Shown piece by piece: positions 1-64,000 of a stretch of 64,000 nt of DNA. The notes beneath the pieces were generated by a model. It saw only the letters and a list, made by a program, of their open reading frames with translations. It was not told the DNA's origin and searched no databases. Origin of the DNA: Pristiophorus japonicus. Its lineage: Eukaryota. Position numbers and translations under genes: made by a program. Location of the stretch: NCBI RefSeq assembly GCF_044704955.1, contig NC_091980.1, positions 23,002,001 to 23,066,000 of the forward strand, written 5' to 3'. Within the stretch, counting starts at the first letter, position 1. Each line of letters starts with the position of its first letter.

Positions 1-30
1 GATGTTGAGGCTGGCTATGGTTATCTTCAT
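1..30 (-). CDS. Tx1 ORF2 N-terminus (APE endonuclease), partial
   Basis: The reverse complement of 1-30 reads ATG AAG ATA ACC ATA GCC AGC CTC AAC ATC (MKITIASLNI), the typical first strand of an APE. It starts 30 bp after the ORF1 stop at 61-63. Confidence 0.8.
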   Translation of the reverse strand, partial: MKITIASLNI

Positions 31-60
31 GACAAAAGCATAGTGCAACCTCTAGTTAAC

Positions 61-2158
61 CTATTGTGGGGGGGAAGTGGAGTCGTTTGTTGACCTCCAC
101 TCCCTCAGCAACTCAGCGAGGAACGTTTTGAGCTGGCGCAGCTCAAGGCTTTGCGCCTTTGATAAGGGCCCGCCCGCGGCCATGGTTTTAGCGGCGGCGC
201 GGACGGACGTGATGAGCAGCGCCGGCTCGGACCATTTTTCCAGGGCCAGATGGGCTCGGTTGCGGCGACCCTGGCTCTGGGCCAAAAAGTCCTGGAGCTC
301 CTTTACAGGAATGAGGGGGGAACTCAGCGGCGGGCACGAGGAGATCCACCGCCTCACTGACGCTGGACTCCAGATCTTCTCCCGTGTCCTCCACCGAGTC
401 CCTGTCCCCCTCCGGGAGGTCGCCGCCAGCAGCCGGTCTGTCGACCGCACGAGGTACTGCAAATGGCCCGGCCGCTCCATCCGGCCCTGGCTCTGCCCCG
501 ATCCCACCCCCAGGATCATCGGTAGAGGAGTCCCCACTGGGCTCTTTTACTTGTGTTGCCGGGTCAGGAAGCGACAGCGGAAGGGGTTTCCCCTCCGCCC
601 CAGGGACCGGGGAACATGGAGAGACCTGGTCAAAGAAAAGCTCCAGGTCCTCCAATTCCCCCAGCCCCAAAGTTGGGGGCACGGGTTGGTGTTCTTCCCT
701 CTCTCCGCCGCCACCCACCGGCCCAGCGTGTGCAGATTCATTAAAACGATTAAAATGTTCTATTTCTGCCGGATCGAGCAAGTCCCGGGGGAAGTTGGTT
801 GTTGGCTGGGCGGGCTCAGGTTCGGCCTTTTCGGCCCCGCCCGCCTCAGTCCCCGGGACGCTTGACCCGGCGGCGACGCATTCCTCCGCCGGCCCCGCGC
901 CCCCCACGACAGGCCGATCTTCCTTGCCATCCCCGAGAGGCAGAGGCTGGGCAGCCTCGACTCTCTGACCCTCCTCGGGGACAGATTCCTCCCGCCTACG
1001 GCACAGTTTGGGGGCACTGGTGGGGGACGCGGGACACGCGGCGGGCACCGACTTGTCCGCGGAGGGATGTTAATCCCCCTCCACCTCATTGGAGCAGCGC
1101 CTCCTTTTCTTCCTGGGGGGGCGCGGAGACAGGGAGACCTCCATGTCTGCCGAGGCCTCCTGCTCCGCTCCCCCCTTTTTCTTTTCTTGCCCGCGCCCGA
1201 GCCCCTCTGCGGTATTGGTCGAGGGCTCGGGCACGGGCACAGGGCACCCCGCGCTCGCCGGTGACAGGGTTGGGCTGAGCGCGGTGATGGGACTGTCTGG
1301 CGCACTGAGAGGACCCGCCTCGAGGTGTTAATCTTCTTCTGTGCCTTCTTTCCGCCCGGACGTTCTCCCTCCCCCCCCGCCGGAGGCCGTGAAAACAAGG
1401 GCCTCCGACGATTCCCGCGCATCTACGGCTCCCGGTACGCGTACGCTACTAGGGGGAGGGGTGGTGGCGACGCCAGCCTTGGCCGCCTTTGGTGGTTTGG
1501 TGGCCTTGGAGGCGGGGCAGTTCTTACGAACGTGCCCCACCTCCCTACAGGCATGGCACCACACGCCATCCGATGTCCAGAAGACGCGGTAGGCAGTCCC
1601 CTCGTGCACCACATTAAAAATACCCTCCGTCGTCTCCTCCTGCACCAGCCGGACAAATAGCTGGCGGCGGAAGGAGAACACATGGCGCAGGCTGTTCTCC
1701 CTGAGGCTGAGCGGTATCGGGTTAATCCCTGACCTTACCTCCCCCAGTTGGTGTAGGTGAGAGAGGAGGAGCTCAGCGGGAACAAAGAGCGGGACGTTCG
1801 AAAGAATGAACCTCTGCGCGGTGGCCTCGAGAGGGTCCACCGGCAGGAACGTTCCGCTCACCGTGAGCCCCTTTTCAAGGGCCAGGGACACCGCTCGCTC
1901 CGACCCCAGGAAGAACACAGCCTTCCCAGACATTTTGGAGGCTGCGACAATGGCCGAGGGGCCGACTACCCCAGCCATCGCCCGCACGCACTTCTCGATG
2001 CTCATTGTGGGGTGAGTGTAGCTCTTGACCCCGTGTTTTTTCGTAATCAGTTTGAATGGTGGCAGGGCAGCAGGAGGCGCAGGAGGCGCCATGGATGTGG
2101 ACACTGCCTGCGCGTACGTCTTCGCTGGCCCTGCCACCGGCGTGGATGGGGTCGCCAT
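61..2158 (-). pseudogene. Tx1 ORF1 (gag-like nucleic-acid-binding protein with zinc knuckle), disrupted
   Basis: ORF 1328..2161 contains CHACREVGHVRKNC (CX2CX4HX4C). The same frame continues through TAA codons at 1328-1330 and 1070-1072 into ORF 188..1048, then shifts into the 61..537 frame. Confidence 0.85.
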
Positions 2159-2182
2159 CACGGGGTCTCTTTAAGGGCTACA

Positions 2183-5100
2183 ACTCTTTTGAGTAAACAA
2201 AACATTCGATCAAGTGCCCCCCGATCTGGGGGACACTTCAAACATTTCACAAGGCCCTTTTTTTTTGTTGGTTTTTTTTTTGTTTTTTTGGTGATTTTTG
2301 TGTTTTTTTGGGGGTTTTTTGGGCACTAAAATCATAGTTTTTTTCCCCCAAGTGCCCCCTATAAAAGGGGAGGGGGACACTAAAAAAAACACCAGCAATT
2401 AAAACAAATTAAACTTTAAAACATAAAATCAAATTAAAATTTGGTTGCCGGGGGTGATGATGCACTCCAGTCCCTCCGATGCCCACCTCTCGCGGAAGGC
2501 CGTGAGCGTACCGGTGGACACCGCGTGCTCCATCTCCAAGGACACCCTGGCTCGGATGTAGGTGCAGAAGAGAGGCAGGCAGTCAGGCTGAACGACCCCC
2601 TCGACCGCCCGCTGCCTGGACCGGCTGATGGCACCCTTGGCCGTGCCCAGGAGCAGTCCTACCAGGAGGCCCTCGGACCTACCCTCCGCACAGGGTGCCC
2701 AAAGATCAGGAGTGTGGGACTGAAGTGCAGCCAGAAATTGAGGAGCAGCCCCTTTAAATAATAAAACAGGGGCTGCAACCTCCCACATTCAGTAAGAACA
2801 TGGAACACGGACTCCTCCAGACCGCAGAAATTGCAGGCGGCCTGGGAGCCTGTGAACCGGCTTAAAAATTTGTTGCACGGCACTGCTCCGTGCATCACCC
2901 TCCAGGCCAAGTCCCCGATAAATAGTGGGAGGACACCCGCGTAGAGTGCACTCCATCGGGGACCCCCGCCTCCTCCGGACAGCAAGATGTTGCGACATGG
3001 CGTGTCCGGACGGCAGACGAGGATGGCAAAGTTGAGAGTGTGCAGGAGCAGCTCGTACAGGAAAGCCCTCCACGCAGAACTGAAAGGCACGGAGGGGATT
3101 TCCCCGAGGCGGCTCAAGTTGTGAGGCGACGGCTCCCGAGGGAGGTTCCAGGGTTTGGCGCCGATGAGGAATTCCGTCCGGACGGGGGTCAGTTCGGACG
3201 GGATCTCCCCACGTGCTTGAGCTGCCTCGATGCACCTAACGGAGTCAGGGCCCAGTGCTGTATTTAGCGACTCGATGGAATCGGCCGCGCGGCAGACGTC
3301 GGCCGACTTTAGGAGCCGCGCCAGCGTGTCTGGCGCCATCCAGCCCGGTCCTCCGCCATCGAGCAGGTCCCTGACCCTGGTCACCTCACCAGCCACAGCC
3401 CTCTCGTCCAACTGCCACCTAAAACCTCGGTCGTGGAGGTACGGATTCCCGAGCACCACTCCTGCAGGACAGCTGCCACTCCAGCCGGTGGAGAGCTGCG
3501 CTTGGTAGAGTTCCTTGTAAAAGACAGGCAGCTCCTGGACGGCGGTCCTGATGCCCCCCAAGCTCACAAACAGTAGCTGCGTGTCGTATTTGAGGCCGTG
3601 CTGCTGGCGGAAGAAATACGTCGCCAGAGCACGCCACCTAGGAGGGGGCTCGACGTAAAGGTATCTCTCCAGGGTCTGAAGACGGAAAGTCGCTAGCTGG
3701 GCGCTGACGCACACCAATGACTGACCGCCCTCCCTAAGCGGGAGACTCAAGACCGCGGCAGAGACCCAGTGCTTCCTGTTGTTCCAGAAGAAGTCCACCA
3801 GCTTCTTCTGTATCTTGGCGACAAACGCAGGGGGAGGGGTCAAAGTGACCAGCCGGTACTACAGCATAGCGGCCACCAGCTGGTTTATGACTAGCGCTCG
3901 ACTCCTGTAGGACAGCACTCGGAGCAGTCCTGTCCAGCGCCCTAGGCGAGCGGTGACCTTGGCCTCCAGCTCTTGCCAGTTCGCCAGCCAGGCTTCCTCG
4001 TTGGGGCTAAGGTAGACTCCCAGATAGAGGAGATGGGTCGTGCTCCAGGCAAAAGGTCTGAGCTCCTCCGGCAGGGAGTCCACCCGCCACTGACCCACCA
4101 GGAGCCCGGAACATTTCTCCCAGTTGATCCTGGCGGAGGATGCGGCCGAGAAAATCTCCTGGCACTCACGCATCTTCCGCAGGTCACCGGGATCCTCCGA
4201 CTACCCCAGCCATCGCCCGCACGCACTCCTGAATGCTCATTGTGGGGTGAGTGTAGCTCTTGACCCCGTGTTTTTTTGTAATTAATCTGAACGGTGGCAG
4301 GGCAGCAGGAGGCGCAGGAGGCGCCGTGGATGCAGACGCCGCCTGCGCGTACGTCTTCACTGGCCCTGCCACCGGCATGGATGGGGTCGCCATCACGGGG
4401 TCCCTTTAAGGGCTACACCCACCGCAAAGTCACAGGCCTCAATAGTCTTAAATTGGCCTCGTTGGTGTTTGAGCAGAGGGAGCTCTTAATGAGGCACACC
4501 TCTCCCCTAGTTAACGATTGGGGAAGGGCCTTGCTCCCTCTGCTCAGTTTCTCAATTTAATTATTAATTAGGAGGAAAGGGGCTCTCAGAGAGAGAGGGG
4601 AGAGACAGAGAGAGTGACAGAGAAAGAGAGTGGGGGTTGGGAAAGAGGGAAGCTGTGAGGGCAGGTCTCCCCTCACAGTGATGGGTGGGTGCACTCCCCA
4701 GATGTAAAAAGGCAAAGTCTTATGGATGGTCTTCGGGTGGGGGGAGAAGATGTCTTCACCTGGGGCAGCTGGAGCCAACCAGGCACACACTCCCAACGAT
4801 GTTGATTGGTTTATTTAACGAGTCTTCACCCAGGCCGCTCCAGCTATCCCAGGCTAGGCAATGGGGGAGGGGTGCTTCAGTGGTGTGTGGGGCCTAGTTG
4901 TAGGCAAGACCCCCACACACACTTCCACACACACACACCCCCCGCGATGTTCCGGCCCTCAACAAAATCTTCTTTCCTCCCCCCACCGATAAAACAATGT
5001 CCTTAGGGGAATGCACCAGTACACCCACCTGTAGAATGTTATAGAGTCTCCCTCCTTTCACACTGGATGGTTGTTGATGTTATTTCCCCTTCTCCCAATC

Positions 5101-5312
5101 TCTCTGCAGCAGAAATAAAGTTGATACATTTTCTGCTCTCCTCCTTTCCCTCTGGATGAAATGTAGTGTAGTAAGCCTCTTCCTCCTCTTCCTGGGCTGG
5201 TCTCAGGATTCACACAGGCCTTCAGGCAGGAGCTACAGCAGGGAGCTCCTTCCCTCACTGTTCCAGGCTCCAAATGAACAGGCCACGCCTCCAACTGCTC
5301 CACAACACCTGT
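2183..5312 (-). mobile_element. Tx1-clade element, copy B, internally deleted (5'UTR, about 66 codons of ORF1, 3' part of ORF2, 3'UTR)
   Basis: 4197-4417 is homologous to 1962-2182. At about 4196 the sequence jumps into ORF2 (EDPGDLRKMRECQ). ORF2 ends GLECIITPGNQILI* at 2429. The 5' boundary is approximate. Confidence 0.8.
2429..4196 (-). pseudogene. Tx1 ORF2 3' portion (late RT plus C-terminal zinc-binding region), disrupted
   Basis: ORFs 3859..4173, 2659..3843 and 2429..2788 contain INWEKCSG, YLGVYL and CNFCGLEESVFHVLTEC, which are typical of L1/Tx1 ORF2. Confidence 0.88.
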
Positions 5313-5917
5313 GAGCATACTCACAGATGCATACATTACAGGGTCTACTGAATTGATTGCAAACTCATCCGAACTCACTCTCAACTGTGCTTTCCCAAAA
5401 CATTACCCACGCCTCCACAACAAAAATCGCTCACAGATGAGCCTTGGGGCTTCAACGTGTCTGCTACCCTTACAAGACCATTAATGTAAGGGGGAGGGGA
5501 GTGTGGTGGAGATGGGGACTTCCTGCACTTTGGCCTCCAGTTGGTGCCTGGTGAAGCATTGCAGAAGTATGCCTGGTCAGATCACGGATACCTCCCCAAC
5601 TCTGGCGGTAGTGGGCTCCACCTCGGGGTAGGTCTAGGATATGATTAGGGCCTGAATCAGTGGATATCAGAGGAAAATAAAAAATAATAATAATAATAAT
5701 TGATGATACAGGGAGCCCCTGGGGACAGCCACTTACCCCTTTTACGGCGGGAATAGGAAAATCTGACACCACTCGACTCCCTCAACCCACAAACCACCAC
5801 CTCCGAAAAACTGACATGCTTCAGCAAGTGTTTATGGCCTCTTTGCTGAGGGAGCACCAGAGATTTGACCCAAGCCACCAAAGCCATGTTCCACATGTCC
5901 CTTCCCTCTGCCTCCGT

Positions 5918-6670
5918 GGGCTGGATTTTCGGCTTTTATATTTTTGGGCGATAATGGCGGTGGGACGCGAAAGTTAGCCCCCCGGAAAAGTTTGCACTTT
6001 AGTAATTAAGTTTGGGCATCTGGGCCATGTGTCAAGGGGAGCAGCACTAAGGGAGGTATTGTACACCTCTCCTGGCGCAAGGATGGGAAACTCCCGAGCT
6101 AAAGAGCCAGGCCGGCAGACATCTGGGGGTGGGCGGGAAAGAAAACACCAAAAAAAAAACACAAAAACATCCCCAAAACATTACCCACGCCTCCACAACA
6201 AAAATCGCTAAAAACATTAACAGAAACAACAATGACACTTTCCTTAGGAGTCCATTACTCAGCTCTTCGCCGTCGGGATGGTTGGACCGCCCTGATTTCC
6301 CAGGCGGTCAGTGCGGGTACGCTTCCGGGCGGTCGGGTCGGGCGGGAGCTCAAACTCGCGGCAGTGTCGCAGCCAGGGACATTACACACTGAGTGCAGCT
6401 CTTCTGGGCGTTGCTGCTCGCCACCGCCACAAAGCCGGACCCGAGGATCACTGCGAGGCGCTGGAGGCTGACCGCCCACCAAGAACACCTCACCGCCGCC
6501 ATTGCTGCCGCTCCGGGGCAAAAAAACATCGCGTCGAAGATTGGAAAATCCAGCCCCGTTACCTTTAGAAGGACCAGTGGCAGAAGTTGTGAGCAGGCAC
6601 ATCCCTGCACATACATCAGGATGTGCCCCTCCCTCTCCCCGTGCATTTTCAGGCCAGTAATCGCCCCAAG
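5918..6670. mobile_element. Putative non-autonomous DNA transposon (Harbinger-like MITE); right end not resolved
   Basis: Starts GGGCTGGATTTTCGGC, the same 16-mer as at 28881 and similar to the terminus at 26116. The interior is GC-rich with no coding potential. Confidence 0.45.
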
Positions 6671-6844
6671 TTATAACAAGCATCTACATTGTTGATATTA
6701 ATTGTGGCACATCATGCATTTTACAGATTACAGTCTCTGATCCAGACTGTATAATACCATACATTCATATTAAGGGTAGCATGGATTATTTTCAACATAT
6801 TGCCTATGAATATCTGATGCAATATCTGCACTCTCTGCATTCTC

Positions 6845-6983
6845 ATGGAATCAAGAGATATGTGTATAGGGTGAAAAAGTGGAGTGGAAGAAGATCAGCC
6901 ATGATCTTATTGAATGGTGGAGCTGGCTTGAGGGGCCTTCTGGCCTACTCCGGCTCCTAATTCTTATGTTCTTAGGTTCTTAT
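6845..6983 (+). mobile_element. CR1 LINE 3' end fragment
   Basis: GATCAGCCATGATCTTATTGAATGG...GGCCTACTCC followed by a (TTCTTATG)n-type tail. Confidence 0.8.
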
Positions 6984-6984
6984 G

Positions 6985-7355
6985 CAGCTTTCCTATTTCT
7001 GTAATCTCATCCGGCCCCACAACCCTCCGAGATGTCTGCGCTTCTCTAATTCTGCCCTCTTGAGCATCCCTGATTATAATCGCTCAACCATTGGTGGCCG
7101 TGCCTTCAGCTGCCTAGGCCTCAAGCTCTGGAACACCCTGCCTAAACCTCTCCGCCTCTCTACCTCTCTCTCCTCCATTGAGACGCTCCTTAAAACCTAC
7201 CTTTTTGACCAAGCTTTTGGACTCCTGCCCTAATTTCTCCTTATGTGGCTCGCTGTCAAATATTTTGTCTCATAATATTCCTGTGAAGCGCCTTGGGATG
7301 TTTCACTATGTTAAAGGTGCTATATAAATACAAGTTGTTTTTGTTGTTGTTGTTG
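6985..7355 (+). mobile_element. L2 LINE 3' end fragment
   Basis: Encodes RSTIGGRAFSCLGLKLWNTLPKPLR...LLKTYLF, an L2 ORF2 C-terminus. The 3'UTR ends GCTATATAAAT plus (TTG)n. Confidence 0.8.
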
Positions 7356-7805
7356 TTTCCAGCACTCCTGAAATAAGTATATTCAACAGGACATTGTGTA
7401 GAATTCTGTTTCTACTATGTTTATGTTGACAGTGTTAAAATTAGAAAGAAGCTTGTAGCTTCACTGGAACATGTTCCCCCACCATTGTTCCCCATATTGA
7501 GTTTTGAGCAGTCTCTTTTGTATTAGTGATGGAAGTAGTATCCCAGAATCCTTCTGGGCAGGCAGTGCATGGGTGTTGTTGTGGTTACATGTGAATGCAG
7601 TTGTGACGATTTCTTCCTCTGGGTATAGGTAGTGAAATTGTAAACATGTTCCTTCGGGAATCTGGGAGGATCTTAACAAATAAACTGCAATTCCATTGCA
7701 CATGATGTCTGGAGCAACTCTTATCCCGGATACAACAATCACTTGCATTTATATAGCGCCTTTAATGTAGTGAAAAGTGCCAAGGTGTTTTACAGGAGCG
7801 TTATC

Positions 7806-8009
7806 TGTTATGTATGTAAACATTCCCAAATGTGTAAGACTTGCCACCAGTGGGCGCACCTGTGGGAGACCCAAGGGTCACCTGCACACCCTGGCAAGCA
7901 GGTATAAAAGGCAGTCTACCATGCTGTTTCCTCACTCTGGAGTTACATTAAGGTCACAACAGTTTGAGCTTACAATGTACAGTCTTGTAGAGTTATTCTG
8001 AACATAACA
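7806..8009 (+). repeat. 5' LTR of Gypsy element 1
   Basis: TGTTATGTATG...AACATAACA with a TATAAAA box; direct repeat of 12026-12217. Confidence 0.93.
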
Positions 8010-8010
8010 A

Positions 8011-8021
8011 TTGGCAACGAG
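8011..8021 (+). promoter_or_regulatory. Primer-binding site of Gypsy element 1
   Basis: TTGGCAACGAG lies immediately after the 5' LTR; TGG is complementary to the tRNA CCA end. Confidence 0.75.
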
Positions 8022-8040
8022 TAAAAGATCACAAACTTTA

Positions 8041-9259
8041 ATGCGGTTATGGCTGCCATTGGTATTCTTGAGAAATTTGTTAAGGGTGATGGGTTGAAGC
8101 CTTCGTTGAGCATCTTGACCAGTACTTCGTGGCCAACGAGCTAGAAAGGGAAGAAACCGTGGTCAAGCGCAGGGCAATTCTCCTCACCGTTTGTGGCTCC
8201 ATGATATATGGCCTCATCAAAAATCTGCTAGCATCGACGAAACCAATGGAGAAGACATATGAAGAGTTGTGCACGCTGGTTCGGGAACACCTCAAGCCGA
8301 AGGAGAGCATCTTGATGGCCTGGTATCTCTTTTATATGAACCACCGCTCCGAGGGCCAGAACGTGGCGAGCTGTGTCGCCGACCTAAGACGCCTTGTGGG
8401 ACCGTGCATATTTGCTGGATTTTTGGGGGAAGTGTTGTGGGACTTTTTCATGCTTGGAATTGGCCACAAGGTCATTCTACGCAAACTGCTGTCTGCCAAA
8501 TCTCTAGATCTGAGCAAGGCCATCACAATAGCCCAGACTTTCATGTCCACGAACGATAACACTAAACAGATATCATTGCAACATCGAAACTCACTGGCAA
8601 GTAATGTGCATAAAATAACACCTTCAGCAGGCAGAACTCTATATGGCAGCGCCTACACGCCCACAGAGGCCAGACCTAGGATGACTCAGAGTCCGCCGTG
8701 GGGCGTGAATGCGAATCCATTAGCACCATGTTGGCGCTGCGGGGGTAATCATTGAGCCCATCAAGGGCGACTCAAGCACTACATGTGCAAGGGCTGTGGA
8801 ACAATGGGGCACCTCCAGCGAATGTGCAGATGTGCTGCGACACACCACGTGGCAGAGTCGGCAGAAGATGATCGATCTGGCGCGGATCATGCTGAACGAG
8901 TAAGAGAGGCAACTCAACCCGAGGCTGAAGAGGAAGTGTATGGGGTACACACTTTCACCATCAAAAGCCCTCCGATAATGTTAAAAGTAAAATTAAATGG
9001 CATTCCAGTTTCCATTGAATTGGACACGGGGGTGAGTCAGTCAATTATGAGCCAGAAGGCTTTTGAGAAACTGTGGGGCAACAAGGCACAAAGGTCAAAA
9101 CAAAGCCCGACCCACACCAAGCTGCGCACTTACACCAAAGAGCTCATACCAGTCATTGGCAGTGCGGCAGTGAAGGTATCGTACAATGGAGCTGTGCATG
9201 ATTTATACTATGGAATGTACCAGGTGATGGCCCAACGCTGTTCGGCAGAAGCTGGATAG
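8041..9259 (+). pseudogene. Gypsy gag plus aspartic protease, disrupted
   Basis: ORFs 8129..8755 and 8783..9259 contain the knuckle region CWRCGGNH*...CKGCGTMGHLQRMC and the protease motif ELDTGVSQSI. Confidence 0.85.
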
Positions 9260-9431
9260 GAAAGATCCGATGGAACTGGGACGACATAAAAGCACTGTCT
9301 TCAGTGGATGATGCCTCGTGCGCCCAACTGCTGAACAAATTCCCATCATTATTTGTGCCAGGCATCGGCAAAGTGCAGATCCATCTAGTCCCTGATGCAC
9401 GACTCGTTCCAAGGCCCAAGCGGTTCCATAT

Positions 9432-10711
9432 ATGATGCGAGAGAAAGTTGAGATCGAGCTGGACAGACTTCAACGAGAGGGGATCATATCGCCAGTCGAG
9501 TTCAACGAGTGGGCTAGTCCAATTGCTCCAGTGTTGAAAAGCGACGGGGCAATCAGAATCTGCAGGGACTACAAGGTAACAATCAACCGAGTCTCGTTAC
9601 AGGACCAGTACCCACTACCCAAAGCAGATGACCTGTTTGCAACGCTAGCAGGGGGGAAGTCGTTAACATAGCTGGATCTAACCTCTGCTTACACAACACA
9701 GGAGCTGGCTGTTCCTTCGGAAAAATTGACGTGCATCAACGCGCACAGAGAACTGTTCATGTACCACAGATGCCCCTTTGAGATTTGCTCGGCTGCGGCC
9801 ATCTTAAAGAAGTACATGGAGAGTCTGCTGAAATCGGTTCTGCGCACCGTGGTGTTTCAAGACGACATTTTGATCACTGGCCGCAACACCACTGAACACT
9901 TGCACAACCTGGAAGCGGTTCTCAAGCGACTGGACAGAGTGGGAATCAGGCTGAAATGCTCCAAGTGTGTTTTCCTGGCGCCAAAGGTCGAATTTCTAGG
10001 GAGAAAGATTGCAGCGGACGGCATCAGACCCATGGATTCCAAGACAGAGGCCATCAAGAATGCACCCAGACCATAGAATATTACGGAGCTGCGTACATTC
10101 CTGGGACTCCTCAACTATTTTGGTAACTCTCTACCAGGGTTGAGCACTTTGCTGGAACCATTGCATTTATTGCTACGCAAAGGTGACGACTAGGTTTGGG
10201 GTAAATCTCAAGAGACAGCTTTTAACAAGGTCAGAAACCTGCTATGTCCTTACAAGTTACTTGTAATGTATGACCCGTGTAAACATTTAGTACTAGCTTG
10301 TGATGCATCTTCGTACGGGGTCGGTTGCATATGCGTCTAGAAGCTTATCTAAGGCTGAAAGAGCCTACAGTATGGTTGAGAAAGAAGCATTAGCATTTGT
10401 ATACGGTGTTAAGAAAATGCACCAATACCTATTTGGACTCTGGTTCGAGCTCAAAACCGACCACAAGCCGCTCATTTTGTTGTTCTCATAAAGCAAAGGT
10501 ATTAACACCAATGCTTCGTCCCGCATCCAAAGATGGACACTCAGGCACTGATGCTGATGCCCTCAGTCGGCTACCACTGTCCACCACCGAGGTGGAAATG
10601 GCGCAACCCGCAGACTTGCTTCTGGTAATGGATGCTTTTGAGAGCGAGGGGTCACCCATCACGGCTCCCAGATCAGGACCTGGACTAGCCAGGACCAGGT
10701 GCTATCACTAG
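9432..10711 (+). pseudogene. Gypsy reverse transcriptase plus RNase H, disrupted
   Basis: WASPIAPVLKSDG, QYPLPK, VVFQDDILI, VEFLG, AYASRSLSKAERAYS and TDHKPL, spread over several frameshifted ORFs. Confidence 0.88.
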
Positions 10712-10879
10712 TAAAAAGCCGTGTCCTCAATGGGAGCTGGTCATGGTTCCAGGGGAAATGCAAGACGAAATTAAGCCATTCCACCAACGCAAGGATGAAA
10801 TGTCCATCCAGTCGGACTGTCTCCGATGGGGGAATCATGTAATTTTGCCAAAAAAAGGCAGGGAAACATTTATACGTGA

Positions 10880-11992
10880 ACTTCACAGTACCCACCAGGC
10901 ATAGTCATGATGAAGGCTATCGCCAGGTCACATGTTTGGTGGCCCGACATTGACTCGGAATTCGAGTCATGCATACACCAATGTAACACTTGCTCACAGT
11001 TGAGCAATGCACCAAGGGAGACCCCACTGAGTCTGTGGTCATGGCCCTCCAAACCGTGGTCCAGGGTCCACGTAGATTTCGCTAGCCCTTTTCTAGGAAA
11101 GATGTACCTAGTAGCAGTGGACGCTTACTCGAAATGGATTGAATGTATAATAATGTCGTCATGTACGTCCACTGCCACCATTGAAAGCCTCCGGGCCATG
11201 TTCGCCACCCATGGTTTGCCCAACGTTCTTGTTAATGACAATGGTCCATGTTTCACCAGCTTGGAATTCAACGAGTTCATGACCCGCAATGGCATCAAAC
11301 ATGCCAGGTCTGCACTGTTTAAGCCTGCATCCAATGGTCAAGCGGAATGGGCAGTCCAAACCATCGAGCAGAGCTTGAAATGCATGACGGACGGTTCCCT
11401 GCAGACCCGGCTATCTCGGATTCTGCTCAGTTACCACATGCGACCCCACTCGCTTACCGGGGTTCTCCCTGCAGAATTGCTACTGAAGAGAGCACTCAAA
11501 ACCAGGCTCTCCTTAGTCCAACCAGATCTCAATGATCATGTAGAAACCCGGCATCACCGGCATAACGTGTACCACGATCGCGCGGCTGTATCATGTGACA
11601 TTGAGGTTAATGACCCTGTGTTTGATCTTAATTATGGTCATAGTTCCAAATGGGTTGCTGGCAGTGTGTTAGCCAAGGAGGGGAATAGAGTGTTTGTTGT
11701 CAAACTTTTGAATGGACAAATGTGCAGAAAGCACTTGGATCAGACCAAACTGCAGTTCAGTGACAACCAAGAACAGTTTGAAGAGGACATTACCATCAAT
11801 GATCCACCCACACATACCCAACCAGCAATTGACCTTGCGGTCAACCACGAGGATGAACCCACCATGCCCGACAGTCTGATCAGACCAGCCACACCGCAGT
11901 ACAGCAATGATCCGACCGACTCACCCATGCCAGGACTTCAACTCAGGCGATCAACCCCGAAACGCAGAGCCCCGGATCATCTCAACTTGTAA
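10880..11992 (+). pseudogene. Gypsy integrase
   Basis: ORF 10907..11992 contains CHQCNTC-type zinc-finger cysteines (CIHQCNTC), VHVDFA, DNGPCF and SNGQAE (DDE core). Confidence 0.9.
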
Positions 11993-12025
11993 GTAACTTG
12001 TATCTAAAATTTGGGGGGGGAATGA

Positions 12026-12217
12026 TGTTATATATGTAAACATTACCAATATGTAAAATTTGCCCCAGGGGGTGCACCTATGGGAGACTCAAGGGTCACC
12101 TGCACACCCTGGGCAAGCAGGTATAAAAGGCAGTCTACCATACTGCTTCCTCACTCTGGAGTTACATTAAAGAGACCAAGGTCACAACAGTCTTATAGAG
12201 TTATTCTGAACATAACA
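12026..12217 (+). repeat. 3' LTR of Gypsy element 1
   Basis: Follows the G-run polypurine tract at 12013-12025. Ends AACATAACA, then the TSD. Confidence 0.93.
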
Positions 12218-13496
12218 TTATCAAATACACTTTGACACAGAGCCACGTGAGATATTAAGGCAGGGGACCGAAAGCTTGGACAATGAGGTTGGTTTTAAAA
12301 GAGGCAGAAATGTTTAGGGAGGGAATTCCAGAGCTTAGAGCTAAGGCAGCTGAAGGCAAGTCACCAATGGTGGAGCGATTAAAATCGGGGATGCGCAAGA
12401 GGCCAGAATTGGAGGAGCGCAGAGATCTAAGAGGGCTGGAGGAGATTTCAGGAGTAGGGAGGGACGAGGCCTTGGCGGGATTTGAAAACAAGAATGATCA
12501 TTTCAAAAATGAGATGTTGCCGAACCGAGAGCCGATGTAGGTCAGCGAGCACAGGGGTGATGGGTGAGCGGGTACGAGTTAAGACACGGGCAGGAGGGTT
12601 TGGAATGAGTTGATGCAAAGTGAGAGGCTGGCCAGGAAGAACATTGGAAAAGTCGGGTCTAGAGGTACCAAAGGCATGGATGAGGAAGAGCGAAAGCAAA
12701 CACAAAGTGGTTTTACTTTGTTTTTCAACTACTAGAGAATTGAGGGAAGCTGGTTCTATTCAGATGCCTCACGCACATGGAATAAATTCCACAATTAACA
12801 ACATGGCATAGCTAAGTGTGTATCAGTTACTGTTCTAGTCCTTCTGGCCCCATCCTGCTGGCTTCTCAGTGGATAGAGCAGGTAGGCCAAAAATATGTAT
12901 GGGGATGCGCTTTAGCAAACCTCCACGCTGTCACCCCCTTAACCCCTTACTTTCCAGAAATTAATGCAAATGGCATCAAATATATCTGCCAGCACGCAGG
13001 CTGGCCATATGCAAATTACAGACTAATGAGGAAAACAAGTTCTCTGCTGTTTTTGTGCCGTGAACTTTGTTCCAATATTGAACGCTGGGACTGCCTGCTT
13101 TCAGAGCACGGCCACACTCAATCCTCATTTAGAAAAATATATATTGACACAATCATCACACTGGGTATCTCATTCTCCTGATGATGGAGGCCCAAGGGGC
13201 CAGCTGCTAATACTTTGGGCCCCTAGAGAGGAGCAGCACTCCAGCTGAGACCGGAAGCTTGCCTTCACCTGGTAATGACCCCAAGGCCTCTGGGATAGAC
13301 AGCAGTGCCTGCTTGGCTCACTTCCACCAGTGCAACGTCAAGGAGTCAACCCAAGACAGTATGCTCAGTGCAGGCAGTACAGAGATTTTAAAAAGAATGA
13401 ATGGAAAAGCTCACCTCAGCGCCTGAATTCCCAACAGGAGCTCCCATCCTTGGGCGAGCTCATTTATAACTTTTGTCCCAAAGTGTTCTCCTTTTA

Positions 13497-13660
13497 AAGA
13501 AACATAGGGACAGGAGGAGGTCATTCAGCCCCTCGAGCCTGTTCTGCCATTCAGTTAGATCATGTCTCATCTGCATCTTAACCTCATCTAATGGACTTGG
13601 TTCCATAACCCTTAATCCTCTTGCCTGACAAAAAATCTATCAACCTCAGTTCTGAAATAC
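13497..13660 (-). mobile_element. CR1 3' end fragment
   Basis: Reverse complement of the CR1 3'UTR (ATTCAGCCCCTCGAGCCTG...). Confidence 0.65.
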
Positions 13661-13705
13661 CCCAACAGCTTTGTTGCTGAATGAGATACCAGAGCAGCAA
13701 GATTC

Positions 13706-14585
13706 CAGGTTCTGGTCATCGTATTATAAGAAGGACGTGATTGCACTAGAGAGGATGCAGAGGAGATTTACTAGGATGCTGCCTGGAATGGAGAATCTTA
13801 GTTATGAGGACAGATTGGATAGGCTGGGTTTGTTCTCATTGGAACAGAGGAGGTTGAGAGGCGACCTCATTGAGGTGTACAAAATATTGAGGGGCCTGGA
13901 CATAGTGGATAGTAAGGGTCTATTTTCATTGGTTGGGGGGGTCTATTACGAGGGGGCATAGTATTAAAGTGGCTGGTGGAAAGTTTAAAGGGGATTTGAG
14001 GGGGGTTTCTTCATGCAGAGGGTTGTGGGGATCTGGAATTCATTGCCTGGAAGAGTGGTGGATGCAGAAACCCTCACCACTTTTAAGAGATGGTTGGATG
14101 GGCACTTAAAGTGCAGCAACCTGCAGGGTTTACAGACCTAGAGCTGGTAATTGGGATTAGACTGGATGAACTTTTGTTGGACGGCACAGATATAATGGTA
14201 AGTACTGCAGGGAATAGAATACGGCCAGGATGATCTCCTGGACTAGTTTCTATCGCCTGGATGGGCCAGGGAGGAATTTTCCCAGATTTTTTCTCCCTAA
14301 ATTGGCCTGGGTTTTTATCTGGTTTTTGCCTCTACCAGGAGATCACATGGCTCTGGTTGGGGTGGAGTGTAGAATGTTTTAGAATAGGGGTGCCGCGGTT
14401 GTGGTGAGGCGGATTGGTTGGGCTGGGTGCTCTTTGCCTTTCCATCATTGTCATAGGTTTATAAGTAACCTTTAGGGCTGCTGACCAAGGGCCGTGTGGC
14501 TCTTCGTTGGCCGGCGCGGACACGATGGGCCAGAATGACCTCCTTCTGCGCTGTAAATTTCTATTTTCCTATGTTTTTATGTTTC
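13706..14585 (+). mobile_element. CR1 3' fragment with long 3'UTR
   Basis: ORF 13671..13961 contains LERMQRRFTRMLPG...LGLFSLEQRRLRGDLIEVYKI. Ends in a TTTCTATG-like tail. Confidence 0.85.
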
Positions 14586-14842
14586 AAAGTCCAGTCTGCC
14601 ACAGATTTATAGTCTAGTCTGTCCCAGGTTCAAAGCTTTGTGCTGTGTTAGCAGGAGCAGTCTCAGTGTTGGGGCTAGGCAAAGGAAAAGCCAACCAAAG
14701 TTTGTGCTCAGGGCATTATCCGACACCACTGACCAAAATGTGCCTCTGGATGGACTTTGGATGGGGGCAACAATGGATTTTACTGCGTACTCTCCATAAT
14801 CAAACAGCCTATCGGACAAAAACAGTTTACAGATAATTAAAA

Positions 14843-15158
14843 ATGCATTTGTATCGTGCATTTCATGATCTCGGGATGCCCCAAAATGCGTCACACCAGA
14901 CAAAATACACATTGAAGTGTCATCGCAGTTGGAATGTCAGAAAATGTGGCAGCCAATTTGTGCACAGCAAGCTCCCAACAAACATCAATAAAACCAGATC
15001 ATTTCTGGTTTCTTTTGAAGCAATGTTGGTTGAGGGATAAATATTGTCCTGTTCTTCTTCGAATAGTGCCGTGGGATCTTTTATATCAATCTGAAAGGGC
15101 AGACGAGGCCTCGGTTTAACATCTCATCTGAAAGACGACACCTCTGACAGCACAGCAC
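14843..15158 (-). mobile_element. DeuSINE (SacSINE1-like), partial
   Basis: Reverse-complement Deu-domain (TTCTTCGAATAGTGCCGTGGGATCTTTTA...GGCCTCGGTTTAACATCTCATCTGAAAGAC) plus an L2-type tail. Confidence 0.8.
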
Positions 15159-16079
15159 AAAATAAGGCATGAACCGTTCGGCTCAGCACCAGAGGGTGCC
15201 GGGCTCCTGTCGAACCACAACTCCCAATGTGAACAAGGCGATGAAAGGAGGAAATTAGATGAGAACATTCTTTGACAAAGAGAACCACAGAGAAAATCAG
15301 CCCATTATTTTCTAAAGCTGCATTATTTAAACTGATGATTTACATCGTAGCACACTTCAAGGTGACATTAGATCATTTAGATGCATTGCCGCTGAAGGAA
15401 AATACACTGCTTACAGGAGAAATTGGTTGCTTTTAACTTTAATGTGATGCCACGGAAATATTCAGGTTGGAGAAGGCATCAATGAATGGGGACACGTACT
15501 CTCATGCAGAACTTGCTTGTAGCAAACATCCTGTGAGAATTGCAAATGGAAAGAATAAAATACTGTGTTTGTTTAGTAATCTATTAAATGGCCTTATTAC
15601 CAAGTAATCTGCTGCAGATTAGATTGCTGTAATTTTCCAATTTAATAATGTAATCCTTCACTGAACATGTCATGACACACACTGCTGGAAAAAAAAATCT
15701 TCAACAGACAGCATCAGGATTCATTTTATAATTTGAAGTAAACACTGCTAGGTATTTATAAAGATTATTATTGGATGGGCGAAAGTGATTACATGGAATC
15801 ATAGGAACTAGAAACGCGGCAATATTAGCATATGAATTCTTAACACGCATTTACGATGTTTCACTGTCCGCTATTTATGAGGTGTTAGCCCTTTTAAAGT
15901 AACGGACAGACTATTTGAACTAACACTTTTCTGTTCCTCTGCGCCTGCTTCCACCAGACCTCCCCCCGCCCCGACGCATCCCGCCTGAAAGCGGAGCCGG
16001 ACGTGGGGCCCCACTATTGACCACGTTGTGCGAGCCAACCGCTGATCCTCTGATCGAGCCGGAAAGACAGGGGCAGCAG

Positions 16080-17440
16080 GCGGCGGGGAGAGAGAAACGG
16101 CGGGGTGAGAGGGGCGGTGGAAGAGAGGGACGGTGGGGTGAGAGGGGCAGTGGGAGAGAGGGGCGGAGGGGAGAGAGGGCGGCGGGGGGGGGGGGGGGGT
16201 GAGAGGGCGGTGGGAGAGAGGGGCGGTGGGGAGAGAGGGGCAACGGGGAGAGAGGGGCTGTGGGGAGCGATGGGTGGTGGGGAAAGAGGGCGTTGAGAGA
16301 GAGGGCGGTGGGGAGGAGAGGGGCGGGGGGTGGAGAGGGGCAGTGGGGAGAGGGGCTGTGGGGAGCGATGGGTGGTGGGGAAAGAGGGCGGTGGGAAAGA
16401 GGGGCGGTGGGGAGAGAGGGGTGGTGGGGAGAGAGGGGTGGTGGGAGAGAGGGGCCACGGGGAGAGAGGGGTGGGGGGGAGAGAGGGGCGCTGGGAGAGA
16501 GGGGCCGCGGGGAGAGAGAGGCCGTGGGGAGAGAGGGATGGCGGGCGGTGGGGAAGAGGGGCGGGGGGGAGAGAGGGGCGGTGGGAGAGAGGGGCCGCGG
16601 GGAGAGAGAGGCCGTGGGGCGAGAGGGATGGCGGGCGGTGGGGGAGAGGGGCGGGGGGGAGAGGGGGCGGTGGGTGGTGGCAGGGAGGGGCAGTGAGGAG
16701 AGAGTCACACGAGGGCGGAATGAGACACATGGCGGGGGAGAGAGAGACACATGGTGGGGTATGGAGGGAGAGACACATGGTGGGGGAGAGAGACACATGG
16801 GGAGGGAGAGACACATGCCGGGGAGAGAGAGACACAGGGGGTGGGAGAGAGACACATGGCAGCGGAGAGAGAGACACATGGTGGGGTAGGGAGGGAGAGA
16901 CACATGGCGGGGGAGAGAGACACACGGGGGTGGGAGAGACACGTGGCGGGGTAGGGAGGGAGAGACACATGGCGGGGTAGGGAGGGAGAGAGACATGGCG
17001 GGGTAGGGAGTGAGAGACACATGGTGGGGGAGAGGGACACATGGGAGGGGAGAGAGAGACACATGGCGGGGGAGAGAGGGACACATGGGGGGAAGGAGAG
17101 AGAGACACATGGGGGGAGATAGAGTGACACATGCGGGGGGAGAGAGAGAGACACACATGGTGGGGAGAGAGACACACATGGTGGGGGAGAGAGACACATG
17201 GGGGGGCAGAGAGAGACACATGGGGGGGAGAGAGACACATGGGGGGGCAGAGAGAGACACATGGGGGGAGAGAGAGTGACAAATTGCGGGGGGAGAGAGA
17301 CACATGGGTGGGGAGAGAGACATACATGGGAGTGAGAGAGATACATGGTGGGGTGAGGGAGAGGCACGGGGTGGGGAGAGAGACACACGGCTAGGGGGAG
17401 AGACACACGTGGTGGAGGGGAGACACACGGGAAATTCAGA
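16080..17440. repeat. G/A-rich minisatellite with two successive 18-20 bp unit types
   Basis: GGGGAGAGAGGGGCGGT-like units at about 16080-16700, then GGGGAGAGAGACACAT-like units at about 16720-17430. Confidence 0.92.
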
Positions 17441-17523
17441 AACACAGGGGGAGAGGATGGGGAGATAGGGAACTTGGGGAAGGTGGATCACGTTTCTCGG
17501 AAAGCTTAGTTTGTCAGGAACAT

Positions 17524-18618
17524 CATAAGAACATAAGAAATAGGAGCAGTAGTAGGCCATACGGCCACTCGAGCCTGCTCCGCCATTTAATACCATCATG
17601 GCTGATCCGATCATGGACTCAGGTCCACTTCCCTGCCTGCTTCCCATAACCCCTTATTCCCTTATCGGTTAAGAAACTGTCTATCTCTGTCTTAAATTTA
17701 TTCCATGTCCCAGCTTCCACAGCTCTCTCAGGCAGTAAATTCTACAGATTTACAATCCTCTGAGAGAAGAAATATCTCCTCATTTCAGTTTTAAATGGGC
17801 GGCCCCTTATTCTAAGATTATGCCCTCTAGTTCTAGTCTCCCTATCAGTGGAAACATCCTCTTTGCGTCCACCTTGTCAAGCTCCCTCATAATCTTATAT
17901 GTTTCGATAAGATCACCTCTCATTCTTCTGAATAGAGGCCCAACCTACTCAACCTTTCCTCATAAGTCAACCCTCTCATCCCTGGAATCAACCTAGTAAA
18001 CCTTCTCTGAACTGCCTCCAAAGCAAGTATATCCTTTTGTAAATAAGGAAACCAAAACTTCCAGGTGTTGGCTCACCAATACCCTGTATAATTGTAGCAA
18101 GACTTTCCTGTTTTTATACTCCATCCCCTTTGCAATAAAAGCCAAGATTCTATTGGCCTTCCTGATCACTTGCTGTACCTGCATATTAAACTTGTGTTTC
18201 ATGCACAAGTACCCCCAGATCCCGCTGTACTGCAGCACTTTGCAATCATTCTCCATTTAAATAATAACTTACTCTTTGATTTTTTTTCTGCCAATGTGCA
18301 TGACCTCACACTTTCCAACATTATACTCCATCTGCCAATTTTTTGCCCACTCACTTAGTCTGTCTATGTCCTTTTGCAGATTTTTTGTGTCCTCCTCACA
18401 CATTGCTTTTCCTCCCATCTTTGTATCATCAGCAAATTTGGCTACGTTACACTCGGTCCTTTCTTCCAAGTCATTAACATAGATTGTAAATAGTTGTGGT
18501 CCCAGCACTGATCCCTGCGACACCCCATTATTTACTGATTGCCAACCAGAGAATGAACCAGTTATTCCGACTCTATGTTTTCTGTTAGTTAGCCAATCCT
18601 CTATCCATGCTAATATAT
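17524..18618 (-). mobile_element. CR1 LINE, 5'-truncated
   Basis: [20 protein letters not shown] and YNVGKCEV in ORF 18269..18904. (CATAAGAA)n tail at about 17524. Confidence 0.92.
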
Positions 18619-18719
18619 GCACCATAATAATGGTGTAATCCCTTGATGCGTTATTATTACAGCACATGTTTTCAGCAAATTCAGGCCCTAAAGCCTTCAT
18701 CCTCAATCTTTTATATAGA

Positions 18720-19070
18720 GTTCTGGACAGATTCGATAGAGAGATACTGTTCCCATTGGCAAAAGGGTTGTGAACCTGAGGACACAGATTTAAGGTGATT
18801 GCTAAAGAACAAAAGGCAACGTAAGAAAAAACTTTTTTACGCAGCGAGTGGTTAAGATGTGTAAAAGAGTGCACTGCCTGAAAGTGTGGTGGAGGCAGAC
18901 TCAATTTTATCTTTCAAAAGGGAGCTGGATAAGGATCTGAAGGAAAGCAAATTTTCAGAGCCACGGGGAAAGGGCGAAAGGGTGGGACTAACTCAGAGTC
19001 GGCATGGGTTCGACAGGCCGAAGGGCCACCTTCCATTCTGTAACCTTTCTATGATTCGATGATTCTATCA
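18720..19070 (+). mobile_element. CR1 3' end fragment, decayed
   Basis: Remnant of the LFPL...RGH.FK...FFTQRVV region plus a (TTCTATGA)-like tail. Confidence 0.7.
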
Positions 19071-19223
19071 TTGATCAACTGTGAGATTGTGTAGTTTCAG
19101 GCAAGAGAATATGGAACTTCTTCTCGTATTCTGCACTACTTTTAAATCCGGATGGGATTTCCCTCGAGAATACATTGTTGCTTTGCACTTTTGCTAAATT
19201 TACGTTTATTTGTTCTTGTATAT

Positions 19224-19491
19224 TGTAATGTCCTGTCCCTGCAGTGGAGACTCACACGAGGCACGTGCTGAAGTCAAGGTCACTCAGGACCTGCACCTTT
19301 ATTACACAGCTCTCGAATGCCACACTTGCCTGAGATCTGTCCTTATATACCTGTCTGGGACAGGTATCCAGTGTTTCCTGCAAGCGCACCCCTGGTGTTA
19401 AGGTAAGCTTGTGGTTAGAGGTCATCTCTAGTTACAGTCATGTATAGCATGGTAAGATACAGTTATGTACAGTAGTGTGAGATACATGACA
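19224..19491 (-). mobile_element. Solo LTR (Gypsy type)
   Basis: TGTAATG...CATGACA termini, 5-bp TSD TATAT (19219-19223 and 19492-19496), and TATATAA plus AATAAA on the minus strand. Confidence 0.85.
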
Positions 19492-20212
19492 TATATATAG
19501 ATATATATATATAAAAGGATTAAGTAACATGATTGCAAACATACCAAGAGAAAGCACAGACATAAATTTTCAATGTTGTATGTTGTCGCTGTGTGCATGC
19601 AGGATTGTCATGTTATAGGTTTAAGGTTTTACTGCACTATTTACAATTTATTGTTTATTCTGCATCACTTTTTTCACATTTCAGCATTCTGCTTTGTGAT
19701 TCTGTATTTCTCTCTCACCCTCCTGCATGTGCAGGAGTTCTGCATTGCTTCATTACGTAGCTTTACATTGTACTTACAGCACAGACACAGTCAAACTTGA
19801 GCAATCTCTGGAATGACTAGCTTGGAATATTCCCAATGGACACATCCTGTGAAACCTCATGAAGATGGGACCACTGCTTTTGAAGGGTGGAAATAGCAGG
19901 AAAACTGTTTGAATTTTATGCTGAGCTGAGCATAAGAGTTGAGTAAATAAGTTTCTTTTTAGAACGACAAATGGCTCTGCTGGTTTCCCAGGAGAGAAAT
20001 TCTGACAATGGATCCCAGCGATACCCATTTACAACCAGATTTGTATTTATCAATTTCTTGTGCTCAGCATAAACTTTCAATGTTTCTTTTCCCAACCTAC
20101 CAGTTGAAACTATGATTGAATAGCAATGAAAAACTTCCCGGTGCACTGTCCCAAAGAGTGGAGATAGTTTGACTTGAACCGCTCAACTCAGTGGGTTTCT
20201 CCAGCTGTACAA

Positions 20213-20778
20213 ATAGAAACATAGAAACATAGAAAATAGGTGCAGGCACAGGCCATTCAGCCCTTCGAGCCTGTACCACCATTCAATATGATCATGGCTG
20301 ATCATGCAACTTCAGTACCCCATTCCTGCTTTCTCTCCATACCCCTTGATCCCTTTAGCCGTAAGGCCACATCTATCTCCCTTTTGAATATATCTAACAA
20401 ACTGGCCTCAACAACTTTCTGTGGTAGAGAATTCCACAGGTTCACAATACTCTGAGTGAAGAAGTTTCTCCTCATCTCGGTGCTAAATGGCTTACCCCTT
20501 ATCCTTAGAATGTGACCCCTGGTTCTGGACTTCCCCAACATCGGGAACATTCTGCCTGCATCTAAACTGTCCAATCCTGTCAGAATTTTATAAATTTCTA
20601 TGAGATCCCCTCTCATTCTTCTAAATTCCAGTCACTATAAACCTGGTCGATCCAGTCTTTCGTCATATAGCAGTCCTGCCGTCCTGGGAATCAGTCTGGT
20701 GAACCTTCACTGCACTCCCTCATTAGCAACAATGTCCTTCCTCAGATTAGGAGACCAAAACTGTACACAATATTCAAG
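20213..20778 (-). mobile_element. CR1 3' fragment
   Basis: ORF 20302..20616 contains RGDLIEIYKIL...NLWNSLPQKVVEA; (CATAGAAA)n tail. Confidence 0.9.
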
Positions 20779-20779
20779 G

Positions 20780-21333
20780 GGTGCCCATATTGAAGACTCA
20801 CTGGCAGGATAGTCACACCAACCTCAGCATTCTCTCTCAGGCCAACATCCTCAGCATCGTGGCATTGACTACGTTCGACCAGCTCCGGTGGGCGGGCCAC
20901 ATTGTTCACATGCCCGATGCTAGACTCCCGAAACAAGCACGCTACTCCGAGCTACGTCACGGTAGGCGAGCCCCAGGAGGGCAGAGAAAACACTTCAAGG
21001 ACACCCTCAAAGCATCCTTGAAAATTGCAACATCCCTCCCGACTCTTGGGAATCCCTGGCCCAAGACCGCTCAAAGTGGAGAAGGAGCGTCCGAGAAGGC
21101 ACTGAACACTACGAGTTTCTTCGCCGGGAGCACGCGGAAGCCAAGCACAAACAGCGGAAGGAGCGTATGACAAACCAATCACCCGACCCACCCTTCGCCC
21201 CCAACCACCATCTGTCCCACCTGTGACAGTGATTGTAGATCCCGCAATGGACTCATCAGCCACCTTAGATCTCATTTTAGTGTGGAAGCAAATTACCCTC
21301 GACTCCGGGGGGCTGCCTAAGAAGAAGATTGAA
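20780..21333 (+). mobile_element. RTE LINE 3' fragment
   Basis: QLRWAGHIVHMPDARLPKQ...GGQRKHFKDTLK, then the 3' motif GGAAGCAA...GCTGCCT and (AAG)n. Confidence 0.9.
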
Positions 21334-22357
21334 GACTCCATTGCACGACAAGGAGCATTCTTTCGCTTGAGAATTGTGTCGTCTTTTTACCTCCGCGCAG
21401 TTGAAATACTAAAGCATCTCGCTCTTCCGGAAAACACAAAAAAACAGAGGCAGAGCTTGACAAAAATGTTTTTAACTTGGTTACTTGTTTTCAAATTAGT
21501 TTGGAAGTTGCCTTGCGTTGTTATTTCTCAATGGCCTGATGAGTTTTTTATTTGGGAGCCGTTAGACTATCATTTCATCTCTACAAAGATTTAATATTTT
21601 AGCTATGCTCATGTGAATCTCATTCCTTAGTCGAACGCCCAGGTCCTTATGAGAAATATGATTTTACTTTTGTGTGGACGGCTTCCCTCTTAAATGTAAT
21701 ACCTGATATCAAGTAGCGTTTAAACCGTCATGCCCAGTGTCACAAGATGATTACTCTCTCCTTGGGGACACAATGAGCCCAGACAACCAAAATATAAAAA
21801 TAATGATTCTTGGGCACACTGACAGTTTACTGCTTATAAAATTGCAATTTCTTTCACACTGTACTCGAAAAGTTTTAAATCAGGTTCCGGGGCAGCATAA
21901 TTTGAGGCTTATAATGGCAGCCTAGAGGCCCAATATGGTACAATTACTACTAGATTGGACAGTTATGGATGAACTGCAGCAAAACAGCTCATGGCTATGA
22001 AGGCTTTTTACTCTGTTCGAGGTAATTCGAGCTTCTGCCTCTGTCAGCAGCTTGTGAGCTGATCACAGGGACTGATAATTAGACCTACTACGAAATAACA
22101 TTCTTTTTTTGATATGTCATTTTGTTATCAGTTTGCATAATCCTGGCTCGTATCTTCCAATTTGGACTGAGAAGATACTCTGCTTGTCAACTTGTGTTTG
22201 TCACGATAGTATGGCGTACAGTCAGCAAACTGTTAAATACTGAAATGTCCTTGCAAAGCTTATTTGCTGCATTTCAGAATATTGAATGTTTAAAAGCCCC
22301 ATGCCATTGTGATTACAGGTCAGTGAATCCAGTTTAGAAATCTTAGCTGCAGGATTG

Positions 22358-22725
22358 GTATCAGCCGTAGCTTAGTTAGTCGCGCTCTCGCCTCTGAGTC
22401 AAGAAGGTTGGGGTATCATAGTTCCACATCAGAAACTTGATTGCAAAATTGAGACTGCTTTAGTACTGAGTGAATGCTGCACAGTCAGATGAGACTGTAG
22501 ATTAAACCGAGGCCCTGTCAGCCCTCTTGAGTGATTGTTAAAGATCCCATGGCACTTTTTTGAAGAAAACTAGGTGGGGGTGGGGGGGTTATCCCCAGTG
22601 TCCTGGCCGATACTTATTCCTCAACCAACGTCACTGAAATACAGATGATCTGGTCATTATCACATTGCTGTTTGCTGTATGCAAATTGGCTGCCATGTTT
22701 CCGACATTACAACAATGACTACACT
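22358..22725 (+). mobile_element. DeuSINE (SacSINE1-like); tail continues at 24651-24677 and 25716 onward after nested insertions
   Basis: tRNA-like head, Deu-domain (AAAGATCCCATGGCACT...GTGTCCTGGCC), broken at GACTACACT. Confidence 0.8.
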
Positions 22726-24650
22726 CAGCAGAGGAGGACAAAGGGTTTGATTACGGCAGGGAAAATAGAGTACGAGAGGAAGCTTGCAGGGAACATTAAG
22801 ATGGACTGCAAAAGTTTCTATAGATATGTAAAGAGAAAAAGGTTAGTAAAGACAAACATAGGTCCCCTGCAGTCAGAATCAGGGGAAGTCATAACGGGGA
22901 ACAAAGAAATGGCAGACCAATTGAACAAGTACTTTGGTTCGGTATTCACTAAGGAGGACACAAACAACCTTTCGGATATAAAAGGGGTCAGAGGGTCGAG
23001 TAAGAAGGAGGAACTGAGGGAAATCCTTATTAGTCGGGAAATTGTGTTGGGGAAATTGATGGGATTGAAGGCCGATAAATCCCCAGGGCCTGATGGACTG
23101 CATCCCAGAGTACTTAAGGAGGTGGCCTTGGAAATAGCGGATGCATTGACAGTCATTTTCCAACATTCCAAAGACTCTGGATCAGTTCCTATGGAGTGGA
23201 GTGTAGCCAATGTAACCCCACTTTTTAAAAAAGGAGGGAGAGAGAAAACAGGGAATTATGGACCGGTCAGCTTGACATCAGTAGTGGGTAAAATGATGGA
23301 ATAATTATTAAGGATGTCATAGCAGTGCATTTGGAAAGAGGTGACATGATAGGTCCAAGTCAGCATGGATTTGTGAAAGCAAAATCATGCTTGACAAATC
23401 TTCTGGAATTTTTTGAGGATGTTATCAGTAGAGAGGACAAGGGAGAACCAGTTGATGTGGTGTATTTGGACTTTCAGAAGGCTTTCGACAAGGTCCCACA
23501 CAAGAGATTAATGTGCAAAGTTAAAGCACATGGGATTGGGGGTAGTGTGCTGATGTGGATTGAGAACTGGTTGTCAGACAGGAAGCAAAGAGTAGGAGTA
23601 AATGGGTACTTTTCAGAATGACAGGCAGTGACTAGTGGGGTACCGCAAGGTTCTGTGCTGGGGCCCCAGCTGTTTACACTGTACATTAATGATTTAGACG
23701 AGGGGATTAAATGTAGTATCTCCAAATTTGCGGATGATGCTAAGTTAGGTGGCAGTGTGAGCTGCGAGGAGGATGCTATGAGGCTGCAGAGTGACTTGGC
23801 TAGGTTAGGTGAGTGGGCAAGTGCATGGCAGATGAAGTATAATGTGGATAAATGTGAGGTTATCCACTTTGGTGGTAAAAACAGAGAGACAGGCTATTAT
23901 CTGAATGGTGACAGATTAGGAAAAGGGGAGGTGCAACGAGACCTGGGTGTCATGGTACATCAGTCATTGAAGGTTGGCATGCAGGTACAGCAGGCGGTTA
24001 AGAAAGCAAATGGCATGTTGGCCTTCGTGGGAGGGGATTTGAGTATAGGGGCAGGGAGGTGTTACTAGTTGTACAGGGCCTTGGTGAGGCCACACCTGGA
24101 GTATTGTGTACAGTTTTGGTCTCCTTACTTGAGGAAGGGTATTCTTGCTATTGAGAGAGTGCAGCGAAGGTTCACCAGACTGATTCCCGGGATGGCGGGA
24201 CTGACATATTAAGAAAGACTGGATCAACTGGGCTTGTATTCACTAGAGTTCAGAAGAATGAGAGGGGATCTCATAGAAACGTTTAAAATTCTGATGGGTT
24301 TAGACAGGTTAGATGCAGGAAGAATGTTCCCAATGTTGGGGAAGTCCAGAACCAGGGGTCACAGTCTAAGGATAAGGGGTAAGCCATTTTGGACCGAGAT
24401 GAGGAGAAACTTCTTCACCCAGAGAGTGGTGAACCTGTGGAATTCTCTACCACAGAAAGTTGTTGAGGCCAATTCACTAAATATATTCAAAAAGGAGTTA
24501 GATGTAGTCCTTACTACTAGGGGGAATCAAGGGGTATGGCGAGAAAGCAAGAATGGGGTACTGAAGTTGCATGTTCAGCCATGAACTCATTGAATGGCAG
24601 TGCAGGCTTGAAGGGCCGAATGGCCTACTCCTGCACCTATTTTCTATGTT
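22726..24650 (+). mobile_element. CR1 LINE, 5'-truncated (RT region to tail)
   Basis: [42 protein letters not shown] and LWNSLP; TTCTATGT tail. Confidence 0.95.
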
Positions 24651-24677
24651 TCAAAATGTTCTTTGGGATGTCCTGAG

Positions 24678-25715
24678 TGTTGTGTATGGAGAAAGAGTCA
24701 GACTGAACACTGTGAGCTCAAAGTAAAGTGTGACCGTAGTCTTTTATTCCAGGTATCCAAAGTGCCTCTCCAACCTGTGAAGCCTCTTTAAATACCTGTG
24801 CTCCCAAGGGATTATGGGATCCCTTGGGACTCCAGGGGATGAGCCCTCTGGGGGTTGTACAGAGTAAATACAAGTCCACATGTATAACAACACGCCCCGC
24901 AAAGTCAAAATGTAACTATTTACAATGTGAGTCAATCTGGGGCCCTTCTTTCCCTGGTTGATTGTCTCGGTGTGAAAGCTGGTGTTGTGGAATCATTTGT
25001 TGGGCCCTTGCTGGGCTGCTGTGCAGCTGGCCTTGCTGGGCTGCCTGGTGTGTTGGGCCCTGCAGGGCTGCTGTGGATGATGGGTTCTGCTTCGTGGTCA
25101 ACCATGGTGCCAGTTGCCACTGGTGTATATGTTGGGGGGCCAAAAAAGGTAGGGTCCAAGGTGGGTTGCTCAGGATAGTCCGTGAATCTGAGTTTGATTT
25201 GGTCCAAGTGTTTCCGGTGAATGAGTCCATTTGAAAGTTTGACCTGAAACATCCTGCTCCCCTCTTTGGCCACGACAGTGCCGGGAAGCCACTTGGGACT
25301 TATTCCATAATTTAAAACAAATACAGGATCATTGATTTCAATCTCACGTGACACAGTTGCGCTATCATGGTATGCACTTTGTTGAAGCCGTCTGCTCTCT
25401 ACCTATTCATGTAGATCAGGGTGAACTAATAAGAGACTTGTCTTAAGAGCTCTTTTCACAAGCAGTTCAGCAGGCGGGATCCCAGTGAGTGAGTGGGTCT
25501 TGTGCGGTAGCTAAGCAGGACTCGGGATAGGCGAGTCTGCAGTGAGCCTTCAGTTACCCTCTTCAAGCCTTGCTTGATGGTTTGCATTGCTCTCACTGCC
25601 TGACCATTGGACACTAGTTTAAATGGGGCAGATGTGACATGTTTGATCCCGTTATGGGTCATGAATTCTTTGAACTCAGCACTGGTAAAACATGGCCCGT
25701 TCCACATATATAACA
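24678..25715 (-). mobile_element. Internally deleted Gypsy (Mag-like) element 2: 3' LTR, integrase remnant, about 15 bp of 5' LTR
   Basis: LTR at 24678-24889. Integrase NGPCFTSAEFKEFM...SNGQA. TCCACATATATAACA at 25701-25715 matches the LTR end. TSD CTGAG at 24673-24677 and 25716-25720. Confidence 0.9.
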
Positions 25716-26115
25716 CTGAGGCTGTGTATTTTCTTTGTTTTAGTATTACTGCAAACATTACACACTGTTTTCTAGCCTCAGAAAGTTTGGTAAATCCTTC
25801 ACTATCTTCCATAATTTAGGCATAAAGCATCACTGTAGATTTCTCTCTCCTGTTTTTCTAACTCCTTTTTAGAGAGAGCTGACACAAGAGACCATTCTTC
25901 ATGAGTGAGCTTGGGGAGTCGCTACTTAAGGAGGGTGGGGGCACTTGTACCTTGCTGTTTTGGGCTTGGTCCTATCGTACCCATCTAACTTAAATTAGGA
26001 CCTAGAGAGTGAATGTGTAAGAATTATTTAGGACTTTCACACCTCTCACATAAGATGTTAGAGCGGGATCCATAGACCTGAATCCTTAACCGAAAACTAT
26101 ACAGATACATTAAGT

Positions 26116-26783
26116 GGGCTGAAAATTGCGGTTGGAGGCTTCCTTCGTACGAACGCCTCTGACCCCCAAAAAATCTACGTAACTACCTGTTGGTCCCGGA
26201 GGAACATATGATTCCGTTCGGAGGTCTTCATTCACTGCGCAGCATACGGGAACATGTCTTCCACGTACGGATGTCTGTCTATATTGGACTCATGTGGACC
26301 TGGACCAATAATCACTACAAATGGAATTCCTATTATTATCAATGAGAATAGCCCTCTAAAAGAAGAAACAAAGCACATATTTTAAATTAATTGAAATTAA
26401 ATGTAATTAATGTTTCAGAAAAAATTACGTTTGGGAATTTTTTTTAATGTGTTTTAATAGGGTTAAAAATAAGCTTCCCTTAATGGACAGGTTTTTAAAT
26501 ATAAATATGAGTGATTACATTTAATTTTTCTATGTTTTAAGAGTGTTCCCCTGGTAAAAGTTTGAAGGACATTCGCTGTGCAAGAGTTGGGCAAATAGTC
26601 CAATCTCTGCCACTCGGATGTCCTTCCTGCGGGGATGCGTAGAATCTGTCTGAAGAAATTTTGACAGATCGGAAAAGCTGGTTCTCGGCACATGCGCGTC
26701 GCGCCCCGAGAACCGACTTTTGCGAGGCCTCGTCGGGTGCAGCGCACTTCGTACGCACCTGGCGAGGCCCCAATGTTCGGCCC
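26116..26783. mobile_element. MITE with terminal inverted repeats (Harbinger-like)
   Basis: Left GGGCTGAAAATTG versus reverse-complemented right GGGCCGAACATTG; subterminal CGTACGAA at both ends. Confidence 0.7.
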
Positions 26784-27599
26784 ACCATCTCTCACAGTCA
26801 TCTTTTATTTAACCACTAATACATGGAACAATTAATAATCTAACTTAACCTATCCTGGAGTCTTCAAGTGCCCGGTGGCCAAACCGATGACCACTTGAAG
26901 TCTGTTAAATCTTTTGATGTCTTCTCTTCATTAGACCAGGACACGTTTGTCCTGGCCGACTGCAGTAAAAGAGCTAGGTTTTGTGTCAGTTCTTATATAC
27001 CTTGTGTTCAGACTCCTCTCACATGTTCATCTCAATGACTGGCTCCTTCAATCATGGCTTTTGCCCCTTGCTGTTCCTGGTTGGTTCAAAGTTTAGTGGG
27101 GTTAATTCATCATGCATGTCAATTGTTGCAGCTTAATGTGGATCTTATCTCAAGGTGGTGATGGTCAGTTCTGCTGGTCCCATGGCAATCCCAGATTTGT
27201 CCTTGGTTACAACTGTCTTTTGTCTGAGTAATGTCTGTTCAAAATATTTCTCCATATTCCTGTTTCTCAGTTTGAATTTTAATGTGGTTTAGCAACCATT
27301 AAAAGTTCTCCCTTGTATTAAAGTTCTAACTTTCCTTCAAACATGTTGCAGGATGGATATCTTTCCTCACTCATAAGCTACACTTTCATTCCAGTTCTGG
27401 ATAATATCCAAGAATGGATGTCCAAGCTTTTTTTTTCACTTCTCCCAAGCTTAACGGTATTTGAGGGCAACCATAGTATCTCTACTGCCATTTTAGTTTT
27501 GACAAGCTAATTCTCCACTGATTATCAAACTTGAGAGTGTCCTTTCTGTACCACACTGGGTAGTTTATTTAGCAACTGGACCAGTAGGGGTGGTCGCCA

Positions 27600-27745
27600 T
27601 AGCATTGATGATGGTCTAAGTTAGCTCATTCACCATGGGATGGGAAGAATCATTGAATCATAAAACAGTGCAGCACAGAAGGAGGCCATTCAGCCCATCG
27701 AATCTGCACTGGCTCTTTCGAAGAGCAATCCAGTCAGTCAACCCA
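27600..27745 (-). mobile_element. CR1 3' tail fragment
   Basis: GAATCAT repeats followed by CAGCACAGAAGGAGGCCATTCAGCCCATCG. Confidence 0.6.
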
Positions 27746-28685
27746 GAAGATCCCATGACATCCCAACATCCCCATGACATTCGGAAATGCTCCAAGACAG
27801 CAAAATGAAAGAAGGTCCACCTATAATAGATCATGTCAGCTTTTCCCACTAGACAGTTCCTTTTGCCATATATTCTACATACACATACGGTTGAGAACCA
27901 GCAAAAGCCAGCTCAATTATTGCACACCAGTTTATATGACAGATGGGCCTTAGGAGGGTCGCAAATTCATAAAACAGGATCGAAAAGTCAAGGCCATTAA
28001 ACAATAAGCCAAACCCTTGTGTAATGTCACTATCTGTTCAACTACACGTCCATCATCATCAGTGCGACACGGTTAGAATATTTGACAGGTATGCAATTAG
28101 TAATGATTGTTTTCCTTGTTGTGTTCTTTATTCAGAGTTTTATAAAATATAATTTTGCAACATTTAATGCACTGAAAGAACTCGACTCAACCAAAAGCAA
28201 GTTGAAAGCTACAAGAATCCCATGTTATTGAACTCATCGGAGGAAGCAAATAGCAATTGTCAATTGTATCAGTAGGTCAGTCGATCAGGATATTTTCACT
28301 TGGACCAACATCATGCGAGGAAGCAAGTACATTGTACTTGCACCTTGAAAGCCAAACGTGTAAATTAAATTATGAAAGAAATCAATTCACAGGCTACGAT
28401 TACTTTGTTGAAGTTAAACCTTTACAATTCTGCTGTGTATTCAGCCAGCACTGAAACTTCCTGGGCCCAACATATCTCCCAGAATAGGTGCTGATCTTGA
28501 CTTGTATGCAGTCCTGTAGGTAGTAACAGATAGGCAGTTACTCTCTCCAGTGAAGAGCTGTGCGCAATGATTGGTGGTGATATCATTGATGAAAATGAGG
28601 GAAGGTCTGAGTTTGACGTCACAGATGAAAATGAGGATGACAAACAAAAGCCACTGAGATTATTCCATTGGGAAGAAAAGGCACA

Positions 28686-29159
28686 GTCCCAGAACTTGTG
28701 CTCCGGATGATGGTGAACTGGCAGCGTTCGCCGTCATTCCATCTTTGAGACGGACCGCGCGCTTGCGGAAATCCTGAAATTGCGGTCTGTCATTCACTGC
28801 TCCTCCACTGGCTGCGCTGTGCCTCACCCCCAACTCTCCCACCCCCTCCCTAAACACCTCCCCATCCGATCCCCCATTAAGGGCTGGATTTTCGGCTTGC
28901 TAGCGCCTCTGTTTTCGAAGAGCTTACCCACTTCCTGGTTTGCTGTCTGTAAGAATTCTGTGTTTTGATTGGCGACACAGACAGCTTGTTGATGTCACAG
29001 CAGCTCACACTCGTGGATCCCCACTACACTCCATTGATTGAATTGAGCATCGGAAATCCAGAGTGCTCGATATCAAGATCGTGAGATCTTTGTGCAAAGC
29101 TTACTTCAGGATCCAACGGCAAACGCCTTCACTTCACTGCTGACTGCAAATTCCGGGCC
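28686..29159. mobile_element. MITE with long imperfect inverted ends
   Basis: Left GTCCCAGAACTTG...GCGTTCGCCGT versus reverse-complemented right GGCCCGGAATTTG...GCGTTTGCCGT. Confidence 0.55.
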
Positions 29160-31389
29160 AAAGTATAATTATGACTATCTCCTCCAAGGCAACAAATTTG
29201 ATTATTTTCCATTAACCAGATGGAGCATACTTTAAATTGAAAGTACTCCATCATCTTTAAAATACCTTTATTAATTTGTTACTTTTATCATAATAAATAT
29301 TGATCTATCATGAGAAGGAACTCAGCCATTAAAAAAAGCGAAAAAGCATTTTGGGTTTATTGGTAGACTGTAAGAGCAAAGAAATAATGATACATTTGCA
29401 CAACCCATCGGTTAGGCCACAGCTCGAGTACTGCGTTGTGCTTTGGGTGCCCCATTATCATATACTCATAGAATCATAGTAGTTTACAGCAGGGAGGTAG
29501 ACCATTTTGGCCCATCATGTCCGCGCCGGCCAACAAGAGGCTATCCAGCCTAATCTCACTTTCCAGCTCTTGGTACGTAACCCTGCAGGTCACATCACTT
29601 CAGGTGCACATCCAAGTACTTTATAAATGTGGTGAGGCATTCTAACTCTAGCACCATTTCAGGCAGAGAGTTCCAGATCCCCACAACCCTCTGTGTAAAG
29701 AAATTTCCCCTCAAATTACTGCTAAACATTCTACCAATTACTTTAAAGTTATGCCCCCTGGTTGTTGACCCCTCTGCTAAGGGAAACAGGCCCTTTCTAT
29801 CCACTATATCTGGGCCCCTCAGCATTTTATATATCCCAATGAGATCTCCCCTCAGCCACTTCTGTTCCAAGGAAAACAAACCCAGCCATCCAATCTGTCC
29901 TCATAGCTAAGATTCTCCACTCCCGGCAACATCCTCGTAAATCTCCTCTGTCATCCTCATAGGCAATCCCTCGGAGTCGAGGATGACTTGTTTCCACACT
30001 AACATGAGTTCTCAAGTGACTGAAGAGACCAAGTCGGGACATACAGCCTCTGTCACACGTGGGGCAGATAGTGGTTGAAGGAACAGGTGGATGGGGTGCC
30101 TGGGTTGCCATTCGCCCCTTCCACTGTCTGCGCTTGGCTTTAGCTTGCTCTCGGAGAAGAGACATGTGGTGTTCGCTGCCTTCCCGGATGCTTTTCATCC
30201 ACTTTGGGCAGTCTTGGGTCAGGGATTCCCAGGTGTCGGTGGGAATGTTAAGTTTTTTCAGGGAGGCTTTGAGGATGTCCTTGAAGAGTTTCCTCTGCCC
30301 ACCTGGGGCTCGCTTGCTGTGTCAGAGCGCCGAATAGAGCGCTTGTTTTGTGAGTCTCGTATCAGGCATGTGGGCAATGTGTCCCATCCAGCAGACTTGA
30401 TCAAGCGTGGTCAGTGCTTCGATGCTAGGGACACTGGCCTCAGCGAGGACATTGACGTTGGTGCGCCTATCTTGCCAATGGAGTTGCAGGATCTTGTGGA
30501 GGCAGTGTTGGTGGTATTTCTCCAGTGTTTTGTGGCGCTGCTGTGCATAGTCCATTTCTCTGAGCCTTATAGGAGGGCGGGAATCACCACTCTCTGTAGA
30601 CCATGAGCTTGGTGCCTGATTTGAGGTCCTGGTCTTCAAACACTCTGTTCCTCAGGTGACCGAAGGCTGCACTGGCACACTGAAGGTGGTGTTGTACCTC
30701 ACTGTCGATGTCTGCCCTTGTTGACAGTCGGCTCCCAAGGTATGGAAAATGGTCCATGTTGTCCAAGGCCTTGTCGTGGATATTTATAACTGGGGGGGGC
30801 AGTGCTTTGTGGCGGGGGCAGGTTGGTAAAGGACCTTTGCCTTACTGATGTTTAGTGTAAGAACCGTGCTCTCGTATGCCTCGGTGAAGGTGATGACGAT
30901 GGCTTAGAGTTCAGCCTTCAAGAGAGCGCAGACGCAAGCATCGTCTGCGTACTGTAATTCGATGATGGAGGATGGGCTGACCTTGGATCTAGCCTGGAGG
31001 CCGCAGAGGTTGAACAGTTTCCCGTTTGTCCTGTAATTTAGCTCCACTCCAGCAGGGAGCTTGCTGAGGTTGAGATGGAGCATTGCAGCAAGGAAAATCG
31101 AGAAAAGCGTTGGTGCGATGACACTGCCCAGCTTGACCCTGGTCCGAATGTGGAATGAGTCTGTGATGGATTCATTGGTCAGGATCACGGCTTGCATGTC
31201 ATCGTGGAGCAGGCGGAGAATGGTGACAAACTTTTGAGGGCAGCCAAATCTGAGGAGGACGCTCCATAATCCCTCATGGTTGATAGTGTCAAAGGCTCTT
31301 GTGAGATCAAAGAAGGCCATGTACTAGGGTTGGTGCTGTTCTATGCATTTCTCTCGTATCTGTCGCGCAGTGAAGTTCATGTCCATGAC

Positions 31390-31692
31390 AAAGGGATGAG
31401 GTCCTACGAGACGAATTTAAGGAGCAAGGAGCTAAATTAAAACGTAGGACCTCAAAAGTAGTAATCTTGGGATTGCTACCAGTGCCACGTGCTAGTCAGA
31501 GTAGAAATCACAGGACAGCTTCAGTGGCTTGAGCAGTGGTGCAGTAGGGAGGGATTCAAATTCCTGGGGCATTGGAACCGGTTCTGGGGGAGGTGGGACC
31601 AGTACAAACCAGACGGTCTGCACCTGGGCAAGACCGGAACCAATGTCCTCAGGGGAGTGTTTGCTAGTGCTGTTGCGGAGGAGTTAAACTAA
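31390..31692 (+). pseudogene. CR1 ORF1 C-terminus (SGNH esterase-like)
   Basis: WLEQWCSREGFKFLGHW...YKPDGLHL contains the DxxH block of the esterase domain known from CR1 ORF1. Confidence 0.8.
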
Positions 31693-31769
31693 TATGGCAG
31701 GGGGATGGAAACCAATGCAGGGAGACAGAGGGAAACAAAAAGGAGACAAAAGCAAAAGACAGAAAGGAG

Positions 31770-34688
31770 ATGAGTAAAAGTGGAGGGCAGAGAAATCCAA
31801 GGCAAAAAACAAAAAGGGCCACTGAATATAAAGAGGTTGCAGGAGGGGTCAAAACTAAAAATCAGGGTTTAAAAACTAGGATTAAAACACTCGACCTAAA
31901 TGCACGCAGCATTCGAAATGAAGTAAATGAGTTGCTGGCACAAATCATTACAAATGGGTATGATTTGGTGGCCATTACAGAAACATGGTTGCAGCATGGC
32001 CAAGACTGGGAATTAAACATACAGGGGTATCTGACGATTCGGAAAGATAGACAAGAAGGGAAAGGAGGTGAGGTAGCTCTGTTAATAAAGAATGATATCA
32101 GGGCAATTGTGAGAGACGATATTGGCTCTAATGAACAAAATGTTGAATCATTGTGGGTGGAGATTAGAGATAGTAATGGGAAAAAGTCACTGGTGGGCAT
32201 AGTTTATAGGCCCCCAAATAATAACTTCACGCTGGGGCGGACAATAATCAAGGGAATAATGGAAGCATGTGAAAAAGAAACGGCAGTAGTCATGGGGGAT
32301 TTTAACCTAAATATCGATTGGTCAAATCAAATCGCACGGGGTAGCCTTGAGGAGGAATTCATAGAATGCATACGGGATTGTTTCTTAGAACAGTATGTTA
32401 CAGAACCGACAAGGGAGCAAGCTATCTTAGATCTGGTCCTGTGTAATGAGACAGGAAAAATAAATGATCTCCTAGTAAAAGATCCTCTTGGAATGAGTGA
32501 TCACAGTAAGGTTGAATTTGTAATACAGATTGAGGGTGAGGAAGTTGTGTCAGAAACGAGCGTACTATGCTGAAACAAAGGGGACTACAGTGGGATGAGG
32601 GCAGAGTTGGCTAAAGTAGACTGGAAACACAGACTAAACGGTGACACAATTGAGGAACAGTGGAGGACTTTTAAGGAGCTCTTTCATAGTGCGCAACAAA
32701 AATATATTCCAGTGAAAAAGAAGGGCGCTAAGAGAAGGGATAACCAGCCGTGGATAACCAAGGAAATAAAGGAGAGTATCAAATTAAAGACCAATGTGTA
32801 TAAGGTGGCCAAGGTTCGTGGGAATCTAGAAGATTGGGAAAATTTTAAACAACAGCAAAGAATGACTAAAAAAGCAATAAAGAAAGGAAAGATAGATTAC
32901 GAAGGTAAACTTGCGCAAAACATAAAAACAGATAGTAAAAGCTTTTACAGATACATAAAACGGAAAAGAGTGACTAAAATAAATGTTGGTCCCTTAGAAG
33001 ATGAAAAGGGGGATTTAATAATGGGGAATGTGGAAATGGCTGAGACCGTAAACAATTATTTTGCTTCGGTCTTCACGAGGGAAGACACAAAAACCATGAC
33101 AAAAATTGCTGGTCACAGGAAAGTGGGAAGGGAGGACCTTGAGACAATCACTATCACTAGGGGTTAGTGCTGGACAGGCTAATGGGACTCAAGGTAGACA
33201 AGTCCCCTGGTCCTGATGAAATGCATCCCAGGGTATTAAAAGAGATGGCGGAAGTTATAGCAGATTCATTCGTTGTAATCTACCAAAATTCTCTGGACTC
33301 TGGGGAGGTACCAGCGGATTGGAAAGCAGCTAATGTAACACCTCTGTTTAAAAAAGGGGGCAGACAAAAGGCAGGTAACTATAGGCCGGTTAGTTTAACA
33401 TCTGTAGTGGGGAAAATGCTTGAAACTATCATTAAGGAAAAATAGCGGAACATCTAGATAGGAATAGTGCAATCAAGCAGACGCAGCATGGATTCATGAA
33501 GGGGAAATCATGTTTAATTAATTTACTGGAATTCTTTGAGGATATAACGAGCATGGTGGATAGAGGTGTACCGATGGATGTGGTGTATTTAGATTTCCAA
33601 AAGGCATTCGATAAGGTGCCACACAAAAGTTTACTACAGAAGATAGAGGTACGCGGAGTCAGAGGAAATGTATTAACATGGATAGAGAATTGGCTGGCGA
33701 ACAGAAAGCAGAGAGTCGGGATAAATGGGTCCTTTTCGGGTTGGAAATCGGTGGTTAGTGGTGTGCCACAGGGATCGGTGCTGGGACCACAACTGTTTAC
33801 AATATACATAGATGACCTGGAAGATTGGACAGAGTGTAGTGTAACAAAATTTGCAGATGGCACAAAGATTAGTGGGAAAGCGGGTTGTTTCGAGGACACA
33901 GAGAGGCTGCAAAGAGATTTGGATAGGTTAAGCGAATGGGCTAAGGTTTGGCAGATGGAATACAATGTCGGAAAGTGTGAAGTCATCCACCTTGGGAAAA
34001 AAAACAGTAAAAGGGATATTATTTGAATGGGGAGAAATTACAACATGCTGAGGTGCAGAGGGACCTGGGGGTCCTTGTGCATGGATCCAAAAAGTTAGTT
34101 TGCAGGTGCAGCAGTTAATCAGGAAGGCGAATGGAATGTTGGCCTTCATTGCGAGAGGGATGGAGTACAAAAGCAGGGAGGTCCTGCTGCAACTGTATAG
34201 GGTATTGGTAAGGCCGCACCTGGAGTACTGCGTGCAGTTTTGGTCACCTTACTTAAGGAAGGATATACTGGCTTTGGAGGGGGGTACAGAGCTGATTCAC
34301 TAGGCTGATTCCGGAGATGAGGGGGTTACCTTATGATGATAGATTGAGTAGACTGGGTCTTTACTCGTTGGAGTTCAGAAGGATGAGGGGTGATCTTATA
34401 GAAACATTTAAAATAATGAAAGGGATAGACAAGATAAAGGCAGAGAGGTTGTTTCCACTGGTAGGGGAGACGAGAACTAGGGGGCACAGCCTCAAAATAC
34501 GGGGGAGCCAATTTAAAACTGAGTTGAGAAGGAATTTCTTCTCCCAGAGGGTTGTGAATCTGTGGAATTCTCTGCCCAGGGAAGCAGTTGAGGCTAGCTC
34601 ATTGAATGTATTCAAGTCACAGATTGATAGATTTTTAACCAATAAGGGAATTAAGGGTTACAGGGAGCGGGCGGGTAAGTGGAGCTGA
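31770..34688 (+). pseudogene. CR1 ORF2 (APE endonuclease plus reverse transcriptase), with stops and frameshifts
   Basis: [54 protein letters not shown] and FADG (FADD mutated). Confidence 0.93.
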
Positions 34689-37600
34689 GTCCACGGCCAG
34701 ATCAGCCATGATCTTGTTGAATGGCGGAGCAGGCTCGAGGGGCTAGATGGCCTACTCCTGTTCCTAATTCTTATGTTCTTATGTTCTTATGTCTATTGTG
34801 CCCCTTAGTGGGCGGAATCCACATTGCGACTCTGGGAGGAGTTCTTCAGCCACAGGGAGAAGGCAATTCAAGAGGATTCTTGCAATCACTTTCCCGGTGG
34901 TCAACAGCAGAGAGATTCCGCAGTCGGAATTGTCACCTTTCTTGAAGTTGTTCATGATTACAGCATCGCTGACATCTCCTGGCATGATCTCCTGTTCCAG
35001 ATAAGAGAGATGAAGTCATGGATCTACGCAAGTAGTGCTTCTCCGCCATGTTTTAGTGCTTCGGTGGGGATTCCATCTGCTCCTGATGATTTGTTGTTTT
35101 TCAGTTGTCAGATGACCTTTTCAACCTCGTGCCGGGCTGGGGTTGTGCTGAGATGGTGGCAGGTGGCATGCTGTGGGATGGTCTCGGTTGAGGAGATCCT
35201 CGAAGTGCTCCTTTCAGCGGGCACTGACTGCCTCTCTGACCTTGATGAGCACCTCTCTGTTCTTGGCCAGCAGTGGGGTAAGGCCTTGTGTGCTTGAGCC
35301 GTAGGTCGTCTTGACTGCGCTGAATAATCCTTGCATGTCGTGGTTGTCGGCTAGCTGCTGGATTTATTGAGCTTTCTCCACCCACCATCTGTTTTTTATG
35401 TCATGGGTTTTCTGTAGAACCTTGGCCTTCAGATGTCTGCAGAGCTGCTTTCTTGCCCTCGAGCTGTGTTGCTGCTTCCAGTCCGAGTGCCGTTGGCTTG
35501 CGGCATATTAACTCCTGGATCTCCTGGTCGTTCTCGTCAAACCAGTCTTGGTGTTTCCTGGTCGAGTGTCTAAGCGTCTCTTCTCTTGTGCTAATTATGG
35601 AAGCCTTGAGGGCAGACCAGGCACTGTGGACAATATGCATCTCTGGGTCACTGGGAGTCGTCAGGTTGGTTGCGAGGCGCTGGCAGAATAGGGCTTTCTT
35701 GGCAGGATTTTTGAGTGCTCCAGCATTGATCTTCCTGCGGCATTGTTTCTGTTGCCTTCGCTGTTTTGGGGCTAAGTTGATGGTGATGACAGAGCGGATT
35801 AGGCAGTAGTCCATCCAGCAGTCGTCAGCTCCTGTCATGACGCGGGTGATGCGCATGTCCTTGTGGTCCCTTGCACAGACGGTGACGTAGCCTAGCAGAT
35901 GACAGTGCTTGGAGTGAGGATGTCGCCTTGATGCTTTATATTTGTCCTTCTGATGGAACAGGGTATTGGTTATGACGAAGCCGTGTTCTAAGCATTTCAT
36001 CACGAGGAGGGTGCCATTGGAGTTGGCTTTCCCTGCCCAATCTCTGCCAATCACACCTCCCCAGAGGTCAGTGTTCTTTCCAACTCTGGCGTTGAAGTCC
36101 GCAAGGTTGATCAGCTTGTCGCCCGTTAGAACTCGGGACAGGGATTGTTCGAGGCTGGAGTAAAATTCTTCTTTGCTCTCATCTGCAGCTTCCAATGTTG
36201 GGGCGTATGCGTTGAAGACCATAGCACACTGGTTCTGTACTAGAGTGAGCCGAAGAATCATGAGGCTGTCAGAGGACAGTGGGAGGTCGAAGGTCAGAGG
36301 ACAGCGGGAGGTCGGAGAGCAGCGGGAGATCAGAGAACAGTGGGAGGTATGAGGAGAGCGGAAGCCCAGAGGTCGGAGGGCAGCGTGAGGCCTGGAGGTT
36401 GGAGGACAGCGGGAGTTCTCACGATCAGCGAGGCCTGGAGGTCAGAAGTGGCGAGCACCAGGGTCATGGCCCAGGAGCAGCGCAGTGTAGACCAGCAGCG
36501 GGGCCGTGGCCCAGGAGTGGCGCAGCTGACTGTAGGAATGTGCATGTGTGAATGAACAAGGCCCATACAGCAGAGCCTGGTCTCCAGTCACCTTTAATCC
36601 CTTTGCCACTGGACCAAGACCTTGTTCTGCCAAGCCCGTGTGGTAGCTGGTGTGCAATGGACAGACCATGTTAAAATAATTCATGCACAGGCATCTTCCA
36701 CACTTTAAGATGAGGTTCGGGACCTGGAACGTCAGGGCGCTCATGGACAACCCGAACAGCGATAGACCGGAATGCCGCACTGCTATCGTTGCCCGGGAAC
36801 TTGGGCGTTTCGACATTGACATCGCCGCCCTGAGCAAGACCCAGCAGGCAGGGGAAGGCCATCTCAAAGAACAAGGTGGTGGCTACACCTTCTTCTGGAA
36901 CAGCAAACCAGAAGCAGAATGTCGCCTCCATGGGTTTGGCTTTGCAGTAAAAAACGAGCTAGTGGGTCGTCTCAGATAATCCCCCTGCGGGATAAATGAA
37001 CGCCCCATGACTCTTTGTCTCACTCTAGACCGGAACCAAGGGAGGTCTCCTCTGTATCCTCTCCAGTGCAATCACGCTCTTCCTGTAATGCGGTGACCAG
37101 AATTGGCCTAACCAGTGTTTTATACAATTCATGCATAACCTGCCTGCTCTTATATTCTATACCTCCACTAAGAAAGGCAAGCATTCTGCATGTCTTCTTA
37201 ACCACCTTATCTACCTGGCCTGCTACCTTCAGGGATCTGTGGACCAGCAGTCCAAGGTCCCTTTGTTCCTCTACACTTCTCAGTGTCCTACTATTTAATG
37301 TGTATTCCCTTTCCTTGTTAGCCCTCCCCAAATGCATTACCTCACACTTCTTCAGATTATAGAAAGGACATTAAAATCATAGAGAGTACAGTGTCGATTC
37401 ACAAGGATGAGGTATCATCACTAAGGAAGTTCGGACATTTTTTTCTATACAGAGGATTGTTGGAGCAAGGAATACTTTGCTACAGGGAATGATTGAGGCA
37501 GAGACCATTGCTTATTTTATGGGAAAATTCAATAAATACTTGAAGCACAGGAATATACTTGAATCTAGAGGAGAGCATAGATTATTTTTAGATTGCTCTA

Positions 37601-38009
37601 GCAAAGAGCCAGCACACACTTGATGAGCTGAATGGGTTCCTGCGTAGGTGTAAACTATAGTTCTGTGGAACTGTCCAATCTTTGAAACCCAAAAAGGTCA
37701 TCCTTCTCCAAGTAGAGGAGGTATCTGGTTTGAAGTGATAAATGAGAAAGAGCTTGCATTTTTAAAGCACTTACCATGACCTTAGAACATCTCAAAGCAC
37801 TCCACAGCCAATGAAATACTTTTTGAAGTGCACTTTTTGTTGTGTTGTAGGAAACATGACAGCCAATTTACACAAAAGGCTCCATAAGCAGCATTGAGAT
37901 AAATGACAAATTGAATTTTTAGTGTTGTTGGTTGAGGGATAAATGTTACCATTTTATATAAATAAAAGAGATAAATAAAACCCCCATACCTCCCGTCTCC
38001 ACTCCCCAC

Positions 38010-38776
38010 TGTAAGGTTACTAATCTTCAGAAAAACACAGACCATGAACTAAAAAATTGATTGATCCAAGCTTTTTGAATTAAGCTGGACAATTAAGAAC
38101 ATTCTGTGGTCAGAAACCAAAACTTACTTCATGCATAACAACAATGGAGTTGTTACATGAGGCCCTGAACTTGATTGACCAGGGTGGGGGAAACAAACCC
38201 ACTGGAGACAACAAGTCTGTAAAAGGACCGGACGCAAAAGACCCCACGGAATGCAAATAAGGAAATATCTTTTGGATTGTCGACTCTGTGTGCAAATTAG
38301 TAGCCTTTCAAACGCATTACCACAGCCAGTTAAACAGATCATCAGATCAATAATCGAATTTCATCCCAGCAGGAAACTTATTCAAAATCTGGGTATAAAC
38401 ATACAGACATGGACATACAAGCAGGTTACGCAGAAGCAGGAGGAGAAACACAGAAAGAAACAGCAATCAGGCAAAGAGGAAGGACACAGAAGCAGGAGGA
38501 AGAGACAGAAGGATACGAAAGGAACAGGCACTGCAGAGAACAGACAAAAGAAGAACCAACTAGTCACGGAACCAATGACCACGAACCTACAATAGCTACA
38601 GCCAGGAATGGTGATTGTATGTCTAAATTCAAATTTCTCTCAGCAGTCTAGTCCTGTAATTGTAGTCGGTTTTTGTTGCGTAATAAAACGGACACTAGAA
38701 TTTTGTACTATGTGTTGTCCTTTCCCGCTATCAGTTCCGAGGTATAAAAATCAGAGTAAAGTGAACAAAACAAACA
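38010..38776 (+). mobile_element. Putative solo LTR (ERV- or Gypsy-like)
   Basis: TGTAAG...AACA ends, TATAAA at about 38394, AATAAA at about 38682 followed by a GT-rich tract. The TSD is not clean. Confidence 0.45.
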
Positions 38777-38989
38777 CCCTACACCGCCCTACCCCTCCCA
38801 TCTCCCCTCCAGTCGACCCCTCCCCTTCCCGTCTCCCTGCCTCTCCCCTCCCCCTCCCCTCTTCACCACCCCCCCATCCCCATGAGGCATCTGATGCTAC
38901 TTTCCAGCAGTGCCACCACCAGAACCACCCCGACCCCCTCACGGAGAGATAACATACACTTAGATGCAGTGTAAAGTGATGTTCCCATG

Positions 38990-39387
38990 TGGTTGGAGCT
39001 GCCATGCTGCCCATGGCTGCCGCTGCCGCTCCTTTTATGGTCCCGACCTGCCGCTGATGTTGCCACGAGGGCCCAGAGTTAGCACGGACCAGCCCACACT
39101 GCGATATGTGTGCGCATTAGGGTCCGTGCAGCAGAGCTCGTCTTCAGTCATCTTGGTTAATCCTTGCCACTGGACCAAGACCTAGCTCTGTCAAGCCATT
39201 GTGGTGGCTGGTGTGCAACGGCCACCCCATGTTAAAAAAATCCACGCAGAGGTAACCTCCATCCTTCAATATGTAGTTCGGGACCTGGAATATCAGGTTC
39301 TTCATTGAAACACCTGTGAACTCATCCCTTTTTGGTGTGGAAGCAAGTCATCCTCGATACGAGGGACCAACAAAGAAGGAGAAGAAA
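38990..39387 (+). mobile_element. Bipartite non-autonomous RTE derivative, copy 1
   Basis: The 5' part matches the RTE leader at 36560-36735 and is fused to the RTE 3' terminus GGAAGCAAGTCATCCTCG...GAGGGAC plus an AAG-rich tail. Confidence 0.8.
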
Positions 39388-40104
39388 TGTTGACCATAAC
39401 ACCAGGAGAACTGTCCTGCTATTCTTCAAATAGTGCCATGGGATCATTTATGCCCACCTGACAGAGCCTCAGTTTAACATTTCACCTGAAAGGCAGCACC
39501 TCTGACAATCTCTCAGTGCTGTACTGGGGTGTCAGCCAGGATTACGTGCTCTAGACTCTGGAGCGAGACTTTAGAACCCGCAACCTTCTGACTCATAGAC
39601 AAGAGCACTAAACTGAGCCATGGTAGAGACCGAGGTGGATTAAGATTCTTCTCAGAGATATAACATTTGGCGATGGGAAGTGCTCAACTTTGAAATACTT
39701 GCAAGGAGGAAGACCGCTGTGATAGGATTCTTTGTAACAAAGCAAACAATTTATTTCATTGCTTCAGGAGAAGCTACTGAAAAGGATAATTGACTCCTTG
39801 AATGATATTGTTTACTAGAGCTCGCTTTAAATTTTGTGGTTATTACATCTGCCAAATTCTTTCGGCCTTATGCTTCCATATAATTATAAATAAATATCTT
39901 AGCAGCTTCAGCCTCCAAATGAGCTGCTCTGGTGATATTTTGTGAATCTGAAGTGATGGTGGTAATACAGTTTGGCGACACTAAGTGTATTACACTAAGA
40001 AAGTTAATTATTGATAATTATTATCTTTAGGGTAATAATTACTCATGCACTTCGGGAAGGGGAGATACGCAGTGTCTCTTTGGGGTTGACTTGGCTCTAA
40101 GCTA

Positions 40105-40222
40105 ACATTACAACAGTCTTTCTCACATTACAACAGTGACTACATTTCAAAAGTATTTCATTGGCCGTAAAGTGCTTCAAGTGATCAGGAAAGGTGCTAT
40201 ATAAATGCAAATCTTTCTTTCT
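40105..40222 (+). mobile_element. DeuSINE tail fragment
   Basis: CATTACAACAGTGACTACATTTCAAAAGTA...GCTATATAAATGCAA. Confidence 0.65.
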
Positions 40223-40429
40223 AACATGCCTGGCAATGGAAAGGTATACCTCCATGGTGAATTTGTTGATCCAATATCTGATCCAAGCCAACAGGTCTCC
40301 AGGGAATGTTGCTGATTGAGTAGCTAACATGATTTATTGATAGGACGTGGGGGAATGGGCCTGTCAGAGGAAATGTGGATTCATCCCACTCTGCTCCAGA
40401 TCAAGCTGCAAGGCAATTCCTTAATGTGG

Positions 40430-40840
40430 TCTTCTCTTCTTAGACAGTCCCTGCAGTTGAGGAAGACTTGCTTTCATACTAATATGAGTTCTCAGGTAAT
40501 TGATGAGTCCAATGCGGGACCTACAGTCTCTGTCATGGGTGGGGCAGACAGTGGTTGAACGAATGGTTGGGTGGGGTGCTTGGGTTGTTGTGTGCTCCAT
40601 CCTGTTTGCGCTTGACTTCTGCATGCTCCCGGCGAAGAGGATTGAGGAGTTCGGTGTCTTCCCGGATGCTTCTCCTCCACTTTGAGCGGTCTTGGGCCAG
40701 GGATTCCCAGGTGCCGGTGGGGATGTCGTACTTTTTCAAGGAGGCTTTGAGGGTGTCCTTGAAGCGTTTCATCTGCCCACCTGGGGCTCGCTTACCATGT
40801 CGGAGCACCGAGTAGAGCGCTTGTTTTTGAAATCTAGCAT
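40430..40840 (-). mobile_element. RTE 3' fragment
   Basis: LRHGKRAPGGQMKRFKDTLKASLK; AAG-type tail. Confidence 0.88.
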
Positions 40841-41499
40841 TGTTAGTGCACCATTTAGATGAGCAGCAGGAAGCCTATCTGTCCTCTGTGCTGATAAGGT
40901 GTGTAGTTTAGACTGGTAAAGCTCCAGCATGTCTTTTGTGAACAATTAGGGTCACTAAATCTCAGCTCTTGCCAAACTGGGTCTACATTTTCTGGACTTG
41001 AGAGAGTAGCCCTGATTTTAACTTAAGCCACCCGACACGAACTAGGCTGGTTCGGGCTGGATATCTTTTTTTCATCTTGCCCGAACCTACATTTAATGGA
41101 ACATACCACACTTGGAGTACTGTGTACAGTTTTTGTATTACAAAAAGGATATAGAAGCATAAGAACATAAGGGAAATAGGAGCAGGAGTAGGCCCTACAG
41201 CCCCTCAAGCCTGCTCCACCATTCAATAGCATGGCTGATCATTGACCTCAACTCCACTTCCCCTGTGATCACCATATCCCCTGATTCCCCTAGACTCCAA
41301 AAATCTATCTATCTCAGCCTTGAATATACTCAGAGAATCAGCATCCCCAGATCTCTGGGACAGAGAATTCTAAAGATTCACAACCCTCTGAGTGAATAAA
41401 TTCCTCCTCATCTCTGTCTTAAAAGGCCTTCCCCTTATCCTGAGACTGTGCCCCTTAGTTCTAGACACTCCAGCCAGGGGAAACAACCTCTCAGCACCT

Positions 41500-42079
41500 T
41501 GTAAGATTTTTAAATCTCTGGCATTAAATTTGACAGTGAGACAATTCTTCTAAAACAATTGGAACAGTTTATAAAAAAAACAGACACACATGCACATCCA
41601 CCTTAGTTACAACAGATACAGTGAGGTTATAATAACAAGTGATATACGTTACTTTCCTTTCGCTAGCTGGTTTGAACACTGGTCTTCAACAGGAGGTCTT
41701 GTGCCGTGTATCCAGCTTGGAGAGAGAAAAGTCATTTGCTGAGTTCTTTTAAACCTCTCAAAAATCATTGTCCCTCCAAAAGCCTCACGATTGGACCTTG
41801 GTTCCAGGGCAGTTCCGTATTGGCTCTCCTCACACATGTAGCTGTCTAGCCTGGCCCAGCCATCTCTCGATTAATTTAAATGGCTTTCCAATATACAACC
41901 CCCATGCAGCAGCTCTGTGGGCTTCCAGTTTGTTTCTTTCAAAACTCAGCGCACGCTGGCAAACTGCGGGCTTTCATTTCGTTTCAACACAAACAGGCCT
42001 TTCCATATAACCTACACTTTTAATATTTATACATACACAGAATCAATTTTAATAATTAATAAAAACTTTTATTCTTACA
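41500..42079. mobile_element. Solo LTR
   Basis: TGTAAGA...TCTTACA inverted termini. 4-bp TSD ACCT/ATCT within the host CR1 sequence CTCAGCATCTACC. Confidence 0.65.
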
Positions 42080-42149
42080 ATCTACCATGCCTAGAGCACT
42101 AGAAAATGTGCAAAAAAGATTTACAAGAATGATACCAGAACTGAGAGAG

Positions 42150-42577
42150 TCATCATAGGCAGTCCCTCGAAATCGAGGAAGACTTGCTTCCACTCTAAAA
42201 GTTCTCAGGTGACTGAACAGTCCAATACAGGAACTCCAGTCTCTGTCACAGGTGGGTTGGAGGAAAGGGTGGGTGGGGGGTCTGATTTACCGCACGCTCC
42301 TTCTGCTGCCTGTGCTTGTTTTCTGCATGCTCTCGGCAACGAGATTCGAGGTGCTCAGCGCCCTCCCGGATGCTCTTCGTCCAATTTGGCTGGTCTTGGG
42401 CCAGGGAGTCCCAGGTGTTGTTGCACCTTATCAAGTAGGTGTCCTTGAAATGATTCCTCTGCCCACCTGGGGCTCGCTTGCCATGTAGGAGTTCCGAGTA
42501 GAGCACCTGCTTTGAGACTCTCGTGTCAGGCATGCGAACAATGTGGCCCACCCAACGTGGTCAGTGCTTCGATGCTG
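42150..42577 (-). mobile_element. RTE 3' fragment
   Basis: GHIVRMPDTRVSKQVLYSELLHGKRAPGGQ; (ATG)n tail. Confidence 0.88.
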
Positions 42578-42635
42578 GGTATAACTATCAGAAAAGACTG
42601 AACAGGCTGGGGCTCTTTGCTATACAAAAGAGAAG

Positions 42636-42987
42636 ATGGGTACAGGGCACATTTCAAAATTTGCAGATGACACAAAACTCGGAAATATAGTGAACAGTGA
42701 GAAGGATAGTGATAGACTTCAGGAGGACATAGACAGGCTGGTGAAATGGGCGGACATGTGGCAGATGAAATTTAACGCAGAAATGTGTGAAATGATATAT
42801 TTTGGTAGAATGAATGAGGAGAGGACATAAAGTAAATGGTATAATCATGAAGGGGTGCAGGAATAGAGAAACCTAGGGCTATATATGCACCAATCATTTA
42901 AGTTGGTAGAGCAGTTTGAGAAAGTGCTTAAAAAAGCATATGGGATTCTGGGCTTCAAAATAGAGGCATAGAGTACAAAAGCAAGAA
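42636..42987 (+). mobile_element. CR1 RT fragment
   Basis: [11 protein letters not shown]...LQEDIDRL...WQMKFN. Confidence 0.85.
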
Positions 42988-43220
42988 GTTATCCCCGGTG
43001 TCCTGGCCAATATTTATCCATCAATCAACATAACAAAAACAGATTATCCGGTCATTATCACATTACTGTTTGTGGGAGCTGCTGTTTGCAAATTGGCTGC
43101 TGCATTTCCGACAGTACAACAGTGACTACACTTCAAAAAATATTGCATTGACTATAAAGCGCTTTGGGATATCCTGAGGTCGTGACAGTTGCTCTATGAA
43201 TGCAAGTCTTTCTTTTTTTT
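42988..43220 (+). mobile_element. DeuSINE 3' half
   Basis: GTTATCCCCGGTGTCCTGGCCAATATTTATC...GCAAGTCTTTCTTT. Confidence 0.8.
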
Positions 43221-43234
43221 AACAGGTTCCTCAC

Positions 43235-43696
43235 CAGGGCCGGATTAAGGGCCTGATGGGCCTGGGGCAAACTGAATCAAATGGGCCTATAGTTATGTTT
43301 GTTCATGTTCATTACATTACGTATATGATTCTGATTCTGAGTATGAAAACATAGACCAGTATATTCAACAATGAAAGCATATATTCTGTATCAGGTAGGT
43401 ATATATTCTAGTTCTGGTAACATTGCAATGCTAGATTCCTAAACATATATGCAAATTTCTCTCAATAACATGTGAAATAAAACAGGGTGGTACATATTCT
43501 GTTCAGTATATCGGTACATAAGTGTATATAGGAACCTCTGTATATAGGTATAAACAAGTGCATCTATTTTCCTCGGTCTTGTTTTTCCACTCTTATTGTC
43601 TATTCTTTTCAGCCTATTTGGAAGACCTTATATTTTTTCCCCTACATTTATTTGGTGGGCCCCATGCCCATCCACCCCATGGCTAATCTGCCCCTG
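43235..43696. mobile_element. hAT-superfamily MITE
   Basis: TIRs CAGGGCCGGATTA and CAGGGGCAGATTA (11/13 identical); perfect 8-bp TSD TTCCTCAC (43227-43234 and 43697-43704). Confidence 0.88.
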
Positions 43697-44423
43697 TTCC
43701 TCACCCAGGCTTGGCTCCATGTCGGGCGGGGAATGCAGCTGAAGAGGCTGCAGCCCAGGAACAGATTGGATTGTGCTGCTCAGGCTAGAGATCATGCGGG
43801 GTGGGGGAGAGGGGGTGGGGGCGGGGAGGGTCTGTCTCGCATGATCTCTACTGTCCCAACTACTTTAAAACCAGAAGTGGGCGGGTGCGTGGCAGGTCGG
43901 ATTCGGGTTTCATTTTTACTTCCCACCCTGTCCAAACCCTCCTTGTTTTGGGGGATTAAAATTCCCCGCAGTGCCTTGACGGGGAAGACTGTGACAGGGA
44001 AGGGGGAAATAGTTGCAGGAAGAAAGTGCTAAAATATCTATTTTAAGATCCTGAAAAGTTGTCAGTGTTTGATGAGACGATAGTGTGTAGAGCAGACAAA
44101 TATTATAAGGCGACAGGAATTTTCACAGTGGGAGCTGTGTGTTGTGCGCGATCTTAGCCATCAGGCTTTGATATCCGCCTGGGCTCAATGATAGCACTCT
44201 CTCTTCTGGATCAGAAGCTCACAGGTTCTAGTCCCACCGCAAAGATTTGAGCACATCTTCTGAGCTGAGCCTGGTACTTCTGTACAGTTCTGAGGGAGAG
44301 GTGCACCATCGGAGGTGCTGTCTTTCGAATGTTAAAGCAAGGCCCTGTCTGCCCTCGCAGGTGAAAGATCCTACCGCACAATTTGAAGTCGAGCAGGGAA
44401 GTTATCCCTGGGCCCAGGCCAAT

Positions 44424-44680
44424 CCATCATCATCATTGGCAGTCCCTCAAAATTGAGGAAGACTTGCTTCCACTCTAAAAGTGAGTTCTCAGGTGACCAT
44501 ACAGTCCAATACGGGAATTACAGTCTCTATCACAGGTGGGACAGCCAGAGGTTGAAGGAAAGGGTGGGTGGGGAGTCTGGTTTGCCGCACACCCCTTCCG
44601 CTGCCTGTGCTTGTTTTCTGCATGCTGTCGGCGACGAGACTCGAGGTGCTCAGCACCCTCCCGGATGCTCTTCCTCCACT
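44424..44680 (-). mobile_element. RTE 3' fragment
   Basis: CATCATCATCATTGGCAGTCCCTC...GACTTGCTTCCAC, the same terminus as the other RTE copies. Confidence 0.85.
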
Positions 44681-44821
44681 TATATATTTATCTCTCAACC
44701 AACAAAAAAGTATCTGGCCATTATCACATTGCTGTTGGTGTGCAAATTGGCAGCTGCATTTCCTGCATTACAACAGCGACTGCACTTCAAAAGTACTTTG
44801 TTGGCTGTGAAGCACTTTGGG

Positions 44822-46754
44822 TAGCGCAGTTCTAATCAACGGGTGGGAAACTGAAAGCTTTACGATCAGGTCTGGAGTCGGGCAAGGCTGTCCCCTCTCC
44901 TCTGTCTTGTTTGTGTGTTGTATCGAGCCCTTTGCCGGGTCCATCAGGAAGGATGCGGGCATTTGAGGGGTGACGATCCCAGGCAGCGGAGGCGCTCAGG
45001 TCAAGACCTCCCTGTACGTGGACGACGTGGCCATCTTTTGCTCGGATCCGCAGTCGGTCCACAGATTGCTCACAATCTGCGACCAGTTTGAACTGGCCTC
45101 GGGAGCGAAGGTCAATTGCAGCAAAAGCGAGGCCATGCTCTTTGGCAACTGGGTCGACTGCTTCTTTATTCCCTTCACCGTTAAGCTAGATTACCTGAAG
45201 GTTCGGAGCGGATGGGGCGTGCGCCAAAAACTGGGAAGAGCGTATCGCCAAAGTGAAGCAAAAACTGGGATGGTGGAAGCTGCGCTTCCTCTCCATGGCA
45301 GGAAAGAACCTGGCCATCAGGAGTGAGGTGCTCTCGGGTTTGCTGCACGTGGCACAGGTCTGGCCCATCTCTCGCTCCTGTGCCGCGGCAGTTACCCGGG
45401 CCATCTTCACTTTGTCTGGAGGTCCAAAATGGAACGTGTCCGCAGAGACACAATGTACAAATCTCTGGACAGTGGAGGAAAGGATGTTCCGAACGTTGCC
45501 CTCATCTTGATGGCCACCTTTGTGTGCGGCTGCATCAAGCTGTGCACAGACCCCCGGTATGCAAATACCAATTGTCACTACGTGCTGAGGTTCTACCTGT
45601 CCCCGGTGTTGCGAAGGATGGGCCTGGCCACGCTGCCGCGAAACGGCCCCACCAGCTGGACCATACCTGTCCACCTGTCCTTCGTGGAAAAGATTTTCAC
45701 AAAAAACCCCTTTGACCACAAGGCCATAAAACAGTGGTCTGCACATAAGGTCCTGGACGCCCTACGAAAGAAGGAGAGGGTGGACCCTGTCGGGTGGTTC
45801 CCTGAGCAGACTATCGAACTCGCTTGGCAGAACGTCTCATCGCCAGAGCTTTCACACAAGCCCCAAGACGTAGCTTGGTTGGCGGTGAGGAGGGCCCTAC
45901 CCGTCAGAGCGTTCATGCACAGCCGACGTCTCAGCAACACGGCACGGTGCCCCCGAGTCGGCTGCGGGGCGGACGAGACTGTCACCCACCTCCTTCAGGA
46001 TTGCGCCTTCGCAAGGCAGGTCTGGAAGGAGATGCAATGGTTGCTGTCGAGGTTCATCCCAAGCAGCTCCGTAACACAGGACTCTGTGCTCTATGGACTG
46101 TTCCCAGAGACACACACTGAGACAGACATCATCTGCTGCTGGAGGGCCATCAACTCGGTCAAAGACGCTCTTTGGTCTTGCCGAAACTTGCTGGTCTTCC
46201 AGAGCAAGGAGATGTTCACGTCTGCGTGTTGCAGACTGGTGCAATCCAAGATCCAAGATTACGTGCTGTGGGACGCGCTTAAAATTGGTGCAGTTGCCGC
46301 AAAGGCACAGTGGGGAAGGGCCACAGTTTAAAGCCCTTCTGCCACTGTAAACCCGGGGGCAGGAATCAGTACAAACCTCCCTCAGGTCGTACTTGTAACT
46401 TCTTTTTTGTGTACATGGAGCACTATGATCTGTAAACACCTATGTAGTGCCATGTACAATGCAAGATCTGTTTCGTAATGAACGTTGAAAAGAAAAATGT
46501 AAATGTACCGTCACCCATTCCGTGTACTGTATAGTGACACATGTAATGTCATTTGTTGAATGTACTACAATGTATCCCGTATTGTACCGAATTGTACTTG
46601 AACTGAAAAGCAGGGAAATGTATCGAACGGAACTGCCGTCAGCACCCAAATGTAGTGTATGGGATTGCTGACTGCAGCTAAACACACTGAACTGCTTTTG
46701 AATGTACTGTACAATTTTTTATATGAATAAAGTATATTTTGAAAATAAAAAAAA
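44822..46754 (+). mobile_element. 5'-truncated Tx1/L1-clade LINE (second family) with poly(A) tail
   Basis: GVGQGCPLS, SLYVDDV and CPRVGCGADETVTHLLQDC; AATAAA plus A-tail; 8-bp TSD ACTTTGGG (44814-44821 and 46755-46762). Confidence 0.9.
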
Positions 46755-47510
46755 ACTTTGGGACGTCCAAAGGTCATGAAAGGCAGCTATATAAATGCAA
46801 ATCTTTCTTTCTTTTTATTGCATCCGCTCCAGCATTGCTATTGATTCTGAAGCTTGGTGCGAATAAAATAAACAAATGGAACAAAAGGTATCCCCTGAGG
46901 AATTTAACAAATCGTATTAAACCTTAATTAATGAGTTTCTTTCACTCATTTATCCATGAAGGCAAGACACATTCAGATTAGCAATATAGCAGCCGGATAA
47001 CTTAATTGGATAGCTGTTTCAAAAAGCCAGCACAGGCACAATGGGTGGAATGGCCTTCTTCAGTGCTGTATGCTTTGATGATTCTATAAAGATCGGGTCA
47101 TAAGACTATGGCCTGGAAATGTCCTCAGAACTGATCGTGCTCTGCTGTGGTAACTTTGCGGGAAATGCGGAACAACCCGTGGAAATGGGATTTCTGCCAG
47201 TGCTGTGAGGAATTTCTGGGCTTTTGTCAAACCACTAATGCTCACTCAGCAAAACTTGACTGGGCTTGGGCTCATAAATGGGCTCCATACGCAGGAAAAT
47301 GGGTGCTAATTCTTTGCTGCTGTTTGCGCCTGAAGAGCACTGCATTTGAATTTCCTGCACAGTTTTTCAGGTAGTTGCACCTGAAGAGGGTGCATCAGTC
47401 TCAAAGTCCTGAGGGAGAGCTGCACCGTCTTTCGGATGTTAAACCAAGGCCCTGTCTGTTCTAACACTGGGTGCAGTTCAGCAACAAACTTCCCCCAAAC
47501 AACTAAAAAC

Positions 47511-48118
47511 TGGGTCTCAATTTTAACTCCAATACGGGAACATGGCAAAGTGAGCGCTGTGCCCGACCAGGTGTGTCAGCGTGGCAGATTCAGCCGATTC
47601 GAAACAAAAATTCATTATCGTACGGCTTGGCAACTTCCCGACCAAGGCGACCATTAAAATCGGGCAGCAGAAGGCCGCCTGCAGAGATCCAGGGGCACAG
47701 TCCCTGGCATTAGGTAAACACTCTGACAGGGGGAGAGGAGGCCCAAGGTTTCATTGTGGGGTCCAGAGGAGAACTCCTCCTAATCTTGGCCCATAAGGAA
47801 ACTTTAAAACAATAATTAAAACTTACTTTGCTGGGCCTCTTCTGGCCCTGGCCGCTGATCACGACAGGTTTTGCCTGGCGGCTAAGCCAGCAGGCTTCAC
47901 TCAGGCCCCCTGCACAGGCTTCACATTCAAATGGCCGATCAGGCCCCGATTACATAATTAAAGTGGACCCCGCCAGCTTAGGGTGGGTGTCCTTGCTGCC
48001 TGCAATTTAAAACTACAGTCGGCCAGATCGGGGCAGGATTGGGAAGGGTATGTTCCGCACCCTGTTTTAACCACACCCCTATCTAGTTTCTGCCATGTGG
48101 CATGGAGCAGTTAAAATC
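47511..48118. mobile_element. Putative MITE
   Basis: ATTTTAACT near the left end and AGTTAAAAT at the right end; GC-rich interior. Confidence 0.4.
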
Positions 48119-48495
48119 ATAAAATCACAGAACGGTTACGGCACAGAAGGAGGCCATTCGGCCCGTCAAGCCCATGCCGGCTCTCTGCAAGAGCACCCTC
48201 AGCTAGTCCCACTCCCCTTTCCCCGTAGCCCTACAATTCTTTGTCCTTCAGCTACTTATCCAACTCCCTTTTGAAAGCCATGATTAAGATTGCCTCCGTC
48301 GTCCTTGCAGGCAGTGCATTCCAGATCCTAACCACTCGCTGCGTAAAAACGTTTTTCCTCATGTCGCCTTCGGCTCTTTTGCCAATCACCTTAAATCTAT
48401 GTCCTCTGGTTCGCGACCCTTCTGCCATTGGGAACGGTTTCTCTCTATCTACTCGTCATGATTTTGAACACCTCTATCAAACCTGCTCTCAACCA
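48117..48495 (-). mobile_element. CR1 3' fragment
   Basis: Reverse complement of RAGLIEVFKIM...FFTQRVVRIWNALP plus tail. Confidence 0.8.
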
Positions 48496-48569
48496 ATTGT
48501 GTCCCCTTACTCTCATTTGGGGTCCATCTGTCATAAAGGGACAGGCAACTCTTGTGAGGGAAGGTCCTT

Positions 48570-49300
48570 GGGGGCAAAATTGCCATGCCTCCCGATTGGG
48601 GATGGTAACCACCTCGGGCCGGTACATTTTGCGCCCGGCGCAGAAGTCCCACCCCCGCCTCGGAATTGCCCTTGCCATCCCTCAAAGGAAGCGGAGTGCA
48701 ATCTCGCATGCTCCACTTGCTGTGGGTGTAGGAACCAGGGCACTATTAGGGCAGGTAGTGGATCGCTTAGCCAAGGCTCCGTGTAGCGCTGACGAGCTTC
48801 AACATCCCTCCCGTTTGTTTAAAGGGGAGTGCCGCTGCGCACTCTGCAAGGCCTCTGATGGTCTCCCCATGGCCACCAGGGTAATGTGGGACCAGGTAAT
48901 GAGTGCCGGGCTGCACGATGTCGGCCCACACCATGCTCGGGCCGCCGTCGTTGAGCCAACCCGAGAGTCGGCAGGCAAAAAAAGACGGCAGCCTGGGGCG
49001 CTGGCTGTCACTACCGTTCCGAGAGCGGACATCAGCCAGCTTCCTGACCCGCGGGGCAATTTCCTCCGCGGGGCTTTAAGAGTTCGGTGCAGGGCAGAGA
49101 GGGGTCACCTTGCACGGCAATGACATCATCGCCGGTTGCGCGCCGACCCAGGGCTCTAGCCATGGGGCAAACTCCCGGGAAATTTCCCGGGAGGTGGTAG
49201 CGCCCCACCCCCCCCACCCCCCAGGCAAAAATTCTCTTCCGCCCCGTTAGTGCCTCCTGGAGGCTCTAACGGGGCGACAAAAAGGGGCAATTTTGTTCCC
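48570..49300. mobile_element. MITE with TIRs (Harbinger-like)
   Basis: Left GGGGGCAAAATTGCC versus reverse-complemented right GGGAACAAAATTGCC. Confidence 0.7.
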
Positions 49301-49485
49301 TTTATTTTTGCCCTCTTGAATAAAAAATAGGCTTTCAGCTTCAGAAGTCATTGCTGAATGCAGAAACACTTTTTTACTCGCAGATAGTTGCAGCGTTTGG
49401 TACAGTGCTTCCCCCTTCCTTTTTTTGCGGGAGGAATAAGTAATTAGAGGAGTGCCACACACTATGGAATTGAGCCCCAACATTA

Positions 49486-50192
49486 ATGGGGGTCCTGGTG
49501 CATGAAACACAAAAAGATAGTATGCAGGTACAGCAAGTGATCAAGAAGGCCAATGGAATCTTGGCCTTTATTGCAAAGGGGATGGAGTATAAAAGCAGGG
49601 AAAACTTGCTACAGTTATACATGGTATTGCTGAGACCACACCTGGAATACTGCATGCAGTTTTAGTTTCCTTATTTAAAAAGGGATATACTTGCTTTGGA
49701 GGCAGTTCAGAGAAGGTGCACTAGGTTGATTCCGGGGATGAGGGGGTTGACTTATGAGGAAAGGTGGAGTAGGTTGGGCCTCTACTCATTGGAATTCAGA
49801 AGAATGGAAGGTGATCTTATTGAAGCATGTAAGATTGACAAGGTGGATGCAAAGAGGATGTTTCCACTGATAGGGGAGACTAGAACTAGGGAGCATAACC
49901 TTACAATAAGGGACCACCTATTTAAAACAGAGATGAGGAGAAATTTCTTCTCCCAGAGGGTTGTAAATCTGTGGAATTCGCCGCCTGAGAGAGCTGTGGA
50001 AACTGGGCCATTGAATGAATTTAAGACAGAGATAGACAGTTTCTTAACCGATAAGGGAATAAGGGGTTATGGGGAGCAGACAGGGAAGTGGACTTAAGTC
50101 CATGATCGGATCAGCCATGATCGTATTAAATGGCGGAGCAGGCTTGAGGGGCCAAATGGTCTACTCCTGCTCCTATTTCTTATGTTCTTATG
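49486..50192 (+). mobile_element. CR1 3' fragment
   Basis: ORF 49696..50097 contains EAVQRRCTRLIPGMRG...NLWNS; TTCTTATG tail. Confidence 0.92.
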
Positions 50193-51149
50193 AATGAGCA
50201 CCTTCAGAAAAAGCAGGGATAAAAGAGGGGAGTACGTTCTGAAGGGCACCAGTGTTTTGTTGCAAGTGAAATATTCATTCTATTGAATTGTATTGAAGTA
50301 ATTAGCCTTTTTAAACATGACAAACCTTTAGCCCAGAGCAAATTAGTGTTGGACTCCGCCAGAGACACAAATAGCTACTTAGATTGAATGGAGAGAGTGG
50401 TTTGTTCAGAGTACCTCGTTGCTGCCCATTCAAGTGATGACTGGAAGTCACTTCAACTGCTGCTTGCCAGCAGGTAGTTGAAAATAATGAATCGCTAATT
50501 AATACCATCCTTTCCATGAACTGTGTCCATCTCACTTATAAAAAGAAACAGGAGATTAGTCAGTTGGAGGATATGATTGATGAGGGGTGAAATGTTGTCC
50601 TTGTAGCTGCAATATATTTCACTTCCCCCTTGCTCTTTTGATGTGCAAAGTAAAAGTGACAGGAATAACCTTCTATATAGAGGGAGCGAGATGCCAGTCC
50701 GAGCCCTTTAGAAATTCTGCTGAAGCCAGTACTTCACCATTATTTCCTCACACTTGGCCTCTTCAAATTGGCACTACTTCCAGAGGAAAGTGCCAAGGGT
50801 CAATCTGTCCAATTAGGAACAGCTCGACGATTTAAGATTAAATATCTGTTGCTGGAGAAAAGCAACTCTACTTTGTGACAGTTCGAAGACAGCGCACCTC
50901 GCAATCTGTCGACATGCCAGAGATCCTCACGGATAGGCTGCATTACTGCGACAACTAGGTACAGCCTGTGACAGAAAGTGCATTTCAGAATTGCAGTGCT
51001 CCCAGCGGAAAATGTGGTGCTGTGGCTGAAGCTCTACAAATGTTAAATTATGGCCCCAATTTTAACTCGCCAATTCCCCCCCGCCACCCCACACCCTGGC
51101 AGGTGGGGGCAGTTAAAATAATTTGCAAATCTGATTTGCAAAGCTGGCC

Positions 51150-51648
51150 ATTGATGTCCCTCCGTCAACTCGAGCTCATCCAAGTCTCTGTTGCTCATAT
51201 CCTAGCTCACACAAAGTCCCGTTACCCATCACCTCTGTGTTCGCTGACTTATGTTGACTCCTGGTCATTGACTGCCTCCATTTTTAAATTCTCGTCCTCG
51301 TGTTCAAATCCCTTCATGGCCTCAGCCCTCCCGATTTCTGGAACCTCCTCCAGTCCAACAAGCTTCTGAGAACTCTGCGTTCCTCCAATTTCTGACTTCC
51401 GTCACCCCACAATTGACGGCCGTGCCTTCAGTTGTCTAGGCCCCAAACTCTGGCATTTCCTCACTACACCTCTTCGCCTCCTCTCTTTCTTTTTTAAGAC
51501 ACACCTTAAAAACAAATTCTTTGACCAAGTTGTTAGTCATCTGTGGTAGTCTCCTTCGTTGATTGGTGTCAATTTTTCTGACCGATTCCAATCCTTGGAA
51601 TGGTTTACGACATTAAAGGCGCTATATACATGAAAATTGTTGTTGTTG
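51150..51648 (+). mobile_element. L2 3' fragment, decayed
   Basis: Homologous to 6985-7355 (GGCCGTGCCTTCAG...GGCGCTATATA plus TTG tail). Confidence 0.75.
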
Positions 51649-51729
51649 AGATCAAGGGAAGAGATCTAGGCGACTGGGGTGGTCAGTATTTGGATCTTGG
51701 ACTATTTGAATGAGGCACGCTTGACTGAA

Positions 51730-52888
51730 AGTAGATTCTCACACTGGCATTAGAACAATGGGGTCCGCGGGAACTTTCCAGCGGGGTCTGTGAAATAATG
51801 TGAGTACCGAGCAGGCCCAGCCTTACGGGGCGGGGAAGGGCGAGAGTAAGCGAATGAGTGGCGGGTGCAGACAGAGTTGGTTGGGAGACGGGAGCAAATG
51901 TGCAGCGCAGTGTGGGCTGGCTGTCTCACCCCAGAGGGGGAGCTCGCATGGTTGAGCGCTGACAGCAACACGAAGATCAGCAGGTTCACCCACAGTTACC
52001 AAGGCTGATGGTGGGTGCCAACCAGTTCCTCGATGCTAGTGGGACACACCCACCTCACGAATGTCTGTAAGTGAATACCTCGTTTCTTGAAAGCGTTATG
52101 AAAACACTCTTTACCTGCAGCACTTTCATATTACAGGTGGAACATCCGAAATCCGGAGTTCTAAAAACTGTAATTATCTGAAAGTCGGACATTGTGCAGA
52201 TTGCAAGAGTCGTTGTCCGGAATCCAGAAATATTTTCAGAAAACTGGACTTTAAGCTGTACATACCTTTTTCAAACACGAATCCAAAAAAATACGCAAAC
52301 TGGCCCGGCCCGGCCCAGCCTCGAGGTTGCCGGATTCGGGCCATTGGATGTAATGCTCCAAAATCCTGAAAGACACCAAAATGTCAGATTGTCTCCGAAA
52401 GCCGGAAAAGCCCGCAAATCATCCACGAGGTTTCCGGACTCGGGACATTAGATTTTCATCTCCGAAAACCAGAAATACGCGAGACTCAGCCCAGGGATTT
52501 CCAGAATTGGGATATCGGATTTCATCACTGAAATCCGGAAATACCTGAGACTCAGCCCAGGGATTTCCAGAATTGGGATATCGGATTTCATCACTGAAAT
52601 CCGGAAATACCTGAGACTCAGCCCAGGGATTTCCGGATTCGGGACGTCGGATTTTCATCTCCGAAAACCAGAAATACCCGAGACTCAGCCCAGGGATTTC
52701 CGGAATTGGGACATCGGATTTCATCACTGAAATCCGGAAAAACCTGAAAACTGGAATGGCCTTGGTCCCGAGGTTTCCGGTTTCAGGACGTTTTATCTGT
52801 ATGGCATTATAATTTAGGTGAGTGGGGTCCATGATTGCTAATCCATTTGAAAAGGGGTACTTCAACCAAGAAAGTTTGAGAACGACTG
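51730..52888. mobile_element. hAT/Charlie-like non-autonomous element hosting a Tigger-like MITE
   Basis: Right end AAGTTTGAGAACGACTG; degenerate left end AGTAGATTCTCACACT; GGGGTCC subterminal motifs at both ends. Confidence 0.55.
52134..52799. mobile_element. Tc1/mariner (Tigger/pogo-like) MITE with internal 66-67 bp tandem repeat
   Basis: TA|CAGGTGGAACATCCGAAATCCGG ... CCGGTTTCAGGACGTTTTATCTG|TA. Repeat units start at 52481, 52547, 52613 and 52680. Confidence 0.8.
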
Positions 52889-53127
52889 CTTTTGAACACC
52901 AGCACTGCCAGACATTTAGTTACACTATTTTAGGAGTAGTTGATATTTGGGGGCAGAGGAAATACCATTGAGAAGAGAAAGTATACATTGGAGGATGGAA
53001 GATAACAAAACAATGGAGGATGCAAAGGAAGGTTGTAAAGAAGAGGAAAAAACAAGAATAATGACAGACTGATGGTACTGCATTAAATTTATAATAGTAT
53101 TAGGATCCTCCATAGTGAGAGGAAGGA

Positions 53128-53476
53128 TGGAATTTAGAAGAATGAGAGGTGATGTTATTGAAACATATAAGCTTCTGAAGGGGCTTGACAGGGTAGATGC
53201 AGAGAGGATGTTTGCCCTCGTGGGGGAATCTAGATCCAGGGGGCATAGTTTCAGAATAAGAGGTCGCCCATTTAAAACGGAGGTGAGGAGGAATATCTTC
53301 TCTTGGAGGGCCGTGAATCTGTGGAATTCTCTACCCCAGAGAGCTGTGGAGGCTGGGTCATTGAATATAATCAAGGTGGAAAAGGGCAGATTTTTGAACT
53401 ACAGGGGAGTCAAGGATTATGGGGAGCGGGCAGGGAAGTGGAGTTGAAGCCATGGTCAGTTCAGCCATGATCTTAT
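53128..53476 (+). mobile_element. CR1 3' fragment
   Basis: EFRRMRGDVIETYKLL...NLWNSLPQRAVEA...AGKWS*. Confidence 0.88.
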
Positions 53477-53560
53477 TATTCATCATTGTAATCTCACATG
53501 CAAGCAATGACATTTACTGACATAAATGGTGTGAACTGATGAACTTACTACTTGTTTACT

Positions 53561-54902
53561 CATAGAAACATAGAAAGATAGAAAATACGTGCAGGAGTAG
53601 ACAATTCGGCCCTTCAAGCCTGCACCACCATTCAATAAGATCATGGCTGATCATTTCATCAGGACTCCTTTCCTGCTTTCTCTCCATACCCCTTGATCCC
53701 TTCAGCCATAAGGGCCATATCTAACTTCCTCTTGAATATATCCAATGAACTGGCATCAACAACTCTCTGCGGTAGGGAATTCCACAGGTTAACAACTCTC
53801 TGAGGGAAGAAGTTTCTCCTCATCTCAGTCCTAAATGGCCTACCCCTTATCCTAAGACTGTGTCCCCTGGCTCTGGACTTCCCCAACATCAGGAACATTC
53901 TTCCCGCATCTAACTGTCCAGTCCCGTCAGAATCTTACATGTTTCTATGAGATCCCCTCTCATCATTCAAAACTCCAATATATAAAGGCCCAGTTGATCC
54001 AGTCTCTCCTCATATGTCAGTCCTGCCATCACGGGAATCAGTCTGGTGAACCTTCGCTGCACTCCCTCAATAGCAAGAACGTCCTTCCTCAGATTAGGAG
54101 ACCAAAACTGAACACAATATTCCAGGTGAGGCCTCACCAAGGCCCTATACAACTACAGTGAGATCTCCCTGCTCCTATACTCAAATCGCCTAGCTATGAA
54201 GGCCAACATACCATTTGCCTTCTTCACCGCCTGCTGTACCTGCATGCCAACTTTCAATGTCTGATGAACCATGAAACCCAGGTCTCATTGCACCTACCCA
54301 TTTTCTAATCTGCCGCCATTCAGATAATATTCTGCCTTCGTGTTTTTGCCCCCAAAGTGGATAACCTCACATTTATCCACATTATACTGCATCTGCCATG
54401 CATTTGCCCACTCACCTAACCTGTCCAAGTCACCCTGCAGCCTCTTAGCGCCCTCCTCACAGCTCACACTGCCACCCAGTTTAGTGTCATCTGCAAACTA
54501 AATCATTATCTAAATCATTAATGTATATTGTAAAGAACTGGGGTCCCAGCACTGAGCCCTGCGGTACTCCACTAGTCACTGCCTGCCATTCTGAAAAGGA
54601 CCCGTTTATCCCGACTCTCTGCTTCCTGTCTGCCAACCAGTTCTCTATCCACGTCAGTATATTACCCCCAATACCATTTGCTTTGATTTTTCACACCAAT
54701 CTCTTGTGAGGGACCTTGTCAAAAGCCTTTTGAAAGTCCAAATACACCACATCCACTGGTTCTCCCTTGTCCACTCTACTAGTTACATCCTCAAAAAAAT
54801 TCCAGAAGATTTGTCAAGCATGATTTCCCTTTCATAAATCCATGCTGAATTGGACCGATCCTGTCACTGCTTTCCAAATGCGCTGCTATTTCATCTTTAA
54901 TA
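53561..54902 (-). mobile_element. CR1 LINE, 5'-truncated
   Basis: RT through tail on the minus strand ([23 protein letters not shown]); (CATAGAAA)n tail. Confidence 0.92.
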
Positions 54903-55550
54903 AGTGATCTACAGAAAAATCGCAATAAATATGTTTGAGGAGCATTGATGTTCCTTTAAGTGCTGAAAAAAGCCAATTTTGCTCAATTCCTATACAATTC
55001 ACTATCGCTACAGCAATGTGAAACTGTGTTGACCTTGCATCAGCTTAAACTGTGCAACGTGATTTAGTCGCCTAAACCATGTTAAGTGAGGGGTCTAAGT
55101 GCTTCCTTGCTTGGTCGTCTCATGGTAGCTGCACTTCCCCATCCATAGTTCTCCACTTTTGTGCAGTCTGCAGATTTTTGTAGTGTTCCCTCATAAACAA
55201 GCTCACATCATATACATATATTTGAGAGCTGTAACTGTCCTAAAACTGGTTCCTGTTTACATTCCACCAGCTCAATAAACATCCATTAACCACCATTGAC
55301 TATTACTGAGATTTGGCGAACTTCCTGTCAATGACGTTACATTGGCTTTAATGCTGCACACTTTAATTTTATCAAGAAGTAATTTCTTTAATAAATGTAC
55401 TCGATTATTTTCTCAAAGGACTCAATTGATCTTGTTAGAAACTCCTTGCCCTTTACAAATTCTTAATTAGCCATGTCTTTCTAAATCAGTGTTAATGTTA
55501 TCATGCATTATGGCTTCGAGAAACATATCCACTCCCATTGTTAAGCTAAT

Positions 55551-55995
55551 GTCAGCAGTGGTGAGAGTGCTACCCACTGAGTCAGAAGGTGGTGGGTTCA
55601 AGTCCCACTCCAGTGGTCTGAGCACAAATAGTTAGGCTGACACTCCAGTGCAATGCTGAGGGAGCGCTGCACTGTTGGAGGTGCTGTTTTTTGGATGAAA
55701 CATTAAACCGAAGCTCCGTCTGCTCTTTCAGATGGACGTAAAAGATCCCATGGCACTAGTTCAAAAAAGAGCAGGTGTCCTGGCCAATATTTATCCCTCA
55801 ATCAACATAACAAAAACAGATTATCTGGTCATTATCGCATTGCTGTTTGTGGGAGCTTGCTGTGTACAAATTGGCTGCCACTTTTCCGACATTACAACAG
55901 TGATTACACTTCAAAAAGTACTTAATTGGCTGTAAAGCACTTCGGGGCATCCGGTGGTCATGAAAGGCACTATATAAATGCACGTCTTTCTTTCG
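55551..55995 (+). mobile_element. Near full-length DeuSINE (SacSINE1-like)
   Basis: tRNA-derived head with B-box GGTTCAAGTCC, Deu-domain GGACGTAAAAGATCCCATGGCACT, and L2-type tail GGCACTATATAAATGCA. Confidence 0.88.
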
Positions 55996-56075
55996 TTCTA
56001 TTATTCTATAGTTACCTGCTCTCCCTTCTCATACAAAGAAGTTACATTTGATCAAGGGCTCTATTCACTGGAGTT

Positions 56076-56334
56076 CAGGTAGTCAACCCTCCAGGATTGA
56101 CCTGGAGTCTTCAGGAATTGAAAATTAATCACCTGGACACTGCTGTGAGTAAACCCGGGAGAAAAAAAAATCATAGAGGCATAAAAAGGATTGTGATTTT
56201 TAAAAAATAATTTTGTTTATTAGTTAATATTGGAGAGAGGAGAAAAGATTGTTTGACTTGGCGAGGAGGGCTGAAGGTGAGAGGTCATGTGTTAAAACCT
56301 CCAGGAACTTGTCCAACCAGAGTTGGCAACCCTA
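56076..56334. mobile_element. Short hAT-like MITE inside a decayed CR1
   Basis: Right end GTTGGCAACCCTA; degenerate left end CAGGTAGTCAACCC; imperfect 8-bp flanks ACTGGAGT and ACTAGAGC. Confidence 0.55.
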
Positions 56335-56696
56335 ACTAGAGCCGAGAAGATTCGGGGTGGATTTAAATGAAAGGTTCAACTTATGAAAGTACTCCAGAGG
56401 GTCAATCATGAAAGAACATTTTTATTGGTTGCTGAATCAGTAACAAGAAACATGAATGCAACACTACTATAGGAAGGAATTATTTTTGCAAGCAAAGGCT
56501 TATTAGCGCATGAAGTGCTTTATCATAAGTGGTTACTGGAATTGGCCTAGGCTTTCCGGCTGCAATGCTAATGGTAATCTATACATGACCATTACTGTTA
56601 TGCGTTGAAAATCTAAGGCAACAAGGAAAGCAGAACGTTTATGAGGGAATTAGTAAATACTTGAGGCAAAAATATCAAAAGGTACCGGAAAATAGA

Positions 56697-57864
56697 TCAT
56701 AAAAACTAGCTGCAGAAGTAGGTCATTTGGCTCCTTGAGTCTGCTCCACATTTAATAAGATCATGGCTGATCTGATCATGGACTCCACTTCCCTGCCCGC
56801 TTCCCATATCCCTTTATTCCCTTATCACTCAAAAATCTCTCTATCTCCACAAATATATTCAATGACCCAGCCTCCACAGCTCTCTGGGGCAGAGAATGTC
56901 ACAGATTTACAACCCTCTGAGAGAAGAAATTCTTCCTCATCTCAGTTTTAAATGGGTGACCTCTTATTCTGAGACTATGCCCCCTAGTTTCAGTTTCCCC
57001 TATGAGTGGAAATAACTTCTCTGTATCCACCTTGTTGAGCCTCCTCATTATCTTATATGTTTCAATAAGATCACCTCTCATTCTTATGAACTCCAATGAG
57101 TATAGGCCCAACCTACTCAACCTATCTTCATAAGTCAACCCCCTCCTCTCCGGAATCAATCTAGTGAACCTTCTCTGAACAGCCTCCAATGCAAGTATAT
57201 CCTTCCTTAAATACGGAGACCAAAACTGTACGCAGTACTCTAGGTGTGGCGTCACCAATACCCTGTATAGTCGCAACAGGACTTCTCTGCTTTTAAACTC
57301 TATCCCTCCTTGCAATAAAGACCAACATTCCATTTGCCTTCCTGATTACTTGCTGTACCAGCATATTAACTTTTTATGTTTCATGCACAAGGATCCCCGG
57401 GCCCCTCTGTATTGCAGCACTTAGCAATTTTTCTCTATTTAAATTATAATTTGCATTTCTATTTTTTCTGCCAAAGTGGATAACCTCACATTTTCCCACA
57501 TAATACTCCATCTACCAAGTTTTTGCTCACTCACTTAGCCTGTCTATATCCCTTTGCAGATTTTTTGTGTCCTCCTCACAATTTTATTTCCCACCCATTT
57601 TTGTATCATCAGCAAACTTGGCTACATTACACTAGGTCCTTTCATCCAAGTCATTAATATAGATTGTGAATTGTTGAGGAGCCAGCACCGATCCCTGAGG
57701 CACCCCACTAGTTACTGTTTGCCGACTGGAAAATGAGCCATTTATCCTGACTCTATGTTTTCTGTTAGTTAGCCAATTCTCTAGCCATGCTAATTTATCA
57801 CCCCCAACCCCGTGAACTTTTATCTTGTGCAGTAACCTTTTATGTGGCACCTTATCGAAAGCCA
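56697..57864 (-). mobile_element. CR1 LINE, 5'-truncated
   Basis: [21 protein letters not shown] and [11 protein letters not shown] in ORFs 57632..57877 and 56899..57333. Confidence 0.92.
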
Positions 57865-59092
57865 TCTCAAGGGACATTTATTAATGTGATATCTTGACAT
57901 ACTGAAGTTATTGAAAGAATGTGCATTTTAATTCTCAGCAATCCAAATAATGCATTTTAATCTGACCAGGACAGTCACATTTCCTTATGCAAATGTGATT
58001 TTCATTAGTAGAAATCCATATAACTTGCAAGCCACTCGAGCACCTTGTATCAGCTTGGTTTACTGGTAGTACCCTTAACGTTGAGTCATGAGGGAAGCCC
58101 TCGACTGTGATTTCTAGGCCAATATCTCATTAGAAAGACAGCATCTCTGATAGTGCAGTCCTCCCTCAGTGCTGTAAGGAAGTGTCAGCCTGGATTGTGT
58201 GACTCAGAGGGTGCTACAAACTGAGCCACATTCTTCTCAAAAAAGCAGAGCATAAAAGTTTGGAATTCAACTACTGCAAAGAAGGCTACTATTTCTTGTG
58301 TATGCAATCAACGTACTGTACAGGTCTGATTTTTTTTTAACCCCCTTGCCTTAATTGGATTCTCTTTGAAATTGAAATCCTATTTTTGTCCAGTCCTTCG
58401 CTGCATCTAGAGGACTGACAGTCAGACAAGGCTGAATGATGGCTTGACTGGAGCCATATGGGGATCAATTTAAATTGATTTAATTTAGGTGGAAAAAGCA
58501 GAGTTAGCAGAGCCAGGTTGAAGTTATTCAGTCTACAGTCAGATGTCGGTGAAAGTTGATTATTAGTAGAATATTCCCTCCAGAAAACTTGTAACGAACT
58601 CATACTTCAACTCTTTGTATATTGATGAATGTTCCTACTTCATTGCTTGTCTTTCATTTTACTCCCCTCAGCAAGTGTCAGCAGTTGAAGTACTATTTTT
58701 TTTTTCCTGCAGTAGCTATTCATAAACAGCCAAATCTCATTAATTCTAATCCCCATAACATGGCTGCCTGGTCGGTCAAACTTCATTAACACACACCCTG
58801 ACAACAGATATGCATGTAGTATACACTCAAATCTAATCTCAATCATGATAAAGTGTGGACTTGTTTGACAAGCCCAAGTCGGATCTCATTATGGAAGATC
58901 CTGTAAAAATGTTTGCCTGTACTGTACCCAAACCTGACAACGCAGAGATATTATTTGACAAGCAAAGTAAATTTCAATTCACATAGACCCAAATAGTGCA
59001 CTGTAATCTGACCAAGATAGTCGTATCTCCTCATCCAAATGTGTCTTTCATTAGTAAAAATCCAGATAACTTGCAAGCCACGCTAGCCACCT

Positions 59093-59530
59093 TGTATCAG
59101 CTTGGTTTACTTGTAGTACTCTTGCCTTTGAGTCATAAGGGCATGGGTTTGAGCCCCAGTACAAGAGTTGAGCACATAATCTACAACAATACCTCAATGT
59201 ACTGCTGAGACAGTGTGCCAGTGTCATCTTTTGTGTGAATGCTAATTAAACATGCTCCATTGCCTGTTCAGGTGAAAATAAAATATCCCATGGCACTATT
59301 TGAAGAAAAGCATGGAAGTTCTCCAGCAGTCCTGGCCAGCAATTAACCCTTAACCAACACCACCAAAGCAGATCAAATTGTCATTTATTCCATTTGCTAT
59401 TTGTGGAACCTTGCGTTGCATAAACTGGCTGCTACATTTATTTCAAAACAAGTGGTGCATTGGCTGTAAAGCACTTCTGGGCATCCTGAGGATGTGAAAG
59501 GTGCTATATAAATTCAAGTCCATTTCTTCT
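59093..59530 (+). mobile_element. DeuSINE, decayed
   Basis: Head GGGTTTGAGCCC, ATCCCATGGCACTATTTGAAG, and tail GGTGCTATATAAAT. Confidence 0.78.
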
Positions 59531-61362
59531 TCCTTATGTTCACAACACAGGGTTCTCATAACTGATAATCAAATACCATTGGCCATTATCTTCCCCTAGA
59601 CAGGAGTCAAGGGTCAAGCTGGCAACATCATCATCATCATCATAGGTAGTCCCTCAAAGCGAGGGTGACTTGCTACCATGCCAAAAAGGGATGAGCTCAC
59701 AGGTGTTTCAATGAAGGACCTAATATTCCAGATCCTGAATTATGTCGTGAAGGGTGGAAGATGCCTGTGCTTGGATTTTTTTAATGTGTGATGGCCGTTG
59801 CACACCAGCCACCACACGGGCTTGACAGAGTCCAGTGGCAAGGATTACCCAAGACTAACTGGAGACCATCTCTACTGCACAGACCGAGCGCGCACACATA
59901 TCGCAGTGTGGGCTGGCCCGTGCTGCCCCTGGGCCCTCACCTCTTCTGTGTTATGTATTCAACTGTCATTGTAATCCATGTATAAACTGACCTAAGTTGT
60001 GCACCGTGAGAACACTGACCGCGGATGCACACGGTGAGACACCAGTTTTATACGCACCGGCGGCGAGAAGGGCAAAGCGTTCCAGACTTCGTGGCAGACC
60101 CCTGGCGACTGGCGAGCCTATGTAGGTTCCCAGATGCATGCAGAGCGGAGATGCTGCGAGACTTTTTATTGAGGGCATCGGGCACGCTGGGGTTTTCAGG
60201 AAACTGATTGAGACCAATACTTGACCCTGGAAACGGTGGCTTTGATGGCCCAGACATTTATCTCAGGGGAGGAAGAGACCAGAATGATGTTTGACAAAAA
60301 TCTTGGTTTAAATGCAGCAAATGGACAGGGAGTCAACATTGTTAACGCAGCACACAGTTCTCCAGGCAGACAGGGGCAATCGGAAAGGCCCGAGCATGTA
60401 GTCGAACCCTGAAAAAGGCGAAGTGCGTCTTCCTAGCTCCAGAGGTAGAATTCCTGGGGATAAGGGTAGCAGCTGACGGGATCAGTCCTACTGCATCCAA
60501 AACGAAAGCGATCCAAAGAGCACCCAGACCCGATAACACGACGGAGCTGCGTTCGTTCCTGGGGCTCCTGAACTAATTTGGTAACTTTCTTCCAAATTTA
60601 GCACGCTGTTAGAGCCGCTACACGTGCTCCTATGCAAAGGTCGTGATTGGGTCTGCGTGGACCCAGGAAAGGGCTTTTGATAGAGCACGCAATTTGTTAT
60701 GCTCCAACAAACTGTTAACGCTATATGACTTGTATAAGAAACTAGTTTTAACGTGCGATGCGTCATCCTATGGGGTCAGGTGTGGGTTGCAACATGTCAA
60801 TGCCAATGATCAGTTACAGCCAGTAGCTTATGCCCCCAAAAGTCTGTCCCAGGCAGAAAGGGGCTATGGGATGGTGGAAAAGGAAGCGCTTGCATGTGTA
60901 TATGCAGTAAAAAAAAATGCACCAGTACCTGTTTGGCAGGAAATTTGAACTGGAGACAGATCACAAACTCCTAACGTCCCTTTTGGCTGACAACAAGGCC
61001 ATAAATGCAAATGCGTCGGCCCACATACAGAGGTGGGCACTCACGTTAGCCACCTATGACTATACAATTCGGCACAGACCGGGCACTGAAAACTGCGCCG
61101 ATGCACTCAGCAGGCTCCCACTAGCCACCACAGAGGGGGCAGCCGAGCATGCTGCTGAAATGGTCATGGCTGTTGAAGCTTTCGAAAGCGAAGGCTCACC
61201 CATGACAGCCTGCCAGATCAAAATCTGGACAAATAGAGACCCGCTACTGTCTTTAGTAAAGAAATGTATCCTGAATGGGGACTGGGCAGCCACGTACGGG
61301 GAATGCCCTGAGCAATTTAAACCATTTCACAGGCGCAAGGATGAACTCTCGATTCAGGCTGA

Positions 61363-62529
61363 TTGCTATTATGGGGAAACCGAGTAGTCATGCCCCAGAT
61401 GGGCAGAGAGGCGTTAATCCAAGAACTCCACAATGAGCACCCGGGCATTGTCATGATGAAGGCAATTGCCAGGTCACATGTTTGGTGGCCAGGGATAGAT
61501 GCAGACCTGGAACTTTGTGTTCGCAGATGCAACACGTGTGCCCAGCTGGGCAATGCGCCCAGGGAAGCCCCCTTTAGCCCCTGGTCTTGGCCCGCCAAGC
61601 CATGGTCACGCATCCATGTGGATTACGCAGATCCTTTCATGGGAAAAATGTTTTTGGTTGTGGTAGACGCCTACTCCAAATGGATCGAGTGTGACATTCT
61701 CAATTCAAGCACCTCCTCTGCCACGGTAGAAAGTCTACGGACAATGTTCGCCGCCCATGGTCTACCGGACGTCTTGGTCAGTGACAATGGTCTGTGCTTT
61801 ACAAGCATTGAATTCCAGGACTTCATGGCAAGTAATGGTATCAACCATGTCAGAATGGCACCGTTCAAGCCGGCCTCAAACGGCCAGGCGGAACGAGCAG
61901 TGCAGATAATCAAACAGGGGATGCTCAGAATCCAAGGGGATTCCCTGCAAAGCCGTTTATCATGCCTCCTGTTGGCCAATAGATCCAGACCACACTCGCT
62001 CACAGGGGTTCCACCCGCAGAGCTACTAATGAAAAGGACGCTCAAAACCAGGTTATCCCTTATACACCCCACCATGAAAGAAATTGTTGAGATCAGGCGC
62101 CGGTCACAATGTGACTATCATAACGGGAATGCGAGGGCGCGATGTATTGATGTCAATGACCCTGTCTTTGTCCTCAACTACGCTGCAGGGCCCAAATGGC
62201 TCACAGGCACTGTGATTGCCAAAGAGGGGAATAGGATTCTGGTAGTGAAACTTACCTATGGACAAATCAGCCGCAAACACGTGGATCAAACAAAAAGGAG
62301 GTTCAGCAACCCCATAGATGAAGCAGAGGAAGAACACGATGTAGAGTTCACTCCACCACAGGTGACCAAACACCGGAACCAAGTGGAGGAGAGCCCAGTC
62401 ACTGTGGGCAGTCCGGACAGGCCTGAGGTACCGCAAACAGCAGACACTCAGGCCAGCGCCCAACAACCGGAGCCCCAACTCAGGCGCTCTACAAGAGAGC
62501 GTAAACCACCAGAGAGACTTAACCTGTGA
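61363..62529 (+). CDS. Gypsy integrase, open reading frame uninterrupted (388 aa)
   Basis: HHCC (HNEH...CNTC) and DDE (VDYAD, SDNG, AERAV) motifs are all in one frame. Confidence 0.85.
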   Translation: MLLWGNRVVMPQMGREALIQELHNEHPGIVMMKAIARSHVWWPGIDADLELCVRRCNTCAQLGNAPREAPFSPWSWPAKPWSRIHVDYADPFMGKMFLVVVDAYSKWIECDILNSSTSSATVESLRTMFAAHGLPDVLVSDNGLCFTSIEFQDFMASNGINHVRMAPFKPASNGQAERAVQIIKQGMLRIQGDSLQSRLSCLLLANRSRPHSLTGVPPAELLMKRTLKTRLSLIHPTMKEIVEIRRRSQCDYHNGNARARCIDVNDPVFVLNYAAGPKWLTGTVIAKEGNRILVVKLTYGQISRKHVDQTKRRFSNPIDEAEEEHDVEFTPPQVTKHRNQVEESPVTVGSPDRPEVPQTADTQASAQQPEPQLRRSTRERKPPERLNL

Positions 62530-62557
62530 TCCCAATAAGACTTTGGGGGGGAGGTGA

Positions 62558-62804
62558 TGTCATGTATTCAACTGTCATTGTAATCCATGTATAAACTGAC
62601 CTAAGTTGTACACCGTGAGAACACTGACCACGAGGTGGTGAACTTGTGGGAGACACTCCTAACCTGGACTTTCAGGTATAAAAGGGAAAGCTCCACCCAT
62701 CTTCTCCACTTCAGTGCTGGCTAATAAAGGTTACTGGTCACATAGTGACCTTCTCTCTCGTATGGGCCTCATGTGCATTCATACTGTATAGTAAGGACAT
62801 ATTA
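62558..62804 (+). repeat. 3' LTR of Gypsy element 3
   Basis: Follows the GGGGGGGAGGTGA PPT; contains TATAAAA and AATAAA; first 72 bp match 59949-60020. Confidence 0.92.
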
Positions 62805-63689
62805 TTCTGGGCCCCAGATTCACGCCTCTCCTGGATCCCGGTCACTTCCCTCTACAGCAACATATCCCTATAGTTATTGGCCAAATTTGAATATGTAAAT
62901 GTTTTTCCTGATGATGATGTGCTGTTGCCATCTACGGCAGAAACTCTAACATAAACAAGTGACTGGGGGAGATAAGTGTACATCAAGTTGAAAGACTCTG
63001 AAGTAATGCTGTTGAAAAGTGAAGGTACAAGCACATAATATATATGAATATGCTATTTTATTGGAGTAATTACTCCATTGTATCTTATTTCAAATTGGTT
63101 CATGTGTCTGTTAAAATATGTGGCAAAGAACTTTGTGTGAAAGTGTTCAGTTTTTCATAGGCTAATGTTCACACAGTATAATTCCAAGGCCCAACAAGTG
63201 AAGCAGCTTTCTAATAATCATCTCAAGGGACATTTATAAATGTGGAATCTTGAAATACTGAAGGTATTGAAAGAACGTGCATTTTAATTGACATAGACCC
63301 AAATAATACATTGTAATCTGACCAGGGCAGTCACATTTCCTTATACAAATGTGATTTTCATTAGTAGAAATCCAGCTAACTAGCACCTTGAATCAGCTTG
63401 GTAGTACCCTTACCTTTGAATCATGAGGGCATGGGTTCGAGCCCCAATCCAGGATTTCAGCACATAATTGATATTGATACAGTGTCATTTTTTGTCTGAA
63501 TGCTAATTAAACAGGATCCATTGTTGTCATTCTCCATTTCAGCCTATCTCAATACGCTATACAGTCAATTAAGTTCTTTTGAAGTGTCGTCACTGTTGTA
63601 ATGCAGAAAAGGCAGCACCCTTTTGTGTGTCCTATAATAAATTAATTTTCCAAAGCTCACAGTTCAATGTAGAAGTATTTTCATGTTCC

Positions 63690-64000
63690 CACGTGCAGGT
63701 GGGGGCCTTAAAAGGAGCGGCGAGAAATGGCCTGGGAGCAGCATGGCAGCATACCACTACAGGGTACAGTGTGAGCCGGTCCAGGAGGTCAATGGCTCTG
63801 AAGAGGGTGACTGGATTGAACGTCACCATAAACCAGGTCGGTGATTGGAGCGTGGGCAGGTACAGCAGGAGCGGCGAGGTCAGGCAAAGGAATGGCGAGA
63901 GATTGCAGAGGGACGTGATCGGGGCCCAGGAGAGGCGTGAGTTCGGGGCCCAGAAGAGGCGAGAGCCCAGGGGCAGCACGAGCCAGCCCACACTGCACTA
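63690..64000 (+). mobile_element. 5' part of an RTE-derived element, copy 3 (at window edge)
   Basis: GGGCCCAGAAGAGG...GCAGCACGAGCCAGCCCACACTGC matches the 5' parts of copies 1 and 2. Confidence 0.7.

Follow-up and report, generated by a model that had tools for sequence, protein, structure and literature searches.

One RTE-type LINE insertion whose front is inverted, very probably the product of twin priming, was identified in a 64,000-nucleotide stretch of the Pristiophorus japonicus genome (NC_091980.1; this stretch is the window, and all coordinates refer to it). The element is enclosed by perfect 10-bp duplications of the target site (TSDs) and sits within an older CR1. The front 771 bp of the RTE lie on the plus strand, head to head with the minus-strand remainder, and the two parts overlap by 37 bp (Table 1). 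The locus itself is a dead copy with no function in view, and the family-level result is what matters. Inversion of the 5' end is usually viewed as a mammalian L1 trait requiring L1 features and host factors, and twin priming has so far been described mainly for mammalian L1. The twin-priming model for 5'-inverted L1 is reportedly that of Ostertag and Kazazian (2001).

Table 1. Features of the inverted RTE insertion and its surroundings, in window coordinates.
Feature	Position	Strand	Evidence
Host CR1-type LINE fragment, 3' side	29590..29941 (left limit approximate)	minus	39 best genome matches at 88-90%; continuous across the site in 29/29 copies
TSD, tail-side copy	29942..29951	.	10/10 to front-side copy
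RTE 3' part: end of RT domain, C-terminus, 3' UTR, short (ATG)n tail	29952..31387	minus	aa 595-1063 of homologue; 9.5% from family majority
Young nested CR1-type LINE, EN + RT, octamer-repeat tail	31388..34788	plus	Pfam; RTE continuous across the insertion
RTE middle part: endonuclease C-terminal half to RT start; putative first-cDNA 5' end	34789..36266	minus	aa 86-602 of homologue; 9.5% from majority
37-bp overlap, putative first-cDNA copy	36230..36266	minus	30/37 against 37002-37038; 4 private changes
Inner (inversion) junction, one base belonging to neither part	36267..36267	.	bridged by 358- and 352-nt contigs
Inverted RTE front: 5' minisatellite part (36268 to ~36525), 5' UTR, ATG 36710, endonuclease aa 1-110	36268..37038	plus	9.7% from majority
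37-bp overlap, putative second-cDNA copy; outer breakpoint 37038	37002..37038	plus	4 private changes
Seven extra bases	37039..37045	.	
TSD, front-side copy	37046..37055	.	10/10 to tail-side copy
Host CR1-type LINE fragment, 5' side	37056..37358 (right limit approximate)	minus	sequence comparison with host-family copies

The arrangement of the pieces was read from a homologous 1064-aa single EN+RT protein. Residues 1-110 map to the plus strand at 36710-37039, residues 86-602 to the minus strand at 36300-34788, and residues 595-1063 to the minus strand at 31401-30004. Matching ends at 37036-37039 in all 39 best genome matches, which places the outer breakpoint at 37038. These mappings agree with the initial annotation, which had described opposite-strand halves with the internal breakpoint facing the TSD, and its value of 30 identical bases in the 37-bp overlap was obtained again on recomputation. 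The same annotation took 29952-36266 as minus-strand RTE throughout; this holds for the flanks, but 31388-34788 is a separate plus-strand CR1-type LINE that was missed. The plus piece does contain the 5' UTR and the endonuclease N-terminus as described, but it is 5'-truncated. It starts within an 18-bp 5' minisatellite, and intact copies have additional unique sequence upstream, of about 230 bases or more; therefore 36268 is not the true 5' end of the RTE.

The host fragment is labeled CR1 here, which we take to be correct from its sequence type. In all 29 other host-family copies compared, the 10-mer of the TSD occurs once and continues into the sequence found to the right of 37055, so the duplication is real and no target bases were deleted. 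This confirms that a perfect TSD bounds one RTE inside a CR1, as first described. At this age a perfect 10-bp TSD has only about a 14% chance. The nested LINE is 3.4 kb in length, with Pfam matches to PF14529/PF03372 and PF00078, and is 98-99% identical to 39 other copies among the best matches. It has a tail repeat at 34768-34792 and is flanked by a 5-8 bp imperfect duplication. This young CR1-type LINE entered the RT region of the RTE after the RTE had inserted.

The interrupted element fits the layout of a single ORF of about 1050 aa, with an AP-like endonuclease, an RT and a short 5' region, and residues 1-1063 of the homologue are spread over its three pieces. The 3' part contains a Pfam RVT_1 match at 30904-31323; the endonuclease piece had no match in Pfam or PDB. 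The nearest proteins are mostly EN+RT products of 960-1100 aa, many of them on 3.3-4.5 kb contigs. One protein match is named Craniofacial development protein 2, which is presumably of RTE origin. Across family copies, (ATG)n tails are present and TSDs are mostly 9-13 bp. The available portions of PMC6007223 and PMC4245944 give a microsatellite 3' tail and a TSD peak at 10-12 bp for the RTE clade. By ORF layout, (ATG)n tail and TSD length, the element would thus fit an RTE-type LINE.

The inverted arrangement recurs in the RTE family, which is abundant (about 8,000-12,000 first-look candidates). The flipped geometry together with a TSD of 7 bp or more is present in 6 of 72 3'-anchored copies (8.3%, 95% CI 3.1-17.3) and 8 of 59 5'-anchored copies (13.6%, CI 6-25), samples that are best-match lists and not random draws. 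It is also present in two side copies, for a total of 16 copies besides this locus. Regardless of TSD, the geometry is found in 8/72 and 13/59 copies, respectively. All of these counts take in inversions consisting of 5' UTR alone. Roughly a tenth of the sister copies sampled carry this flip, so the TSD-bounded inverted copies that the initial annotation proposed to count are recurrent. A TSD of at least 8 bp is present in 16 of 21 inverted copies versus 6-13 of 44 simple truncated copies, and many inversion breakpoints in the family fall in the 5' minisatellite. Three inverted copies with both ends in view (L082, L168, and L186) have no clear TSD. Three others (L031, L118, and L182) are forward-inverted-forward mosaics.

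CR1 copies of the same genome served as a comparison. None of 29 fully resolved young CR1 copies is inverted, and neither is any of 28 distinct copies of an older CR1 family seen with 1.5-kb flanks only. An apparent inversion in the older family (L269) arose from a flanking repeat. The host CR1 family gave 0/29 by a weak all-versus-all method and is left out of the 0/57 total. Fisher p values for RTE (6/72) versus CR1 are 0.18 against 0/29 and 0.034-0.066 against 0/57; this contrast is borderline and suggestive only.

The inner junction is bridged with 0 differences by the two short-read contigs of Table 1 (two runs, one sample). No short-read contig bridges 37038-37043 at the outer junction in two contig mappings, so that of the two junctions the initial annotation wished to see spanned by reads, one is. 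A contig of 167 nt aligns to 36883-37035, with 5 differences and with 14 letters left loose, and no assembly copy above 88% explains it among the best 40 of 1656 candidates. The outer junction at this locus has no microhomology, with seven extra bases instead. Together with two TSD bases, six of them reproduce an 8-mer found in the minisatellite of the element itself (a match with a chance probability of about 0.055 for a 3.7-kb RNA), and the extra bases are possibly a false start in the minisatellite or a short snap-back. Extra bases are present at the outer junction in 4 of 17 family cases. Microhomology of at least 2 bases, read by eye, is present in 8 of 17 versus 15.6% by chance (p=0.002). 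The complementarity between TSD end and RNA suggested for checking is therefore seen family-wide and not at this locus. Inner-junction overlaps of 3-8 bases are found in L107, L176, and the L066 side copy, while this locus has one base between the parts.

The features of twin priming found here are one TSD around both segments, head-to-head geometry, an intact 3' tail and close breakpoints on the RNA. The nicking, both priming steps, the use of one template and the sequence of events are inferred. Cleavage by the RTE endonuclease was likely staggered by 10 bases between the target strands. One DNA end would have started reverse transcription at the (ATG)n tail, and the other probably primed inside the same RNA, copying towards the RNA 5' end. 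The two cDNAs would then have been joined head to head. The first cDNA may have extended 37 bases beyond the site of the second priming, and this would give the 37-bp overlap; the second cDNA probably stopped in the 5' minisatellite. Later, both halves would have decayed by about 9.5% and the young CR1 would have inserted into the RT region. The earlier suggestion that a shark RTE may twin-prime is thus supported by the geometry, the TSD, the equal-age halves and the 16 further copies. Counting against it are the seven extra bases in place of outer microhomology at this locus, the unbridged outer junction, the low chance of a perfect TSD at this age, the three inverted copies with no clear TSD, and the three mosaics, which simple twin priming does not produce.

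The initial annotation had suggested that the overlap mismatches could reflect age or a pair of distinct RTE RNAs used in one event; in the latter case each DNA end would have primed on its own RNA. Age accounts for them: 6.6 mismatches are expected and 7 are seen (P of 7 or more = 0.50), so the two-RNA idea is unnecessary. The changes split 4 and 4 between the overlap copies, which also have in common one non-majority base carried by 2 of 40 other copies; among 741 pairs of independent copies, 4% share such a base. Other inverted copies likewise have mismatched overlaps (34/37, 63/74, and 18/23). Comparison of the three RTE pieces to the family majority shows both halves to be equally old (non-CpG divergence 7.2, 7.1, and 7.1%; overall values in Table 1), and the two halves correlate positively in their sharing of derived bases with other copies (Spearman 0.38, p=0.046, n=28). 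Breakpoints just 37 bases apart on a 3.7-kb RNA likewise favor a single molecule. With two RNAs the 37-base overlap would require no displacement, and inverted snRNA/L1 and other RNA/L1 chimeras, with opposite orientations in one TSD, are ascribed to twin priming in the available text of PMC4476161 and PMC13174262. Those chimeras involve two RNAs, whereas here two RNAs are unlikely. The better reading is that both halves are of the same age and probably came from one RNA; the family is close to star-like, so a near-identical pair of RNAs would look the same.

A normal insertion whose front was later inverted, by DNA repair or by replication slippage with staggered breaks, would suit the extra bases and the missing outer microhomology, and the mosaics show that other rearrangements happen. 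It is nevertheless very unlikely. One break would need to land no more than 7 bases from the TSD without damaging it, the outer break is at the TSD in 17 copies, the divergence between the overlap copies matches the age of the element, and none of the 57 CR1 copies is inverted. Short-read runs with word shares of 0.06-0.07 gave no evidence of an orthologue, and the two mapped runs, from another organism, covered only repeat-conserved parts. An assembly error at the outer junction has a smaller chance again. The near-identical contig diverges at the unbridged bases, but a gap in such short-read contigs proves nothing, the TSD and the continuity of the host sequence are an exact fit, contigs span the inner junction, and the same structure is present in 16 other copies. 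Least probable of all is the separate insertion of two RTE fragments, head to head, at the same spot. The family is abundant enough, and L102 resembles such a case (no TSD, 77% vs 83%). At this locus the plus piece has neither a 3' tail nor a TSD of its own; a separate TSD is what the initial annotation had named as refuting its reading. The element coordinates of the plus piece follow on from those of the minus piece, and one TSD surrounds both.

This probably twin-primed RTE can be compared with inverted L1, using the available portions of the cited papers. Human and chimpanzee inverted L1 are alike in having head-to-head segments in one TSD, an internal breakpoint at the TSD, and a small overlap or deletion at the flip (PMC2912911, PMC4245944). 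About 10% of human L1 copies, and 31% of species-specific ones, are inverted (PMC2912911, PMC4245944). Inverted L1 is known for outer and inner microhomology and a link to TSDs of at least 10 bp (PMC2912911, PMC4245944); here, outer microhomology is present in 8 of 17 family cases and absent at this locus. Unlike L1, the RTE is single-ORF without ORF1, has an (ATG)n tail and not poly(A), a TSD of about 10-12 bp and not about 15, many breakpoints in the 5' minisatellite, and a non-mammalian host. Extra bases at the outer junction are also commoner (4/17 versus 3.9% in inverted L1; PMC2912911).

A study of engineered LINEs inserted in HeLa and DT40 cells proposed that second priming needs a 10-20 nt 3' overhang and that about 5 nt (ZfL2-1) is too short (PMC4245944). 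In its available text, that study reports inversions only for L1 in human cells and one Nimb-2 insert in chicken cells, does not include RTE among the elements tested, and concludes that inversion needs L1 features and host factors. The RTE and CR1 counts here fit its overhang proposal. For L2 and RTE, the available text of PMC4476161 describes only template-switch chimeras. A literature search found no paper on twin priming for RTE or BovB, which does not establish absence from print; in a 2026 Bov-B paper the words inversion, inverted, and twin are all absent.

We lean slightly towards the view that RTE LINEs twin-prime routinely, in about one insertion in ten, without an ORF1 protein or a mammalian host, and that inversion is decided by how long a 3' overhang is preserved (about 10 nt or more), a length fixed by the clade's nick spacing. 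If so, overhang length would explain both the uninverted short-TSD CR1 of the same genome and the nearly constant presence of a full TSD around inverted RTE. A non-mammalian single-ORF RTE with an inversion rate like that of L1 allows the overhang-length model to be tested directly. It also implies that many single RTE insertions appear in repeat annotation as two fragments on opposite strands.

The inverted RTE structure is real, and twin priming, which the initial annotation had suspected for this shark RTE, is very probably its best explanation in Pristiophorus japonicus. The perfect 10-bp target-site duplication (TSD) said to bound the whole insertion is present as the same 10-mer at both ends. 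Elsewhere in the CR1-type family that surrounds the insertion, 29 of 29 copies carry this 10-mer once only, and it runs on into the sequence right of 37055, which marks it as a true target duplication with no loss of target.

Features of the inverted RTE insertion, in window positions (EN, endonuclease; RT, reverse transcriptase)
Feature	Position	Strand	Basis
TSD, left copy	29942-29951		same 10-mer
TSD, right copy	37046-37055		same 10-mer
1064-aa homologue, aa 595-1063	31401-30004	-	homology mapping
1064-aa homologue, aa 86-602	36300-34788	-	homology mapping
1064-aa homologue, aa 1-110	36710-37039	+	homology mapping
Separate LINE, EN and RT domains	31388-34788	+	98-99% identity to 39 best other copies

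The RTE itself is approximately 3.7 kb in length. The assignment of 29952-36266 to its minus-strand part holds for the flanks but not for the plus-strand LINE nested between them, across which the RTE sequence is continuous. The 5' region does lie on the plus strand as described, but without the 5'-most end of the element. This piece begins within an 18-bp minisatellite, and is 5'-truncated given that intact copies carry further unique sequence upstream. The 37-base overlap of the two parts (30/37 identical) is confirmed as the core of the strongest inverted repeat in a scan of 28000-39000 (36230-36271 versus 36997-37038). Seven extra bases separate the outer breakpoint from the TSD.

Under twin priming, the target strands would have received staggered nicks 10 bases apart, with first priming at the RNA tail and the other 3' end priming the second cDNA from a site within the RNA. 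The first cDNA would have overrun the second priming point by 37 bases, and the second would have stopped in the minisatellite. End joining of the cDNAs would have been followed by sequence decay and a later CR1 insertion. Possible sources of the seven extra bases are a false start within the minisatellite, a snap-back, and untemplated addition.

Other RTE loci (L-numbers) were sampled from lists capped at 40 best matches for each search, in which nested insertions can hide cases. The 5'-anchored sample contains 59 copies (39 plus 20 of 22 new, two being dropped as likely duplicates; L169 and L177 are apparent duplicates as well). Twin-priming geometry is present in 13 of these best matches. 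It is TSD-bounded in eight (L034, L039, L043, L046, L059, L174, L176, and L178; 13.6%, CI 6-25), and in the other five (L044, L066, L168, L173, and L186) the TSD is weak, missing, or untestable. The 3'-anchored sample contains 72 best-match copies (39 plus 33 new), eight with this geometry. Six have a TSD of at least 7 bp (L072, L099, L107, L192, L195, and L199; TSD-bounded rate 8.3%, CI 3.1-17.3), L137 has 5-6 bp, and L082 has none. Two extra TSD-bounded cases of a more divergent subfamily lie beside sampled copies (L066:6870-7548 and L211). L102 (likely two insertions) and L070 (complex structure) were rejected as twin-primed and left out of the counts, as were three forward-inverted-forward mosaics with large deletions (L031:2821-5600, L118:1143-1855, and L182:4361-6467), possibly products of repeated template switches.

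An inverted front was found in 0 of 29 young CR1 copies, all resolved, and, for an older CR1 family viewed through 1.5-kb flanks, in 0 of 28 distinct copies. Statistically, the difference between RTE and CR1 is borderline (p 0.034-0.066; p 0.18 for the young set alone).

Seventeen TSD-bounded cases, the window included, were scored with outer-junction bases read by eye. At least two bases are common to the TSD end and the antisense RNA in 8 of 17 (p = 0.002 versus a 15.6% chance rate). Complementarity of this kind exceeds chance across the cases and is absent at the window locus, which has seven extra bases. The remaining junctions have one base (2), none or unclear (3), or extra bases (4 of 17, versus 3.9% of inverted L1; PMC2912911). 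Among inverted copies whose two ends could both be seen, 16 of 21 have a TSD of at least 8 bp, versus 6 of 44 simple truncated copies (13 counting borderline; p ≤ 0.0005), a contrast inflated by hidden nested insertions. The 44 are 50 minus 3 inverted and 3 non-simple copies; most simple 5'-truncated copies (L070-L200), unlike inverted ones, lack such a TSD. Many of the inversions (L039, L044, L059, L082, L137, L174, L192, and L195) have their break within the unique 5' UTR and the GC-rich 5' minisatellite or close beside them, a possible hot spot for second priming.

For the seven overlap mismatches, age and two RNAs had been offered as possible causes. Divergence was measured against column majorities of fetched copies mapped onto L032, an uninverted copy. 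The three RTE pieces differ from the family majority by 9.5, 9.5, and 9.7% (non-CpG 7.2, 7.1, and 7.1%), and two copies decaying at this rate would show 6.6 mismatches in 37. Age accounts for the mismatches. Two near-identical RTE RNAs used in one event are possible but not needed. Each overlap copy has four private changes, and one base common to both is present in 2 of 40 other copies; such a non-CpG base is common to 4% of 741 independent-copy pairs in this stretch. Overlaps of other inverted copies are also mismatched, matching at 34/37 (L176), 63/74 (L072), and 18/23 (L034).

The inner junction is bridged by 358- and 352-nucleotide short-read contigs with 0 differences (2 of 2 runs, same sample). 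No listed contig in four runs of this sample bridges the outer junction. A 167-nucleotide contig spanning 36883-37049 matches 36883-37035 with five differences, all in its last 76 bases and clustered near the outer breakpoint, plus 14 loose letters. None of 40 scored assembly copies accounts for it. It may represent a second allele, a copy outside those scored, or the product of conversion between the two inverted 37-bp arms.

According to PMC2912911, about 10% of L1 copies in human are inverted, and 31% of the species-specific ones. In available sections, PMC4245944 reports inversions almost exclusively for L1 in human cells and proposes that inversion requires a long enough overhang, and PMC4476161 describes only template-switch chimeras for RTE. 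RTE inversion is absent from the examined parts of PMC13174262, PMC5389967, and PMC13295347, and the literature search returned no report of twin priming for RTE.

The proteins nearest to the RTE are single EN+RT products, mostly 960-1100 aa. Family members end in (ATG)n, and most of their TSDs measure 9-13 bp, in agreement with RTE values in PMC6007223 and PMC4245944. On protein type, tails, and TSD lengths, the element probably belongs to the RTE clade. Short elements composed of the RTE 5' UTR and 3' tail, a bipartite non-autonomous derivative known for RTE (PMC5786205, in part), are also present in this genome of 5.9 billion bases (window 39121-39308 and 59877-59632; L048:7641-7892, L055:2086-2322, and L133:184-453).

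The window contains four further 3' fragments from this RTE family or its relatives (20802-21329, 40435-40835, 42150-42583, and 44425-44681). The host fragment and nested LINE are both presumably CR1. The nested LINE, a young copy, shares its start position with several others (L139, L142, L207, and L255), and therefore may be a full-length member of an ORF1-less family. Other tandem arrays in the window (16079-17423 and 52431-52747) are of 17 and 22 bp, both purine-rich, and of 66 bp.
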